Positions 1-64,000 of a stretch of DNA of 64,000 bases are shown here, in pieces. The notes below the pieces were generated by a model. That model worked only from the letters and a program-made list of their open reading frames with translations, did no database searches and was not told the origin of the DNA. A program made the translations under genes and the position numbers. The DNA is from Mobula hypostoma. Taxonomy: Eukaryota. Position 1 is the stretch's first letter. Each line of letters begins with the position of its first letter. The DNA is taken from NCBI RefSeq assembly GCF_963921235.1, contig NC_086097.1, forward strand, positions 135,348,001 to 135,412,000. The letters run 5' to 3'.

Positions 1-830
1 TCAGCTACCTCTTTCAGAATACGAGGGCGTAGTCCATCTGGTCCAGATGACTTATCTACTTTCTGAACATTCAGCTTCCCAAGCACCTTCTCCTTAGTAA
101 TAGCAACTACACTCACTTCTGTCCCTGAAACGCTTGAATTTCTGGCATACTGCTAGTGTCTTCCACTGTAAAAACTGACGCAAGATACTTAATCAGTTTG
201 TATGCCATTTCTTTGTGCCTCATTACTACCTCTCCAATGTCACTTTTCAGTGGTCCAATATCCACTTTCACCTCTTTTTCTCTTAATATATCTGAAAAAA
301 AAACATTTTGCCTTCCCTTTTATACCATTGGCAAGCTTACCCTCATATTACTGCTTTTTTAAGTTGCTTTCTGTTGGGTTTTTTTAAAAGCTTTCCAATC
401 CTCTAATTTCCCACTTACTTTTGCTATATTACATGCCCTCTCCTTTGCACTTATGTTGTCTTTGGCTTCCCTTGTCAGCATTGGTTGCCTCATCCTTCCT
501 TTAGAATACTTCTTCATCTTTGTGATGTATCTATCCTGTGCCTATCAAAAGGCTCCCAGAAATTCTAGCCACTGCTGTTGAGCCATCATCCTTGCTAGTG
601 TCCCCTTCCAGCCAAGTTTGGCCAGTTTCATGCCTCTGTAATTCTCTTTACTCCACTGTAATAATGATACATCTGACTTTAGCTTCTCTCTCTCTCTCAA
701 ACTGCAGGATGAATTTTATCATATTATGATCACTACATCCTAAAGTTTCCTTCACCTTAAGCTCCTTAATCAAATCTAGTTCATTACAAAGCACGCAATC
801 TAGAATTGCTTTTCCCCTCATGGGGTGAAT
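1..830 (-). mobile_element. CR1 LINE fragment (degraded)
   Basis: Reverse complement aligns by eye with the CR1 at about 5960-6790. Confidence 0.8.
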
Positions 831-1193
831 GACAGCTGTTCTCAGACAGCTCTAAAAACTTCAAGGGATTAGTGATCATCTGAATCACCTGCTGCATTTA
901 TCACTCCAGATGGTAGAGCTTATGGTATTGCAAAGTCCCTTCGTGAGCTGCTGCAGTGTACCAACAGAGAAGCATGCAATGCAACAATGATAGGAGGTTG
1001 GCTAGTTCAAAGACTTGTAGCAGCTTAGTTTATATGAACAACTTGAAGCATGTAATTTCTTCACAAGCTAATCTGTTCATTTGTAGCCTTTAAAATCTGG
1101 ACAACTCAAATCAATGGTTTTTGAACAATTATATTCAAGTGCCTTTAATTCCCTCAGAGGTTCATCTCAATGATGCTCAACATACAGCTGTAT

Positions 1194-4150
1194 TAGAATC
1201 AGAATCAGGTTTAATATCACTGGCATAAGGCATGAATTTTGTTGTTTTAAGGCAGCAATACACATTAAAAACTATAAATTACAGTAAGTGTATATAAAAA
1301 AGAGAATTAAGTAGCACAAAAAGAGAAGAAAAAATACTGAGGTAGTGTTCATGGGTTCACTGTCCATTCAAAAATATGATGGTGGAGTAGAAGTAGTCAA
1401 TCCTGAAATGTTGAATTTGTCCTCAGGCTCCCCTACCTCCTCCTTGATGGTAACAATGAGAAGAGAGCATGTCCTGGGTCCTTAACGATAGATGCGACCT
1501 TTTTGAGGCATTACCTTTTGTAGGTGTCCTGGATGCTAGGGAGGTTTGTGCCCGTGATGGAGCTGGTAGAGTTTACAAATTTCAGCGGCACTTTTCAATC
1601 CTGTGAGTGGCTCTTCCATACCAGACGGTGATGCAACCAGTAAAAATACTTTCCACTATATATCCAGAGAAATTTGCAAGTGTTTTTGGTGTCATACCAA
1701 TTCTCCTCAAACCCCTAATGAAACACAGCCACTGGCGATCCTTCTTTGCAATTGCATCGATATGTTGGGCCCAGGATAGATCTTCAGAGATGTTGACACC
1801 CAGGAACTTGAAACTGCTCACTTCTGATCCCTCAATGAGGATTGATTAAGTTCTCTCAACTTTCAATAGACAATAGGAGTAGGTCATTCAGCCCTTCGAG
1901 CCAGCACCGCCATTCACTGTGATCGTGGCTGATCATCCACAATCAGTATCCCGTTCCTGCCTTCTCCCCATATCCCTTGGCTCCGCTATCTTTAAGAGCT
2001 CTATCTAACTCTTTCTTGAAAGAATCCAGAGAATTGGTCTCCACTGCCTTCTGAGGCAGAGCATTCCACAGAACCACAACCCTCTGTGTGAAAAAGTTTT
2101 CCCTCAACTCCGTTCTAAATGGTCTACCCCTTATTCTTAAACTGTGGCCTCTGGTTCTGGACTCCCCCAACATCGGGAACATGTTTCCTGCCTCCAGCGT
2201 GTCCAATCCCTTAATAATCTTATATGTTTCAATCAGATCCCCTCTCATCCTTCTAAATTCCAGTGTATACAAGCCCAGTCGCTCCAATCTTTCAACATAG
2301 GCCAGACCCACCATCTCGGGAATTAACTGCGTGAACCTACGCTGCACTCTCTCAATATCTAGAATGTCCTTCCTCAAATTTGGAGACCAAAACTGTACAC
2401 AATACTCCAGGTGTGGTCTCACCAGGGCCCTGTACAACTGCAGAAGGACCTCTTTGACCTCTTTCCCCTCCTGAAATCCACAATCAATTTCTTGGTCTTA
2501 CTGATGCTGAATGCAAGGTTGCTGCTACAACACGACTCAACCAGCTGATCTATCTCACACCTGTACACTTCATCACAATCTGAAATTCTACCAACAATAA
2601 TCGGGTCAGCGACAAATTCATAAACGCTGTTTGAGCTGTACCTAGCCACACACAATCATGGACGTATGGAGTAGAGCAGTGGGCTAAGCAAACATCCTGG
2701 AGGTGCAACAATATTAATTGTCAGCGAGAAGGAATTCAAGGATCCAGTTGAAGAGGGAGGTACAGAGGCCCAGGTTTTGGAGCCTGTTGATTAGAACTGA
2801 GGGTATGATTGTGTTGAACACTAAGCTGTAATCAGTAAACAGCAGCCTGACGTAGGTATTGCTATTGTCTAGGTGATCGAAGGCTGAGTGGAGGGCCAGT
2901 GAGATTACATCCGCTGTAGACCTGATGTGGTGAGACGCAAATTATAGCTGGTCCAGGTCCTTGCTTATGCAGGAGTTGATTCTAGCGACGAGCAGCCTCG
3001 CAAAGCACTTCTTCACAGTGGGTACAAGTGCTGCTGGACAATAGTGATTAAGCCAGCTCACCGTGCTCTTCTTGGGCACAGCTATGAAGCTGGTGGGAGC
3101 CTCCAATTGCAGCAATGAGAAGTTAAAGATGTCTTTGAGCACTCCTGTCAGTTGACTGGCACAGGTTTTCAGAGCCCTACCAGATACACCATCAGGGGGT
3201 TCACACACTTGATAGACGTTCTGATGTCGGCCTCCAAGACAGAGATCACAGGGTCAACAGATGCTGCACAGATTCACACAGGTGTAGTTTTATTCTCCCT
3301 TTCAAAGGGTGCATAAAAGATACTGAGCTAATCTGGGAGTGAAGTATCACAGCTATTCATGATGTTAGGTTTCACACTGTAGGAAATAATGCCTGCAAAC
3401 CCTGCAGAGCTGATATGCATCTGATTCCATCTCTATCCCTCAATCAGAATTGTTTTGTTCATCCTTAAAGTAGCCTTCTGTAGGTCATACCAGGACTTCT
3501 TACTTAGTTCTGGATCACTAGTCTTGAATGCCACAGATCTAGCTCTCAATAGAGTACAAATGTTCCGGTTTACACCACAGCTTTTGGTTAGGGTATATTT
3601 GGTATGTTCTCGAAGGCACACACTCATCCACGCAGGACTTGCTGAAGCCGATGATAACTGTGGTGTATTCATTCACACTCGAAGATGAGTCCCTGAATAT
3701 TGCCCAGTCCACCGACTCGAAGTAGTCCTGTAACCACTCCTCTGCTTCTTTTGACCATATCTTCTTGGTCCTCTCCACCGATGCTACAATCTTTAGTCAC
3801 TGGGAGTAGAAGTACAGCCAGAGAATTGGACTTTCCAAAGTGTGGGATGGCACTGTAAACATTTTTGATGGTGGTATAGCAGTGGTCAAGTGCGTTGGCT
3901 TCTCTGGTTGCACTGGTGACATGTTGGTTACAGCTGTTCAGAGACTTCTTCACGCTGGCCTGGTTGAAATCTCCTGCACCAATAGGGAACGCATCAGGGT
4001 GTGTAGTTTCATGCCTGATTACGTTGCTCAGCTCCTCTGGTGCCTGGTTGATGTGGGGCTGAGGTGGAATGTACACCACTACCGGGATGATGGTGGAAAA
4101 CACCTTCAGCAGATAAAATGGACGACATTGGACCACTAGATGTCCTTGGT
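1194..4150 (-). mobile_element. Rex1/Babar-type LINE, degraded, interrupted by a CR1 3' fragment
   Basis: Fragments VYIPP, AGDFN, LDHCY, PDGVSGRALKTCASQL, SSFKFLGVNISEDLSW; GATTCT-repeat tail near 1194-1207. Confidence 0.75.
1864..2455 (-). mobile_element. CR1 LINE 3' fragment nested in the Rex1-type element
   Basis: ORF 1943-2437: LVRPHLEYCVQFWSP...RRMRGDLIE...TRGH...FFTQRVV..WNALP. Confidence 0.9.
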
Positions 4151-4736
4151 TGGGTTACAACAATTAGTTGACATATTAGAAATGAGCTAAGGGGTTAAAA
4201 ATTTAAAACCAATGGGCTTATTGTCATAATGAAATTTTTACATTGAAAACTGGCAGGACAATAAATTCAAGCAACACACATAAAAGTTGCTGGCGAACGC
4301 AGGGTTTTCGTCAGGGTCTGGGCCTGAAACGTCGACTGCACCTCTTCCTAGAGATGCTGCCTGGCCTGCTGCGTTCACCAGCAACTTTTATGTGTGTTGC
4401 TTGAATTTCCAGCACCTGCAGAATTCCTGTTGAGGGCAATAAAATGTTAAGCAAGGCTGGTAGATATTAAATACTGGATCATAGGACTCTCATATCAGAA
4501 CCTGCCTAAGCAATTAGTGTTTAAATTTCTGTCTCATCTATCCAGATGCCTTTTTAATAATACATTTTATCAATTCTACTTCTTCTTAGAATTAGCAACT
4601 CAATTACATCAGACAATTGCTTCAGAATCACACAATACAGTATATACAAAAAAGGGCATTGCTGAAGGACACTAAATGTTTTTAAATGTATTTGTAAAAT
4701 AGTTACATCTGAAGAAAAAGCAATTTTAAAACACAC

Positions 4737-4883
4737 CGTTGAAGAATTCTGAGAAGTTTTCGACTTTTGATGGGATATTTTTCGTGTATTCCCAGGTAGG
4801 CAGGATGTGTGCCCTTGTCAGTAAGGCTACTGAAGGCTGCATGGTTCTCGGGCAGCTGCAGCAGAGAACGCCAAATAAACATC
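4737..4883 (-). CDS. TBC1D31: TBC1D31 coding exon 10 (TBC domain); gene continues beyond position 1
   Basis: cag|G...CG|gtgtgt; MFIWRSLLQLPENHAAFSSLTDKGTH...YPIKSRKLLRILQR; 147 nt. Confidence 0.95.
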
Positions 4884-5109
4884 CTGCAATGTGAAGTCAA
4901 AGATATAAAAGGACTACGTCTTCCTCTGTACAAAACAGCAGCATGAATACAGAAACAGACTGACTCAAAGGAGGCCTTAATGATATTAATGTTCCCCACA
5001 AGCCCTCTCCCATTCCTGTTCATTCTATTGCACGAATAAAACCATCTTCAGTATTAGACTGGAGAGGCTTTGTCTCAACAAGCCTGGGCAAAGTATGTTT
5101 CTGGTAAGC

Positions 5110-8100
5110 TTCTTCATCTGCTGTGCAGCAAGAGTGGCCCCAAGGGCTTTGTTGTTTCTTTGTTTAAGATGTGACCTCCAGTCTCCCAGATAACCACATC
5201 TACACCAAGTGCACCGAGCTGAGCTCTCAGTGAATGCGTTAAGGAACTGAAGCTGCAGCTTGGTAACCTTTGGCTCATAAGGGAAAATGAAGACGTGATA
5301 AATAGGAGCTATGGGGAGGTAGTCATCCCTAAGCTGCTGGAGGCGGGTTCCTAGGTGACTGTCAGGAGGGGGAAAGGAAATGGACAGCCAGGGGTGGACA
5401 GAGCAAAATTGCAGTCAGTTGGATGAGTTGCAGTGTAATATAGGGACAAAGCTGAAAAGGGTGATGAATACAGGATGTAAGTTATTATATTTGAATGCAC
5501 ACAGTATACAGAATAAAGGTAGGTGATTGGCAGGTATGATACTATGGGTGTTACTGAGTCGTAACTGCAAGAAGATTACAGTTAGGCACTTAACATACAA
5601 GGAAACAAATTGTATTGAAAGGACAGGCAAGTAGTAAGAGGGGGTGGGGTTGCTCTGCAGCTAAAAAAATATTACATCAAATCCTTAGAAGGAGGTGACA
5701 TAGGATCAGAAGGTGTAGAATCCTTGTGGGTAGAGTTAAGAAACTGCAAAGGTAAAAAGATGCTGATGAGTTATATGCAGGCCTCTGAACAGTAGCCAGG
5801 ACATGGGCTACAAATGACAATGCAAGGTGGAAAAGGCAAGTCAAAAGGGCAACGTTACAATAGTCATGAGGGATTACAATATGCAGGTAGATTGAGAAAA
5901 TCAGGTTGGTGCTGGATCCCAAGAGAGAGAATCTGTAGAATGCCAATGGGAAGGCTTTTTTGAGCAGCTTGTGGATGAGCCCACTAGAGGAAAGGCTATT
6001 CTAGATTGTGTGTTGTGTAATGAACTGGATTTGATTAGGAAGTTTAAGATAAAGATACACTTAGAAGGCAACGATCTTAATATGACAGAATTCACCCCGC
6101 AATTTGAGAGGGAGAAGCTACAGTCAGAAGTATCAGTTTTACAGTGGAGTAAAGGGAATTATAGAGACACGAGAGAGGAGCTGGCCAAAGATAATTAGCA
6201 GGCGACACAAGCAGAGACGACGGCAGAACTACAATGGCTGGAGTTTCTGGGAGCAATTCAGAAGGTGCAGGATAGATACATCTCAAAGTAATATTCTAAA
6301 GACAGAATGACACAACCATGGCTGGTAACAGAAGTCAAAGACAACAAAAATGCAAAACAGAGGGCACATAAGAGAGCAAAAATTAGTGGAAAATTAGAGG
6401 ATTGGAAAGCTTTTAAAAAGCAACAGAAGGAAACTAAAATAAAACCATAAAGAGAAAAAAGATATAATATCAAAGTAAGCTAGCCAATAATACCAGAGGA
6501 TACCATAAGTTTTTCAGATATATAAAGCATAATTCCGAGGCAAGAGTAGATATCAGAATGCTGGAAAGTGATGTTGGAGAGGTAGTAATGGGAGAGAAGG
6601 AAAAGGCAGATGAACTGAATAAGTATTTTGCATCAAGTCTTCACTGTGGAAGACACTAGCAAGCAGTCTGCTGGACATTCAAAAATGGCCTCTGCCACTC
6701 TTGAAAATCCAGCATACTGCTATTACTGGGAAGCTAAAGGGTCTGAAGGTAGATAAGTCACCTGGTCCAATGGACTATGCCACAGGGTACTGAGAGAGGA
6801 AGCTGAAAAGATTGTGGAGGCATTGTAAGGATCTTTCAAGAATCAATAAGTTCTGGAATGGTTCAGGATGGTGAGAAAATTGCAAAGGGAGGGAGGCAGA
6901 GGAAAGGAATTTATAGGTCAGTTAGCCTGACCTCATTGGTTGGGAAGACGTTGGGAGTTGATTATTAAGGATGAGGTCTTGGAGTACTTGGAAGCATATA
7001 ATAAAATAGGCCATAGTCAGCATTGTTTCCTTAAGGGAAAATCTTACCTGACAAATCTGTTGGATTTCTTTGAGAAAATAACAAGCAGGATAGAGAAAGG
7101 AGAATCAGTGGATGGACTTTCAGAAGACCTCTGACAAGGTACCACACGAGGCTGCTTAACAATATAAGAGCCCATTGTATTACAGGAAAGATACTAGCAT
7201 GGATAGAGGTTTGGCTGATTGATAGGAGACAAAGAGTGGGAATAAAGGGAGCCATTTCTGGTTGGCTACCAGTAATAAGTGGTTTCCCACAGGGGTCTGT
7301 GTGGGGACCGCTTCTTTTCATGCTATACGTCAATGACTCGGATGATGGAACTGATGGATTTGTGACCAAGTTTGTGGACTTTATGAAGATAGGTGGAGGA
7401 GCAAGTCATGTTGAGGAAACAGGGAGTCTGAAGTAGGAAGTAGACAGATTAGGAGAATGGGCAAAGAAGTGACGGATTGAATAAAGTGCTGGGAAGTGTA
7501 TGGTCATATACTTTGGTAGAAAGAATAAAAGTGTAGACTATTTTCTACACGAGGAGAAAATCCAAACATCTGAGGTGCAAAGGGACTTGGGAGCCCTTGT
7601 GCACATTGAGTCAGTGGTGAGGAAGGACTATGAAATGTTAGCATTCAGTTCAAGAGGACTAGAATATAAAAGCTAGGATGTAATGCTGAGGCTTTATAAG
7701 GCACAAATGAGGCCTCACTTAAAGGGTATTGTGAGCAGTTTTGGGCCCCTTATCTAAGAAAAGATGTGCTGACATTGGAGAGGGTTCAGAGGAGGTTCAC
7801 AAGAATGATTCCAGGAATGAAAGGATGATCGTATGAGGAGTGTTTGATGGCTCTTGGCCTGTACTTGGAGTTCAGAAGAATGAAGGGAGAACCTATTTGA
7901 AACCTACTGAATGTTGAAAGACTTAGATAGAGTAGCTGTGGAGGAAATGCTTTCAATGGTGGGGGAGTCTAGGACCTGAGTGCACAACCTCAGACTTGAG
8001 GATGACCATTTAGAACTGAGAGGAGGAGGAATTTCTTTGGCCAGAGTTTGATAGATTCCTGATTATTCAGGACATGAGAAGTTATGGGGAGAATGAGAGC

Positions 8101-8180
8101 AAAAAATGGATTAGTCATTAAGAAATGGCAGAGCAGACTCGATGGGCTGAATGACCTAATTCTGCTCTTGTGGTCTTCTC
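5110..8180 (+). mobile_element. CR1 LINE, near full length, heavily degraded
   Basis: Broken fragments EPTRGKAILD, HCFLKGKSYLTNLLDFF, SGFPQGSVWGPLLF, plus CR1 3' region. Confidence 0.85.
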
Positions 8181-9063
8181 TAGTATAAAAACAGCAAACA
8201 CTAGAAATAGTCAGATCAGGTTGTATCTGCGTGAAGAGAAACAGAATTAACATTCCATGACCTGCTGAGTATTTCCTGCACTTTCAGATTGTATTTTTAG
8301 ATTCCCAGCATCTGCCGTTGTTTTCTGATTTTCAAAACTATCTATTTGTACTCCCTTATATGCTTAATCAGCTCCCACTTCAATGCACCTATATCATGGG
8401 GCTAAATTACCCCTTGTTATATAATATCCCAATATCACTACTCTCTTGGTAAAGAAATTTCTCCTGAATTCCCTTGTGATATTGTTAATGAACTGTATTT
8501 TGTTAACAATTTTTCCTTGTGCACCCTGTAAATACAGTAATTTGCAAAAGTGCAAATTACATGGTAACCTCCAGTCATGGGTCAGTTGGTAGAGGCAATT
8601 ATTTAAAGCAAAAGTAGTGTCATACAGAACAAAGAGGTGTGAATTTGACTGGCAGTCTTTGCTACCAGCTGACCTCAGCTACAGGGCAATAGTAGAAGAG
8701 CTGAACCTAAACCTTGACTCAAGAAAGAGAAGAAAACAAAATATCAACTAAGTTCCCACTATATCCCTAAATTCTAGGGAAATTGAGCTTAACGACAGTA
8801 ATTCCACAAGAACTGGGCAGAGGTGGTTGTGATACCTCTGCGAACATGGTCCATTTTACGGAAGATTACAGCTCTGTCTTAACTAAGTCCTGAACATGGG
8901 AAGAAGGTGGGGGAATACCGTGGAAGTCTAAAGGTGAAACTGGCAGAGAAGATCAAAACTCCTCCAGTCCAACATATATGTACAATTATTATAGCTTGAT
9001 AAATATTTCTAGATGAGCTAGTTGCAAATATTAAATCAAGTTATAGGCAGTTCAGTAGCACAC

Positions 9064-9143
9064 CTGTACTTTTCTGGATATTCTCCAAATTCTTTCAGCA
9101 GAGCCCGTAACCGCTTTTTATTTAGCCCCGCTGGAAGCACATT
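9064..9143 (-). CDS. TBC1D31: TBC1D31 coding exon 9 (start of TBC/Rab-GAP domain)
   Basis: tag|AAT...AG|gtgtgc; NVLPAGLNKKRLRALLKEFGEYPEKYR; 80 nt; absent from the ORF track, read manually. Confidence 0.93.
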
Positions 9144-9190
9144 CTAGAATAAGAAATCACCAATTACTTCCAAGTTTAAAAAAAGAAAAG

Positions 9191-11733
9191 ATGTCAATAC
9201 TGGGGGTATTCTATAGGCCCCCTGGTAGCAGCAGAGATACAGAGGAGCAGATTGGGAGGCAGATTTTAGAAAGGTGCAAAAATAACAGGGTTGTTATCAT
9301 GGGTTACTTTAACTTCCCTAATATTGATTGGCACCTGATTAGTTCCAAGGGCTTAGATGGGGCAGAATTTGTTAAGTGTGTCCAGGATGGACTCCTGTCA
9401 CAGTATGTGGACAGGCCGACCAGGGGGAATGCCATACTAGATCTAGTACTAGGTAATAAACTGGGTCAGGTCACAGATCTCTCAGTGGGTGAGCATCTGG
9501 GGGACAGTGACCACCGCTCCCTGGCCTTTATAATTATCATGGAAAAGGATAGAATCAAAGAGGACAGGAAAATTTTTAATTGGGGAAAGGCAAATTATGA
9601 GGCTATAAGGCTAGAACTTGCGGGTGTGAATTGGTATGATGTTTTTGCAGGGAAATGTACCATGGACATGTGGTCAATGTTTAGAGATCTCTTGCGGGAT
9701 GTAAGGGATAAATTTGTCCCGGTGAGGAAGATAAAGAATGGTAGGGTGAAGGAACCATGGGTGACAAGTGAGGTGGAAAATCTAGTCAGGTGGAAGAAGG
9801 CAGCATACATGAGGTTTAGGAAGCAAGGATCAGATGGGTCTATTGAGGAATATAGGGAAGCAAGAAAGGAGCTTAAGGGGCTGAGAAGAGCAAGAAGGGG
9901 GCATGAAAAGGCCTTGGCGAGTAGGGTAAAGGAAAACCCCAAGGCATTCTTCAATTATGTGAAGAAAAAAAGGATGACAGGAGTGAGGGTATGACCGATT
10001 AGAGATAAAGGTGGGAAGATGTACCTGGAGGCTGTGGAAGTGAGCGAGGTCCTCAATGAATACTTCTCTTCAATATTCACCAATGAGAGGGAACTTGATG
10101 ATGGTGAGGACAATATGAGTGAGGTTGATGTTCTTGAGCATGTTGATATTAAGGGAAAGGAGGTGTTGGAGTTGTTAAAATACATTAGGACAGATAAGTC
10201 CCCGGGGCCTGACGGAATATTCCCCAGGCTGCTCCACGAGGCGAGAGAAGAGATTGCTGAGCCTCTGGCTAGGATCTTTATGTCCTTGTTGTCCACGGGA
10301 ATGGTACCGCAGGATTGGAGGGAGGCAAATGTTGTTCCCTTGTTCAAAAAAGGTAGTAGGGATAGTCCGGGTAATTATAGACCAGTGAGCCTTACGTCTG
10401 TGGTGGGAAAGCTGTTGGAAAAGATTCTTAGAGATAGGATCTATAGGCATTTAGAGAATCATGGTCTGATCAGGGACAGTCAGCATGGCTTTGTGAAGGG
10501 CAGATCGTGTCTAACAAGCCTGATAGAGTTCTTTGAGGAGGTGACCAGGCATACAGATGAGGGTAGTGCAGTGGATGTGATCTATATGGATTTTAGTAAG
10601 GCATTTGACAAGGTTCCATACGGTAGGCTTATTCAGAAAGTTAGAAGGCATGGGATCCAGGGAAGTTTGGCCAGGTGGATTCAGAATTGGCTTGCCTGCA
10701 GAAGGCAGAGGGTGGTGGTGGAGGGAGTACATTCAGATTGGAGGATTGTGACTAGTGGTGTCCCACAAGGATCTGTTCTGGGACCTCTACTTTTCGTGAT
10801 TTTTATTAACGACCTGGATGTGGGGGTAGAAGGGGGGGTTGGCAAGTTTGCAGATGACACGAAGGTTGGTGGTGTTGAAGATAGTGTAGAGGATTGTCAA
10901 AGATTGCAGAGAGACATTGATAGGATGCAGAAGTGAGCTGAGAAGTGGCAGATGGAGTTCAACCCGGAGAAGTGTGAGGTGGTACACTTTGGAAGGACAA
11001 ACTCCAAGGCAGAGTACAAAGTAAATGGCAGGATACTTCGTAGTGTGGAGGAGCAGAGGGATCTCGGGGTACATGTCCACAGATCCCTGAAAGTTGCCTC
11101 ACAGGTGGATAGGGTAGTTAAGAAAGCTTATGGGGTGTTAGCTTTCATAAGTCGAGAGATAAGAGTTTAAGAGTCGCGATGTAATGATGCAGCTCTACAA
11201 AACTCTGGTTAGGCCACACTTGGAGTACTGTGTCCAGTTCTGGTCAACTCACTATAGGAAGGATGTGGAAGCATTGGAAAGGGTACAGAGGAGATTTACC
11301 AGGATGCTGCCAGGTTTAGAAAGTATGCATTATGATCAGAGATTAAGGGAGCTAGGGCTATACTCTTTGGAGAGAAGGATGAGAGGAGACATGATAGAGA
11401 TGTACAAGATAATAAGAGGAATAGATAGAGTGGATAGCCAGCGCCTCTTCCCCAGGGCACCACTGCTTAATACAAGAGGACATGGCTTTAAGGTAAGGGG
11501 TGGGAAGTTCAAGGGGGATATTAGAGGAAGATTTTTTACTCAGAGAGTGGTTGGTGCGTGGAATGCGCTGCCTGAGTCAGTGGTGGAGGCAGATACACTA
11601 GTGAAGTTTAAGAGACTACTAGACAGGTATATGGAGGAATCTAAGGTGGGGGCTTATATGGGAGGCAGGGTTTGAGGGTTGGCACAACATTGTGGGCCGA
11701 AGGGCCTGTACTGTGCTGTACTGTTCTATGTTC
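9191..11733 (+). mobile_element. CR1 LINE, 5'-truncated, relatively young (ORF2 with two in-frame stops and one frameshift)
   Basis: [58 protein letters not shown]; stops at 9992 and 10934, frameshift near 11160; TTCTATG-type tail. Confidence 0.93.
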
Positions 11734-12739
11734 ATTGTTAATTCTTCATTATGAAGAAAACTCAGGTTCACAAATATCAGATTTAACTAACATGCAAGAA
11801 GTTTTAAGTCAACATTCCCAGATGGCTTAGTGTAGGCTAGTGTTCTCTTTGACAGTGACTTATACAATTCATAAATATTCTGGATTAAGTATTTGATATA
11901 TAGTTAATTTTGGCAGGGCAACGTTCATCCACGCTCTACTATGTGTAAGTATTTCAACAAGTACAGGAAAAGTACCTGCATTTATATAAGGTCAGGACAT
12001 CAAGGTCCTTTTTCAAAAATAGACACTGCCCTAGCACAGGAAAATTAGCAACAAACTACATATAGCAATATTCCACAATAAGCACAAGGTAGTGATACTG
12101 GTTAATGAATAAATTATTGGTCAGTACACTGTGGAAAATCTGCCTGCTTTTCTTCAACTCGCCTCTGTGGAATATTTCATCTAAGGGGATGAATATCATC
12201 TGATCCTTGCTGCAGCACTTCTTCAATACTGGCACTTAATGTAGGTTATTCATTCACCTCTACATATGGGACATGACAAAATATTGTCTAAGAGCCAGAA
12301 GGTCTGTGTGAGATCATAAGTTGAGCCTTCATCTTGTGTTCTTTTAGCAAATCTCTGCAAGGGCATGAAAGCAAGCCACGATTGGTCTTGCTTGACTTTT
12401 GGAGCTGAGGGTACAAAGAAGAATGAATGTCATTTAGCGGTGTGTTCTGTGCAGTATGTTTTAAGTGATCCCATGTGAAGGGTGACTGTGCAAAAAAGAG
12501 TGCAGCATTTGGGGGAGAAAATGGAGAAAAACAAATGTGTCAAATTAGCTTTGTCACATCAAATTCTTAAACCTCCAACAAGGGTGAAGTGCATAAGCTA
12601 GTCATTCAAGCAATTTACAAGCTACTATTGACTTTCATCCAGATGTTTGTTGAAAAATATCCAGCTTTAGATCAATTATACCCAACTGCTGCTTCTGCAC
12701 CATTTTTGACCAACCCAGTCAGATCTTCTGGCCTCTTAC

Positions 12740-12928
12740 CTCTTTATCCTCTGAGATGGTGCCAGATGGTTTTAGGATCCTAGCCTGAACCTCCTTCCCG
12801 GTTGACTTTCCTTTCTGAGGTCTTTCTACTTTTCCAGATGTCACTCGCATTTTCAGGCCAGATGAAACACTTTCATTTTTAGAGTTCTTATCTTTGTCTG
12901 CAACAACTTTAACCAGTGGGGGAGGTGG
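12740..12928 (-). CDS. TBC1D31: TBC1D31 coding exon 8 (linker)
   Basis: cag|CCA...GAG|gtaaga; PPPPLVKVV...LKMRVTSGKV...QARILK...EDKE; 189 nt. Confidence 0.93.
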
Positions 12929-13479
12929 CTGGAGTAACAAAGACAATTAATACAAAATGTGGCTTGCACTGATTCCTACCCGAAGTTTTTTGAAAACAGA
13001 AATAAATAGAAACACTAGTAACCAGAGTTACACACTTTTATGAACGCAAGGTGTGAGTGATGGCTCCATCGCTTTCACTGCATAATAATAAACTTCAAAA
13101 GAATTTCACAAATGTGTATGATCAAAGATATGCAGAATTATAATGGCGAATGAATGAATAGTCTAGTTCTCACATGTACTTTTTCCCTCCAGAATACAAT
13201 AAAACATTTCAGATTGTCATGGGATAGCCCAATCAGTATTTCCTTTAAAAATATATACAAAATAGTTCAACATTACATTACATAACATAGAGATACTGCC
13301 TAGATTTTTGTGCCTGGCGTGGGACTTGAACTTGTAACTTATCCCATCGTTAGAGCATTTTCTGTCTGTTTCAGAGATACAGTATAAACAAAATACTTGA
13401 GGAAAAATAGTACAGACGCCCTGAAAGAATGCTTTATAAAAGGACCATCAGATCACAAAAAATCATACCACTGTTGTCA

Positions 13480-14460
13480 TCTCTGCAAGAACATTGTCAA
13501 GTTTGACGATGACAACAGCATGAACAAAGATGAGACGGCCTACAGAGAGGAGGTGGAAGAGCTCAAAGCCTGGCTCGAGGTGAATAAGCTCTTCTTCAAT
13601 GTCAACAAGACAAAGGAGATGGTTATCAGCTTCAGAACTTGAACCACTCACACCCCTCTTTACATTGTCAGCACAGCAGTGGAAACTGCAATCAGTTTCA
13701 AACTCCTGGGAATGCATATCTCAAACAACCTCTCATGGTCTCAGAACACATCCTACACAATCAGGAAAGCTCACCAACACCTCTGCTTTCTGAAGAGGTT
13801 GAAGAGAGCTGGGCTATGCACACCAGTGTTCATGTTCTTCTGCAAATATGCAGCAGAAAGTACCCTACATGTTGCATCACTGCATGGTGGAGAAACTGCA
13901 CTGCGGTGCACAGGAACACTCTACAACTTATAGCCAAAACTGCCCAACGCATCACTGGCACCAGCCTACATATCGTCAAGAGCATAAATACAGAAAGGTG
14001 CAGGAAAAGGTTCAGTAACACCATGAAGGAGTCCACCCACCCTGCTCTTGGACCTTTTGTCCCACTTCTATCAGAGAGGAGGTTACATAGCATCCGCACC
14101 AGGACCACCAGACTCAAAAACAGTTACGAGTTCGTACTGTTCGTACTTTCCCCAAACAGCAAGGCTGATCAACACCTCCATCCACTAACCTACCCTTCCA
14201 CACCTCACCATCACTACTTTATCACCACCTGCTAGTCACCTTATATGACAGACACTCCTGTGCCTAGCGTCACTTTATGGGCATACAATCCAGGTATGTA
14301 AGCTCTCTTATGCATTTACAGTATATTTATTATGTTTTTTAAAAATTGTGTTATCTATCATATTGCTTTTCTTTTGTGCTGCATCGTGTCTGGAGTAACA
14401 ATTATTTTGTTCTCCTTTACATCTGTGTACTGGAAATTACATAAAACAATCTTGATTCCT
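13480..14460 (+). mobile_element. Rex1/Babar-type LINE 3' fragment
   Basis: KFDDD, ETAYREEV, NVNKTKEMV, FKLLGMHISNNLSW, RTRTTRLKNS. Confidence 0.75.
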
Positions 14461-14679
14461 GAACTCTTTACCGCACTCTCTAATTACTTCCCCAAAACTC
14501 TGCCAATTTTGCTGTTTCCCCCAAGTATTTATTCAATTCCTTTCTGAAATTTATTTTCTTCCACCACTCCTTCAGAGTGAATTCCTGAAAGAATTTTAGT
14601 TCACAGTGTGAAAATCAATGCATTTCGGAATAAGGCAGGCCATAGCTTCCTAAAACTCAGCAACAAGTAGGGTCGTCGT

Positions 14680-15085
14680 CTTCTCTGGAGTGGCAGAAGC
14701 TGAGAGGAGACCTGACAGAAGTTTATGAAATTATAAGAAGCACTGATAGAATAGACAGCAGCTATCCTTTTCCCCAGGGCTCAAATATCTAATAGTAGAG
14801 GGGATACAGTTAAGTTGCGAGGGGTAAGTTAGAAGAGTCATCCGGGGCAAGTTTTCTTTTATTGAAAATCAAGAGTGGTGGGTTCCTGGAATGCTCTGCC
14901 AGAAGTGAATGGTGAAGACAGATACAGTAGAGGCATGGAAGAGGGTCATAGATAGGCATATGAGTATGAAGAAAATGGAGGGATACGGATCATATGCAGC
15001 AGGAGGGATTAGTTTAATTAGGTGCCGATAGTTTAAGTAGGTCAGCACAACATCATGGGCCACAGGGCCTGTACCGTTCTGTTTT
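14680..15085 (+). mobile_element. CR1 LINE 3' fragment (old)
   Basis: Similar to the 3' end of the 9191-11733 CR1. Confidence 0.65.
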
Positions 15086-15416
15086 CCAAGTATTGATCAC
15101 CCTCCATATGAAATATACACTTTACACTTGATTTGCAAAAACAAATAAAATAACAAAGGAATTTATTCCTTTACTCATTAATATTGATGCCAAAATAAGC
15201 ATTATCATTACAAAATTTCTGTGTTTGGCATTTATATAGCATTTACCAAAGTTAAAGGTAAAAATCTAAAGTAGATCAAACCAAATTAAAGCTCAAGAAA
15301 ATAAAAATAATTATTTTCTTGTTATATGTTAACACTATATGAAAACCTTCAAATCACTACCGACATTCACAGCAAAGTCAACATCTTTACATTATACTCA
15401 ATGAGCCTCTGATTAC

Positions 15417-15617
15417 CTTATTTAATTCATCTGATAAAGCTTTGACACTGTAAATCGCAAGGCTGCCATCGTCTAGGACAGCTACAACGTAATGCCCATT
15501 TGGACTGACTGCTGCGGAGCTAATTCCATTATCAAGGCTTCCAATGTCAAAGAGAAGCTTGCAAGTGTGGATATTGAGAAACCTCATGATGCCATCCTGG
15601 CTCAATACTCCAATAAC
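15417..15617 (-). CDS. TBC1D31: TBC1D31 coding exon 7
   Basis: cag|GTT...AAG|gtaatc; VIGVLSQDGIMRFLNIHTCKLLFDIGS...ELNK; 201 nt. Confidence 0.95.
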
Positions 15618-16329
15618 CTGCAATATTGGTCAAACACATCATTTGCAGCAACATGCGAGATAACCCTCAAACAATGATGTACACCGAAAGAATACAGATC
15701 ACACCAATAATGGAAAAAGTTCCTTATGTGGTCAATTAAACATTTATTACTGGATTTGCTCAAATTTAAAGAGCTTAAGCTTTAAGATTCTGGTTTAAAA
15801 ATGTTTTTTAAGTATCTGTGTTTTTAATTTTTAAAAACCTAGAACCTTCCCAACAATGACAACTTTATTCTCCCTCTCACTCATCAGGCAGAAGACACAA
15901 AAGCCTGGAAGCACATACTATCAACCTCAAGTTCTGCTTCCATCGCATCATTATTAGACTATTGAACAGTCCTCTCGTATGATGACAGACTGTTAACTTT
16001 GCAATATATTTTGTTACAGCTTTGTATCTTATTGTCTGCCAGCACTTCACCTTCTCTGTTTATTCTCAATTCTGTTATTGTTTACCTTTGGACTTTCTTA
16101 ATGTATTATTATAATGAAATGATCTCTATGGATGACATTTGAAGTTTTTCATTGTACGCCAGTACATGTGACAATAATAACCTAATTTACCTTGGAAATC
16201 TCTTTCACCAATAATGCAGATATCACTCAAATTCTCCTCTTGTGTTCACTTATAGTTATCGAACGAAGGACCAAGGTCCAGATCATGCTAAGGCAATGAC
16301 CTCAATGACCACTTTGTGAAAGTGAGCCG

Positions 16330-16610
16330 CCCATCATTCAGTTCTCACAAGCAGTGACCACCTCCATTCCAGAGCTAGCACATTTTCCCTGTGACCATGT
16401 GGGTTTACTCTGAGTGCTCTGGCTTCCTCCCACATTTTAAAGATGCAAGGTTACGGTCAGGGTAAGTAAGTTGCAGGTATACTGTTGGTGCCTGATGCAT
16501 AGCAACATTTGCGGGCTGCCCAACATAATCTTTGCTGTTTTGATTTAACACAAATGACACGTCACTGTATGTTTTGATGTACATGTGACAAATAAAGCTA
16601 ATCTTTATCT
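16330..16610 (+). mobile_element. V-SINE fragment (old)
   Basis: Degenerate V-domain core similar to 22903-23186. Confidence 0.55.
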
Positions 16611-16774
16611 TTTTATGAGTCTCTCTCTGTAGCGCTCCCTGGATTTTAATATCACTTTTCCATTTAAAGCTACACAGAGTCATAATGTCACATCCTCCAC
16701 TGGAACCTGAAATTGGGCAATGTTGTAAATACTCACATATCCTGCCCCCAATCTCATGTCCAATAATAGCTTAC

Positions 16775-16934
16775 CTGGCTTGATCCACCATCGAAACTAT
16801 CAGGAAGAAATTCAAGATGGCGAATTGTTCGCACCTTTGGTGGCATCTGGATTATCCGCTGCAGCTGTCTTGCACTCAGGCTCCAAAGGTGAAGACAATT
16901 TGATTTCCCTCCTGCTATTAAAATTTGACCATCC
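16775..16934 (-). CDS. TBC1D31: TBC1D31 coding exon 6
   Basis: cag|G...CAG|gtaagc; DGQILIAGGKSNCLHLWSL...HLEFLPDSFDGGSSQ; 160 nt. Confidence 0.95.
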
Positions 16935-18479
16935 CTGCAAGAATTAACATTTTGATATAAACATACACCTTGTGAATCAGGATCTAAGGGGCTCAGACTG
17001 CACCAGTCTTCGTGTGGGAAGGGGAAGATGCTACAGCAACCATTTTTATTGTAACAATGATTCGCCAAGAGAGCAAGTGTCGCACAGAATATGAAGCCCT
17101 CAGGTGATCATTGTTTTATGACACTGATTGCAGTTAGGGTGCCTACATGCACCTCTATTCAGCCTCAGCTGATAGACTGAGTGTAATGTTTGGGATAGCT
17201 AACTATAATGAATACAAATTGCCAATACCTAGTATTCATCATTTAGATTTATTATTCCCCAATCTAGGGCATGGACTGAGATTTAAAGGTCTACTATCCA
17301 GAGTCCTAGATCATTTCTCAGGAGAAATGACTTTGGACCCGACTACAAAGTTAAATAAATAAGGAATAAAAAGCTCTTAATATAGTGAGCACAAAGCTAC
17401 CAGGTTGTTGTAAAATCATCCAAGTTTACAAGTGTCCTTCAATGAGAAAATCTGCCACCTTTACTTTGTCTGGCATAAATCCGACTTCCCACTGCTAATA
17501 TGGTTGGCTTTTAAATGATGAAGAAAAGTATTAAGTTCAAAAGGTAATTAGGGATGGATTATAAATGCCAGCTTTACCAGCATCCTCCTGTAAATGTGAT
17601 CGCTCAGGTGAAGGACATCATATGCTTGAGGAACTCTTCACCAGCAAGGAGTCAAATGCTTTTTAAAAGATGAAGGAACAAACTAAAGCTTATAAAGCAT
17701 ATTATTAACATAAAAATGTTAAACCTGTTTCTTCTTCTTTATGTTCCTGACTCACTATTCTAACTTTTCAAACTACTCCAAATGAGAAGTTAACTAAACT
17801 GAGTTTTCACTGGCCTTTGATTAATGATAGTGCTTAAAAGGCAAACTGAATACAACTGCCTTCAGGACAGAGAAGTTCTAATGAGAAAAAAATGCAAGAA
17901 ATCTAAAGTAATATAATTATCTGAAATGTCAACTAGAAAACAGTGACAGGGTAAATGAGGAGCTGTTCCTCTGGCAAGGTGAGTAACTAAAGGATGTAGT
18001 TCTAAGGAACAGTTCATTCCGGTTAATTGAACCATCAGTTAATCAGGCAACCGGTTATTTGGTACAACTCTTAAAGAACAAAATCTAATCAAGAAAATAG
18101 CCGAGATCCCCTTCATTTATTTGGGACACTATGCCGCTTAACTGAGGGAGCAGACTGTTGCCAAACAGCTTCTAAATAGTATCAGTCACGTGCACTTGCA
18201 CTTGCACATGTACATTACACCGAGCTTAGAGCGATCAGTTTTTAAATAGCATTAATAACTATTAGGAACTAATATACAGTTTTACAATACTGTAGTAGCA
18301 TTGATAGTGTTATAATTTCCACACAAGAAAAATAAAATTAAAGAACAAAAGGGAGGGACCAGGGCAATGAACTGGAAACGGCACGATAAGCCAAATAACC
18401 TTTTTCTATGTTGAGATGTATAACTGGACAGTTAAAAAAAACTCCCACTAATCAAAGCAAGATCAAGGACAAATCCTAC

Positions 18480-18628
18480 CTGGTGATAGCAAAGGATTTA
18501 TAACGTATCCGGGTTTCATCTGTAACCGGTAATTGGTATTTGCAATGGAGTGTATCACTTTCCCAGGCAAAGACAGAATCATCTTTAAAACAACTAAGGA
18601 TTGTGTTACTCAGTGGAAGGAAGCAAAC
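18480..18628 (-). CDS. TBC1D31: TBC1D31 coding exon 5
   Basis: cag|GTT...AG|gtagga; VCFLPLSNTILSCFKDDSVFAWESDTLHCKYQLP...; 149 nt. Confidence 0.95.
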
Positions 18629-19879
18629 CTGGGTTACAAAGAAAAACAAAATTACCATACATTTAGAAAGTCTCCTTTTGCTGTAAAACTGAACAACAAT
18701 GTCAAGACCACACCTGAAGCACTGTGTAGAGAAATTGGAGGCAGTTCACTCATTGACCCCTGGGATGAAGGAATCATACTGTGAGGAATGACTGAACTGA
18801 ACAGGCTGGCTCCAACTATTTGGGGTTCAGAAGTATGACAGAAGATGTTATCAAAATAGAAAAGTTTCTGGAAGGATGGTGGCAAATGACAAGTTAAATA
18901 CAGAATCTATGATGTATGTGGCACAGTCTCAGAAAATGGGGTTGTTTATTTAGCATATAGATGAGAAGGAATTCATTTCCTCAGATGATTTCGAACTTTT
19001 GGAATTCTCCAGACCAAAAGTAAAATCAATGAATACTTTCAAGGTCATAAGTGTCATAGGTAAAGGGGTTAAGGAAGTAATTATTTTATGCAAAGGCAGA
19101 ATGTGAAGTACGGCCTACTGTTGCTCTTATTCCTATATTTCTTGTAATAAGGGCTCCTTCAATGACTAAATACACAGACTGTAAATTTATAACATTCCCC
19201 CTCAAGGAGAATGGTTTTTAGGCCTAAGGGTAAAACTTCATCTCCTGTAATATGCACATGATAGCATCCAGTAAATGTACTGTATCAAACAATGAAGTAT
19301 GGAATCACTGGACTGGTATTTCTGAAGCAGAGTTCAGTGCATTAAAGGTATCACTTTAGATACTAGTCCTCCCACAGAAATTGTACCTCACAGTAACATG
19401 ACCCAAGGGTGAATCACAACAAAGTGTTGGTTATCCTATTCTAGAGTACTCAGGAGAAACATGATACATCAAAAGTTTTAATAATGTATTGTTAGTTCTG
19501 CATGACTGCCCATGGATCTACATGTCAACTCTCCTCTACTATTTTGTCAAATCTCAAGCAAACCCAGTGGTACACTGGAGAGATGAGTCAAAAATGCATG
19601 AGACTACAACCATCAGGAAAGACTGCCATTTTCTCTGGAAAAATGAATAACAAAATAATGCAGATGCTGATAACTAATTATCTTATTATTGATTCAACTA
19701 AAGTTTGCAAGGACAATTCTGGATGTATATTCTGCATTTAAATCAATAACTGCATCACAGCATTCTTATGATGGATGTGAATGAGAATGGGATATTGCTA
19801 AGGATGGAATGCTGAACAGATAGAAGTTAGTGCTGGATGTAATTTTGAAAGTCAGTTTTAATGGAAAGTGGAATACAAA

Positions 19880-22350
19880 TAGATGCAACACATACACATA
19901 ATGCTGGAAGAACTCAGCAGTTCAGGCAATATCTATGGAAAAGAGTACAGTTGACTTTTCAGGTCGAGACCTTCATCAAGACTGGAGAAAAAAAGATGAG
20001 GAGTCAGAGTAGAAGGTGGGCAGAGGGGAGGGAGAAGCACAAGGGGATAGGTAAAACCAGGAGGGGGAGGAGTGAAGTAAAGAGCTGGGAAGTTGATTGG
20101 TGAAAGAGACACAGGGCTGGAGAAGGGGAATCTGAGAGGGGAGAAGGCCATGGAAGAAAGAAAAGGGGGAGGAGCACCAGATATAGGTAAAGGGCAAGTA
20201 AGGAGATAAAGGTGAGAGTGGGGAATGGGAATGGGGAATGGGGAATGGTGAAGGGGAGGGGCAGGAGGGCATTACCGGACGTTTGAGAAATCAATGTTCA
20301 TGCCATCAGGTTGGAGGCTACCCAGATGGAATAAGCTGTTGCTCCTCCAACCTGAGTGTGGCCTCATCACGACAGTGGAGGAGGCCATGGACTGACATGT
20401 CGGAATGGGAATGGGAAGTGGAATTAAAATGGGTGGCCACTGGAAGATCCCGCTTTATCTGGCGGATGGAGTGTAGGTGCTTGGCAAAGCAGTCTCCCAG
20501 TCTGTCAGGTCTCACTGATATAGAGGAGGCCACACTGAGAGCAGTGGATACAGTAGATGCCTCTGACTGACTCACAGGTGATGTGTTGCCTCACCTGGAA
20601 GGACTGTTTGGGAGCCTGAGTGGTAGTGAGGGAGGAGGTATAGGGGCAGGTGTAGCACTGTTCCACTTGCAAGTATATGTGTCAGGAGGGAAATCAGTGC
20701 GGAGGGACGAATGGACAAGGGCATCGTGTAGAAAGCAATCCCTGCGGAAAGCAGAATATTGGGGGGGAGGGACAAGTGTGCTTGGTGGTGGGATTCCACT
20801 GGAGATGGTGGAAGTTATGGAGAATTATGCGCGGGATGTGGAGGATGGTGGGGTGGAAGGTGAGGACAAAAGGAACCCTATCCCAGGTAGGGTAGCAAAA
20901 GGAATAGGGTAAGGGCAGACGTGCGTGAAATGGAGGAGATGCGGTTGAGGGCAGCATTGAAGAAGGGAAGCCCTTTTCTTTGGAGGAGGAGGACATCTCC
21001 TTAATTCTGGACTGCAAAGCCCATCCTGAGAGCAGATGCAGTTGGGACAAAGGAATTGAGAGAAGGGGATGGCTGTTTTACAAGTAACAGGATGAGAAGA
21101 GGTATAGTCCAGGTAGCTGTGAAAGTCAGTGGGTTTATAATAGACATCAGTAGATATGCTGTCTCCAGAGACAAAAATAGAAACAGAGAGGTCGAGAAAG
21201 GGGAGGGAGGTGTCAGAAATGGACCAGGTAAATTTAAGGGTAGGGTGGAAGTTGGAGGTAAAGTTGATAAGGTCGATGAACTCTGCATGGGTGCAGGAAG
21301 TAGCACCATTGCAATCAATGATGTAGCGTAGCAAAAGTTGGGGAGTGATACAAATGTAGGGTTGGAACACAGACTGTTCCATGCAGCCGACAAAAAGGCA
21401 GGTATAGCTGGGACCCGTGTGAGTGCCCATGGCTAAACCTCTTGTTTAAAAGAAGTGGGAGGAGCCAAAGAAGAAATTATTGAGAGTGAGGACAAGTTCC
21501 GCCAGACAGAGGAGAGTGGTGGAGGGGAGCTGGTTGGGTCTGGTGTCCAGAAAGAAATGGCCTTCCTGATGGGGGATGGTGGTATATAGAGACGGGACAT
21601 CCTTAGTGAAAATAAAATGATCAGGGCAAGGGAACTTGAAATCATCGAAAAGATCAAGAGCTTGTGAAGTGTCATGGATGTAATTAGGAAGGGACTGAAT
21701 TGGGGGGGGAGGGGAGAAGATAAAACTGAGTCAAGGTATGCAGATACAAGTTCAGTGGGACAGGAACAAGCAGAAACAATGGGTCTACCTGGACAGGCAG
21801 GTTTGTGGATATTGGGTACGAGGTAGAAACAGAAGGTGTGGGGGTGAGGGAACTATGAGGTTGGTATCAGTGGATGGGAGATTCCCAGAGTTAATAAGGT
21901 CAGTGATGGTGTGAGAGACAATGGCCTGGTGCTCCTTAGTGGGGTCTCGTTTGATGGGTAAGAGGAGGTGTCTGAGAGTTGGCGCTGGGCCTCAGCAAGG
22001 TAGAGGCCAGTCTATCAGACTATTACAGCAGCCCCCTTATCTGTGGAGAGGTCAGGATTAGTGCGGAAAGTGAAGAGCAGCGAGTTCAGACGGATTGAGG
22101 TTGGAATTGGAGAGAAGGGTGGTGAAGTCAAGACGGTTGATGTCCCGTCAGCAATTACCAATGAAAAGATCCACAGCAGGCAGAAGACTAGAGTGGGGTG
22201 TCCAGGAAGAGGAGGAGGGTTGAAGATGGGAGAAGGGGTCATCAGTACGGCGTGGAGAGTCCTTGCCACAGTAGTGGGCAGGAGGCAGAGGCAGCAGAAG
22301 AAGAGCTCAGCGTCATGGCAGGCATGGAACTTACTGAGGTGTGGAATACA
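19880..22350 (-). mobile_element. Penelope-like element (RT + GIY-YIG endonuclease), degraded
   Basis: MGTHTGPSYTCLFVG, LRYIID, LPFLDLSV, DVYYKPTD..SYL (PLE RT); RLGDCFAKH...PVATHFN (GIY-YIG region); terminal repeat with a decayed hammerhead at 19949-19983. Confidence 0.88.
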
Positions 22351-22551
22351 AATTCCTCCTAGCTTTCAACCATCAGTCCTCTGTGTACTAACACTGTAAT
22401 CATTTTCTGAAGATGGTGCAAAAACCCTGGGAATTTTCTTAAGTTTCATGCATAATCAGTTACAATATGCAAATACTGTAGTAGTTAATATTTGTTAAAA
22501 TATCTTAAGTATATTAATCTGCTATACTTTACTCTAATATCATGGACAAAC

Positions 22552-22730
22552 CTTTTGAATGCCAACAGATGTGTTTACATTTAATTTCCTCTTTCGTTGG
22601 AATGTATCCAAGTCCCACAGTTGAGCTGTATCAACAGATGTTGTGATGGCATATCGTCCAGATCCATCAACAGAAATGGATGAAACTGTTGACTCATGTC
22701 CCTTCATCCAGCTCACTAGCTCTTTAGTCT
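22552..22730 (-). CDS. TBC1D31: TBC1D31 coding exon 4 (WD40 region)
   Basis: cag|AG...AAG|gtttgt; TKELVSWMKGHES...AQLWDLDTFQRKRKLNVNTSVGIQK (GH...WD repeat); 179 nt. Confidence 0.95.
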
Positions 22731-22902
22731 CTGTCACCAGCAAAGCAAAAGTATGTGGAGTGTGAAGTGTTTTGTAGTCTGACACTATTATGCATCTGTT
22801 GTAACATTACTGAAGTTCATAGCTCCCAATTAATAATATAAATTGAAACCACCGGAAAACTTGCTATTTTTATGGCTGATATCAAATCAGCACCTCATGA
22901 AT

Positions 22903-23186
22903 AGGGTGGCACTGTAGTGTAGTGGTTGGCACAGCACTTTAGAGTACCAGCGACCCAAGTACAATTCCCACCGTTGTCTGTAAGGAGTTTGTACGTTCTC
23001 CCTGTGACCGCATGGGTTTCTTCCGGGTGCTCCCATTTCCCTCCACAGTCCAAAGACGTACCGGTTGGTAGGTTAATTGGTCATTGTAAATTGTCCCATG
23101 GTTAGGCTAGGGTTAAATTGGGGGTTGCTGGGCGGCGTGGTTCGAAGGGCCGACTCCGTGCTGTATCTCAATAAAATAAATAAAAT
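22903..23186 (+). mobile_element. tRNA-derived V-SINE (HE1-like)
   Basis: tRNA-like head, central GGAGTTTGTACGTTCTCCC...GGGTTTC.TCCGGGTGCTCC...CCACAGTCCAAAGAC (V domain), AATAAA-rich tail. Confidence 0.75.
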
Positions 23187-23481
23187 ACACACACTAACAC
23201 AAATAGAAGCAAACACAAATGATAACTAATTTTGGAAGTATTTATTGAGCAGTTATAACTGGCTGTTAAGAAGAAACAACAGAAGTTCATGTGTTTTTCT
23301 TTCAATTAGTTTTATGCCTTAGAGTTACAGTACAAAACACAACAGCAGGCACATAGCGTCATGTAAGCAGCACATGAATTAGCTCATTCAACACTTGTAT
23401 CTTTACATCTATGATTTAATCACTGAACAGAACCTCCCCACATGTAAAGCAGACATTTGATAGCTATAGACATTATGGTAC

Positions 23482-23597
23482 CTGTGTCAAAGCATTTCAC
23501 AGAATAATCAGCCAGAGCAACCAAGTATTCGGTATTCCTTCGGAGATTGTAAGCTAATGCTGTACATGCTTGCCCAGTTCGCTGCACCAGCTTAAAG
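23482..23597 (-). CDS. TBC1D31: TBC1D31 coding exon 3 (WD40 region)
   Basis: tag|C...AG|gtacca; FKLVQRTGQACTALAYNLRRNTEYLVALADYSVKCFDT; 116 nt. Confidence 0.95.
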
Positions 23598-23669
23598 CTA
23601 GAGGAAAAATACATTAATCAGAACTAGCGCAGTGAGTAATCTCTCAAAAAGGTGGCTGCCATAGCCATA

Positions 23670-24010
23670 CAGTACCATAGCACAGAAACAGGCCCTTCAA
23701 CTTATCTAGTCCATGCTGACCCAATCTTCCGCCTATTCCAAACTACATGCACCTGGACCTTAGACCTCCAAACCACTTTCATCCATGTACCCGTCTAATC
23801 TCTCAAATGTTAGAATGAATCTCTGGGTGAAGCAGTTTCCCCTCAGATTCCCCTTGAATATTTCACCTATCATCCTATAGCTATGACATCTGGTTCTAGT
23901 CTCACCCAACCTGAGTGGAAAAAGCCTGCAGGCATTCACCCTATCTATACCCCTCATAATTTTGTATATTTCTGTAAGATCTCCCCTCATTCTTCTGTGC
24001 TCGAGGGAAC
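23670..24010 (-). mobile_element. CR1 LINE 3' fragment
   Basis: SLEHRRMRGDLTEIYKIMRGIDRV...FTQR. Confidence 0.8.
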
Positions 24011-24844
24011 ATATTGAAACAATAACACCCGTCATGAATTATCAATTAAATATTAAATGTGTAATGGCTGTGAAATCAAGCAATGGAATCACTGCAGCTC
24101 CCTACAGTGCATTTTACCACATTCCTGGTTAAGGTTGTGGTTCTGTGTACACAAATTAAAGTCTGTGCTCAGTCAATGCACGAGAACAGTTACTGCTTAT
24201 CTATTAACCCACTCCCAAAACACAGTGTCTTCCCTTTGCCAGTTAATTTAATGTAGAGCAAAACTCTACACAGCATTAACTATAAATGTTGCATCATTCA
24301 TGGATGACTGTAAAGGAGACAAAATTACAATTGCATGTTCTAGTTCAATCAGACCATTGTTTCTAACCAACATTACAGGAATGCTACAATTACTCTTGGC
24401 AGGAGTTAAGATCACATTGTGCAAATATTTAGTGCGCACTGCAAAATTCTTGCACTAACAGCTTTTTCTCCCCTCCCTGTCTAATAAAGCTCCTATTCCC
24501 CAGTGTTTAGCTTTATTTAACTTTTTTGTTGCTACTCCCCGGGCTTCAATAGTCTGGTATAATTCTACGTAAGCCAAGAAAATCACAGATTTGATCCATG
24601 ATATCTGGCCACTGCACAAATTAAAGTGGACAATGATGACTTAGCATTAAAAAGAAAGTATCTACACAAAGGAATAAAAGCAGGATGCTTAGCAGAGACT
24701 TGAGATAATTCTTTGCGGCACATGGCAGCTAATCTACAGTAGGTCAGAAAGTATATGTGGAGAGAGAAGAACAGAGAGAATTCTTTTTGTTTCAAAGCTG
24801 GGAAAAGTTAGAAATGGAACAAATGGAACAAGTCATGAAAAATA

Positions 24845-26069
24845 ACACACATAAAAAAAATGCTGGTGAACGCAGGAGGCCAGGTAACATCTATAAGAAG
24901 AGGTACAATTGACGTTTCGGGCCGAGACCCTTCGTCAGGACTAACTGAAAGAACAGACAGTAAGAGATTTGAAAGTGGGAGGGGGAGGTGGAGATCCTAA
25001 ATGATAGGAGAAGACAGGAGGGGGAGGGATGGAGCCAAGAGCTGGAAAGTTGATTGGCAAAAGGGATATGAGAGGATCATGGGACGGGAGGCTGAGGGAG
25101 AAAGAAAGGGGGGGAAGCCCAAAGGATGGGCAAGGAGTATAGTGAGAGAGACAGAGGGAGAAAAAGGAGAGGGAGAGAAGAAAATTAATAATAATAATAA
25201 ATAAATAAATAACGGATGGGGTACGAAGTGGGGTGGGGCATTAAAGGAAGTTAGAGAAGTCAATGTTCATGCCATCAGGTTGGAGGCTATCCAGACGGAA
25301 TATAAGGTCTGGAATATAAATTCTTCCAACCTGAGTGTGGCTTCATCTTGACAGTAGAGGAGGCCATGGATAGACATATCAGAATGGGAATGGGACGTGG
25401 AATTAAAATGTGTGGCCACTGGGAGATCCTGCTTTCTCTGGTGGACAGAGCGTAGGTGTTCAGCGAAACGGTCTGCCAGTCTGCGTCGGGTCTCGCCAAT
25501 ATATAGAAGGCCACATCGGGAGCACCGGACACAGTATATCACCCCAGCCGACTCCCAGGTGAAGTGTCGCCTCACCTGGAAGGACTATCTGGGGCCCTGA
25601 ATGGTGGTGAGGGAGGAAGTGTAAGGGCATGTGTAGCACATGTTCCGCTTACAAGGATAAGTGCCGGGAGGGAGATCGGTGGGAAGGGATGGTGGGGGGG
25701 GGGGGGAAACGAATGGACAAGGGAGTCGTGTAGGGAGCGATCCCTGCAGAAAGCAGTGGGGGAGGTAGAGGGAAAGATGTGCTTAGTGGTGGGATCCCCA
25801 GATAGTCCTTCCAGGTGAGGTGACAATGCACCTGGGAGTCGGCTGGGGTGATATACTGCGTCCAGTGCTCCCGATGCGGCCTTCTATATATTGGCGAGAC
25901 CCGACACAGACTGGGAGACCGTTTCGCTGAACACCTACGCTCTGTCCGCCAGAGAAAGCAGGATTTCCCAGTGGCCACACATTTTAATTCCACGTCCCAT
26001 TCCCATTCTGATATGTCTATCCACGGCCTCCTCTACTGTCAAGATGAAGCCACACTCAGGTTGGAAGAA
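24845..26069 (-). mobile_element. Penelope-like element 3' part with an inverted duplicate of the GIY-YIG region
   Basis: GVIYCVRCSRCGLLYIGETRRRLADRFAEH on minus (25267-25575) and again on plus (from 25848); terminal repeat at about 24845-24950. Confidence 0.9.
24907..24942 (-). ncRNA. Minimal hammerhead motif, core intact, helix I weakened
   Basis: AGUC-CUGACGA-AGGGUCUCGGCCC-GAAA-CGUC-AAUU in the PLE terminal repeat. Confidence 0.6.
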
Positions 26070-26399
26070 CTAGCACTGAGCTTTGCTGAGTTTGGATCCT
26101 ACAATCACAATGATCTGTTAAAACATATAAAAGGTGCCTCACAGACACAAAGCTCAATGACGGCATGGATATCACTTGAAGAAGTTTTAAGGTACATATG
26201 ATAGGGGTAAGAAGGATCAATAGAGTGATTTAGGGAATGGATTTCAGAACTCAAGAGCCTTGGTAGCTGAAGGTACAGCTGCCTGTGATGGGGCAATGAC
26301 ACTTAAGTTGTATGAGAGGATAGAATATATTACTATCAGTGCACATTGCCCAATTTTTTTCTTCAAATACCGGTAAATAAAATACATCAAGTAACTTAC

Positions 26400-26546
26400 C
26401 TATTCCTGCTCAGGTCAAAGACATAAATATTGCCCTGATGGTCACCAGCAAGAAAGGCTTCGCCTGCGGTATCAAACGCAACATGAAGGAATCGAATAAT
26501 CCTCGAGGGATAGCCCACCACATTATGAACAACATTAACTATAACA
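26400..26546 (-). CDS. TBC1D31: TBC1D31 coding exon 2
   Basis: cag|T...AG|gtaagt; VIVNVVHNVVGYPSRIIRFLHVAFDTAGEAFLAGDHQGNIYVFDLSRN; 147 nt, in frame with exons 1 and 3. Confidence 0.95.
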
Positions 26547-27775
26547 CTGCTCGAAAACAAAACAGGCATGGATTAGAAAATTCGTTAAAACTGTCAATGT
26601 CAGAATATTATGAGAATTTTTACTCTGGTAAATACGGTAAATAAACACCAACTGGCCAACCTACATTCATTGTAAACACAAGAGATTCTGCAGATGCTGG
26701 AAATCCACAGTTATACATGAAATGCGGGAGGAATTCTGCAAGTCAGGCAGCATCTCTGGAAATGACTGGAACGGAAGGGGGAAGAAGCCAGGATAAGAAG
26801 GTGGAGGTGGGAAAGAAGTTCAGGCTCGGTGTTAGGGAAGCCAGGTGGCTGGGGAAAGGGCAATGAAGTGAGAAGCTGGGAGGTGACAGGCGGAAAAGGT
26901 AAAGAGCTGGAGAAGGAGGAATCTGATAGGGGAGCAAACTGTTTTTTGTGTTTTTTGTTTTAATGGTATTTCTTCAAAGCTTTGTTTCCATCATTAATTT
27001 TAAGATCTCACATGATTTGACAACCGTTTAATATTAGGAGTATTATTACACAAATTGTTATCGAAAATACTAAACTTTTAGTCATTATTGTTGGCTGTAC
27101 AGCATTGTCAAGTCACTGAATATTCCACAAGAGGGTGGAATATTTTGATTTAGTATAAAATGGGGCATTCATAGATGACTTTCATTAAAGAAAAAAAAAG
27201 GTTAAAGTTAGAAGGAGTTTTGCTAAAGGGGGAATGTTTCAAGTGCATTTTAAGACAAGGACTGCCATAGAACCCTTTAATTTGGACCTGGTTAACACAG
27301 GTGCAGACATAAAACAGGCACTCCAGCTCAGGATTTAGCAGTAACAAAGGGGGTGAATAACCTTTCTCTATTCTGCAATCATTATATTAAATAATGACAC
27401 AAACACCAAATGGCCTTGTAAATATGGATTCGTAATCATATCTTCAAAAATGCAATTATTTTGACTGAATTACATGCTCACATCACAGATTAATGACCTG
27501 CATGAAACATCCACACAAGTAGAAAAGCTATGAAATAACACACAAGAAACAGTGCAGATGTTGATAATCTGGGGCAGCACACAAAATGCTGCAGCAACTG
27601 AGTGGGTCAGGCAGCATCTATGAAGGGAAATGGACGTTTTATGTTGAAACCCATTACCAGACTGGAAAGAGAAAGAGGAAAAGCCAGTACAAAAGAGTAG
27701 GGGGAGAAGTTGAAGCATGAGCAGGCAGATGATAGCTCAATCCAGAAAGGAGGGGGGGGAAGAGTGGGAACGTTA

Positions 27776-29275
27776 TTCAAGTTCAAGTTCAGTTTATTGT
27801 CATTCAATTGTACATGTATACTACCAAATGAAACGTTCCTCCAGACCAAGGTACACAGTATAGTACATATAACTCACACACATTAACAAATAATGTGTAG
27901 TTACAACACAAGTTAAAAAGTACACAGTATAACACTACTGGCACTTCATATGTGATGAGACCTGGGTGGTAGTCTTACGGTCTGGAGGAAGCTGTTTGCC
28001 ATCCTAATGCCACGGTACCTCCTGTCTCATGGTAGAACGTCAGAGATTGTTGGATGGATGAAAGGGATCATTGACAATGTTAAGGGCCCTACATAGGCAG
28101 AGCTCCTGATAAATATCTCTGATGGGTGGAGGGGAGACCCTGGTGATCCTCTCAGCAGTCCTCACAATCCTTTGTAAGAACTTGCATTCACATGCTTTGC
28201 AGTTCCTCTACCAGATGGCGATGCAGCTGGTCAGGACATTCTTCATGACACTCCTGTAATATTGGTTAGAATGGGGGAGGGGAGCCTCAATCACCTAAAT
28301 TTCCTCAGGAAATGGAGACATTGCTTGACCAAAAAAGTGGTGTTGAGGGAGCAGATGAGATCGTCTGTTATGTGCACCCCCAGAAACTTAGTGCTCAATG
28401 GAGGAGCCGTGTATGTGCAGTGAGGAGTGGTCAGCCTGTACCTTACCAAAGTCCACAATCATCTCTTTAGTATTGTCCACGTTGACATTCAAGTTGCTGT
28501 GCTCGCACCATTCTACTCGCTTTCTGTACATCGGTTCATCGTCCTTGTTGATCAGGCTAACCACTGCTGTGACATCAGCAAACTTGCTGATTCGGTTTGA
28601 AATGGATCTAACAGTGCAGTCATGCATCACAGTGTGAACAGCAGCGGGCGAACTGAGCATGCAGCCCTGGGGAGGATCAGTCATCAGTGTGATAAAGCTA
28701 GAGATGTTCCTGCCAACATGGACTAACTGTGGCTTTTCCATCAAGAAATCCAGGATCCAGGTAGAGAGAGAGATGTTGAGACCAGGGCAGTTTACCCATC
28801 GGCTTCTGAGGGATGATCTATAAAAGCCAATCTAAAGCCGATAAACAGCGTCCTGGCTTACGAGGCACCATTTTTCAGGTGGGACTGGCCGGAGTGGGGT
28901 GCAGAGGCTATGGCATCATCAGTGGACTGATTTGAGCAACAAGCAAATTGGAAAGGGCCCAATGTAGCAGGATGATGGGATTTAATGCTATCTATAACCA
29001 GTCACTCAAAGCACTTCATTATTGTTGTAGTCAGTCCCACCGGACAGTAGTTGTTTAGCAGGTTACCGTCGCCCTCCTGGGCACCAGGACAATGGAGGCC
29101 ACCTTGAAACCTGAGGGGACAATGGACTGTCCCAGAGATATGTTGAAGATGTCTGTTAGAACATCTGTTCGCTGGGCTGCACAGACCCTCAGCACACAAT
29201 CAGGTACTTTATCAGCCCTGCAGTTTTGTGTGTGTGTTGACCTTGGCTAGGGTCTTCCTCACATCAGCTGCAGCC
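27776..29275 (-). mobile_element. Rex1/Babar-type LINE fragment
   Basis: NNYCPVGLTTTIMKCFE, PQGCMLSS, SKFAD, TKEMIVDF; TTGAAC-repeat tail near 27776. Confidence 0.75.
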
Positions 29276-29465
29276 AGCTGGGAAGTAATAGGGAAAAAAA
29301 AGGCTGAAGAAGATGGAATCTGGTGAGGGAGGACAGCAAACCATGGAATAAAGGGAGAGAGGTGGGGAGGGGGAACTGGATAAAGATATAGATGGGTGAT
29401 GAGCAGATCGAGAGGATGGGGAAGGGGCAACAGAAGGGTTGAATGGGCTGGTGGGATAAGAAAAA

Positions 29466-29500
29466 GTGTGTGTGTGTGTGTGTGTGTGGGGGGGGGGGGG
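29466..29500. repeat. (TG)n microsatellite followed by a G run
   Basis: Seen directly. Confidence 0.9.
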
Positions 29501-32199
29501 TAGTGTTACCAAAGTTAGAGGCTACCAAAGCAGAATATAAAGTGCTAGTCCTCTAATTTACATCTAGCCTCAACTTGGCAGTTGAGGAGGAAGTGGACAA
29601 ATATGGCAATGTGGGAATAGGAACTGGAATGAAATCAGCTTGTCACTCAGCTGTTAAGGTTGTATGGAATAAGCATCTCTCTCTTGGAAATGGTAATGTT
29701 ATGAATACCATTGCATTTACATAGTGATACTGTAAGCTTAAAATACACATCAGTATGGTTGGTGAAGGCACAGCAAGTTAAAATAAAATTTCAAGAGCAA
29801 CAAAGATCTAAATCAATCATTTCAGTTCGAACACTGGATCTCATGTTTTCATAAGGTTTAAGTTATTTTGTTATTCCAGTAGGTTTGTGAGTGTATTTAA
29901 TTTTAAACCCCAGTAATACCCACTAACAAAAAGCAGTTTATTAGGCAAAATTAACAAGAGACTTTTGATGTTTTTGGTTAGATTTCGAGTAACTTGAAAG
30001 GGACCATAGATTACCCCAATCTCTGTTTCAATTGTTTACCATCCTCTGAGTTTGGAAAACCTTGTTCAACTATTAGGAAGTCCAAAGGCTATTGCCCTTA
30101 ATCATTGTCAGAAATTTCACCTCTCTCCCTAGCAACCAGAACTGGACAATTTATAACCTGTACCATCAATAAAACATGTATTTCAATACCCAAACTCTGC
30201 CTGACTGTTCCCCTTCCTCAGTTTATCTGCTGCTAAATTTCTCATCCACAATCTTATTGTCTCCAAACATGAAGATTTCTACCTTTAAAGCCTCAGGGTC
30301 ACCTAAAAATCTTGATACCCATGTCCTAGTTCTCACCAAGTCTTGTTCACCAATCAGTGTTGACCTATATTGGCTTCTGATTTACAAACGTTTGTAATAG
30401 GTTGTTTATCTGCTGATGTTAGTGATTGCTTTGGTTTGCAGAAACTGTTTGTAGTGAGAGCCAAAGAAAATCAGTCATCTTTCTTCTCTAGCTACCAGTC
30501 CAGAAATTAGGAATCAATTCCCAGTGACAGGTCACTGGGGCTTTGTGTGGTTGTCAACTTAAAGTCCTCAATGTTTTATAATATGACCACCTGCCTCGAA
30601 CTGCTCTGTGGGACAACAAGTCGCATGGCACAGAAACACCCTTTAGCACAACTGATCTATGCCAACCAAGGTACACATTCAAGTTAGTCCCATCTGCCCC
30701 CATTTGGCCAATATCCTTCTAAACCTTTCCTATGCCTTTTCCTGTCTGAAACCAATTGCTGGATGACCAGGCCAATAACAATAGTACCTTGCATTTCTAC
30801 AGCATCTTTCACAAGCACAGGACATTCCAAAGCAAATTACACCCAACAGTGGTCTTTTAAACTACACTATCCCAGAAGCTACTGGCATGATCTCTGAAGA
30901 CAGGGCAAGCGAAAGTAAATGATCAAGGGAATTTGGAGACAAGGAAATTACAAATGAGCCCAGTAAACCTCAGCTTGAATGGTGAGGGGAAAGAAATGAT
31001 TCTCTACTTGCTCGAGGGGAAGGGGAGAAAATCCCTGAAGATCATGATCCTGGTATCCTAAAGATACACAGTAATCAACGGGGTCCTAATTACTGGTGAT
31101 GAACAGAAAGACCCTGGTGGGGGAACAAATCCAGAACTTTCTGAAAGTCACAACCGTAAGTGGATAAGATAGTGAAGAGGCACATGGAACGCATGCTTTC
31201 ATTGGTTTTGGCTGGGATATCACATTGTAGGCTTATGAAACATTAGGTAGGCATCCCTGGAGTATTATGGGCAATTCTGTTGCCATAATTCAGGAAGGAT
31301 GATGTACACAGCAAGGATATTGCCTGGGATGAAACATTTCAGTCCTAAGCAGAAACTGTTTAGATTGTTTGTTTTCAGTAGAGTGTGAACTGAGGTTGGT
31401 GGGGGGGGGGGAGGGGGAAGAAGCTGGTGAAGGTGTGAAAAATTATGAGTGAGATTGATAGGGTAATCAATAAGAATCTTTCTTCCCTTATGACAGTGGA
31501 GAGGACAAAGGGCATAGTTACAGGTGGGAGGTTTAGAGGAGATCGGAGGGAGAGATTTTTTTTCACCCAAGGGGGTAAGGCTAGAATCTGGAACACACTG
31601 CCTAAGGGGGTGGTGGAGGTGTAGACTTTCACAATATTCAGAAAGCAACATGAAACAGCAAAGTAGGACTTCTGGACGAATTCAGAGATGTCGAACAGTG
31701 TTTGTGAGAAGAGAGGAAGTGTCAATGATTCCAATCGAAACCCTGCAAGAGGAATGAGAGGAGAGAAGCAAGATGGCCTGTGTCGAGAGGGAATGCTGTA
31801 GTGCGATAGGAGTCAGAGGCGGCTGGCAGACTGAGGAGGGGTATACAATGACAAGCGGGTAACTCTCGGTGGGTGGAGACGAGGAAGTGGCAGGTGGATG
31901 ATAGATGGAGGCAAATAAAGATCGAGAAAAATTGAAAGCAAACTGGGCCAGGTGGAAGGAAGGGAGGGTGAAGACTTAAGATAAACAGTAAAGTAGTTAA
32001 GTTTGGGGACCATGCGGAAGGGGTTGGAGCAGATGGAACCAGAACCAGATGAGGATGTGAAGCACCAAGGCGTAAAAAGCTACTAATGTGGGTACATTGG
32101 ACTATTGCAGCTAAACACAATAAAGTAGTTAGTGTAGTTAAATACGGAATGGACACGGTAGACCGAAGCGTGTGATTCTGGAGAAAGACGGAGTTAAAT

Positions 32200-32550
32200 G
32201 GTCTATGCAGTCTACCTCCACCACCCACCCCGCCTTGCCGGGCCCAGGGCTCAAGTTTACCCGTCGCTCGCTGAAGCTCTGGGCTTGCGGTGCCAAATCC
32301 GGCCGCGCTCCTTTTGCCCGAGCTCCGCGACCCGCTGCATCCCGCCTCTCGCCGGCGCCAAATTCAAACTCCCGCCGCCTTCAGAGTCTCAGACATCACC
32401 CAGCACCGGACGAGACGCTAGAAACTCCCGGAGTGAAATCGCCTCCGCCGCATTAACCGAGAAGCCGTGGAAACCGAACAAACTTAGCCCCCAAACGACA
32501 TCGCTTCCCAGAAAGGCGCATGCGCCCTATCGCAAAGCGAACTGGGAATT
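32200..32550. promoter_or_regulatory. CpG island / promoter of TBC1D31
   Basis: Locally GC- and CpG-dense segment spanning exon 1 in an AT-rich background. Confidence 0.8.
32261..32340 (-). CDS. TBC1D31: TBC1D31 (WDR67) coding exon 1
   Basis: Translates MQRVAELGQKERGRIWHRKPRASASDG, matching the recalled human N-terminus MQSTDLGNKESGKIWHRKP; lies in a CpG-rich island; donor GG|gtaaac; 80 nt, phase 2. Confidence 0.92.
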
Positions 32551-32555
32551 GTAGT
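32515..32555. promoter_or_regulatory. TBC1D31 promoter motifs: NRF1 palindrome and ZNF143/THAP11-type ACTACAATTCCCA
   Basis: GGCGCATGCGCC at 32515-32526; TGGGAATTGTAGT at 32543-32555 (reverse complement ACTACAATTCCCA); about 175-215 bp upstream of the ATG. Confidence 0.7.
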
Positions 32556-33699
32556 TTATACTGTTGCACAGCCAGTATTTTGATTTAATTTACTTAAGTT
32601 TCCTGTTTGATAATAACTTTGCGATATTTTAATTGCTTGAGCCTCTTGGAGAAAAAAATAGGATGACCTTTTTTTAGGTTTATTTCGATTGGTTTGTTGG
32701 TCCACGTGCCGCCTCTACTAATGAAGAAAGCTATTTACGTGCAGGTTTAATTATCATTCAACCAACCATACATGAATAGAGCCAAACGAAACAGCTTTCC
32801 TCCAGGGCCAAGAAACAAATAATTTGCATTGGTCTAGTAAATTATAATTTGAAAGTGTATTTCAGACTTGGAGGGAAATTTAATCAGTGGTAAAAATCGC
32901 AATGCTATTCTGAGTTCAAGATGGCAATAGCCATGGACTGATACATCATAAAGGTGCTTTTAGAAATTATCCTTAAAGGTGTACACATTGTGGAAGGCTT
33001 AATGTTATGTTGGAAGTACACAAATTATCCATTCTGACATACTATACTATATTATGTACTTAAAAATGCCTCATTCCTACATACCAAGCCTTGTAAGAAA
33101 TGCCTGGAATCAAAAAAACTATTGTGCAACATTTATTTTTGTTCATCTATATGCATTTGAAAGGTTCTGTAAATTAGTTCCGTTGTTTCAGTAATCCATT
33201 TCTTTTAAAAATCTAATCAAATTGTAATACAACAAAAACGGTTTCAATGCTGGAAATCAATGGTCAAAGTTTTTAGGACCAATTATATTACTACAGCACA
33301 TTGTATATCTTCAGAGATTACGATCTAGACAAATCTCTTCAAAATCAATTATAGTTTTGCTGAGCTGAATTTTTATTATTTATGTAAAAATTGCTTGATT
33401 AGCTAACTTAAGAAAAATAGCTTTGTGTCAAATCAACAACTGTTTGTTTCTCCAACCTTAATTCAACTGTTGGTGTAATTTAGCTATCATATTGCCTTTG
33501 AATTATCTTGATACAAACTATTTCCAGTGGTGCCTATATTATTAATGATTCTGATATAAACTAAATAATATCAAAATGTACTTGCGCTATGAAGATAATT
33601 GAATCCTCAAAAGCATGTGCATTTGAGATGCCTAAATACAGGAAAATGCTTTAAAATACTCCTCCTGCAGTTCATTCTTGTACTTCTAATTATTTATAA

Positions 33700-33779
33700 C
33701 AAGGGTTCCCATCCTGGGCTCCACGGACCCCTCGGTTAACGGCAGGTGTCCATGGCATAAAAAAGTTTGGGGAGCCCTG
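33700..33779. mobile_element. 80-bp hAT-type MITE
   Basis: Imperfect TIR CAAGGGTTCCC.../...GGGGAGCCCTG; 8-bp TSD ATTTATAA / ATTTATAG. Confidence 0.6.
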
Positions 33780-34004
33780 ATTTATAGTACAGTAATATAC
33801 ATTTTTTTTGTGATTTAGAAACCTCCAAACATTTGAAGATGTGCCTGGTTCAATTTAGTTAATATGCATTTAAAATGTATTCTGTTGACATACAGTATGG
33901 TTGTGTGTAAAATATTGGTTGTTTAAGGCTCTTATCTTTGATTAATGTGGAAGGTGACATTTGAAAATCTTTGCAAAAAAAAAAGAAAAACAAAACTCCT
34001 TGGA

Positions 34005-34370
34005 GCGACAGAGGATGAGAGGTACAAGAGGCATTGATCTTGTGGATAGTCAGAGGCTTTTTCCCAGGGCTGAAATGGCTGACATGAGAGGGCATAGTTT
34101 TAAGGTGCTTGGAGGTAGGTAGAGAGAAGATGTCAAGGGTAAGTTTTTTATACAGAAAGTGGTGAGCGTGTGGAATGGGCTGCGGGCAGCGGTGGTGGAA
34201 GTGGAAACGATAGGGTCTTTTAAGAGACTCCTGGATAGGTACATGGAGCTTAGAAAAATAGAGGGCTATGGGTAAGCCTAAGTAGTTCTAAGGCAAGGAC
34301 ATGTTCAGCACAGCGTTGTGGGCCGAAGGGCCTGTATTGTGCTGTAGGTTTTCTATGTTCTATGTTTTCT
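34005..34370 (+). mobile_element. CR1 LINE 3' fragment
   Basis: CR1 3' coding end with TTCTATG-type tail. Confidence 0.8.
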
Positions 34371-34459
34371 AAAACATATTGCCAACAGCAACAGCATACT
34401 GCGCAATGCACAAAAAGCACATATGGTTATGATTTCAGAAATGAGTTGAGGCAGATAGA

Positions 34460-37400
34460 ATTGCAATATTAAGAATATTAAAAAAGCAGGTTCTGAGGGT
34501 GATGTTATTGTTATGAGTGACTAATTTCCTGAATATTCAGGGGGAGAACCCAGAGGCTAATGGATTACAGGAAAGTGAATTAATTGAGTTATTAAATTAT
34601 TGTTTTTTGATCCAGTATGTTAAGGCACTAACAAGAGGGCGGCCTGTCTAGATTTGATATTCTGTAACAATCGAGATAGAATTTTGAGTACGGAAGTTGT
34701 TGAGCCTTTAGAAACAAGCAATCATAACATTCTTAGTCTCGAAGTTTCTGGGAGTGTATATCAGTAAAAACCAAAACCATTAAATTGAATTTCAGAAAGG
34801 CAAGGTTTGTGCAGATGCGTCAAGGACTTCAGAAGATAAACTGGAAGGAAATGCCGTAAAGAGGTAATACACACAGTACAGAAAATGTTCACACCCAAGG
34901 TCGAGAGAAGTAATAAAAACAATAGATCAATTATATGGATGAATAAAGATATACATAAAGATTATTGGAGGAAAAAAACAGCTATATAAGGAATACAGAA
35001 AAAATAGTAATGCTGTTAACCGTAGGGTATATGAAAATATGAGCGCTATAGGCAAGAGGGAAATTCAGATTGCCTAAAGGCATTTTGAGATAATGCTATG
35101 TTGCTGATAATGCTAAGATTGACCCTGGGAGATTGTTTCAATACTTTAGTAGTAAAGGAAAAGTCAAGGAGGAAGTTAAGTGTATCAGGAATAATCATGG
35201 GGTGTCAAATTATGCAGAGAAGGACATAACAGATACCCTTGACTAATATTTTGCTAAAGTATTCACCTGCGAAGATGTTAGCACTATGCCAGTGAGTGTA
35301 GAGAAAAATAAGGTTTTAAGTGACTTAGAGGTCTTAGAAAGAGAGGTCCTGCTTCAGCTGAAAAGGCTGAATGTTAATAAATCTCCAGGGCCAGACAACA
35401 TATATCCAAGGGTACTTAAAGAGGTCTGTGGTTATAAATAAAAACCCCTAACATGTATTTTTCTGAAGTCAGTGAAGACTGGTGAAATCCTTAAGGACTG
35501 GAAATGGGCTAACATTGTCCTGATATACAGGAAGGGTGATTGCACTAACGCTGGTAACAAGAGACCAGCAAGCTTAAGGTGTATCACAGGCAAAATAATG
35601 GAAACAGTAATAAAGGATGAAATTACTCTTTGGAGAGAAGGAGGATGAAAGGAGACATGATAGAGGTGTACAAGATAATAAGAGGAATAGATAGAGTGGA
35701 TAGCCAGCGCCTCTTCCCCAGGGCACCACTGCTCAATACAAGAGGACATGGCTTTAAGGTAAGGGGTGGGAAGTTCAAGGGGGATATTAGAGGAAGGTTT
35801 TTTACTCAGAGAGTGGTTGGTGCGTGGAATGCACTGCCTGAGTCAGTGGTGGAGGCAGATACACTAGTGAAGTTTAAGAGACTACGAGACAGGTATATGG
35901 AGGAATTTAAGGTGGGGGCTTATATGGGAGGCAGGGTTTAAGGGTCGGCACAACATTGTGGGCTGAAGGGCCTGTACTGTGCTGGACTATTCTATGTTCC
36001 ATGTTCTATGAAATGGAAAAGTAGTTGATAAGAACAGGCATGTTGGCAGAAAGCCAGCATGGATTCAGTAAGGGGAAATCACGTTTTACTACTATGCTAG
36101 AGTTCTATGAAGAAGCAACTAAAACTTTTGATAACAATTGAGCAGTTGATATCATTTACTTGGACTTACAGAAGCCTTTTGACAAGGTACCCCATGAGAG
36201 GTTAATAATCAAATTACAGGAGGTAGGGATTCAGGGCAAGGTGTGCAAGTGGGTGCAGAATTGGCTCAAAAACCGAAAACAACGAGTTATGGTGAGAACA
36301 CCTAGACAATATTAGAAGTGAAGTTCCGCCAAGATCAGTCTTGGGGCTGTAGCTGTTTTTAATTTACATTAGTGATAGGAATAAGCACATAACAAATAAA
36401 CGCATAAAGTTTGCTGATGGAACAAAGATAAGGGGACAGGCTAATAACATTCAGACAGTAGGATCAATATGGTTAGAGCTAAACAAAATCCAGATGTGGG
36501 CAGATAAAATTTAATGTAAGGATAACGCAAAGTCATATTGTGTGAGGGATGTGACGGCACTGAAGACAGCCCAGAGAAGGGCGACTGGACTCATTCCAGA
36601 TCCGCATGGTATCAGCTATGAAAAAAGACCAGAAGAATTAAATCTTTTTAGCCTACGTAGACATAGAATGAGAGGAGACATAATAGAAGTGTTCAAAATC
36701 ATTAAGGGTATGAGTATTGAGTTGATTATTAAAATCACGAGCATTAAGGGGTCCCAATGCTGTTCCTTTATCCTTATAGCTTTTAATTCTCACCCAGATA
36801 TCTTCACCAAGTCTTGATTCATCTCCCATCATAAGCCTGCTTCACATTTAAATTCTCTCTCATGTGTATGGCTACTCCTCCACCTTTACAATCTCGCTTA
36901 CCTTTCCTAAGTATATCCTTTAATACTATATTCATCACCATCCTTTGAGGTCAGCCAGGTTTCAGTTATTGCTATTAGATCATATTTATACACACTTGCA
37001 TGTAATTCCAGCTCATTTATTTTATTCTTAATACTTCTTCCATTTATACAGGACATCCTTAGTCTATTACTGTTATTTTTCATCTGATTTTGACCCATTT
37101 TTATATTTTTGAAGCCCATAATCAGTTTATGTCCTAATATATTATTCTCCACAATGGTGTTGAGCCTGGACTGTTCGAAGTTCCCTGCCCCCACCATTCC
37201 CTAGTTACACAGTCCTCAGCGATCTGAAGCATATGCCTGCCCTGTACACTAGAGTCCCTTCAGTTGAAATGCAACCTGTCCTGGTGGTACAAGTTTCGTC
37301 TGCCCCAAAAGGCACCCCAATGCTCTATAAACCGATGCCTCTCTAACCTACACCATGATTTGAGCCTCCATCTTACCTGGACTGGCTCGTGACACAGGTG

Positions 37401-37900
37401 GAACTTCTGCGAAGACAACCTTGTCGGCTTTGTTCCAAAGCTTCCCACCTAACCCTTTAACATTGTCTTGCAGAACTGACAGCTTGCCCTTACCCATGTC
37501 ATTTGTTCTGTTGTGGCAAATGACTACTGGACTCACGTCAGCTCTGGCCAGGAGTTTGTCTACTTCTGGTAGGCAACACCCTGACACCCCGTACGAAACG
37601 TCCTTGTCAGTACTCACCTGGATCTCAACCCCCCACCCCCCGATAACTGACTCCCCTACTGTCACTACTTCCTTTTTACAAGGTTTAGGTTTGGGATTAG
37701 AAAGGGTCCTGTGGGGCTCCTCTGTTCTGCCTACTACCTCAGAGGTTTCATGATTGTCGTTGAGCATCGCTAAATGTTCAAAATGGTTGGACACTTCCAA
37801 CTCTGGGGTTAAAGCCTCCGGGCAGTGCGCATCTCTTAACCTGTGTTTCCTTTCCAGTCGCCCACCTGTCTCTATCTGGTCTGGAATTTCAACCCGCATT
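34460..37900. mobile_element. Old CR1 LINE with an internal inversion (about 34460-36715 on plus, 36720-37900 on minus)
   Basis: Minus part encodes an ORF1 esterase-like stretch (CHNRTND) and the ORF2 start (NGRSIKNK...IAITETWL); plus part continues the endonuclease and RT. Confidence 0.75.
35624..36007 (+). mobile_element. Young CR1 3' fragment nested in the old CR1
   Basis: Near-identical to 11361-11733; 7-bp TSD ATGAAAT (35617-35623, 36008-36014). Confidence 0.88.
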
Positions 37901-38876
37901 GTTTTGGTTTTGTGCTACCTTGATATACTTATGATCTGTCTCAATGACATGCAAACAGAAGCTTTTCACTGTATCTCCTATTACCGTTTGAAGTTTAAGG
38001 TCGAAAACACACACCAGTCCACCGAGAGGTCAGTGGCAGATAGTGAAAGCAGCTTCAGTTTTCTGGGGTCTCGGCCTGAAACGTCGACTGCGCCTCTTCC
38101 TATAGATGCTGCTTGGCCTGCTGCGTTCACCAGCAACTTTGATGTATGTTGCTTCAGTTTTCTGGGCATCGACATCTCAGGGGATCTATCCTGGGCCCAA
38201 CATCTGTTTCTCTACTTCTTTAGGCCTTTGAGAAGGTTTGGTGTGTCACCAAAGTTATAAATTTCGAGAGACAGTGGAAAACATTCTAACTGGTTGCATT
38301 GCTTCCATTTATACCATGCATTGGTTCATATGGAGTCCCTAATGCATGGGCACAATCTTCCCAGCCACTGAGGACGTCTTCACAAGGCAATGGCTCACGA
38401 AGGTAGTGTCCATTATTAAGGACCCTCACCATCTGGGACATGCCCTCTTTGCATTATTAATATCCAGGACCCACACTCAACTTTTTAACAACTTCTTCCC
38501 CTCTCCGGTCAATGTTCTGAATGGTCCATGAACACCAAATAATTATTTGACTTTCTTTTAAACTATTATAACTTGCTTTTATAACTTAGAATAAAGGTTA
38601 TGTATTGTCCTGTACAGTACTGGTACCGCAAACAAGTTTTGCTGCATTTATCAGTACTAATCTGATTTTGAGCTTATTGTCATATGCACCGGTACAGTGA
38701 AAAGCTTACTTGCAGTAACATCAGAGACACATAGCATCATATAACCAGCACTGCCAGAAAAAATAAATATTGAACACAACTTTTACAATTCATGCGTACT
38801 GAAAACGCAGTTTTGGAAGATATAGGAGCATGTCAATCATCCGTTGCTATGCTGCTGCCCTCTAACCTGGGTGTGC

Positions 38877-38890
38877 TGACGTGGACCAAT
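38877..38890. promoter_or_regulatory. Overlapping UPRE (TGACGTGG) and ERSE-II (ATTGG-N-CCACG, minus strand) ER-stress element
   Basis: TGACGTGGACCAAT ends 50 nt before the DERL1 ATG; exact matches to both consensus sequences. Confidence 0.75.
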
Positions 38891-38940
38891 GACGAGTGAG
38901 CGCGTCAGGGGTGTTTCTCCCGGCACCCTCCGGCGCGGCG

Positions 38941-39099
38941 ATGGCGGACAGCGGACTGGGCGAGTGGTACCGCGGCATCCCCCCGGTCACCCGCTACTGG
39001 TTTACAGGCTGCGTAGCGCTGCCGGTGTTGGAACGGCTCAACGTGGTGAGCGGCAGGTCCCTGATCCTGTGGTCGGAACCCTTTTTCAACAACTTCCAG
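38941..39099 (+). CDS. DERL1: Derlin-1 coding exon 1
   Basis: gcggcgATGG Kozak context; MADSGLGEWYRGIPPVTRYWF...WSEPFFNNFQ resembles the DERL1 N-terminus; CAG|gtacgg; CpG island; head-to-head with TBC1D31 as in human. Confidence 0.92.
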
Positions 39100-39829
39100 G
39101 TACGGACGGGCCTGCGTTGAAGGGGCCTGAGGGCTTCGAATCCTCGACTGCAGCTCCCCTTCCCTTTCCTCTCTTCTCCTGCTGCCCCTACACTTGGCTT
39201 CGAGCAGGAAAGGGGGGAGGTTGTGGTGGGTGCGGCCGGGGGGGGTGCGGTTGGGAAGATGGGAGGAAGGTGCAGTTGATGGGATAAATTGGGAGGCTTG
39301 ATTTCGAGATGCTGAGGGATAAATTGGAGTCGGGGGGAGGGGGTGGTGGGGGGTTGCTAGTCTCAGTGGCCGGGGAAATCGCCGGGAATTGCTCATGTTT
39401 TCCATTCTGGTTTTGTGGGTGTTTAGAGTGATTGATGCGGCTAATATGGGGACTGAAGGCTTTGTGACAGGTGGGTAGGAGATACCGGATGAAGCGAGTG
39501 GTTAATTTATTCAGGGTTCGAATCTTTTGATGTGGGCTGCAAGTTTAGTTAAAGTTGTGAGTTATCACAACACAGTACCTTGCTGACTCGTTGACCGGAA
39601 GCTTGTACTGGAAGCTGATATCTTTGCTTTGTAAATATTCCCGCAAAACTGATTTATAAAATTTGTATCTTCCAATTCATTTTTACTTTAATTCTACTTC
39701 CTGATGTTATCTTACATTAGCAGAAAATCCAGAATGCATAGTAACGCTACTGGCAAGAAGTTGTTAATGCAAAGTGAAATCAGATTTTTAATACAATAAT
39801 TTAATGTTTAAAGCAGTCTATTTACAACT

Positions 39830-40050
39830 GTTTATTTATTGACATGCGTAGTGGAAGTAGGTCCTTCAAGTCGTGCTGCACAGCAATCCCCTGATTTAAT
39901 CCTAGTGTAATCCTGGGACAATTTACCAACTGGTACATCTTTGGACTGTGGGAGGAAACCAGAGCATGTGGAGGAAGCCCATGTGATCATAGAGAGAACA
40001 TACAAACTCTTTACAGGCTGCAGTGGGTACTGAACCCGGGTTGTACTGTA
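39830..40050 (-). mobile_element. V-SINE fragment
   Basis: Reverse complement of the V-domain core (TCTTTGGACTGTGGGAGGAAACCAGAGCA...) with a TTTA tail. Confidence 0.7.
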
Positions 40051-41079
40051 CACTTAAAAATATTAAGAATATATTGCATTTGTGTACATGTAGATATATT
40101 TAGATGATTCTGTAACTGATGCATTTTGCATATCTGAGTCAGATGCTGACTATGGCCTGCTGTTGGCTGTGGATGTCCATCTGTGTTACCTTTTCACAAA
40201 TTAAATCATGACAATTTTTTATGGGAATTGATTACAAAGGTTTCATAATGCCAAGGGAAAATTGTTTTCTTGGTTCGGATTTGCATCTCTATTGAGATGG
40301 AGATGACACTTGGAGGAACCTAGAGTGGAAAGTAAACTGATGGAGGAACTCAGTAGATAAGCAGCATCTGTGGAGCACAGAGTCCCTTCTGCAGTTTTTT
40401 TTGCTACATCTCTTGAAAAGATTTGAAATTACCAGAAGGAATGTCAGATTGTTCTTTTATTAATTCTGCAATTAATGCACTGTGTTCAAATTTCCACCTT
40501 GGTTTGAACATGCCCAGACAAAATATTGAGTGTCTCCAGACTATAGTAGTCTGTGGTCAGCTGTCTGTTATTAACAGCAATAATTCTTGCAATTAAAATA
40601 ATGAAACATTGTTTTCTAAGTAACATAGGATATGTAGTTTTAACGTAGTGATTCACTTCATTTTAAGTTTTAAACTGCTTTTGAAACTAGTTTTTATTGG
40701 AATTTGTTGACACTGGCTGATTCTTGAGATACCAGCAGCCCGCCTTTGGCCTACTTCATTTTGAAACCTCCATGTTTTAGGCTAGTGTGAGTGGTGGTGC
40801 TTTCAAGTTTCCTGATTATCCTGCTGATTCTGTTCATGCATCTTTATTTGTATATAGTCGAGTTTATTGTCATATGCACAAGTACGATGAAAAACTTATT
40901 TTCAATAACATCAAAATATATAGTATTATATAAGCAGTATTCACAAGAAAAATATGTTAAACAAATTATAAACAAATTTGACAATAAAGACCATGAATCA
41001 AGAAATAAAGTAAATTTTAGTGCAAAATGATGAATGTGGTTCTAGTGTTGGCAAACTGTAGTGATTAGAATTACACCTT

Positions 41080-43312
41080 AAGACATAGGAGCAGAATTAG
41101 GACATTCAGCCATTGAGTCTACTCCGCCATTCCATCTTAGCTGATGCCAAATCCCATTAAACCCCAGACACCTGCCTTCTCGCCATATCCTTTGATGCCC
41201 TGACTGATCAGGAAACTCCCCCTTAAATACACCCACGGACTTGGCATCCACCACAGCCTGTGGCAGAGCATTCCACAGATTTACTACTCTCTGGCTAAAA
41301 AAATTTTCTCCTTATCTCTGTTCTAAAGGGTCGCCCCTCAATTTTGAGGCTGTGCCCTCTAGTTCCGGATACCCCCACCATAGGAAACATCCTCTTCACA
41401 TGCATTGTATTTAGTCCTTTTAACATATGATAGGTTTCAATGAGATCCCCCCGCATTCTTCTAAATTCTAGTGAGTACAGACCTAAAGCTGCCAAATGCT
41501 CCTCATATGTTAACCCCTTCTATCCTGGAATCATCCTTGTGAGCTTCCTCTGGGCTCTCTCCAATGACAACACATCCTTTCAGAGATATGGGGCCTGAAA
41601 CTGTTGACAACACTCCGTAAGTGCAGTTTGACATGTGCTTTATAAAGGCTCAGCATTATCTCCTTGCTTTTATATTCTATTCCCCTTGAAATAAATGCCA
41701 ACATTGCATTTGCCTTCCTCACCACAGACTTAACCTGTAAATTAACCTTCTGGGAGTCTTGCATGAGGAATCCTAAATCCCTCTGCACCTTTGATATTTG
41801 AACCTTCTCCCCATTTAGATAATAATCTGCACTATTGTATCTTTTACCAAAATGCGTTATCATACATTTCCCAACACTGTATTCCATCTTCCACTTTTTT
41901 GCCCATTCTTCCAATTTCTTTTAACTCCTTCTGCAATTGCATTGCTTCCTCAGCACTACCTACCCCTCCACCTATCTTCAAATCATCTGCTAACTTTGCC
42001 ACAAAGCCGTCAATTCCATTATCTAAATCATTGACCAACAAAGTGAAAAGTAGTGAACCCAATACTGACCCCCTGAGGAACACAACTAGTAAGTGGCAGC
42101 CAAACAGAAAATGCCCCTTTTATTTCCCACTTGCTGCCTCCTGCCTGCCAGCCATTCTGCTATCCATGCCAGTATCTTTATAATAATACCATAGGATTTT
42201 ATCTTGTTAAGCAGCCTCAAGTGTGGAACCTTATCATATGCCTTCTGAAAATACAAGTAAATGACATCCACTGCCTCTCCTTTGTCCACCCTGCTTGCTA
42301 TTTCCTCAAAGAACTCTTAACAGATTTGTCGGGCAAAATTTTCCTTTACAGAAACCATGCTCACTTTGACAACAAGTACTCCAAAACCTCATCCTTAATA
42401 ATAGACTCCAACACTTTCCCAACCACTGGAGTTCTGCTAACTGGCCTGTAATTTCCTTTCTTTTGTCTTCCTACCTTCTTAAAGAGTGGAGTGACGTTTG
42501 CAATCTTCCAGTCCTCTGGGTCCATGCCAGTATCAAGTGATTCTTGAAAGATCGTGACCAATGCATCTGTTATCTCCTCAGCAACCCCTCTCAGGACTCT
42601 GGGATGTAGTCCATCTGGTCCAAGTGAATAATCCACCTTAAGACCTTTGAGTTTACCCAGTACTTTTTCCTTTGTTATAGCAATGGCAGTCACTCCTGCT
42701 CCCTGACGCTAACAGACCACTGGCACACTGCTTGGGTCTTCCATAGTGAAGACAGATGCAAAGTACCCATTAAGTTCATCTGCCATTTCTTTGCCCCCCC
42801 ATTACTACCTCACCAGCATTATTTTCCAGTGGTCCAATATCAGCTCTCACCTCCCTTTTACTCTTTATAAAACTGAAAATAAACTTTTGGTATCCTGCTT
42901 TATATTATTAGCTAGTCTGCTTTCATATTTCATCTTTTCCCTTATAGTTTTTTTTAGTTACCTTTTGATGGATTTTAAAAGTTTCCCAATCATGCAACTT
43001 CCCACTCACTTTTGCTACCTTATATGCCCTTTCCTTGGCTCTCATGCAGTCCTTAACTTCCTTTGTCAGCCACGGTTGCCTAGCCCTGCCATTTGACAAC
43101 TTCTTCCTCTGTGGGACATGTCTGTCCTCTGCCTTGTGAACTATTTCCAGAAACTTCAGCCATCTCTGCTCTGCCGTCATTCCCACCAATATCCTCCTCC
43201 GATCCACCTGGGCAAGCTCCTCTTGCATGCCTCTGTGATTCCCTTTATTCCATTGTGATACTGATACATGTGAGTTACGCTTGTCCCTCTCAAATTGCAA
43301 CATGAATTCAAT
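41080..43312 (-). mobile_element. CR1 LINE 3' half (degraded)
   Basis: GPDGLHPRVL, NYRPVS, FQKAYDKVPH, GSVLGSLLF, LADD, RRMRGDLIE. Confidence 0.88.
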
Positions 43313-43725
43313 CAATTTTGCTGGTTGGATCAACAAGAACTGAATCTTTGAATGGAAATCGTTCTTCTTGAACCTGGTGGTGTGGGGCTTCAGGCTTTTG
43401 TATCTCCTGCCCAGTGGCAGGCCCTCATGGTGGGGAGTTTTGAAAGGGGTTACTAGAATGGGTTGTGGACCCAATCTTTTTCCCTAATTTATCAGTTTAT
43501 AGTCTAGCTGATTTATTGCCCTCCATCAATTTGATTAACTTGGAACAAATTGGAAATTGTTGGTCTATCTCATGCAGGGGTTTCCAGCTTGGCGTCATGG
43601 ACCCTTTGCTTAATGGCATTGGTTCATGGTATTTAAAAAGTTGGGATCCCCTGATCTAGTGTGACCTTTTGTAATTGATGGGCACTGCAAAATATTTTGA
43701 ATACTGAGAATTATAATAACAAGAG

Positions 43726-43971
43726 ACACACATCAAAGTTGCTGGTGAACACAGCAGGCCAGGCAGCATCTCTAGGAAGAGGTACAGTCGACGTTTCAGG
43801 CCGAGACCCTTCGTCAGGACTAACTGAAGGAAGAGTTAGTCCTGACAAAGGGTCTCGGCCTGAAACGTCGACTGTACCTCTTCCTAGAGATGCTGCCTGG
43901 CCTGCTGCGTTCACCAGCAACTTTGATGTGTGTTGCTTGAATTTCCAGCATCTGCAGAATTCCTGTTGTTT
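43726..43971. mobile_element. Palindromic Penelope-derived mini-element
   Basis: 100-bp arms (43726-43825, 43834-43933) with 2 mismatches and an 8-nt spacer, plus the same tail; no clear TSD. Confidence 0.9.
43786..43821 (-). ncRNA. Minimal type I hammerhead ribozyme motif, intact
   Basis: Identical 36-nt motif to 63781-63816. Confidence 0.8.
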
Positions 43972-44834
43972 ACAATATCTTATTTGCATTGATTTTTATT
44001 GGTGTTACTTAAAACGGGATGTGAGGTGCTACTTTCTGCCTCGAGAATGATTGAATTTCTTTGGCAGCACTTGTGCGTCTTTCACATCAATTGCATCTTT
44101 ATCTCAAAAGGGATGCTTAAGAATATATTTTTCGATGCAACTGAGAAACTTGGCAATGTAATTATGAACAGCAAGCTCCTACAAAGAGCAACACAATGGT
44201 GAATCATCCACTTTTGGCTTTGAAATAGTATCATGGGATTTTTTTTTACATACAGGGTGTTTTAATATTTCATTTGCAAGACAATACTTTTGACTAATGA
44301 CAATGTGGAATCTGGGGCTGTGCTTTCTTTAATTAAAATAAATCTGTTCCACTTTTAAATGCAAGTTAGTTTTCTCAGAACTTTCTAATCATTAGAAAAG
44401 TACTGTGCAATGAATTTGCATGCTGCCATTTCCCCAAATGACTCCTCCCACATCAATGGGGAGAGAGATTAAAATGGTGACTGCTAGCATTGTTTCTAGT
44501 TTTTTTTGAAGCACTTACTGAAGTACTTATGAAGAATTTGAAACTGACACATAATGTAAATGTACTAAAGGGTGATTTTAAAAAGAACAATTCACATCTA
44601 CATCCTCATGAATGATGGGGGAAAGGTTATATAGTTTGTAGTCAATGTACATTCATCTTTGTATTTGTATATTAAAATATACCTAAGATTGTACAACAAT
44701 GCAATTGTTAACTTCAGAGTTAAATCAAATCTACAAGAGGATTTTTTTAAAACATTGAAGCTATTCAGAACATAGCCATTGTACAAGATTGTACAACAAT
44801 CAACACAGGCACAGTTCAAATGTTTTCTATATAT

Positions 44835-45345
44835 TCAGAGATGACGCAGCTGTGATTCTCATGTGATGGGATGAGGAGGTGTACAGAAGTGAGATAAATT
44901 GGCTAGTTAAGTGGTGACGCAACAACAACCTTGCACTCAGTGTGAGTAAGACACCATGGAATTGATTGTGGACTTCAGGAAGGGGAAGTCCAGAGAACAC
45001 ACACCAGTCATCATCAAGGGGTCAGCAGTGGATAGAGTGAGCAGTTTCAAGTTCTTTGCTGTCTGTATCTCTGACAATCTATCCTGGGCCCAACACATTG
45101 ATACAATTACAAAGAAGGCACAGCAGCAACTATAGGAATTTGAAGAGACTTGGTATGTTGCCCAAGACTAGCAAATTTCTACAGGTGTACTTGTGGAGGG
45201 CATTCTAACTGGTTGCATCACCCATGAACCCAACAACACTACCTCGCTACCTTGTTCTCTTGTTGCATTAATTTACTAGTGCACGGTACTGCTTCAAAAT
45301 GATAAATCTTGTGATATATGTCAGTGATAATAAATGTGATTCAGA
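44835..45345 (+). mobile_element. Rex1/Babar-type LINE fragment
   Basis: Reverse-complement similarity to the 1194-4150 element. Confidence 0.65.
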
Positions 45346-45592
45346 TATTAAAGCATTTGAACACAGATGAGATTCCCTTCATTTTCTTCCCACAGTGAAG
45401 AAGAGCAGGGGATTTATCCTCAGGTGATGGATCAATATTTATTCACTTACTCTGGATAATCTGCTTATTATAATGCTGTTTGTTGGAGCTTGCTGTGTAC
45501 AAATTGCTGCTGTGTTTCTTGTATTACACCAGTGATATTTCAAAAGCCCTTCATTGGTGTAAAATGCTTTGGGACATCAACAAAGATAAATA

Positions 45593-46615
45593 CAGGTTGA
45601 GTACCCCTTCTCTGAAATTTTAAGATCAGAAAAGCTCTGAAATCCAAATTTTTTTCGAGTGCTGAAATGTCATAAGTGGGAAAATTCCACAATGCGTAGG
45701 GAAGTTATCAGGCAATATGCAGGTCTCTGTGGATCACAGAGTTCTGTGAAGTGACCTCACATATGTAATGAAAAGACATTAATTTTAAAAAAAGAAAAAC
45801 TGCATAAAGTGAAAAATGAAGGTCTTGAACATGTTTTGAAAGAATGCATTTGTCAGCATTGTAGTGAACATATGTTGCTTAAAGATGTGCTGATCATGAA
45901 ACAAGCAAAGATCTATCATGATGAACTGAAAATTGGAGGTGATTGTGAATGTTCAGGCTGGTTGCAGAAATTTAAGAAAAGGCACAACATTAAATTCTTC
46001 AAGATTTTAATTATTTTAAAGATAAAGCTTCTGCTGATCACGAAGCATTGGTAAGTTTGCAAAGATCGTCGGGAATGATGATTTAACACTGCAACAGGTC
46101 GACAAAGCTGATACTCTATATAAAACCTAAAAAATATAAAATACAAATACAGTGTACTATATCTTTATCAAAAACAGTACGGTACCCATACAGTCTGGGT
46201 TCCATGATGTTTCTTTGTTTTGTGGCGTCTGCGGGATGACGAACCTCGGGGTTCTATACTGCATCCATACTTTGAATCTTTGAAAAACACAGGATCGTAG
46301 GTGGACACTGAATGCCTGCCGTTGTTTGTTGTTTGACAGCTGATTCAGGTATTCTCTGGATGCTGCTGTGCTGCTTTTGTTACCCTGCACACACATTTTC
46401 ATTGAATTAATGATATGTAATCATTTTTACTATTAAGTACATATGTGTGATGAACAAATGTAACACAGACTGCTTACCAGTAGCACATAAATTCAAGAGT
46501 TGGAAATTATGGCATTCCCAGGCTATCTCATTATGCATTTCAAAATCCAAGTATAAAAAACAAAATACAAAACACTTCCAGCCCCGAGTATTTCAGATAA
46601 GGGGTACTCAACCCG
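45593..46615 (+). mobile_element. Tigger/pogo-type (Tc1/mariner) DNA transposon, internally deleted
   Basis: TA|CAGGTTGAGTACCCCTTCTCTGAAA ... TTTCAGATAAGGGGTACTCAACCCG|TA; CENP-B-type HTH remnant QAKIYHDELKI...SGWLQKFKKRH. Confidence 0.88.
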
Positions 46616-47264
46616 TACTATCTTTCATTCCCTTCAGCTTATTTCATATTTGTAAAAGAATTTTGAAGATCTCAAGTAATACAGATCGTTGGGTTGTCAG
46701 ATTTGATGGTATCAGTCTGATACTTTAAAGGAGTTTACTGCAAACCTTGGTCATTGAACCATTGCATTACCATACAAGTTAACAGCCTGGATGATATTAT
46801 TAATGACATGATCCAGCAAGTCTTTTGATGAAGAAGGCAATAAATGCTAGCTCGTGACATCTATGGTATTGATAAAGTATGTAAAAGGGTTAACACTTTA
46901 AACAATAGCAGCCTGTTTTTTTTGAAAGAAACCACTGATGATCAACAGATGTGCTAATTTTGTTATTCAATACTGAGCAATATTTCTTCTTGAAGGTAGC
47001 TAGCTAGGGTTTCAGGATGCTTATCTCCTTGTGCAGTCTTGCATAGAGATAGGACAGCTCCAGTCTGTTTTGTGCATTTAGGCCATTATGCCTATTCTGT
47101 AATTTGTCTTTCGGTATTGTCAAGCAACAGCTTGACTCCAGCTGACTCCAGCTTGGTATGTGTGGGGGGTATTTGAATGAATATATCCCTTCTGTAAGGG
47201 GAATTGTGAGTTAGTTGGTGGACTGGGCAGGAACAGTCTTGTTTGAGCGACTAACTGAGTAAGC

Positions 47265-49600
47265 CCCAGGTTCATTACATAACACCCAATTCAGTATAGC
47301 TGGTCCCCTAGTATGCTCAACGTCACACTGCTCTAAAAAGCTATCTCTTGTGCATTCAACAAACTCACTTTCATGAGATCCATTACCAACCAGCCTTTCT
47401 CAATCAATCTGCACGTTAAAATCTCCCACGACTACCATAGCATTGCTCTTTTGACTTGCCTTTTCTATTTCCTGTTGTAACCTGTGGTCCACCTCCCAGC
47501 CAGTGTTGGGAGGCCTGTATATAACTGCCATCAACGTCCTTTTACCCTTGCAGTTTCTTAACTCAACCCACGGAGATTCAACATCTTCGGATCCTATGTC
47601 ACATCTTTCTACTGATTTGATGGCATTCTTAACCAGTAGAGCCACACCAGCTCCTCTGCCTACCTTCCTATCTCTCCAATATAACATGTAACCTTGGACA
47701 TTCAGCTCCCAACTACAACCATCCTTCAGCCATGATTCAGTGATGGCCACAACAGCATACCTGGCAATCTGTAATATCGCAACAAGATCATCTACCTTAT
47801 TTCTTATACTACGTGCATTTAGATACAACACCTTGAGTACTGTATTTGCTATCCTTTCTAACTCTGCATCCGATTGATTTGATACTCAGCCTGTTGGCTG
47901 CAACTAAGTCCATCACCTGCCTGCCCTTGCTGACAATCTGACTACATGCTATCTACTCTTTTACCATCCGTTCTTTCCTAAGTCCCTTCCCTCTGGTTCC
48001 CACCTCCCTGCCAAGTTAGTTTAAACCGTCCCCAACAACTCTTAACAAACCTGCCCGCGAGAATATTGGTCTCAGTTGGGTTCATGTGCAGCCACTTTTG
48101 TGTCACTTTTGAACAGACCATACCTCCCCCAGAAGAGATCCCAATTATCCAAGAACCTGAAGCTCTGTCCCCTGCACCAGCTTCTCAGCCACGCATTTAT
48201 CTGCCAAATCATCTTGTTTCTACCCTCACTGGTTCATGGCATGGGTAGCAATCCAGAAATTACTACCTGGGAGGTCCTGCTTCTCAGCTTTCTACCTGGC
48301 TCTCTAAATTCTCTTTTTGGCACCTCATCGCTTTCACTTCCTGTGTCATTGGTACCAATATGTACTGAGACATTTGGCTGCTCCCCTTCCCTCTCCAAAG
48401 TGTTGTGGACATGATCTGAGATATCCCTGACCCTGGCAGCTGTGAGGCGACATATCATCCGACTGTCCTGTTCACATCCACATAATCCCTGTCTGTTCCC
48501 CTCACTATCGTTCCTTTCCTCTCTCTCTTTCCCTTCTGCACGATGGTCCCATGCTTCGTGCCTGTAACCTGGTCGCCGTGGCATTCTCCGGGGAGGTCAT
48601 CCCCCACCAATAGTATCTAAAGCGGTATACTTATTTTTGAGGGGAATGGCCACAGGGGTGCTCTGCTCTAACTGCCTTTTTCCATTTCTCCTGACGGTCA
48701 CCCAGCTACTCGCCTCCGGCAACTTCGGAGTGATTACTTCCCTGTAACTTTGATCAATTATATCCTCGCTCTCCCGTACAAGCTGAAGGTCATCCAGTTG
48801 CTGCTCCAGATCCATAACACAGTCTTCAAGGAACTGCAGCTAGATGCACTTCATGCAGATCTAGTTCCCTGAGAGACTCTGGGTCTCCCAGTTCTCCAAC
48901 ATCTGGCACGAAGAGCACATCACAGCCATTTAAATGGTACAGTAAGAAAGGGGGAGAAAATCTGAAAAGGAAACCTTAGCACGCAAACACGAGGAAATCT
49001 GCAGATGCTGGAATTTCAAGCAACTCCTCTCCCTTCTCCAGCCTCATATCCCTTTGCCAATCAACTTTCCAGCTCTTAGCTCCATCCCTCCCGCTCCTAT
49101 CATTTCGGATCTCCCCCTCCCCCTCCCACTTTCAAATCTCTTACTATCTTCTTTCAGTTAGTCCTGACGAAGGGTTTCAGCCCAAAACGTCGACTGTACC
49201 TCTTCCTATAGGTGCTGCCTGGCCTGCTGCATTCACCAGCATTTTTTGTGTGTGTTGCAGGAAACCTTAACAGATGCTTTACACAGAGCCGATGCCTCTA
49301 CCAAGCTGAAGCCTGGTTTGAGCCAAAGCCTGTCACTTCTACTCTTGCTACTGGCCTACTCCGGACAATGGCCACTCTGCTTATCCCTTCTGTACTTTTT
49401 AGTTCGTAGAGCTCTTTATTGGCCACTAATAGGCCACGTACAATGGACAAACACTCTCGAAGCCCCCTTCTTAAATAACCGCTGCTGACCTGTGCGAAAT
49501 CCCTCTTGGGAGAGCTCTGTTGACGCTGCTGATAGGCCACGGACAATGGACAAACACTATCTAAGCTCCCTTTTTAAATAGCTGCCGCTGATCTGCGAGG
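47265..49600 (-). mobile_element. CR1 LINE 5' half (5'UTR with ~103-bp tandem duplication, ORF1, endonuclease start)
   Basis: VHIGTND (ORF1 esterase); YLNARSIRNK...VAITESWL...YRPP...GDFN; tandem copies start near 49429 and 49532. Confidence 0.82.
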
Positions 49601-50097
49601 ATCCAGGATACCTTCAAAGAGTGATGCCTTAAAAAGCCAGCATCCATCGTTAAGGACCTCTTCACCCAGGTCATGTCTTGTTCTCATTGCTACCATTTTG
49701 AAGGTGCAGAAGCGTGAAGGCATACAATCAAAAATTCAAGAACAGCTTCTTCCCGTCTGCCATCTGATTTCTGAATGGATATTGAACCCATGAACACTAC
49801 CTCATACTTCTTTAAATTTCTATTTTTGCACTACTTATTTAACTATTTTATATATTTCTTCATTGTAATTCAGTTTTTTCCCTCTATTTTTATATATTGC
49901 ATTGTACTACTGCCACAAAGTCAACAAATTTCATGACATATGCTGGTGATATTAAACCTGAATGGGATTCTTTGCATACAAAAAATCACATTAGCAAATG
50001 TCATGGTATTGCTCACGGAAGGTCTGCGGTTAGGCACTGCTGTTTTGTTTCTGAAACATTCATTGTCACCCAGAAAATACATTGGAATCACATTTTA

Positions 50098-53000
50098 GGG
50101 CGGGGGGTGGTGGGAGGGGCTTCATGTTTTAATTTGTTTCTCTTTGGGCTATATACATTATTGAAGTACTGGTTGCGTCCTTTTCCCCGGTATCTTTTGT
50201 ATGTTCTGTTTCCTCTCCGGGTTTGTGGGTCGCGCCTATCGTCAATCCTCCTTGTTGTGGGTTGACTTTAGGATTTATGGAGTCTATTATTAATTTTGTC
50301 TCCTGGAATACTAATGGTCTTAATCATCCTATTAAAAGGAAAAAAGTTTTTAAAGTGTTCCGGAGACTTAAAGCACAAATTTTATTTTTACAAGAGACCC
50401 ATGTACGGAGGGGGGACAGACTACATTTTTTCAAATTCTGGAAGGGACAACAATTTCATTCGAACTCCAATGCTAAGATTCGAGGCGTCTCTATTTTTAT
50501 AGATTCCTCAGTTACTTTTACACAACAGGATATTATCTCTGATCCGAATGGTAGATTTTTATTGGTTAGTGGTTTACTATTTAATAAAAAAGTAGTTTTG
50601 GTTAATGTTTATGCTCCTAATATGGATTGTCCGGAATTTTATAAATCATTGTTTGATCAGTTTCCGAATTTGAACGAGTTTTCATTGATTTGGGGCGGAG
50701 ATCTTAATACCTGTTTGTCTCCAGCTTTGGACCGTTCGGCTCCTTTACGGACTTTACCTAATAAATCTGCAAATCTGATTAATTTTTTCCTTTCTGATTC
50801 TGGGTCGACGGACATTTGGCGTTTTCTGCATCCTCAGGAAAAAGATTTTTCCTTCTTTTCACATGTTCATCATTCCTATTCAAGAATTGATTATTTTTTC
50901 ATTGATTCTCGTCTCATTCCTTCAGTGATTAAATGTGATTATGATTCTATAACCATTTCGGATCATGCTCCACTTAAGCTTTCTATTAAAATTATGGCCA
51001 ATATACCAAACAATAGACAATGGCGTTTTAATTCGCTGTTGCTTCAGGACTCGGACTTTGTTAATTTTATGAATGAACAGATTGAGCTTTTTTTTACAAT
51101 TAACCATACAGAAGATATTTCGGTTAACACTCTTTGGGACACTTTTAAAGCCTATATTCGGGGTCAGATTATTTCATATTCCGTTGCTTTGAGGAAGAAA
51201 CAGAAGCAGGAGGAGATGGCAATTGTGGACAAGATTAAAGAAATTGATAAGAAATATGTTATGGCTCCTTCTGAGGAGTTATACAAACAAAGAACTGAAC
51301 TTCAAATGGAACACAGTTTACTACTCTCGTCCTCGATTGTAAACCAATTAAAGAAAACAAGAAGTGACTTTTATGTTCACAGTGATAAAATTGGCAAGCT
51401 GCTGGCTAATCAATTGAAATCTAATTATGTTAAATCTCAAATCAATCAGATTTATAACCAAAATGATCGATTGATATTGGATCATGTGGGGATTAATCAA
51501 ACCTTTTGTGATTTTTATTCTTCTTTATATCAATCAGAGTCTCCTCGAGATTCTAAATATATGAATGATTTTTTAGATAAGTTAGACTTCCCTCAGATTT
51601 CACAGGATATGTCTTCTTTATTAGATACTTCCATTACAATGGATGAGATTAAGAATGTTATTTTTTCTATGAATCTGGGGAAAGCTCCTGGCCCTGATGG
51701 GTTTACCGTTGAATTTTATAAATGTTTTGCTTCTTTATTGATTCCTTGGCTCTATAAGGTTTTTGAGGCTTCTTTGAAACTTGGTAAACTTCCGGAATCT
51801 TTTAATAGAGCATCAATTTCTCTAATACTAAAGAAGGATAAAGACCCTGCTCAATGTGCATCTTATAGACCAATATCTTTATTAAATGTTGATTCTAAAG
51901 TTTTTTCTAAGTTATTAGCAAATAGACTAGAAAAAGTACTTCCTTCTATTATTTCGGAAGACCAAACGGGTTTTATTAAAGGTCGTTACTCTTTTTATAA
52001 TATTCGTACATTGTTAAATATCGTTTATACTCCCTCACAAAATGTTCCTGAGTGTGTTATTTCTTTAGATGCCGAGAAAGCTTTTGATAGAGTAGAATGG
52101 CCTTATTTATTTAAGGTGCTTGAAATGTTTAATTTTAGCTTGAAATTTATATCCTGGATTAAACTGTTATATCACTCCCCTGTAGCCTCGGTTCGTACTA
52201 ACTCTTTAAACTCACCTTTTTTTCCTCTCTTTCGTGGTACTCGACAAGGCTGTCCTCTTAGTCCCCTATTATTTGATATTGCATTAGAACCTCTTGCAAT
52301 TGCTATTCGAGAATCTTCAAATATTACTGGGATAACTCGGGGATTAAAGTCCCATAAATTATCACTCTATGCTGATGATTTACTTTTATATATTTCTAAT
52401 CCTGAGAGATCCATTCCTGCTGTTTTAGAGTTATTAGCACAATTTGGTCTTTTCTCAGGTTATAAATTAAATCTTAGTAAGAGTGAACTTTTTCCGATTA
52501 ATAAACATCTTCCCTTATATTATAAATTTCCATTTAAATTGATTAATAATTACTTTTCATATCTTGGGATTAAAATTACTTGTAAACATAAAGATTTATT
52601 TAAGACTAACTTTTTACCATTAATAGACCATATTACTCAACTTTCATCTAAATGGTTTCCCTTATATTTAACTTTGATTGGTCGTATTAATGCAGTTAAG
52701 ATGTTTTTTTTGCCAAAATTTTTATATGTGTTTCAGGCATTACCAATTTTCGTTCCTAAATCTTTTTTTGATAAAGTTGACTCTAAAATTTCTTCATTTA
52801 TTTGGCAGAATAAGAATCCGAGACTGGGTAAAATACATTTACAGAAAGCTAAGAGAGATGGAGGTTTAGCATTACCTAACTTTAGATTTTATTATTGGGC
52901 TATTAATATTCGACATATGAAATTTTGGTTACTTGACCAGGACATACTATCTATTCCTAAATGGGTAGCATTGGAATTACAATCTGTTCAGGGTTATACA

Positions 53001-54412
53001 CTTGGTTCTATTTTAGGTTCCTCTCTTCCTTTTGATTCGAAACGTCTTAAGCAGGTCTCTAACCCTATAGTTAAATATGCTTTGCGCATTTGGTTTCAAT
53101 TCAGAAAATTTTTTGATCTTAATCAATTCGGGTTAGCGATTCCTATTTTAGGTAACATATTTTTTCCTCCCTCTTTTACGGATCGCGCTTTTCAAACTTG
53201 GAAGACTAAGGGTATTTTACGGTTTTTGGATTTATTTTTAGATGGTTCCCTTATGTCTTTTGAACAATTATCTAATAAATATAACTTATCAAGAATACAT
53301 TTTTTTAGATATTTACAAGTTAGAAATTTCCTAAGTACTATACTTTCTTCTTTTCCAATGCTTCCTCCTATATATATTTTAGATTCGATAATTAACCTTA
53401 ATCCATGTCAGAAAGGTGCATCGGCTATGATTTATAATATTATTATGAAACTTAGGAAAGCTCCATTTGATAAGATTAGGGTAGATTGGGAACAGGAATT
53501 GGGGCTTACCATTTCTGTGGATGATTGGGGGCAGATTTTACAATTAGTTAATACTTCCTCTATTTGTGCTAAACATTCCCTAATTCAATTTAAAGTGGTT
53601 CATAGAGCACATATGTCCAAAGATAAGTTAGCGCATTTTTACTCGCATATTAATCCTTTCTGTGATAGATGTTCGGGGCAGATAGCCTCTTTAACTCATA
53701 TGTTTTGGTCTTGCCCTACTTTGGAAACTTTTTGCAGAGATATTTTCAATATTATTTCTAAGGTATTAAATATAGATATCTCTCCTCACCCTATTACTGC
53801 TATCTTTGGACTACCTAAAATTTCTAGTAATCTTTCCCCTTCAGCCCGTAGAATGATTGCATTTCTTACTTTAATGGCGAAAAGATGTATTTTACAACAT
53901 TGGAAAGAGCTTAATGCTCCAACTACCTTTTTTTGGTTTTCTCAGACGATTTTATGTTTGAATTTGGAGAAAATTAGAAGTAACCTTTATGATTCTTCAT
54001 TTAAATTTGAACAGATTTGGGGACCTTTTATTCGATATTTTCATTTAATGTAATATTTACCCTTCTTGTTTTTTTTTCACTGTTTTTAATGGAGGTCGGG
54101 ATTGAGGACATGATTTTAAGTTTAACTCTGTTTGGTTTCAAGTTAGCCCATTGCTTTGCCTTCCTTTTAGTTAGCTGCACGGTGGGTTTTTTTTTGGGGT
54201 TTTTTTTTTCTTTTTTTTCCATTGATATATATAAAATTTAGTATACTATTATGTTATCTTGGTTTCTTATGCTTAAATTACATTGTTTGTAGTATTTTCT
54301 TTTTGGTATTGTTATCTTTTGGAATTTTATTATACTTTAACATTGTATTAATGTTTATATGGCTTACCTTTTTTGTATACTTACTCAATAAAAAGATTTA
54401 AAAAGAAAGAAA
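50098..54412 (+). mobile_element. L1-clade LINE, 5'-truncated (no ORF1), young insertion in DERL1 intron 1
   Basis: Perfect 14-bp TSD GGAATCACATTTTA (50084-50097, 54413-54426); AATAAA at 54387-54392; A-rich tail; intact ORF2. Confidence 0.95.
50277..54053 (+). CDS. L1 ORF2p: APE endonuclease + reverse transcriptase + C-terminal CCHC motif (1258 aa from ATG 50277)
   Basis: SWNTNGL, FLQETH, GGDLN, SRIDY, SDH (APE); KAPGPDG, YRPISLLN, DAEKAFD, GTRQGCPLSPLLF, YADD, YLGI (RT); CDRC...HMFWSC; no stops or frameshifts. Confidence 0.95.
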   Translation: MESIINFVSWNTNGLNHPIKRKKVFKVFRRLKAQILFLQETHVRRGDRLHFFKFWKGQQFHSNSNAKIRGVSIFIDSSVTFTQQDIISDPNGRFLLVSGLLFNKKVVLVNVYAPNMDCPEFYKSLFDQFPNLNEFSLIWGGDLNTCLSPALDRSAPLRTLPNKSANLINFFLSDSGSTDIWRFLHPQEKDFSFFSHVHHSYSRIDYFFIDSRLIPSVIKCDYDSITISDHAPLKLSIKIMANIPNNRQWRFNSLLLQDSDFVNFMNEQIELFFTINHTEDISVNTLWDTFKAYIRGQIISYSVALRKKQKQEEMAIVDKIKEIDKKYVMAPSEELYKQRTELQMEHSLLLSSSIVNQLKKTRSDFYVHSDKIGKLLANQLKSNYVKSQINQIYNQNDRLILDHVGINQTFCDFYSSLYQSESPRDSKYMNDFLDKLDFPQISQDMSSLLDTSITMDEIKNVIFSMNLGKAPGPDGFTVEFYKCFASLLIPWLYKVFEASLKLGKLPESFNRASISLILKKDKDPAQCASYRPISLLNVDSKVFSKLLANRLEKVLPSIISEDQTGFIKGRYSFYNIRTLLNIVYTPSQNVPECVISLDAEKAFDRVEWPYLFKVLEMFNFSLKFISWIKLLYHSPVASVRTNSLNSPFFPLFRGTRQGCPLSPLLFDIALEPLAIAIRESSNITGITRGLKSHKLSLYADDLLLYISNPERSIPAVLELLAQFGLFSGYKLNLSKSELFPINKHLPLYYKFPFKLINNYFSYLGIKITCKHKDLFKTNFLPLIDHITQLSSKWFPLYLTLIGRINAVKMFFLPKFLYVFQALPIFVPKSFFDKVDSKISSFIWQNKNPRLGKIHLQKAKRDGGLALPNFRFYYWAINIRHMKFWLLDQDILSIPKWVALELQSVQGYTLGSILGSSLPFDSKRLKQVSNPIVKYALRIWFQFRKFFDLNQFGLAIPILGNIFFPPSFTDRAFQTWKTKGILRFLDLFLDGSLMSFEQLSNKYNLSRIHFFRYLQVRNFLSTILSSFPMLPPIYILDSIINLNPCQKGASAMIYNIIMKLRKAPFDKIRVDWEQELGLTISVDDWGQILQLVNTSSICAKHSLIQFKVVHRAHMSKDKLAHFYSHINPFCDRCSGQIASLTHMFWSCPTLETFCRDIFNIISKVLNIDISPHPITAIFGLPKISSNLSPSARRMIAFLTLMAKRCILQHWKELNAPTTFFWFSQTILCLNLEKIRSNLYDSSFKFEQIWGPFIRYFHLM

Positions 54413-54639
54413 GGAATCACATTTTAATGTGCACTGAATCATGTGAAATTTAGTGAGATATAAACATAAAATGCTCAGGTTAGGAAATATCTACTGAGAG
54501 AGAAACAGTTAATGTTTCAAGTGAGTGATCTTTCATCATAACTGATTGTATTAAAAAGGTTTTGTAGCAGCAGTTCCCAATGGTAAGGCTTCATAGCATA
54601 AAAACGTTTGGAAACCCCTGTTACACAAGATTCCTCTCG

Positions 54640-55365
54640 TGAAAGGCCCCAAACAGTCCTTCCAGATGAGGTAACACTTCACCTATGAGTCTGTTGTAAT
54701 TATCTACTGTATCCAGTGCAGTGTCCTGTGTATCAGTGAGACTACTTCGTCAAGCACCTTCGCTCCATCTGCCACAAAAAGTGGAATTTCCCCGGTGGCC
54801 ACCCATTTCAATTCCACTTCCCATTCCAATTCCGACATGTTAGTCCATGGCCTCCTCTACTGCCATGATGCGACCACACTCAGGTTGGAGAGCAAAACCT
54901 TATATTCCGTTCTAGGTAGTCTCCAACCTGATGGTGTGAATGCTGATTTTTGAACTTCCGGTAATGGCCCTCCCCCTTTCAGTTTCCTCATTCTTGTTTC
55001 CCTCTCACGCCTTCTTACCTGCCCATCCCCTTCCTCTGGTGCTCCCCCCCACTTCCCTTTCTTCCATCGTCTTCTACCCTCTCTTATCAGATTTCCCCTT
55101 CTCCAGCCCTTTATCTCTTCCACCAATCATCTTACCAACTCTTAAATCCTCTGCCAGTTTCTATCACATGCTGCCTCGTACTACTTCCTCTCCTCTTTCC
55201 CACTCCCCCCACCACCTTAATCTGACTACTCCCCTTCCTTTCCAGTCCAAATGAAGGGTCTTGACATGAATCATCGACTTTATTCTTTTCCATAGATGTT
55301 GCCTGGCCTGCTGAGTGCCTCCAATGCTTTGCTTTGGATTTCCAGCATCTGCAGATTTTCTCGTG
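54640..55365 (+). mobile_element. Penelope-like element 3' remnant
   Basis: Decayed GIY-YIG region, C/T-rich tract and terminal repeat with a degenerate hammerhead at 55244-55279. Confidence 0.78.
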
Positions 55366-55589
55366 ATGGAATTTAAGGAATTTAATTGAAATGCTACTTC
55401 TGTATTCCCTCTCCACAGATCTAATGAATATGTCCAGCATCTTGTGTTTTTAATTTGGACTTCCAACATCTCCCATGATCATTATATATTTGCATACGAC
55501 AGGAAACCAGAGAAAAATTCAGGGTGCCCATAAGTATGTGAGAAGTTGATTTTCTATGAGCTAAATCTCACTTGGACTAATCAACAAGC

Positions 55590-56710
55590 TTCAAATCTGA
55601 GGCCTCAATACCTGCATGTGCAACTGGATCCTCGATTTCCTCACTTGCAGACCTCAGTCAGTTTGGATTGGTAACAACACGTCCACAATCACCATCAGCA
55701 CAGGTGCATCACAAGGCTGTGTGCTTAGCCGCTGCTCTACTCACTTGTACTTGTGACTGTGAGGCTAAGCGTATTTCCAATACCATATAGACACTTGTTG
55801 ATGACATCACTGTTGTTGGCCAAATCAAAGGTGGCAATGAATCAGCTTATAGGAGGGAGATTGAAAATCTGGCTGAAAGGTGTCACAACAATAACCTCTC
55901 ACTCAAGGTCAACAAGACCAAAGAGATGGTTATTGACTTCAGAATGAGGAAACCAGAGGTCCATGAGGCAGTCCTCATCAGGGGGTCAACAGTTCAGAGG
56001 GTCAGCAACTTTAAGTTCTTCAGTATTATCATTTCAGCAGATGTGTCCTGGGGTCCAGCATACAAGTGCCATTATAAAGAAAGTATAGCATCACCTCTGC
56101 TTTCTTATAATTTGGCATGTCATCAAAAATTTTGACAAACTTCTATAGATGTGTGGTGGAGAGTATACTGACTGATTGCATCTTGGCCTGGTATTGAAAC
56201 ACTAATGCCCTTGTACAGAAAAGCTTACAAAAAGTATTGGATACAGTCCAGTATATCATGGATAAAGCCCTCCCCGCCATTGAGCAGATTTACATGGAGA
56301 GCTGTTGCAGAAAAGCAGCATCCATTATCTAGGCCACCCACCGTCTGGGCCATGCTCTTTTCTTGCTGGTTCTGTCCGGATGCATGTCCGGGAGTCTAAA
56401 GACCCACACCACCAAGTTCAGGAACAGGCTCTTGAACCAGAGGGGATAACTTCACTTACTCCATCACTGAACTGTTCCCACCACCTATGAACTTACTTTC
56501 AAGGACTCTTCATCTCATATTCTCAGTATTTATTGCATATTTATTATTATTTCTTTTATTTTCGTATTTGCTCGGTTTGTTTTTTTTTTGCACATTAATT
56601 GCCCATCCTGTTGGGTGCAGTCTTTCATTGTGTTTGTGATTTCCTGCAAGAAAATTAACTTGAGGGTTGTATGTAGTGTTATATATGTATTTTGATAATA
56701 AAACTACTTT
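55590..56710 (+). mobile_element. Rex1/Babar-type LINE 3' fragment
   Basis: KTKEMVIDFR, VSNFKF and a typical 3' UTR. Confidence 0.7.
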
Positions 56711-57049
56711 GAGCTTTGAAACATTTTCATTTAGTAATAAAGGCAGTTACTTGCACAGGATTGTCTTTGATGGGGCAAATTGCTGCCTGTTCAATTTTAA
56801 GTGGGTGGAACACCATGTTTCCATTGATGTATTTGATAAATTTTAAGTGGATTTTATCTTTTCTCCATTGTCTACCTTTTATTTGGAGGTTTAAAACATT
56901 AAAATGTATGCCTTTAAGAGCCTCCAGGCAAATGAGAAAAGAAATATGCCTTCATAAACTACTTCGACCACCCCCATTTACTCCCAGCAGGCAATGACCC
57001 CCTTATTTCTAGAAGAATTTGTACTTCTCATATTGGCTTTATCAGCCTC

Positions 57050-57640
57050 TGCTGAAACACGAGAGTTTGCAAATGCTGGAAATCTGGAGCAATACACAAA
57101 ATACTAGAGGAGCTCAGCAAGTCAGGCAGCATATATGGGAGGGAATATATAGTCAAGGTGGGGGGAGGGGAAGGAGTACAAGCTGGCAGGTGATAAGTGA
57201 CACACACAAAATGCTGGTGGAACGCAGCAGGCCAGACAGCATCCATAGGAAAAAACAAAGTTGACGTTTCGGGTTGAGTCCCTTCGTCAGGACTGAATTT
57301 CTGGCATCTGCAGATTTCCTCATGTTTGAGGTGATAAGTGAAACCAGGTGAGGGGGAGGGGATGAAGTAAGAAACTGGGAGTGATAAGTGTTAGAGGTAA
57401 AGAGCTGAAGGAGGAATCTAAAAGGAGAGGGCAGTGCAGTAGAAGAAAGGGAAGGAGGAGGAGCACTCGAGGGAGGAGATGGGCAGGTGAAGAGAAGGAG
57501 TGAGAAAGAAACTAAAATGGGAATTGAAAAGGTGGGGGGAGATGTTACTGGATGCTGGTGAAATTGTTCATGCTATCAGGTTGTAGGCTATACGGACAAT
57601 GAGATTTTGATCTTCCAACATGAGTATGGCATCATCAGGT
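57050..57640 (-). mobile_element. Old Penelope-like 3' remnant hosting a younger PLE mini-insertion
   Basis: Similar to 19880-20380; nested insert 57201-57328 with a 13-bp TSD. Confidence 0.72.
57259..57294 (-). ncRNA. Minimal hammerhead motif, core intact, one helix I mismatch
   Basis: AGUC-CUGACGA-AGGGACUCAACCC-GAAA-CGUC-AACU. Confidence 0.65.
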
Positions 57641-58233
57641 TAAACTGGACACGATCCCAAAGCCAACATCATAAGAGAAATAGTTACATTTAAATCTGCT
57701 CTGACATTTTTTTAACCTGGTCCAACACAAAATTGTTCATTGTTGAACATCTAGGCACACAATGCATAAACTTTCTTGCTGCAGCATCGTGATTTTTACA
57801 AGAAATGATAAGAACAAAAAAAAATATTTCAGTGCAAAGTAGACCAAAAGGCCTGTTTCCATGCTGATTGAGGATTTGAGGATATCATTGTGATATAAAG
57901 GAAAATGATGTGTGAATGCTTTGCAGCAAGCCTCATGATAAGTAGGCTTGTCACTAATTTAGGGTATTCAGTTGCTGAGACTACAGCATCAGATTTAGAA
58001 ATAAACTATTCTGGTTGTAGGTCAGATGCAAATATTGTGACTAGTATTTTGCCTGCTTTCTAAATGATAGACCTTGCTGTGATAAAAGGCGAAGAAACAG
58101 GTTGCAAGGTCTCAAAGTACTTAATGAGAGACATAGTTTTGTTTTGAATATTGTGCAGTGTTTGTTTTCTTTATTGTATTGATAGTATTGTGTATGAAAG
58201 AAATGAATAACCAATGTTGTTTCCTCCATACAG

Positions 58234-58333
58234 ATATGGAGACCCGTGACAGCATCCCTGTTTTACCCTATGGGATTCCATTATTTGATTCAGTTGTACT
58301 TCCTGTATTCATATTCCACCAGCTTGGAAAGAG
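58234..58333 (+). CDS. DERL1: Derlin-1 coding exon 2 (WR motif)
   Basis: cag|ATA TGG AGA...G|gtagga; IWRPVTASLFYPMGFHYLIQLYFLYSYSTSLERG; 100 nt. Confidence 0.93.
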
Positions 58334-59970
58334 GTAGGATTTTATCCTTTGTTTGCACTGTATCCAGTTAGCATTACAAGGCAATTACTTACATTCTGTA
58401 AGAAAAGTAAACATAATTTTACTGGAAATTTGTTTCCAAAATGTCTTGAAGCAAACATCCTGCAGAACATTTTGTTCAATCTTCCATTAGGAGCAACGTT
58501 GCTGTTGAACGTTTTAAGCATTTCATTACAGGATGAAGAATGTCATCTGGTTCAAAACATTACTTTAATGTCAATCTACTACATTTTTCATATATAAAAC
58601 AAAGGGCCGCTATAATCTGTTCTTGAAGTTTGTTCAGTTTCTTAGGGCCAATGTGAACTGGGATTTTGGTTTTGTTTTTATGATTCAGTTCACTGACATG
58701 TTTTTCCTTTCTATCAAAATATGGAATAATCAAACATGGAAAAACATGGTCTGGTGGGAGAATATTCTTAAGAACATTTTCCTTTTCAGATTGTTATTTC
58801 ATGAAGGGAAGCTGATAGCTGGAAATGAGATTAATTGCTGGCCTGGAGGCATTTTATTCTGATGCTTGGACAGAGCCCATATGTACACCTGAGTTTTGAT
58901 TTTGTGAAATCATTCAGCATTGGACTGAATGGTGATGTAATGAATGAAGAATTGGGTATAAAACATTACCCTTTTCCTTCCTGCCTTCTGACTTGCCTTG
59001 ATGTATATGATTGATGGCTTTCTGGAGGATAAGAGTACAGAAGGAAATGAAGGCAATGGAACTGAGATGCAGTTTGGCCCCAATCTCATTAAATGGTAGA
59101 ACATGCTGTTGGGGCTGCATGACTTCCTCCTGTTCCTATGCTTACAAAGTTTAATTTAGCATGTAAATTTCCATTCTAATATGCATAAATACTTTTGCAT
59201 TGTGTTAGACTGCATTGCAGTAGGGAGGAGCTACAGAGGTGGAAATTGGGATGATGTACCCACACAGTCTTGATGCAGGATTTTGACCCAAAATGTCAGC
59301 AATTCTTTCCACAACTCCACCTTCTCCTGTGATTCTCCCCCCCCCCCCCCCGCCGCCCCCTGCCCAAACAGATCCTGCTTGAGCTATGGAGCTCCTCCAG
59401 CAGATTGTTTTTCCAGATTCCACTGCAGCCTCTTGTGTACCCACACAGTTGGCTTTGGTGGTTGGTGGAATTGGAGTAAAGAACATGAGAACTCTATCTT
59501 GAATGGTTAGGACTCTCCCATAACCAAATGCATGCTGCAGTAGTTTTATGTTACACGGGGGTTTGTGTAGTTGCTCAGCTTGTGAACTGAAAGCCCTTAT
59601 AGAAGAGGAGCCTAAATATAAATTGTGGTTGATGACAATAACTTTTTTGTTAGAAGTTGCTTATGGCAATTTTGCCGTAAAAATGATATAAAATTGAAGG
59701 AGAATTTGTTTCTCAACTCACTGATCTGCAAAAGGAATAGTGCTGTTTAGATTATCCTTTGACTAATTGATGTATTAAAAACACAAATTTTTGTTCACTT
59801 TTTACTTAAAAATCTTGAGCAGATAGCTGCTTTTTTCAAAGGAAGGTATTGTATGGTTGTCCCTCTTTCTCTCCCATCTCTAATGGTACAGTGTGCTTTC
59901 TGGTGTTCATTGGAGTGTCAGTGGGCTGTTTGGCCAGAGAAGCTGGGCAGAAGTAGCAGTCGGATACTGA

Positions 59971-61247
59971 GGCTACGTCCACACTAGACTGGATAGATCC
60001 GTAACCGAAGCCTTCTCTCTTTGTTTTGACCCTCCGTCCACATTGAAACGGTGCTTTCCTCCCCCGAAAATGGAGCTTTTCTAAAACGCTGTCCAGAGTG
60101 TTTAAATCTGAAAACGCCGGTTGGGTGGTGTAGTGTGTACGAGGTAACCGGAGCTTTTTAAAACCGCTGGCATGACGCGCCGGAACAAATGGTGGTGGCA
60201 GCGTGGCATTTCATTGTTTTCTTGAACACAACCTCCAGCACCACAACAACATCTGACAATAGATGTGTAACAGCCTAATGTAACATTGTATGGAAATACA
60301 AGGTAACACTGATGTAGACATGCTTTATACATTTAACAAGGTGCTTTATTAATGTATTGCTTGTGCAAACATTCAGTATATGCAATTGTCACTACTTCCA
60401 AAATGTCCTTTTTAAGTAGTAGCTTATGTTTGGCATAGACATGAAAATGTTAAGGCCAAAAAAGGAAAATTGTAATTTTAACTTTTACTCAGGTAAAAAT
60501 AAAATCACTTTTGCCCAGTAACTCATTTTATTGCACATGTTAAACACAGCAAAATAATACAGAAAGACATGGCAAAAGTAAAGGCAAACAAATGAGGTAA
60601 CAGCAAATTTCACTTTTGCCCAGTAACAAGGCTTATTGCATTTAGTTGTAGCTGTCGTCCCTTTCATCGGTGAAGAGACCATGGCTGTAGGAAATGTTTC
60701 CAGGTTGACCCCTCTGTGGGAGTGGGGGAGATGTTGGTGGTGGGGCCGCCCGGGGGTCTGTGTGTCCGTATGTGTAGCTGTTGTAGTGGCTGTGAGGCTG
60801 GTATTGTGTCGGTGAAAAGTACTGGGGGGGGAGTCATCATATTCCTCATCATTGCAAATCCCTCTGCAACAGAGTTAGCCAGATTTTCAATGTTCGTCAT
60901 CAGCCGGGTCTTCTGTCCATGAACTCCCTGTCGGTTGCCTCCATACGCTCCAGTATTTGTTTTTTTTAGTTTTAAGTCCTCCTGCGCGAGAACCAACAGT
61001 TGTCTGTTGTTTGGCAATTTCCTTTTAAGTTTTCCTAGTCTGTAACTGGACAAACGCGCACCAAGTATACCGTTTCCTCTTTGCTTGTTTTCTGTAGATG
61101 TGTCCTGTGCATGCCCAGTAGGAGATTCGCCCAAATACCTGCTTTAATGTGGACGGAGGTATTTTCAAAAATGCCTGGTGTGGACGCCTATTGTTTTTAC
61201 GCGAAACTAGCGTTTTCAAAATTATCTGGTCTAGTGTGGATGTAGCC
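59971..61247. mobile_element. PIF/Harbinger-type non-autonomous DNA transposon
   Basis: TGA|GGCTACGTCCACACTAGACTGGATA ... TATCTGGTCTAGTGTGGATGTAGCC|TGA (3-bp TSD, ~25-bp TIR); AAAACG-type subterminal repeats. Confidence 0.85.
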
Positions 61248-61687
61248 TGAGTTTATCCTGTTGTGATGCCTATGCACATTACAGAATTGTAGTAATGAAG
61301 ATGAATATTCACTATACTCTTAAGTTCTTTACAAGGGTTACTTAAAGTGTTAAAATTTCCCATTTTTAGCATCAGTGATTTAGCACTAAACAGGATTGAA
61401 GTTTTAGCATAATTGATCTGCACTCTGACAGATGCACTAGGTTGCTGAGCCATTGCAATACTGCATGGGATGGATACAGGAATCACTTCCAGATATATAT
61501 TTCCAGATCAGTTTGCCTGACATATTCACTGCAGTCTTTAAACCAAGTCTTTTTATGATTATAGCATTTTCTCAATCACATCAGAGGAAAATTATAGGAA
61601 GTAATTGGTATTCTATGTTCTCTGCTACATATAATTGTTTTACTGTGAAACTAATCTACAATATAACTCTATTTTTTAAATGCATAG

Positions 61688-61752
61688 GATTCTTTGATGG
61701 GAGGACAGCCGACTATATATTTATGTTGTTTTTCAACTGGATTTGCACAGTG
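61688..61752 (+). CDS. DERL1: Derlin-1 coding exon 3
   Basis: tag|GA...GTG|gtatcctttt; FFDGRTADYIFMLFFNWICTV; 65 nt. Confidence 0.95.
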
Positions 61753-62963
61753 GTATCCTTTTCAAAATCACATTAAGTTCGTATTTGTACATCTTTACTG
61801 ACCATGCAATACTGCATGGTGTTTTGTAGCCAATGGTCGCTATTGTAGGTAAGCAATGCAGCTGCCAGTAAATAATGTGATAATGGCCACTTAATCTGTT
61901 TTTGAGGAGCTCCAAAACGTTTAGTTGAAAGCTAAATTTTAAGCAGGGCACCAAGAAGAGCTCCCCTAGTTCAAAATATTAGATTAGATTTTTATGAGGA
62001 CACGCAGTCCTCTTTTATTGTCATTTAGTAATGCATGCATTAAGAAATGATACAATATTCCTCTGGTGTGATATCACAAAAACACAGGACAGACCAAGAC
62101 TGAAAAACTAACAAAACCACATAATTATAACATATAGTTATAATGGTGCAACAATACCATAACTTGAAGAACAGACCACGGCACAGTAAAAAAAGTACAA
62201 AGTTTCTCGAAAGTCCTACATCTCACGCAGGTGGGAGAAGGAAGAAAACTCTCCCTGCCATGCCCGACCACAGTCCGACAATGAGTCGTCCGAAAACTTC
62301 GAGCTCTGATCAGCCCTCCGACACCGAGTACCGAGCACCATCTCTATCCGAATGTTTCGACCTCAGCCTTGGTCGCCAGCAGCAGGCAAAGCTGGGGATT
62401 TTGGGGCCTTCCCTCCGGAGATTCTCGATCGCACAGTAACAACAGCAGCGAACCAGGTATTTCAGAAATTTCTCCAGATGTTCCTCTGCTTCTCACGTCT
62501 GTTTTCATCAAATCAGAATTGTCCACGGCCCCTATTTAACAGATACGATATCATTTCACCGGAGAGCTGCGCGATGCCATCTTCTCCTCCCGATGTACCA
62601 GGTTTCAGATTTGGAGCTCCTCAAAAATAAAGACGTCTCAGATAATACATTATCCATTAATTGTACAGCATTACATTAGTGATATCCTAGACTGGATTTC
62701 ATGTGTCTGGGATGGGACACTTAAGTCGCAACTTCCTTGGGGTATTAATTGAGCCCTGGTAATAGATAAGCGTAATCTAAGTTGAATGGCATGTCTGAAG
62801 TAACTAACCTCGGCCTGAACAGAAATTAAAGAACCTCTGCTGGCCTACAATAAAATTAGTCATGATGCAAATAACTTTTGTTGGGGAATATACACTTAAG
62901 ATGTATTAGTATGTAGTGGGAAATAACATGCTGTTAAAGTTTTCCTGATCAATACCATTACAG
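61753..62963 (+). other. DERL1: U12-type (minor spliceosome) GT-AG intron, DERL1 intron 3
   Basis: 5' splice site GTATCCTTTT; branch-site-like TTTTCCTGAT at 62940-62949 with A62948 about 15 nt before the AG; no polypyrimidine tract. Confidence 0.88.
61978..62592 (-). mobile_element. Non-coding retroposon with a Rex1-like 3' tail inside the U12 intron
   Basis: Minus strand starts GGGAGGAGAAGATGGC and ends TGACAATAAAAG...AATCTAATCT; CpG-rich relative to flanks. Confidence 0.55.
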
Positions 62964-62990
62964 ATTGTTGCATTACTCATTGGAATGCCT
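62964..62990 (+). CDS. DERL1: Derlin-1 coding exon 4 (27-nt microexon); gene continues beyond window
   Basis: cag|ATTGTTGCATTACTCATTGGAATGCCT|gtaagt = IVALLIGMP; phase 0/0; same length and position as human ITGLAMDMQ. Confidence 0.85.
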
Positions 62991-63719
62991 GTAAGTATTT
63001 TTGGAGGGTTAGGGTGCAGTGTGCTTCAGAACAGAATCATTTCTATCTTTGTGTTAATAGAAAACCTGGCTGTTCAGGATATTTTCTGTTATTGCACAAG
63101 TAGTGAAGAGTAAGAGGTAGTGCTGGAAGGGAAGAGAGAAAGTGGAGATGGTAATGATTCACTTTTGTACCCAATACCAGCCAGAGTTAATTAAAGCACA
63201 AAATGAACAAATAGTTGATTTCTGTTAGTAAGGAAGAAGTTTTGTTTTAGGATACTTGGCATGAGATGAGCCCTCTTTTCAATTTCACTATAGTTGGTAA
63301 AGCCTTCATTGATGGTAGTTTCAAATCCTTGACACCTTTCCTAACTCTGCATCTCTTGCTGTCCATGAAAATTTGCTCAGTTCTCTAGTAGCCCAGCTGT
63401 CTTGTGCTTTTCCAATTTCCTTCCTTAGAACAGTACAATGCTGGAACGAGCCCTATTGTGCTGAACTAATTAAAATAGTAATCAAATGGCCAACTAGCCT
63501 AATCCCTTCTTCTAACACAATGTCCATATCCTATCTGCGCCATTGTGCCGGCTACCATGCTCCTTCCTGGTTGCGACATCTACCTTCCTCTCAATCCCTT
63601 TACTTTCTGACCTGGTGCTCTGGTTCCTATCTCACCCCCCCCCTCCCTTGACCACCCCCCCCCCCAATCGAACTAGTTTAAACACTCCCAAGTGGTACAA
63701 GCCAACCTCCTAGCCAGGA

Positions 63720-63945
63720 AACATACATCAAAGTTGCTGGTGAACGCAGCAGGCCAAGCAGCATCTATAGGAAGAGGCGCAGTCGACGTTTCAGGCCGAG
63801 ACCCTTCGTCAGGACTGACGAAGGGTCTCGGCCTGAAACGTCGACTGCGCCTCTTCCTATAGATGCTGCTTGGCCTGCTGCGTTCACCAGCAACTTTGAT
63901 GTATGTTGCTTGAATTTCCAGCATCTGCAGAATTCCTGTTGTTTG
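63720..63945. mobile_element. Palindromic Penelope-derived mini-element
   Basis: Perfect 93-bp inverted arms (63720-63812, 63815-63907) plus a 38-nt tail; 14-bp TSD CCTCCTAGCCAGGA (63706-63719, 63946-63959). Confidence 0.93.
63781..63816 (-). ncRNA. Minimal type I hammerhead ribozyme motif (PLE-associated), intact
   Basis: AGUC-CUGACGA-AGG(GUCUCGG)CCU-GAAA-CG-UC^GACU: helix I AGUC/GACU, full core, helix II, palindromic ACGU in place of helix III. Confidence 0.8.
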
Positions 63946-64000
63946 CCTCCTAGCCAGGATATCATTTCCCCTCCAGTTAAAGTCCCACCTGTTGCTTTTG

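Follow-up and report, generated by a model that had tools for sequence, protein, structure and literature searches.

The stretch of Mobula hypostoma DNA analysed here, called the window throughout, is 64 kb long and carries on its + strand a Derlin-1-like gene, within intron 4 of which the insert under study lies. Exon 1 resembles Derlin-1 (E 9e-12), Pfam DER1 matches occur on the + strand on both sides of the insert, and exons of 159, 100, 65 and 27 nt share one reading frame; the next exon of the gene falls outside the window. The insert starts 730 nt after the end of exon 4, so that the placement given by the sequence-only reading, about 730 nt downstream of a DERL1 microexon, is borne out by this exon and by the DER1 matches. 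The features are listed below, with parent-element positions numbered such that the C of CUGACGA is +1 and the base preceding it is 0.

38941-39099, + strand: exon of the Derlin-1-like gene, 159 nt
58234-58333, + strand: exon of the same gene, 100 nt
61688-61752, + strand: exon of the same gene, 65 nt
62964-62990, + strand: exon 4 of the same gene, 27 nt, in frame
63706..63719, no strand: TSD, left copy, 14 bp, CCTCCTAGCCAGGA
63720..63812, - strand: left arm, pLTR +93 to +1, stopping at the proximal start site, without tail
63780..63817, - strand: complete minimal type I hammerhead motif, cut predicted after 63785, predicted to be buried in the 93-bp duplex
63813..63814, - strand: spacer GA, 2 nt, parent positions 0 and -1 of the left arm
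63815..63847, + strand: hammerhead core with no usable helix I 5' strand, on the host pre-mRNA strand
63815..63907, + strand: right arm, pLTR +1 to +93
63908..63945, + strand: tail of the Penelope-like element (PLE), +94 to +131, stopping at the distal start site
63946..63959, no strand: TSD, right copy, 14 bp, CCTCCTAGCCAGGA

Intron 1 of the same gene contains, in sense orientation at window 50133-54053 (+ strand), an unbroken stop-to-stop frame of 1,306 aa that we take to resemble a LINE-1-type ORF2. Two more Derlin-family genes are found in G000:C71, around 53.6 Mb and 55.6 Mb.

The insert is folded back on itself, with two perfect 93-bp arms (93/93) about a GA spacer, a 38-nt tail and a 14-bp TSD; the 226-bp anatomy first described for it proved exact on re-reading. 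The two nucleotides beyond the spacer are common to both arms, a microhomology. Its predicted fold has an energy of -201.6 kcal/mol (z = -26), equalled in stability by 0 of 200 shuffles. Short-read contigs from one organism contain both insert junctions, each with 23-24 nt of element, and a second short-read sample contains the right junction only, with 20 nt of element; these overlaps are shorter than the 31-letter bridging threshold, and the palindrome is spanned by no short-read contig. No joint skipping the entire insert occurred among the 15 listed of 328 in the short-read contigs.

The description of the hammerhead given earlier holds in most respects. The minus strand carries the core CUGACGA...GAAA-CGUC with five of five pairs in helix I, as claimed for a type I minimal motif, and the plus strand does lack the 5' strand of helix I, forming three of five pairs with the two that adjoin the core broken. 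The full minimal type I pattern (CUGANGA/GAAA/UH, helices I and II, palindromic helix III) is present on the minus strand and in the parent pLTR and absent from the plus strand. For helix II the motif stands and the proposed AGG/CCU register does not: both a folding program and the published consensus prefer G9.U20/G10-C19/G11-C18/U12.G17, with A8 unpaired. A descriptor search for minimal hammerheads, suggested as a check, returned 239 matches in 1.06 Mb, 196 of them from the insert's own PLE family, and an Rfam scan of the insert found no hammerhead family, only non-specific miRNA-hairpin matches under gathering scores. Among the motif classes listed, which cover 196 motifs of one family, changes in helices I and II are one-sided only, with no double change. 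Position +20 is U in 167 of the 196 motifs (the young subfamily) and C in older copies; the U produces a G.U wobble closing helix II where G10.1-C11.1 is expected, possibly a sign of relaxed selection on the ribozyme.

Folding predictions for the full insert give helices I and II a pairing probability of about 0 on either strand, with a penalty of about 63 kcal/mol if they are imposed. According to the accessible text of PMC4209133, minimal hammerheads cleave weakly and not as monomers; published results on Xenopus minimal hammerhead dimers, to the extent that they are accessible, have eight of nine without cleavage. Because helices I and II are predicted to be essentially unformed, the host-sense strand lacks helix I and published cleavage is weak, a working ribozyme at this locus is unlikely, and the proposal that the insertion delivers one is not sustained.

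The arms belong to a very large family. A 25-mer derived from them has 68,737 exact matches in the 3.48-Gb genome, about one per 50 kb, and an older variant of the 25-mer has 14,978. At position-ordered loci many arms continue upstream into a 3' UTR and then into an ORF that resembles RT and GIY-YIG. Locus L176 has the complete pLTR-ORF-pLTR arrangement, a unit of 3,512 nt and an ATG at +167; tandem or partial-tandem pLTR structure with a unit of about 3,512 nt is present both there and in L291. Exact leader-ATG junctions number 381. Five of 20 leader-ATG loci fetched have an open frame of 1,014-1,016 aa, three of these without internal shifts, and the frames bear DKG, YIDD and GVIY..YIG motifs. 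For a partial copy, Pfam RVT_1 (E 6e-6) and GIY-YIG (E 0.001) both match more weakly than the curated cut-offs. The RT-EN linker includes CKRNKCYTC near residue 883, a CX4CX2C arrangement and thus an instance of the CX2-5CxxC motif, which the accessible text of PMC8557442 gives as common to Neptune and Nematis.

Compared with the pLTRs of L291, L303 and L308, all open-ORF copies, the insert arm shows 0-1 differences in 93 positions. From this near-identity and from the RT/GIY-YIG ORF, the insert is recognised, on sequence grounds, as the pLTR, the end that bears the hammerhead, of an EN+ Penelope-like element that is young and very abundant and probably of Neptune type, judging from the linker motif and the vertebrate host. 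The Penelope origin and the existence of a young family with an autonomous partner, both proposed from the letters of the insert, are thereby supported. Of the two grounds for calling the insert itself very young, the near-identity of its arm to open-ORF copies stands, and the absence of differences between its arms is weak, because differences within pairs average only 128 in 5,830 sites.

Other copies of the family lie in the window. A second hairpin, at 43720-43973, has an older haplotype, a 24-nt centre and its tail on the right arm. Short copies at 4263-4432, 38066-38154, 48981-49258 and 57212-57328 comprise head-to-head pairs with unequal arms and one tail-less single. Older broken copies with RT and GIY-YIG remnants occupy 20256-22344 and 24861-26070, the second being a head-to-head pair. 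Elsewhere, L295 and L307 have in common an internal duplication (unit about 809-1014) that marks an older sub-lineage.

Head-to-head pairs follow simple rules. Exactly one arm carries the tail in 58 of 59 scorable pairs from two position-ordered sets: 28/28 in the first (25 distal plus proximal, three distal plus shorter) and 30 of 31 scorable among the 32 pairs of the second, which used a different anchor. The same holds for 40/40 centre-anchored loci and for 3/3 pairs in the 64-kb window. The exceptions are L279, with two tails and no TSD of at least 12 nt, and the long copy L176, which is tail-less. A TSD of at least 12 nt, mostly 13-16, surrounds 35/37 paired arms in the first set and 38/43 in the second, counts in which a pair seen from both arms enters twice. 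Most of the sampled loci lie within the first 23 Mb of a single contig, and arm ends, taken from BLAST, are uncertain by a few nt, more so at the quasi-palindromic centre; set aside were one internal duplication, the repeated parses of L176 and L189, L193 as an old short pair, and the unscorable L266.

Arms of a pair also agree with each other in sequence and extent. Diagnostic sites differ within 84 pairs in 29 of 425 cases, against 44% in 2,000 shuffles (minimum 33%). Variants found in two arms only, scored in 14 long pairs, were shared within the same insertion at 40 of 15,040 sites versus 19 of 378,982 between insertions. Among 76 pairs, a count for which de-duplication was approximate, 46 were short-short in their stopping points, 26 long-long and four mixed, whereas about 35 mixed would be expected were the arms independent. 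Both arms would thus seem to derive from one source, and one RNA molecule or two RNAs of one locus fit equally.

These regularities bear on the possibility that the two arms represent separate insertions, conversion between neighbors, or an assembly artefact. The family is dense, at about one 25-mer match per 50 kb; inverted repeats are able to convert; and no short-read contig crosses the palindrome. Yet a single TSD surrounds both arms and the one-tail rule holds, and an artefact would have to account for well over a thousand head-to-head cases, with distinct centres among those listed, and for both junctions of the insert in short-read contigs. We regard explanations of this kind as scarcely credible.

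Is the hairpin, then, inherited as a unit? The earlier reading took the palindrome to be a mini-retroelement, and in that case a master hairpin would be transcribed and moved whole. The insert's own 28-nt centre does have 216 exact copies in the genome, the 30 best-matching copies (chosen for similarity) are 98-100% identical and mostly have a 13-15-bp TSD, and a class of short templates does seem to exist. Against this, head-to-head pairs with centres of 0-30 nt total 1,712, although the search anchors for this figure and for the 216 differ by 2 nt per side, and the centres are very varied among the 50 listed. Of the first 30 exact-centre loci, 19 carry the tail on the right arm, ten carry it on the left and one is complex; such loci are spread over several subfamily haplotypes with the arms concordant; and their left ends vary, coinciding with the proximal site that is also the 3' end of single arms. 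The variety of centres, the occurrence of the tail on both sides and the several haplotypes mean that a single master hairpin cannot account for the pairs, and we judge a palindromic non-autonomous mini-element very improbable. A fixed-unit element of SINE- or MITE-like kind was rejected because none of centre, ends, tail side and subfamily background is constant, and the claim of a palindrome moving as a unit falls for the same reasons. It is likely instead that every insertion builds its hairpin afresh, out of two copies of one RNA end set back to back.

Stops at -5..+8 occur at 23.7 and 22.6 per 1,000 nt at risk in the two sets, compared with about 1-2 per 1,000 upstream of -32, and the cluster is seen in unpaired arms as well. 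Of 194 arms sampled, 113 (about 60%) are short arms stopping near the hammerhead, most of them at its 5' edge and not at the cut site, +28/+29. Ribozyme cleavage as the source of these 5' ends was considered and rejected, since +21..+30 has 2.7 and 8.8 stops per 1,000 nt in the two sets, as against about 23 at -5..+8; in the second set four of the eight stops in +21..+30 fall at +21, beside a subfamily mismatch with the reference. Pairs with centres near the cut site (50 listed of 594) are no proof of cleavage either, because many are joined via shared GAC or GTCGAC. No spliced first exon was found ahead of the stop cluster among 70 contexts listed. For the short class, an RNA beginning at the 5' edge of the hammerhead fits the coupling of stops best; a block to RT or a snap-back of the cDNA are possible alternatives.

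We propose that a two-armed insert of the PLE end probably arises when the two strands of a staggered cut both prime RT on one source RNA and the resulting cDNAs are joined. An endonuclease, probably as a dimer, would nick both target strands about 13-16 nt apart; priming would take place at the distal site (about +130) for one target 3' end and at the proximal site (about +95) for the other. Both cDNAs would extend toward the 5' end of the source RNA; in the short class this end is probably situated a short way upstream of the hammerhead. The cDNA ends would then be joined through microhomology or a few added bases, and fill-in would leave a hairpin with its TSD. At 63720-63945 the left cDNA would have reached -1 to -3, with 2 nt common with the right arm. 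The hairpin would be a by-product of such an event, and the hammerhead a passenger predicted not to fold.

Parts of this scheme have a biochemical counterpart in the accessible text of PMC11167929. There both target strands are cleaved and extended by the anole PLE protein, which initiates internally at two sites bounding the tail, is predicted to be a dimer and does not require hammerhead cleavage; the ray and anole elements fall in different PLE clades. That work, the only in vitro PLE study in the accessible literature, ends at first-strand products. Neither the rule of one distal and one proximal arm nor double priming by PLEs is stated in the literature searched, as far as it was accessible; older reviews, the primary Penelope biochemistry and supplements (Figs S1-S2 of PMC11167929) may anticipate them.

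The shared variants and coupled stops fit equally well with a fold-back process and therefore do not discriminate between it and double priming. In a fold-back, cDNA primed at the tail would snap back near the hammerhead and copy itself, the endonuclease would resolve the product at about +95, and later central deletions would make the arms unequal. It predicts that the arms are identical, that they share private variants and that their ends are coupled; the quasi-palindrome of the parent, spanning about -12 to +9, suits it; and self-priming with EN-mediated resolution has been suggested for PLEs, as given in the accessible text of PMC3846280 and PMC8557442. Only longer tail-less arms, tail-less singles with a TSD and added bases separate the two models. 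In the first set (n=31) the tail-less arm reaches further 5' in 13 pairs and the tailed arm in 11, with seven equal; in the second (n=32) the figures are 16, 11 and five. The inequality is 0.5-1.8 kb in several pairs, with the tail-less arm sometimes longer by more than 1 kb, and some tailed arms measure merely about 45-55 nt, so that a fold-back needs extra deletions. It also leaves unexplained the tail-less single copies with their own TSD (8/14). Finally, 11 of 28 centres contain 1-25 extra bases, which end joining would be expected to leave. On this evidence we think fold-back unlikely, and double priming is the reading retained below.

The class of element behind the insert is known, and the insert is one of its usual products; it does not represent a new mini-element, and an active ribozyme is unlikely. 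As described in the accessible parts of PMC3846280, PMC8557442 and PMC2377424, Adineta Pen2a_Av and D. virilis Penelope likewise form pLTR-ORF-pLTR partial tandems. EN+ PLEs, in the accessible text of PMC3846280 and PMC8557442, carry at the 5' end a truncated copy in inverted orientation, with a TSD enclosing the whole unit and a tail of 30-40 nt at one end only, as in the ray. The ray element differs in its TSD, mostly 13-16 bp against 8-10 in Adineta Pen2a_Av (PMC3846280), and, relative to what is accessible on EN+ PLEs, in the share of sampled arms that are short and end near the hammerhead (113/194) and in that the one-tail rule, the concordance of arms and the coupling of stops are here counted on tens of pairs. 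Poseidon PAc of Anolis, as far as the accessible text of PMC11167929 describes it, resembles the ray element in having two tail-bounding start sites internal to the RNA 3' end and a hammerhead upstream of them whose cleavage is apparently dispensable; the ray element is unlike PAc in that the ATG (+167) comes after the hammerhead and both start sites, and in its CX4CX2C linker. The two-strand priming seen in vitro is not tied to head-to-head copies in the accessible text of that study. Metazoan PLE hammerheads, from the accessible text of PMC4209133, share with the ray motif the core, an extra nucleotide before helix II, ACGU for helix III and a 5-bp helix I, and in Schistosoma opposite-strand hammerhead pairs occur 100-700 bp apart; unlike them, the young ray subfamily has G.U at G10.1-C11.1, and the motif in the insert is buried or incomplete.

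LINE-1 twin priming yields an inverted upstream segment. It resembles the proposed double priming in that a second priming occurs at the target and two cDNAs are joined by microhomology (accessible text of PMC10760644); it differs in that both ray arms copy one stretch, starting at two fixed sites separated by 35 nt, so that a palindrome results. With tens of thousands of young copies, the family offers a genomic test of how the inverted ends and one-sided tails of PLEs form: each pair of arms records its insertion event, and the record is predicted to consist of one distal and one proximal arm, of one source, with a shared stop point. The genome is meanwhile being seeded with long perfect hairpins, many of them probably in introns.

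Partial tandems give a further view of the templates. In nine of them the exit from the ORF lies between +239 and +348 and re-entry is upstream, in four cases at -5 to -22. Apart from the arrays described below, partial tandems with exits in this range are found at L292, L297, L300, L299, L114, L266, L298 and L302. The exits suggest template RNAs ending 70-180 nt into the ORF, and so hint that such RNAs share a 3' end region. A broader scheme can be advanced tentatively, with the balance of probability somewhat against it. PLE integration would be obligatory double priming, with one RNA and two fixed start sites, one per strand; short hairpins would come from a pLTR RNA running from about -5/-25 to +240/+350, whose 5' edge would be a splice acceptor or start abutting helix I, and which would sometimes be back-spliced to a 310-nt circle founding retrozyme-like arrays. 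If true, obligatory double priming together with the short RNA would provide a single origin for PLE inverted ends, tails and retrozymes.

Non-LTR retrozymes, as the accessible text of 10.64898/2026.07.22.740005 describes them, are like the insert non-coding, pLTR-derived and equipped with a type I hammerhead; they are head-to-tail tandems, whereas the insert is head-to-head. Assignment of the insert to the non-LTR retrozymes was accordingly rejected: its arms are head-to-head and it contains no head-to-tail hammerhead tandem. Head-to-tail retrozyme-like arrays of a 310-nt unit (-5 to +304) do occur at two other loci, L290:3974-5236 (G000:C2) and L314:1502-1963 (G000:C50), which differ from each other at two subfamily-diagnostic sites. 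Their +304/-5 junction, the sole junction within the 0-25-nt gap searched, has six occurrences at these two loci on different contigs. Directly upstream of -5 stand a pyrimidine tract and then CAG, which make the place a candidate splice acceptor, and in one ORF variant the other side of the junction coincides with a GT donor, the arrangement expected of a back-spliced circle. In D. virilis Penelope an intron ends at helix I, according to the accessible text of PMC4209133. A back-spliced 310-nt circle is a plausible founder of the arrays, judged from the sequence of two loci. GT directly follows +304 in 11 of 20 ORF copies counted, some of them from overlapping loci.
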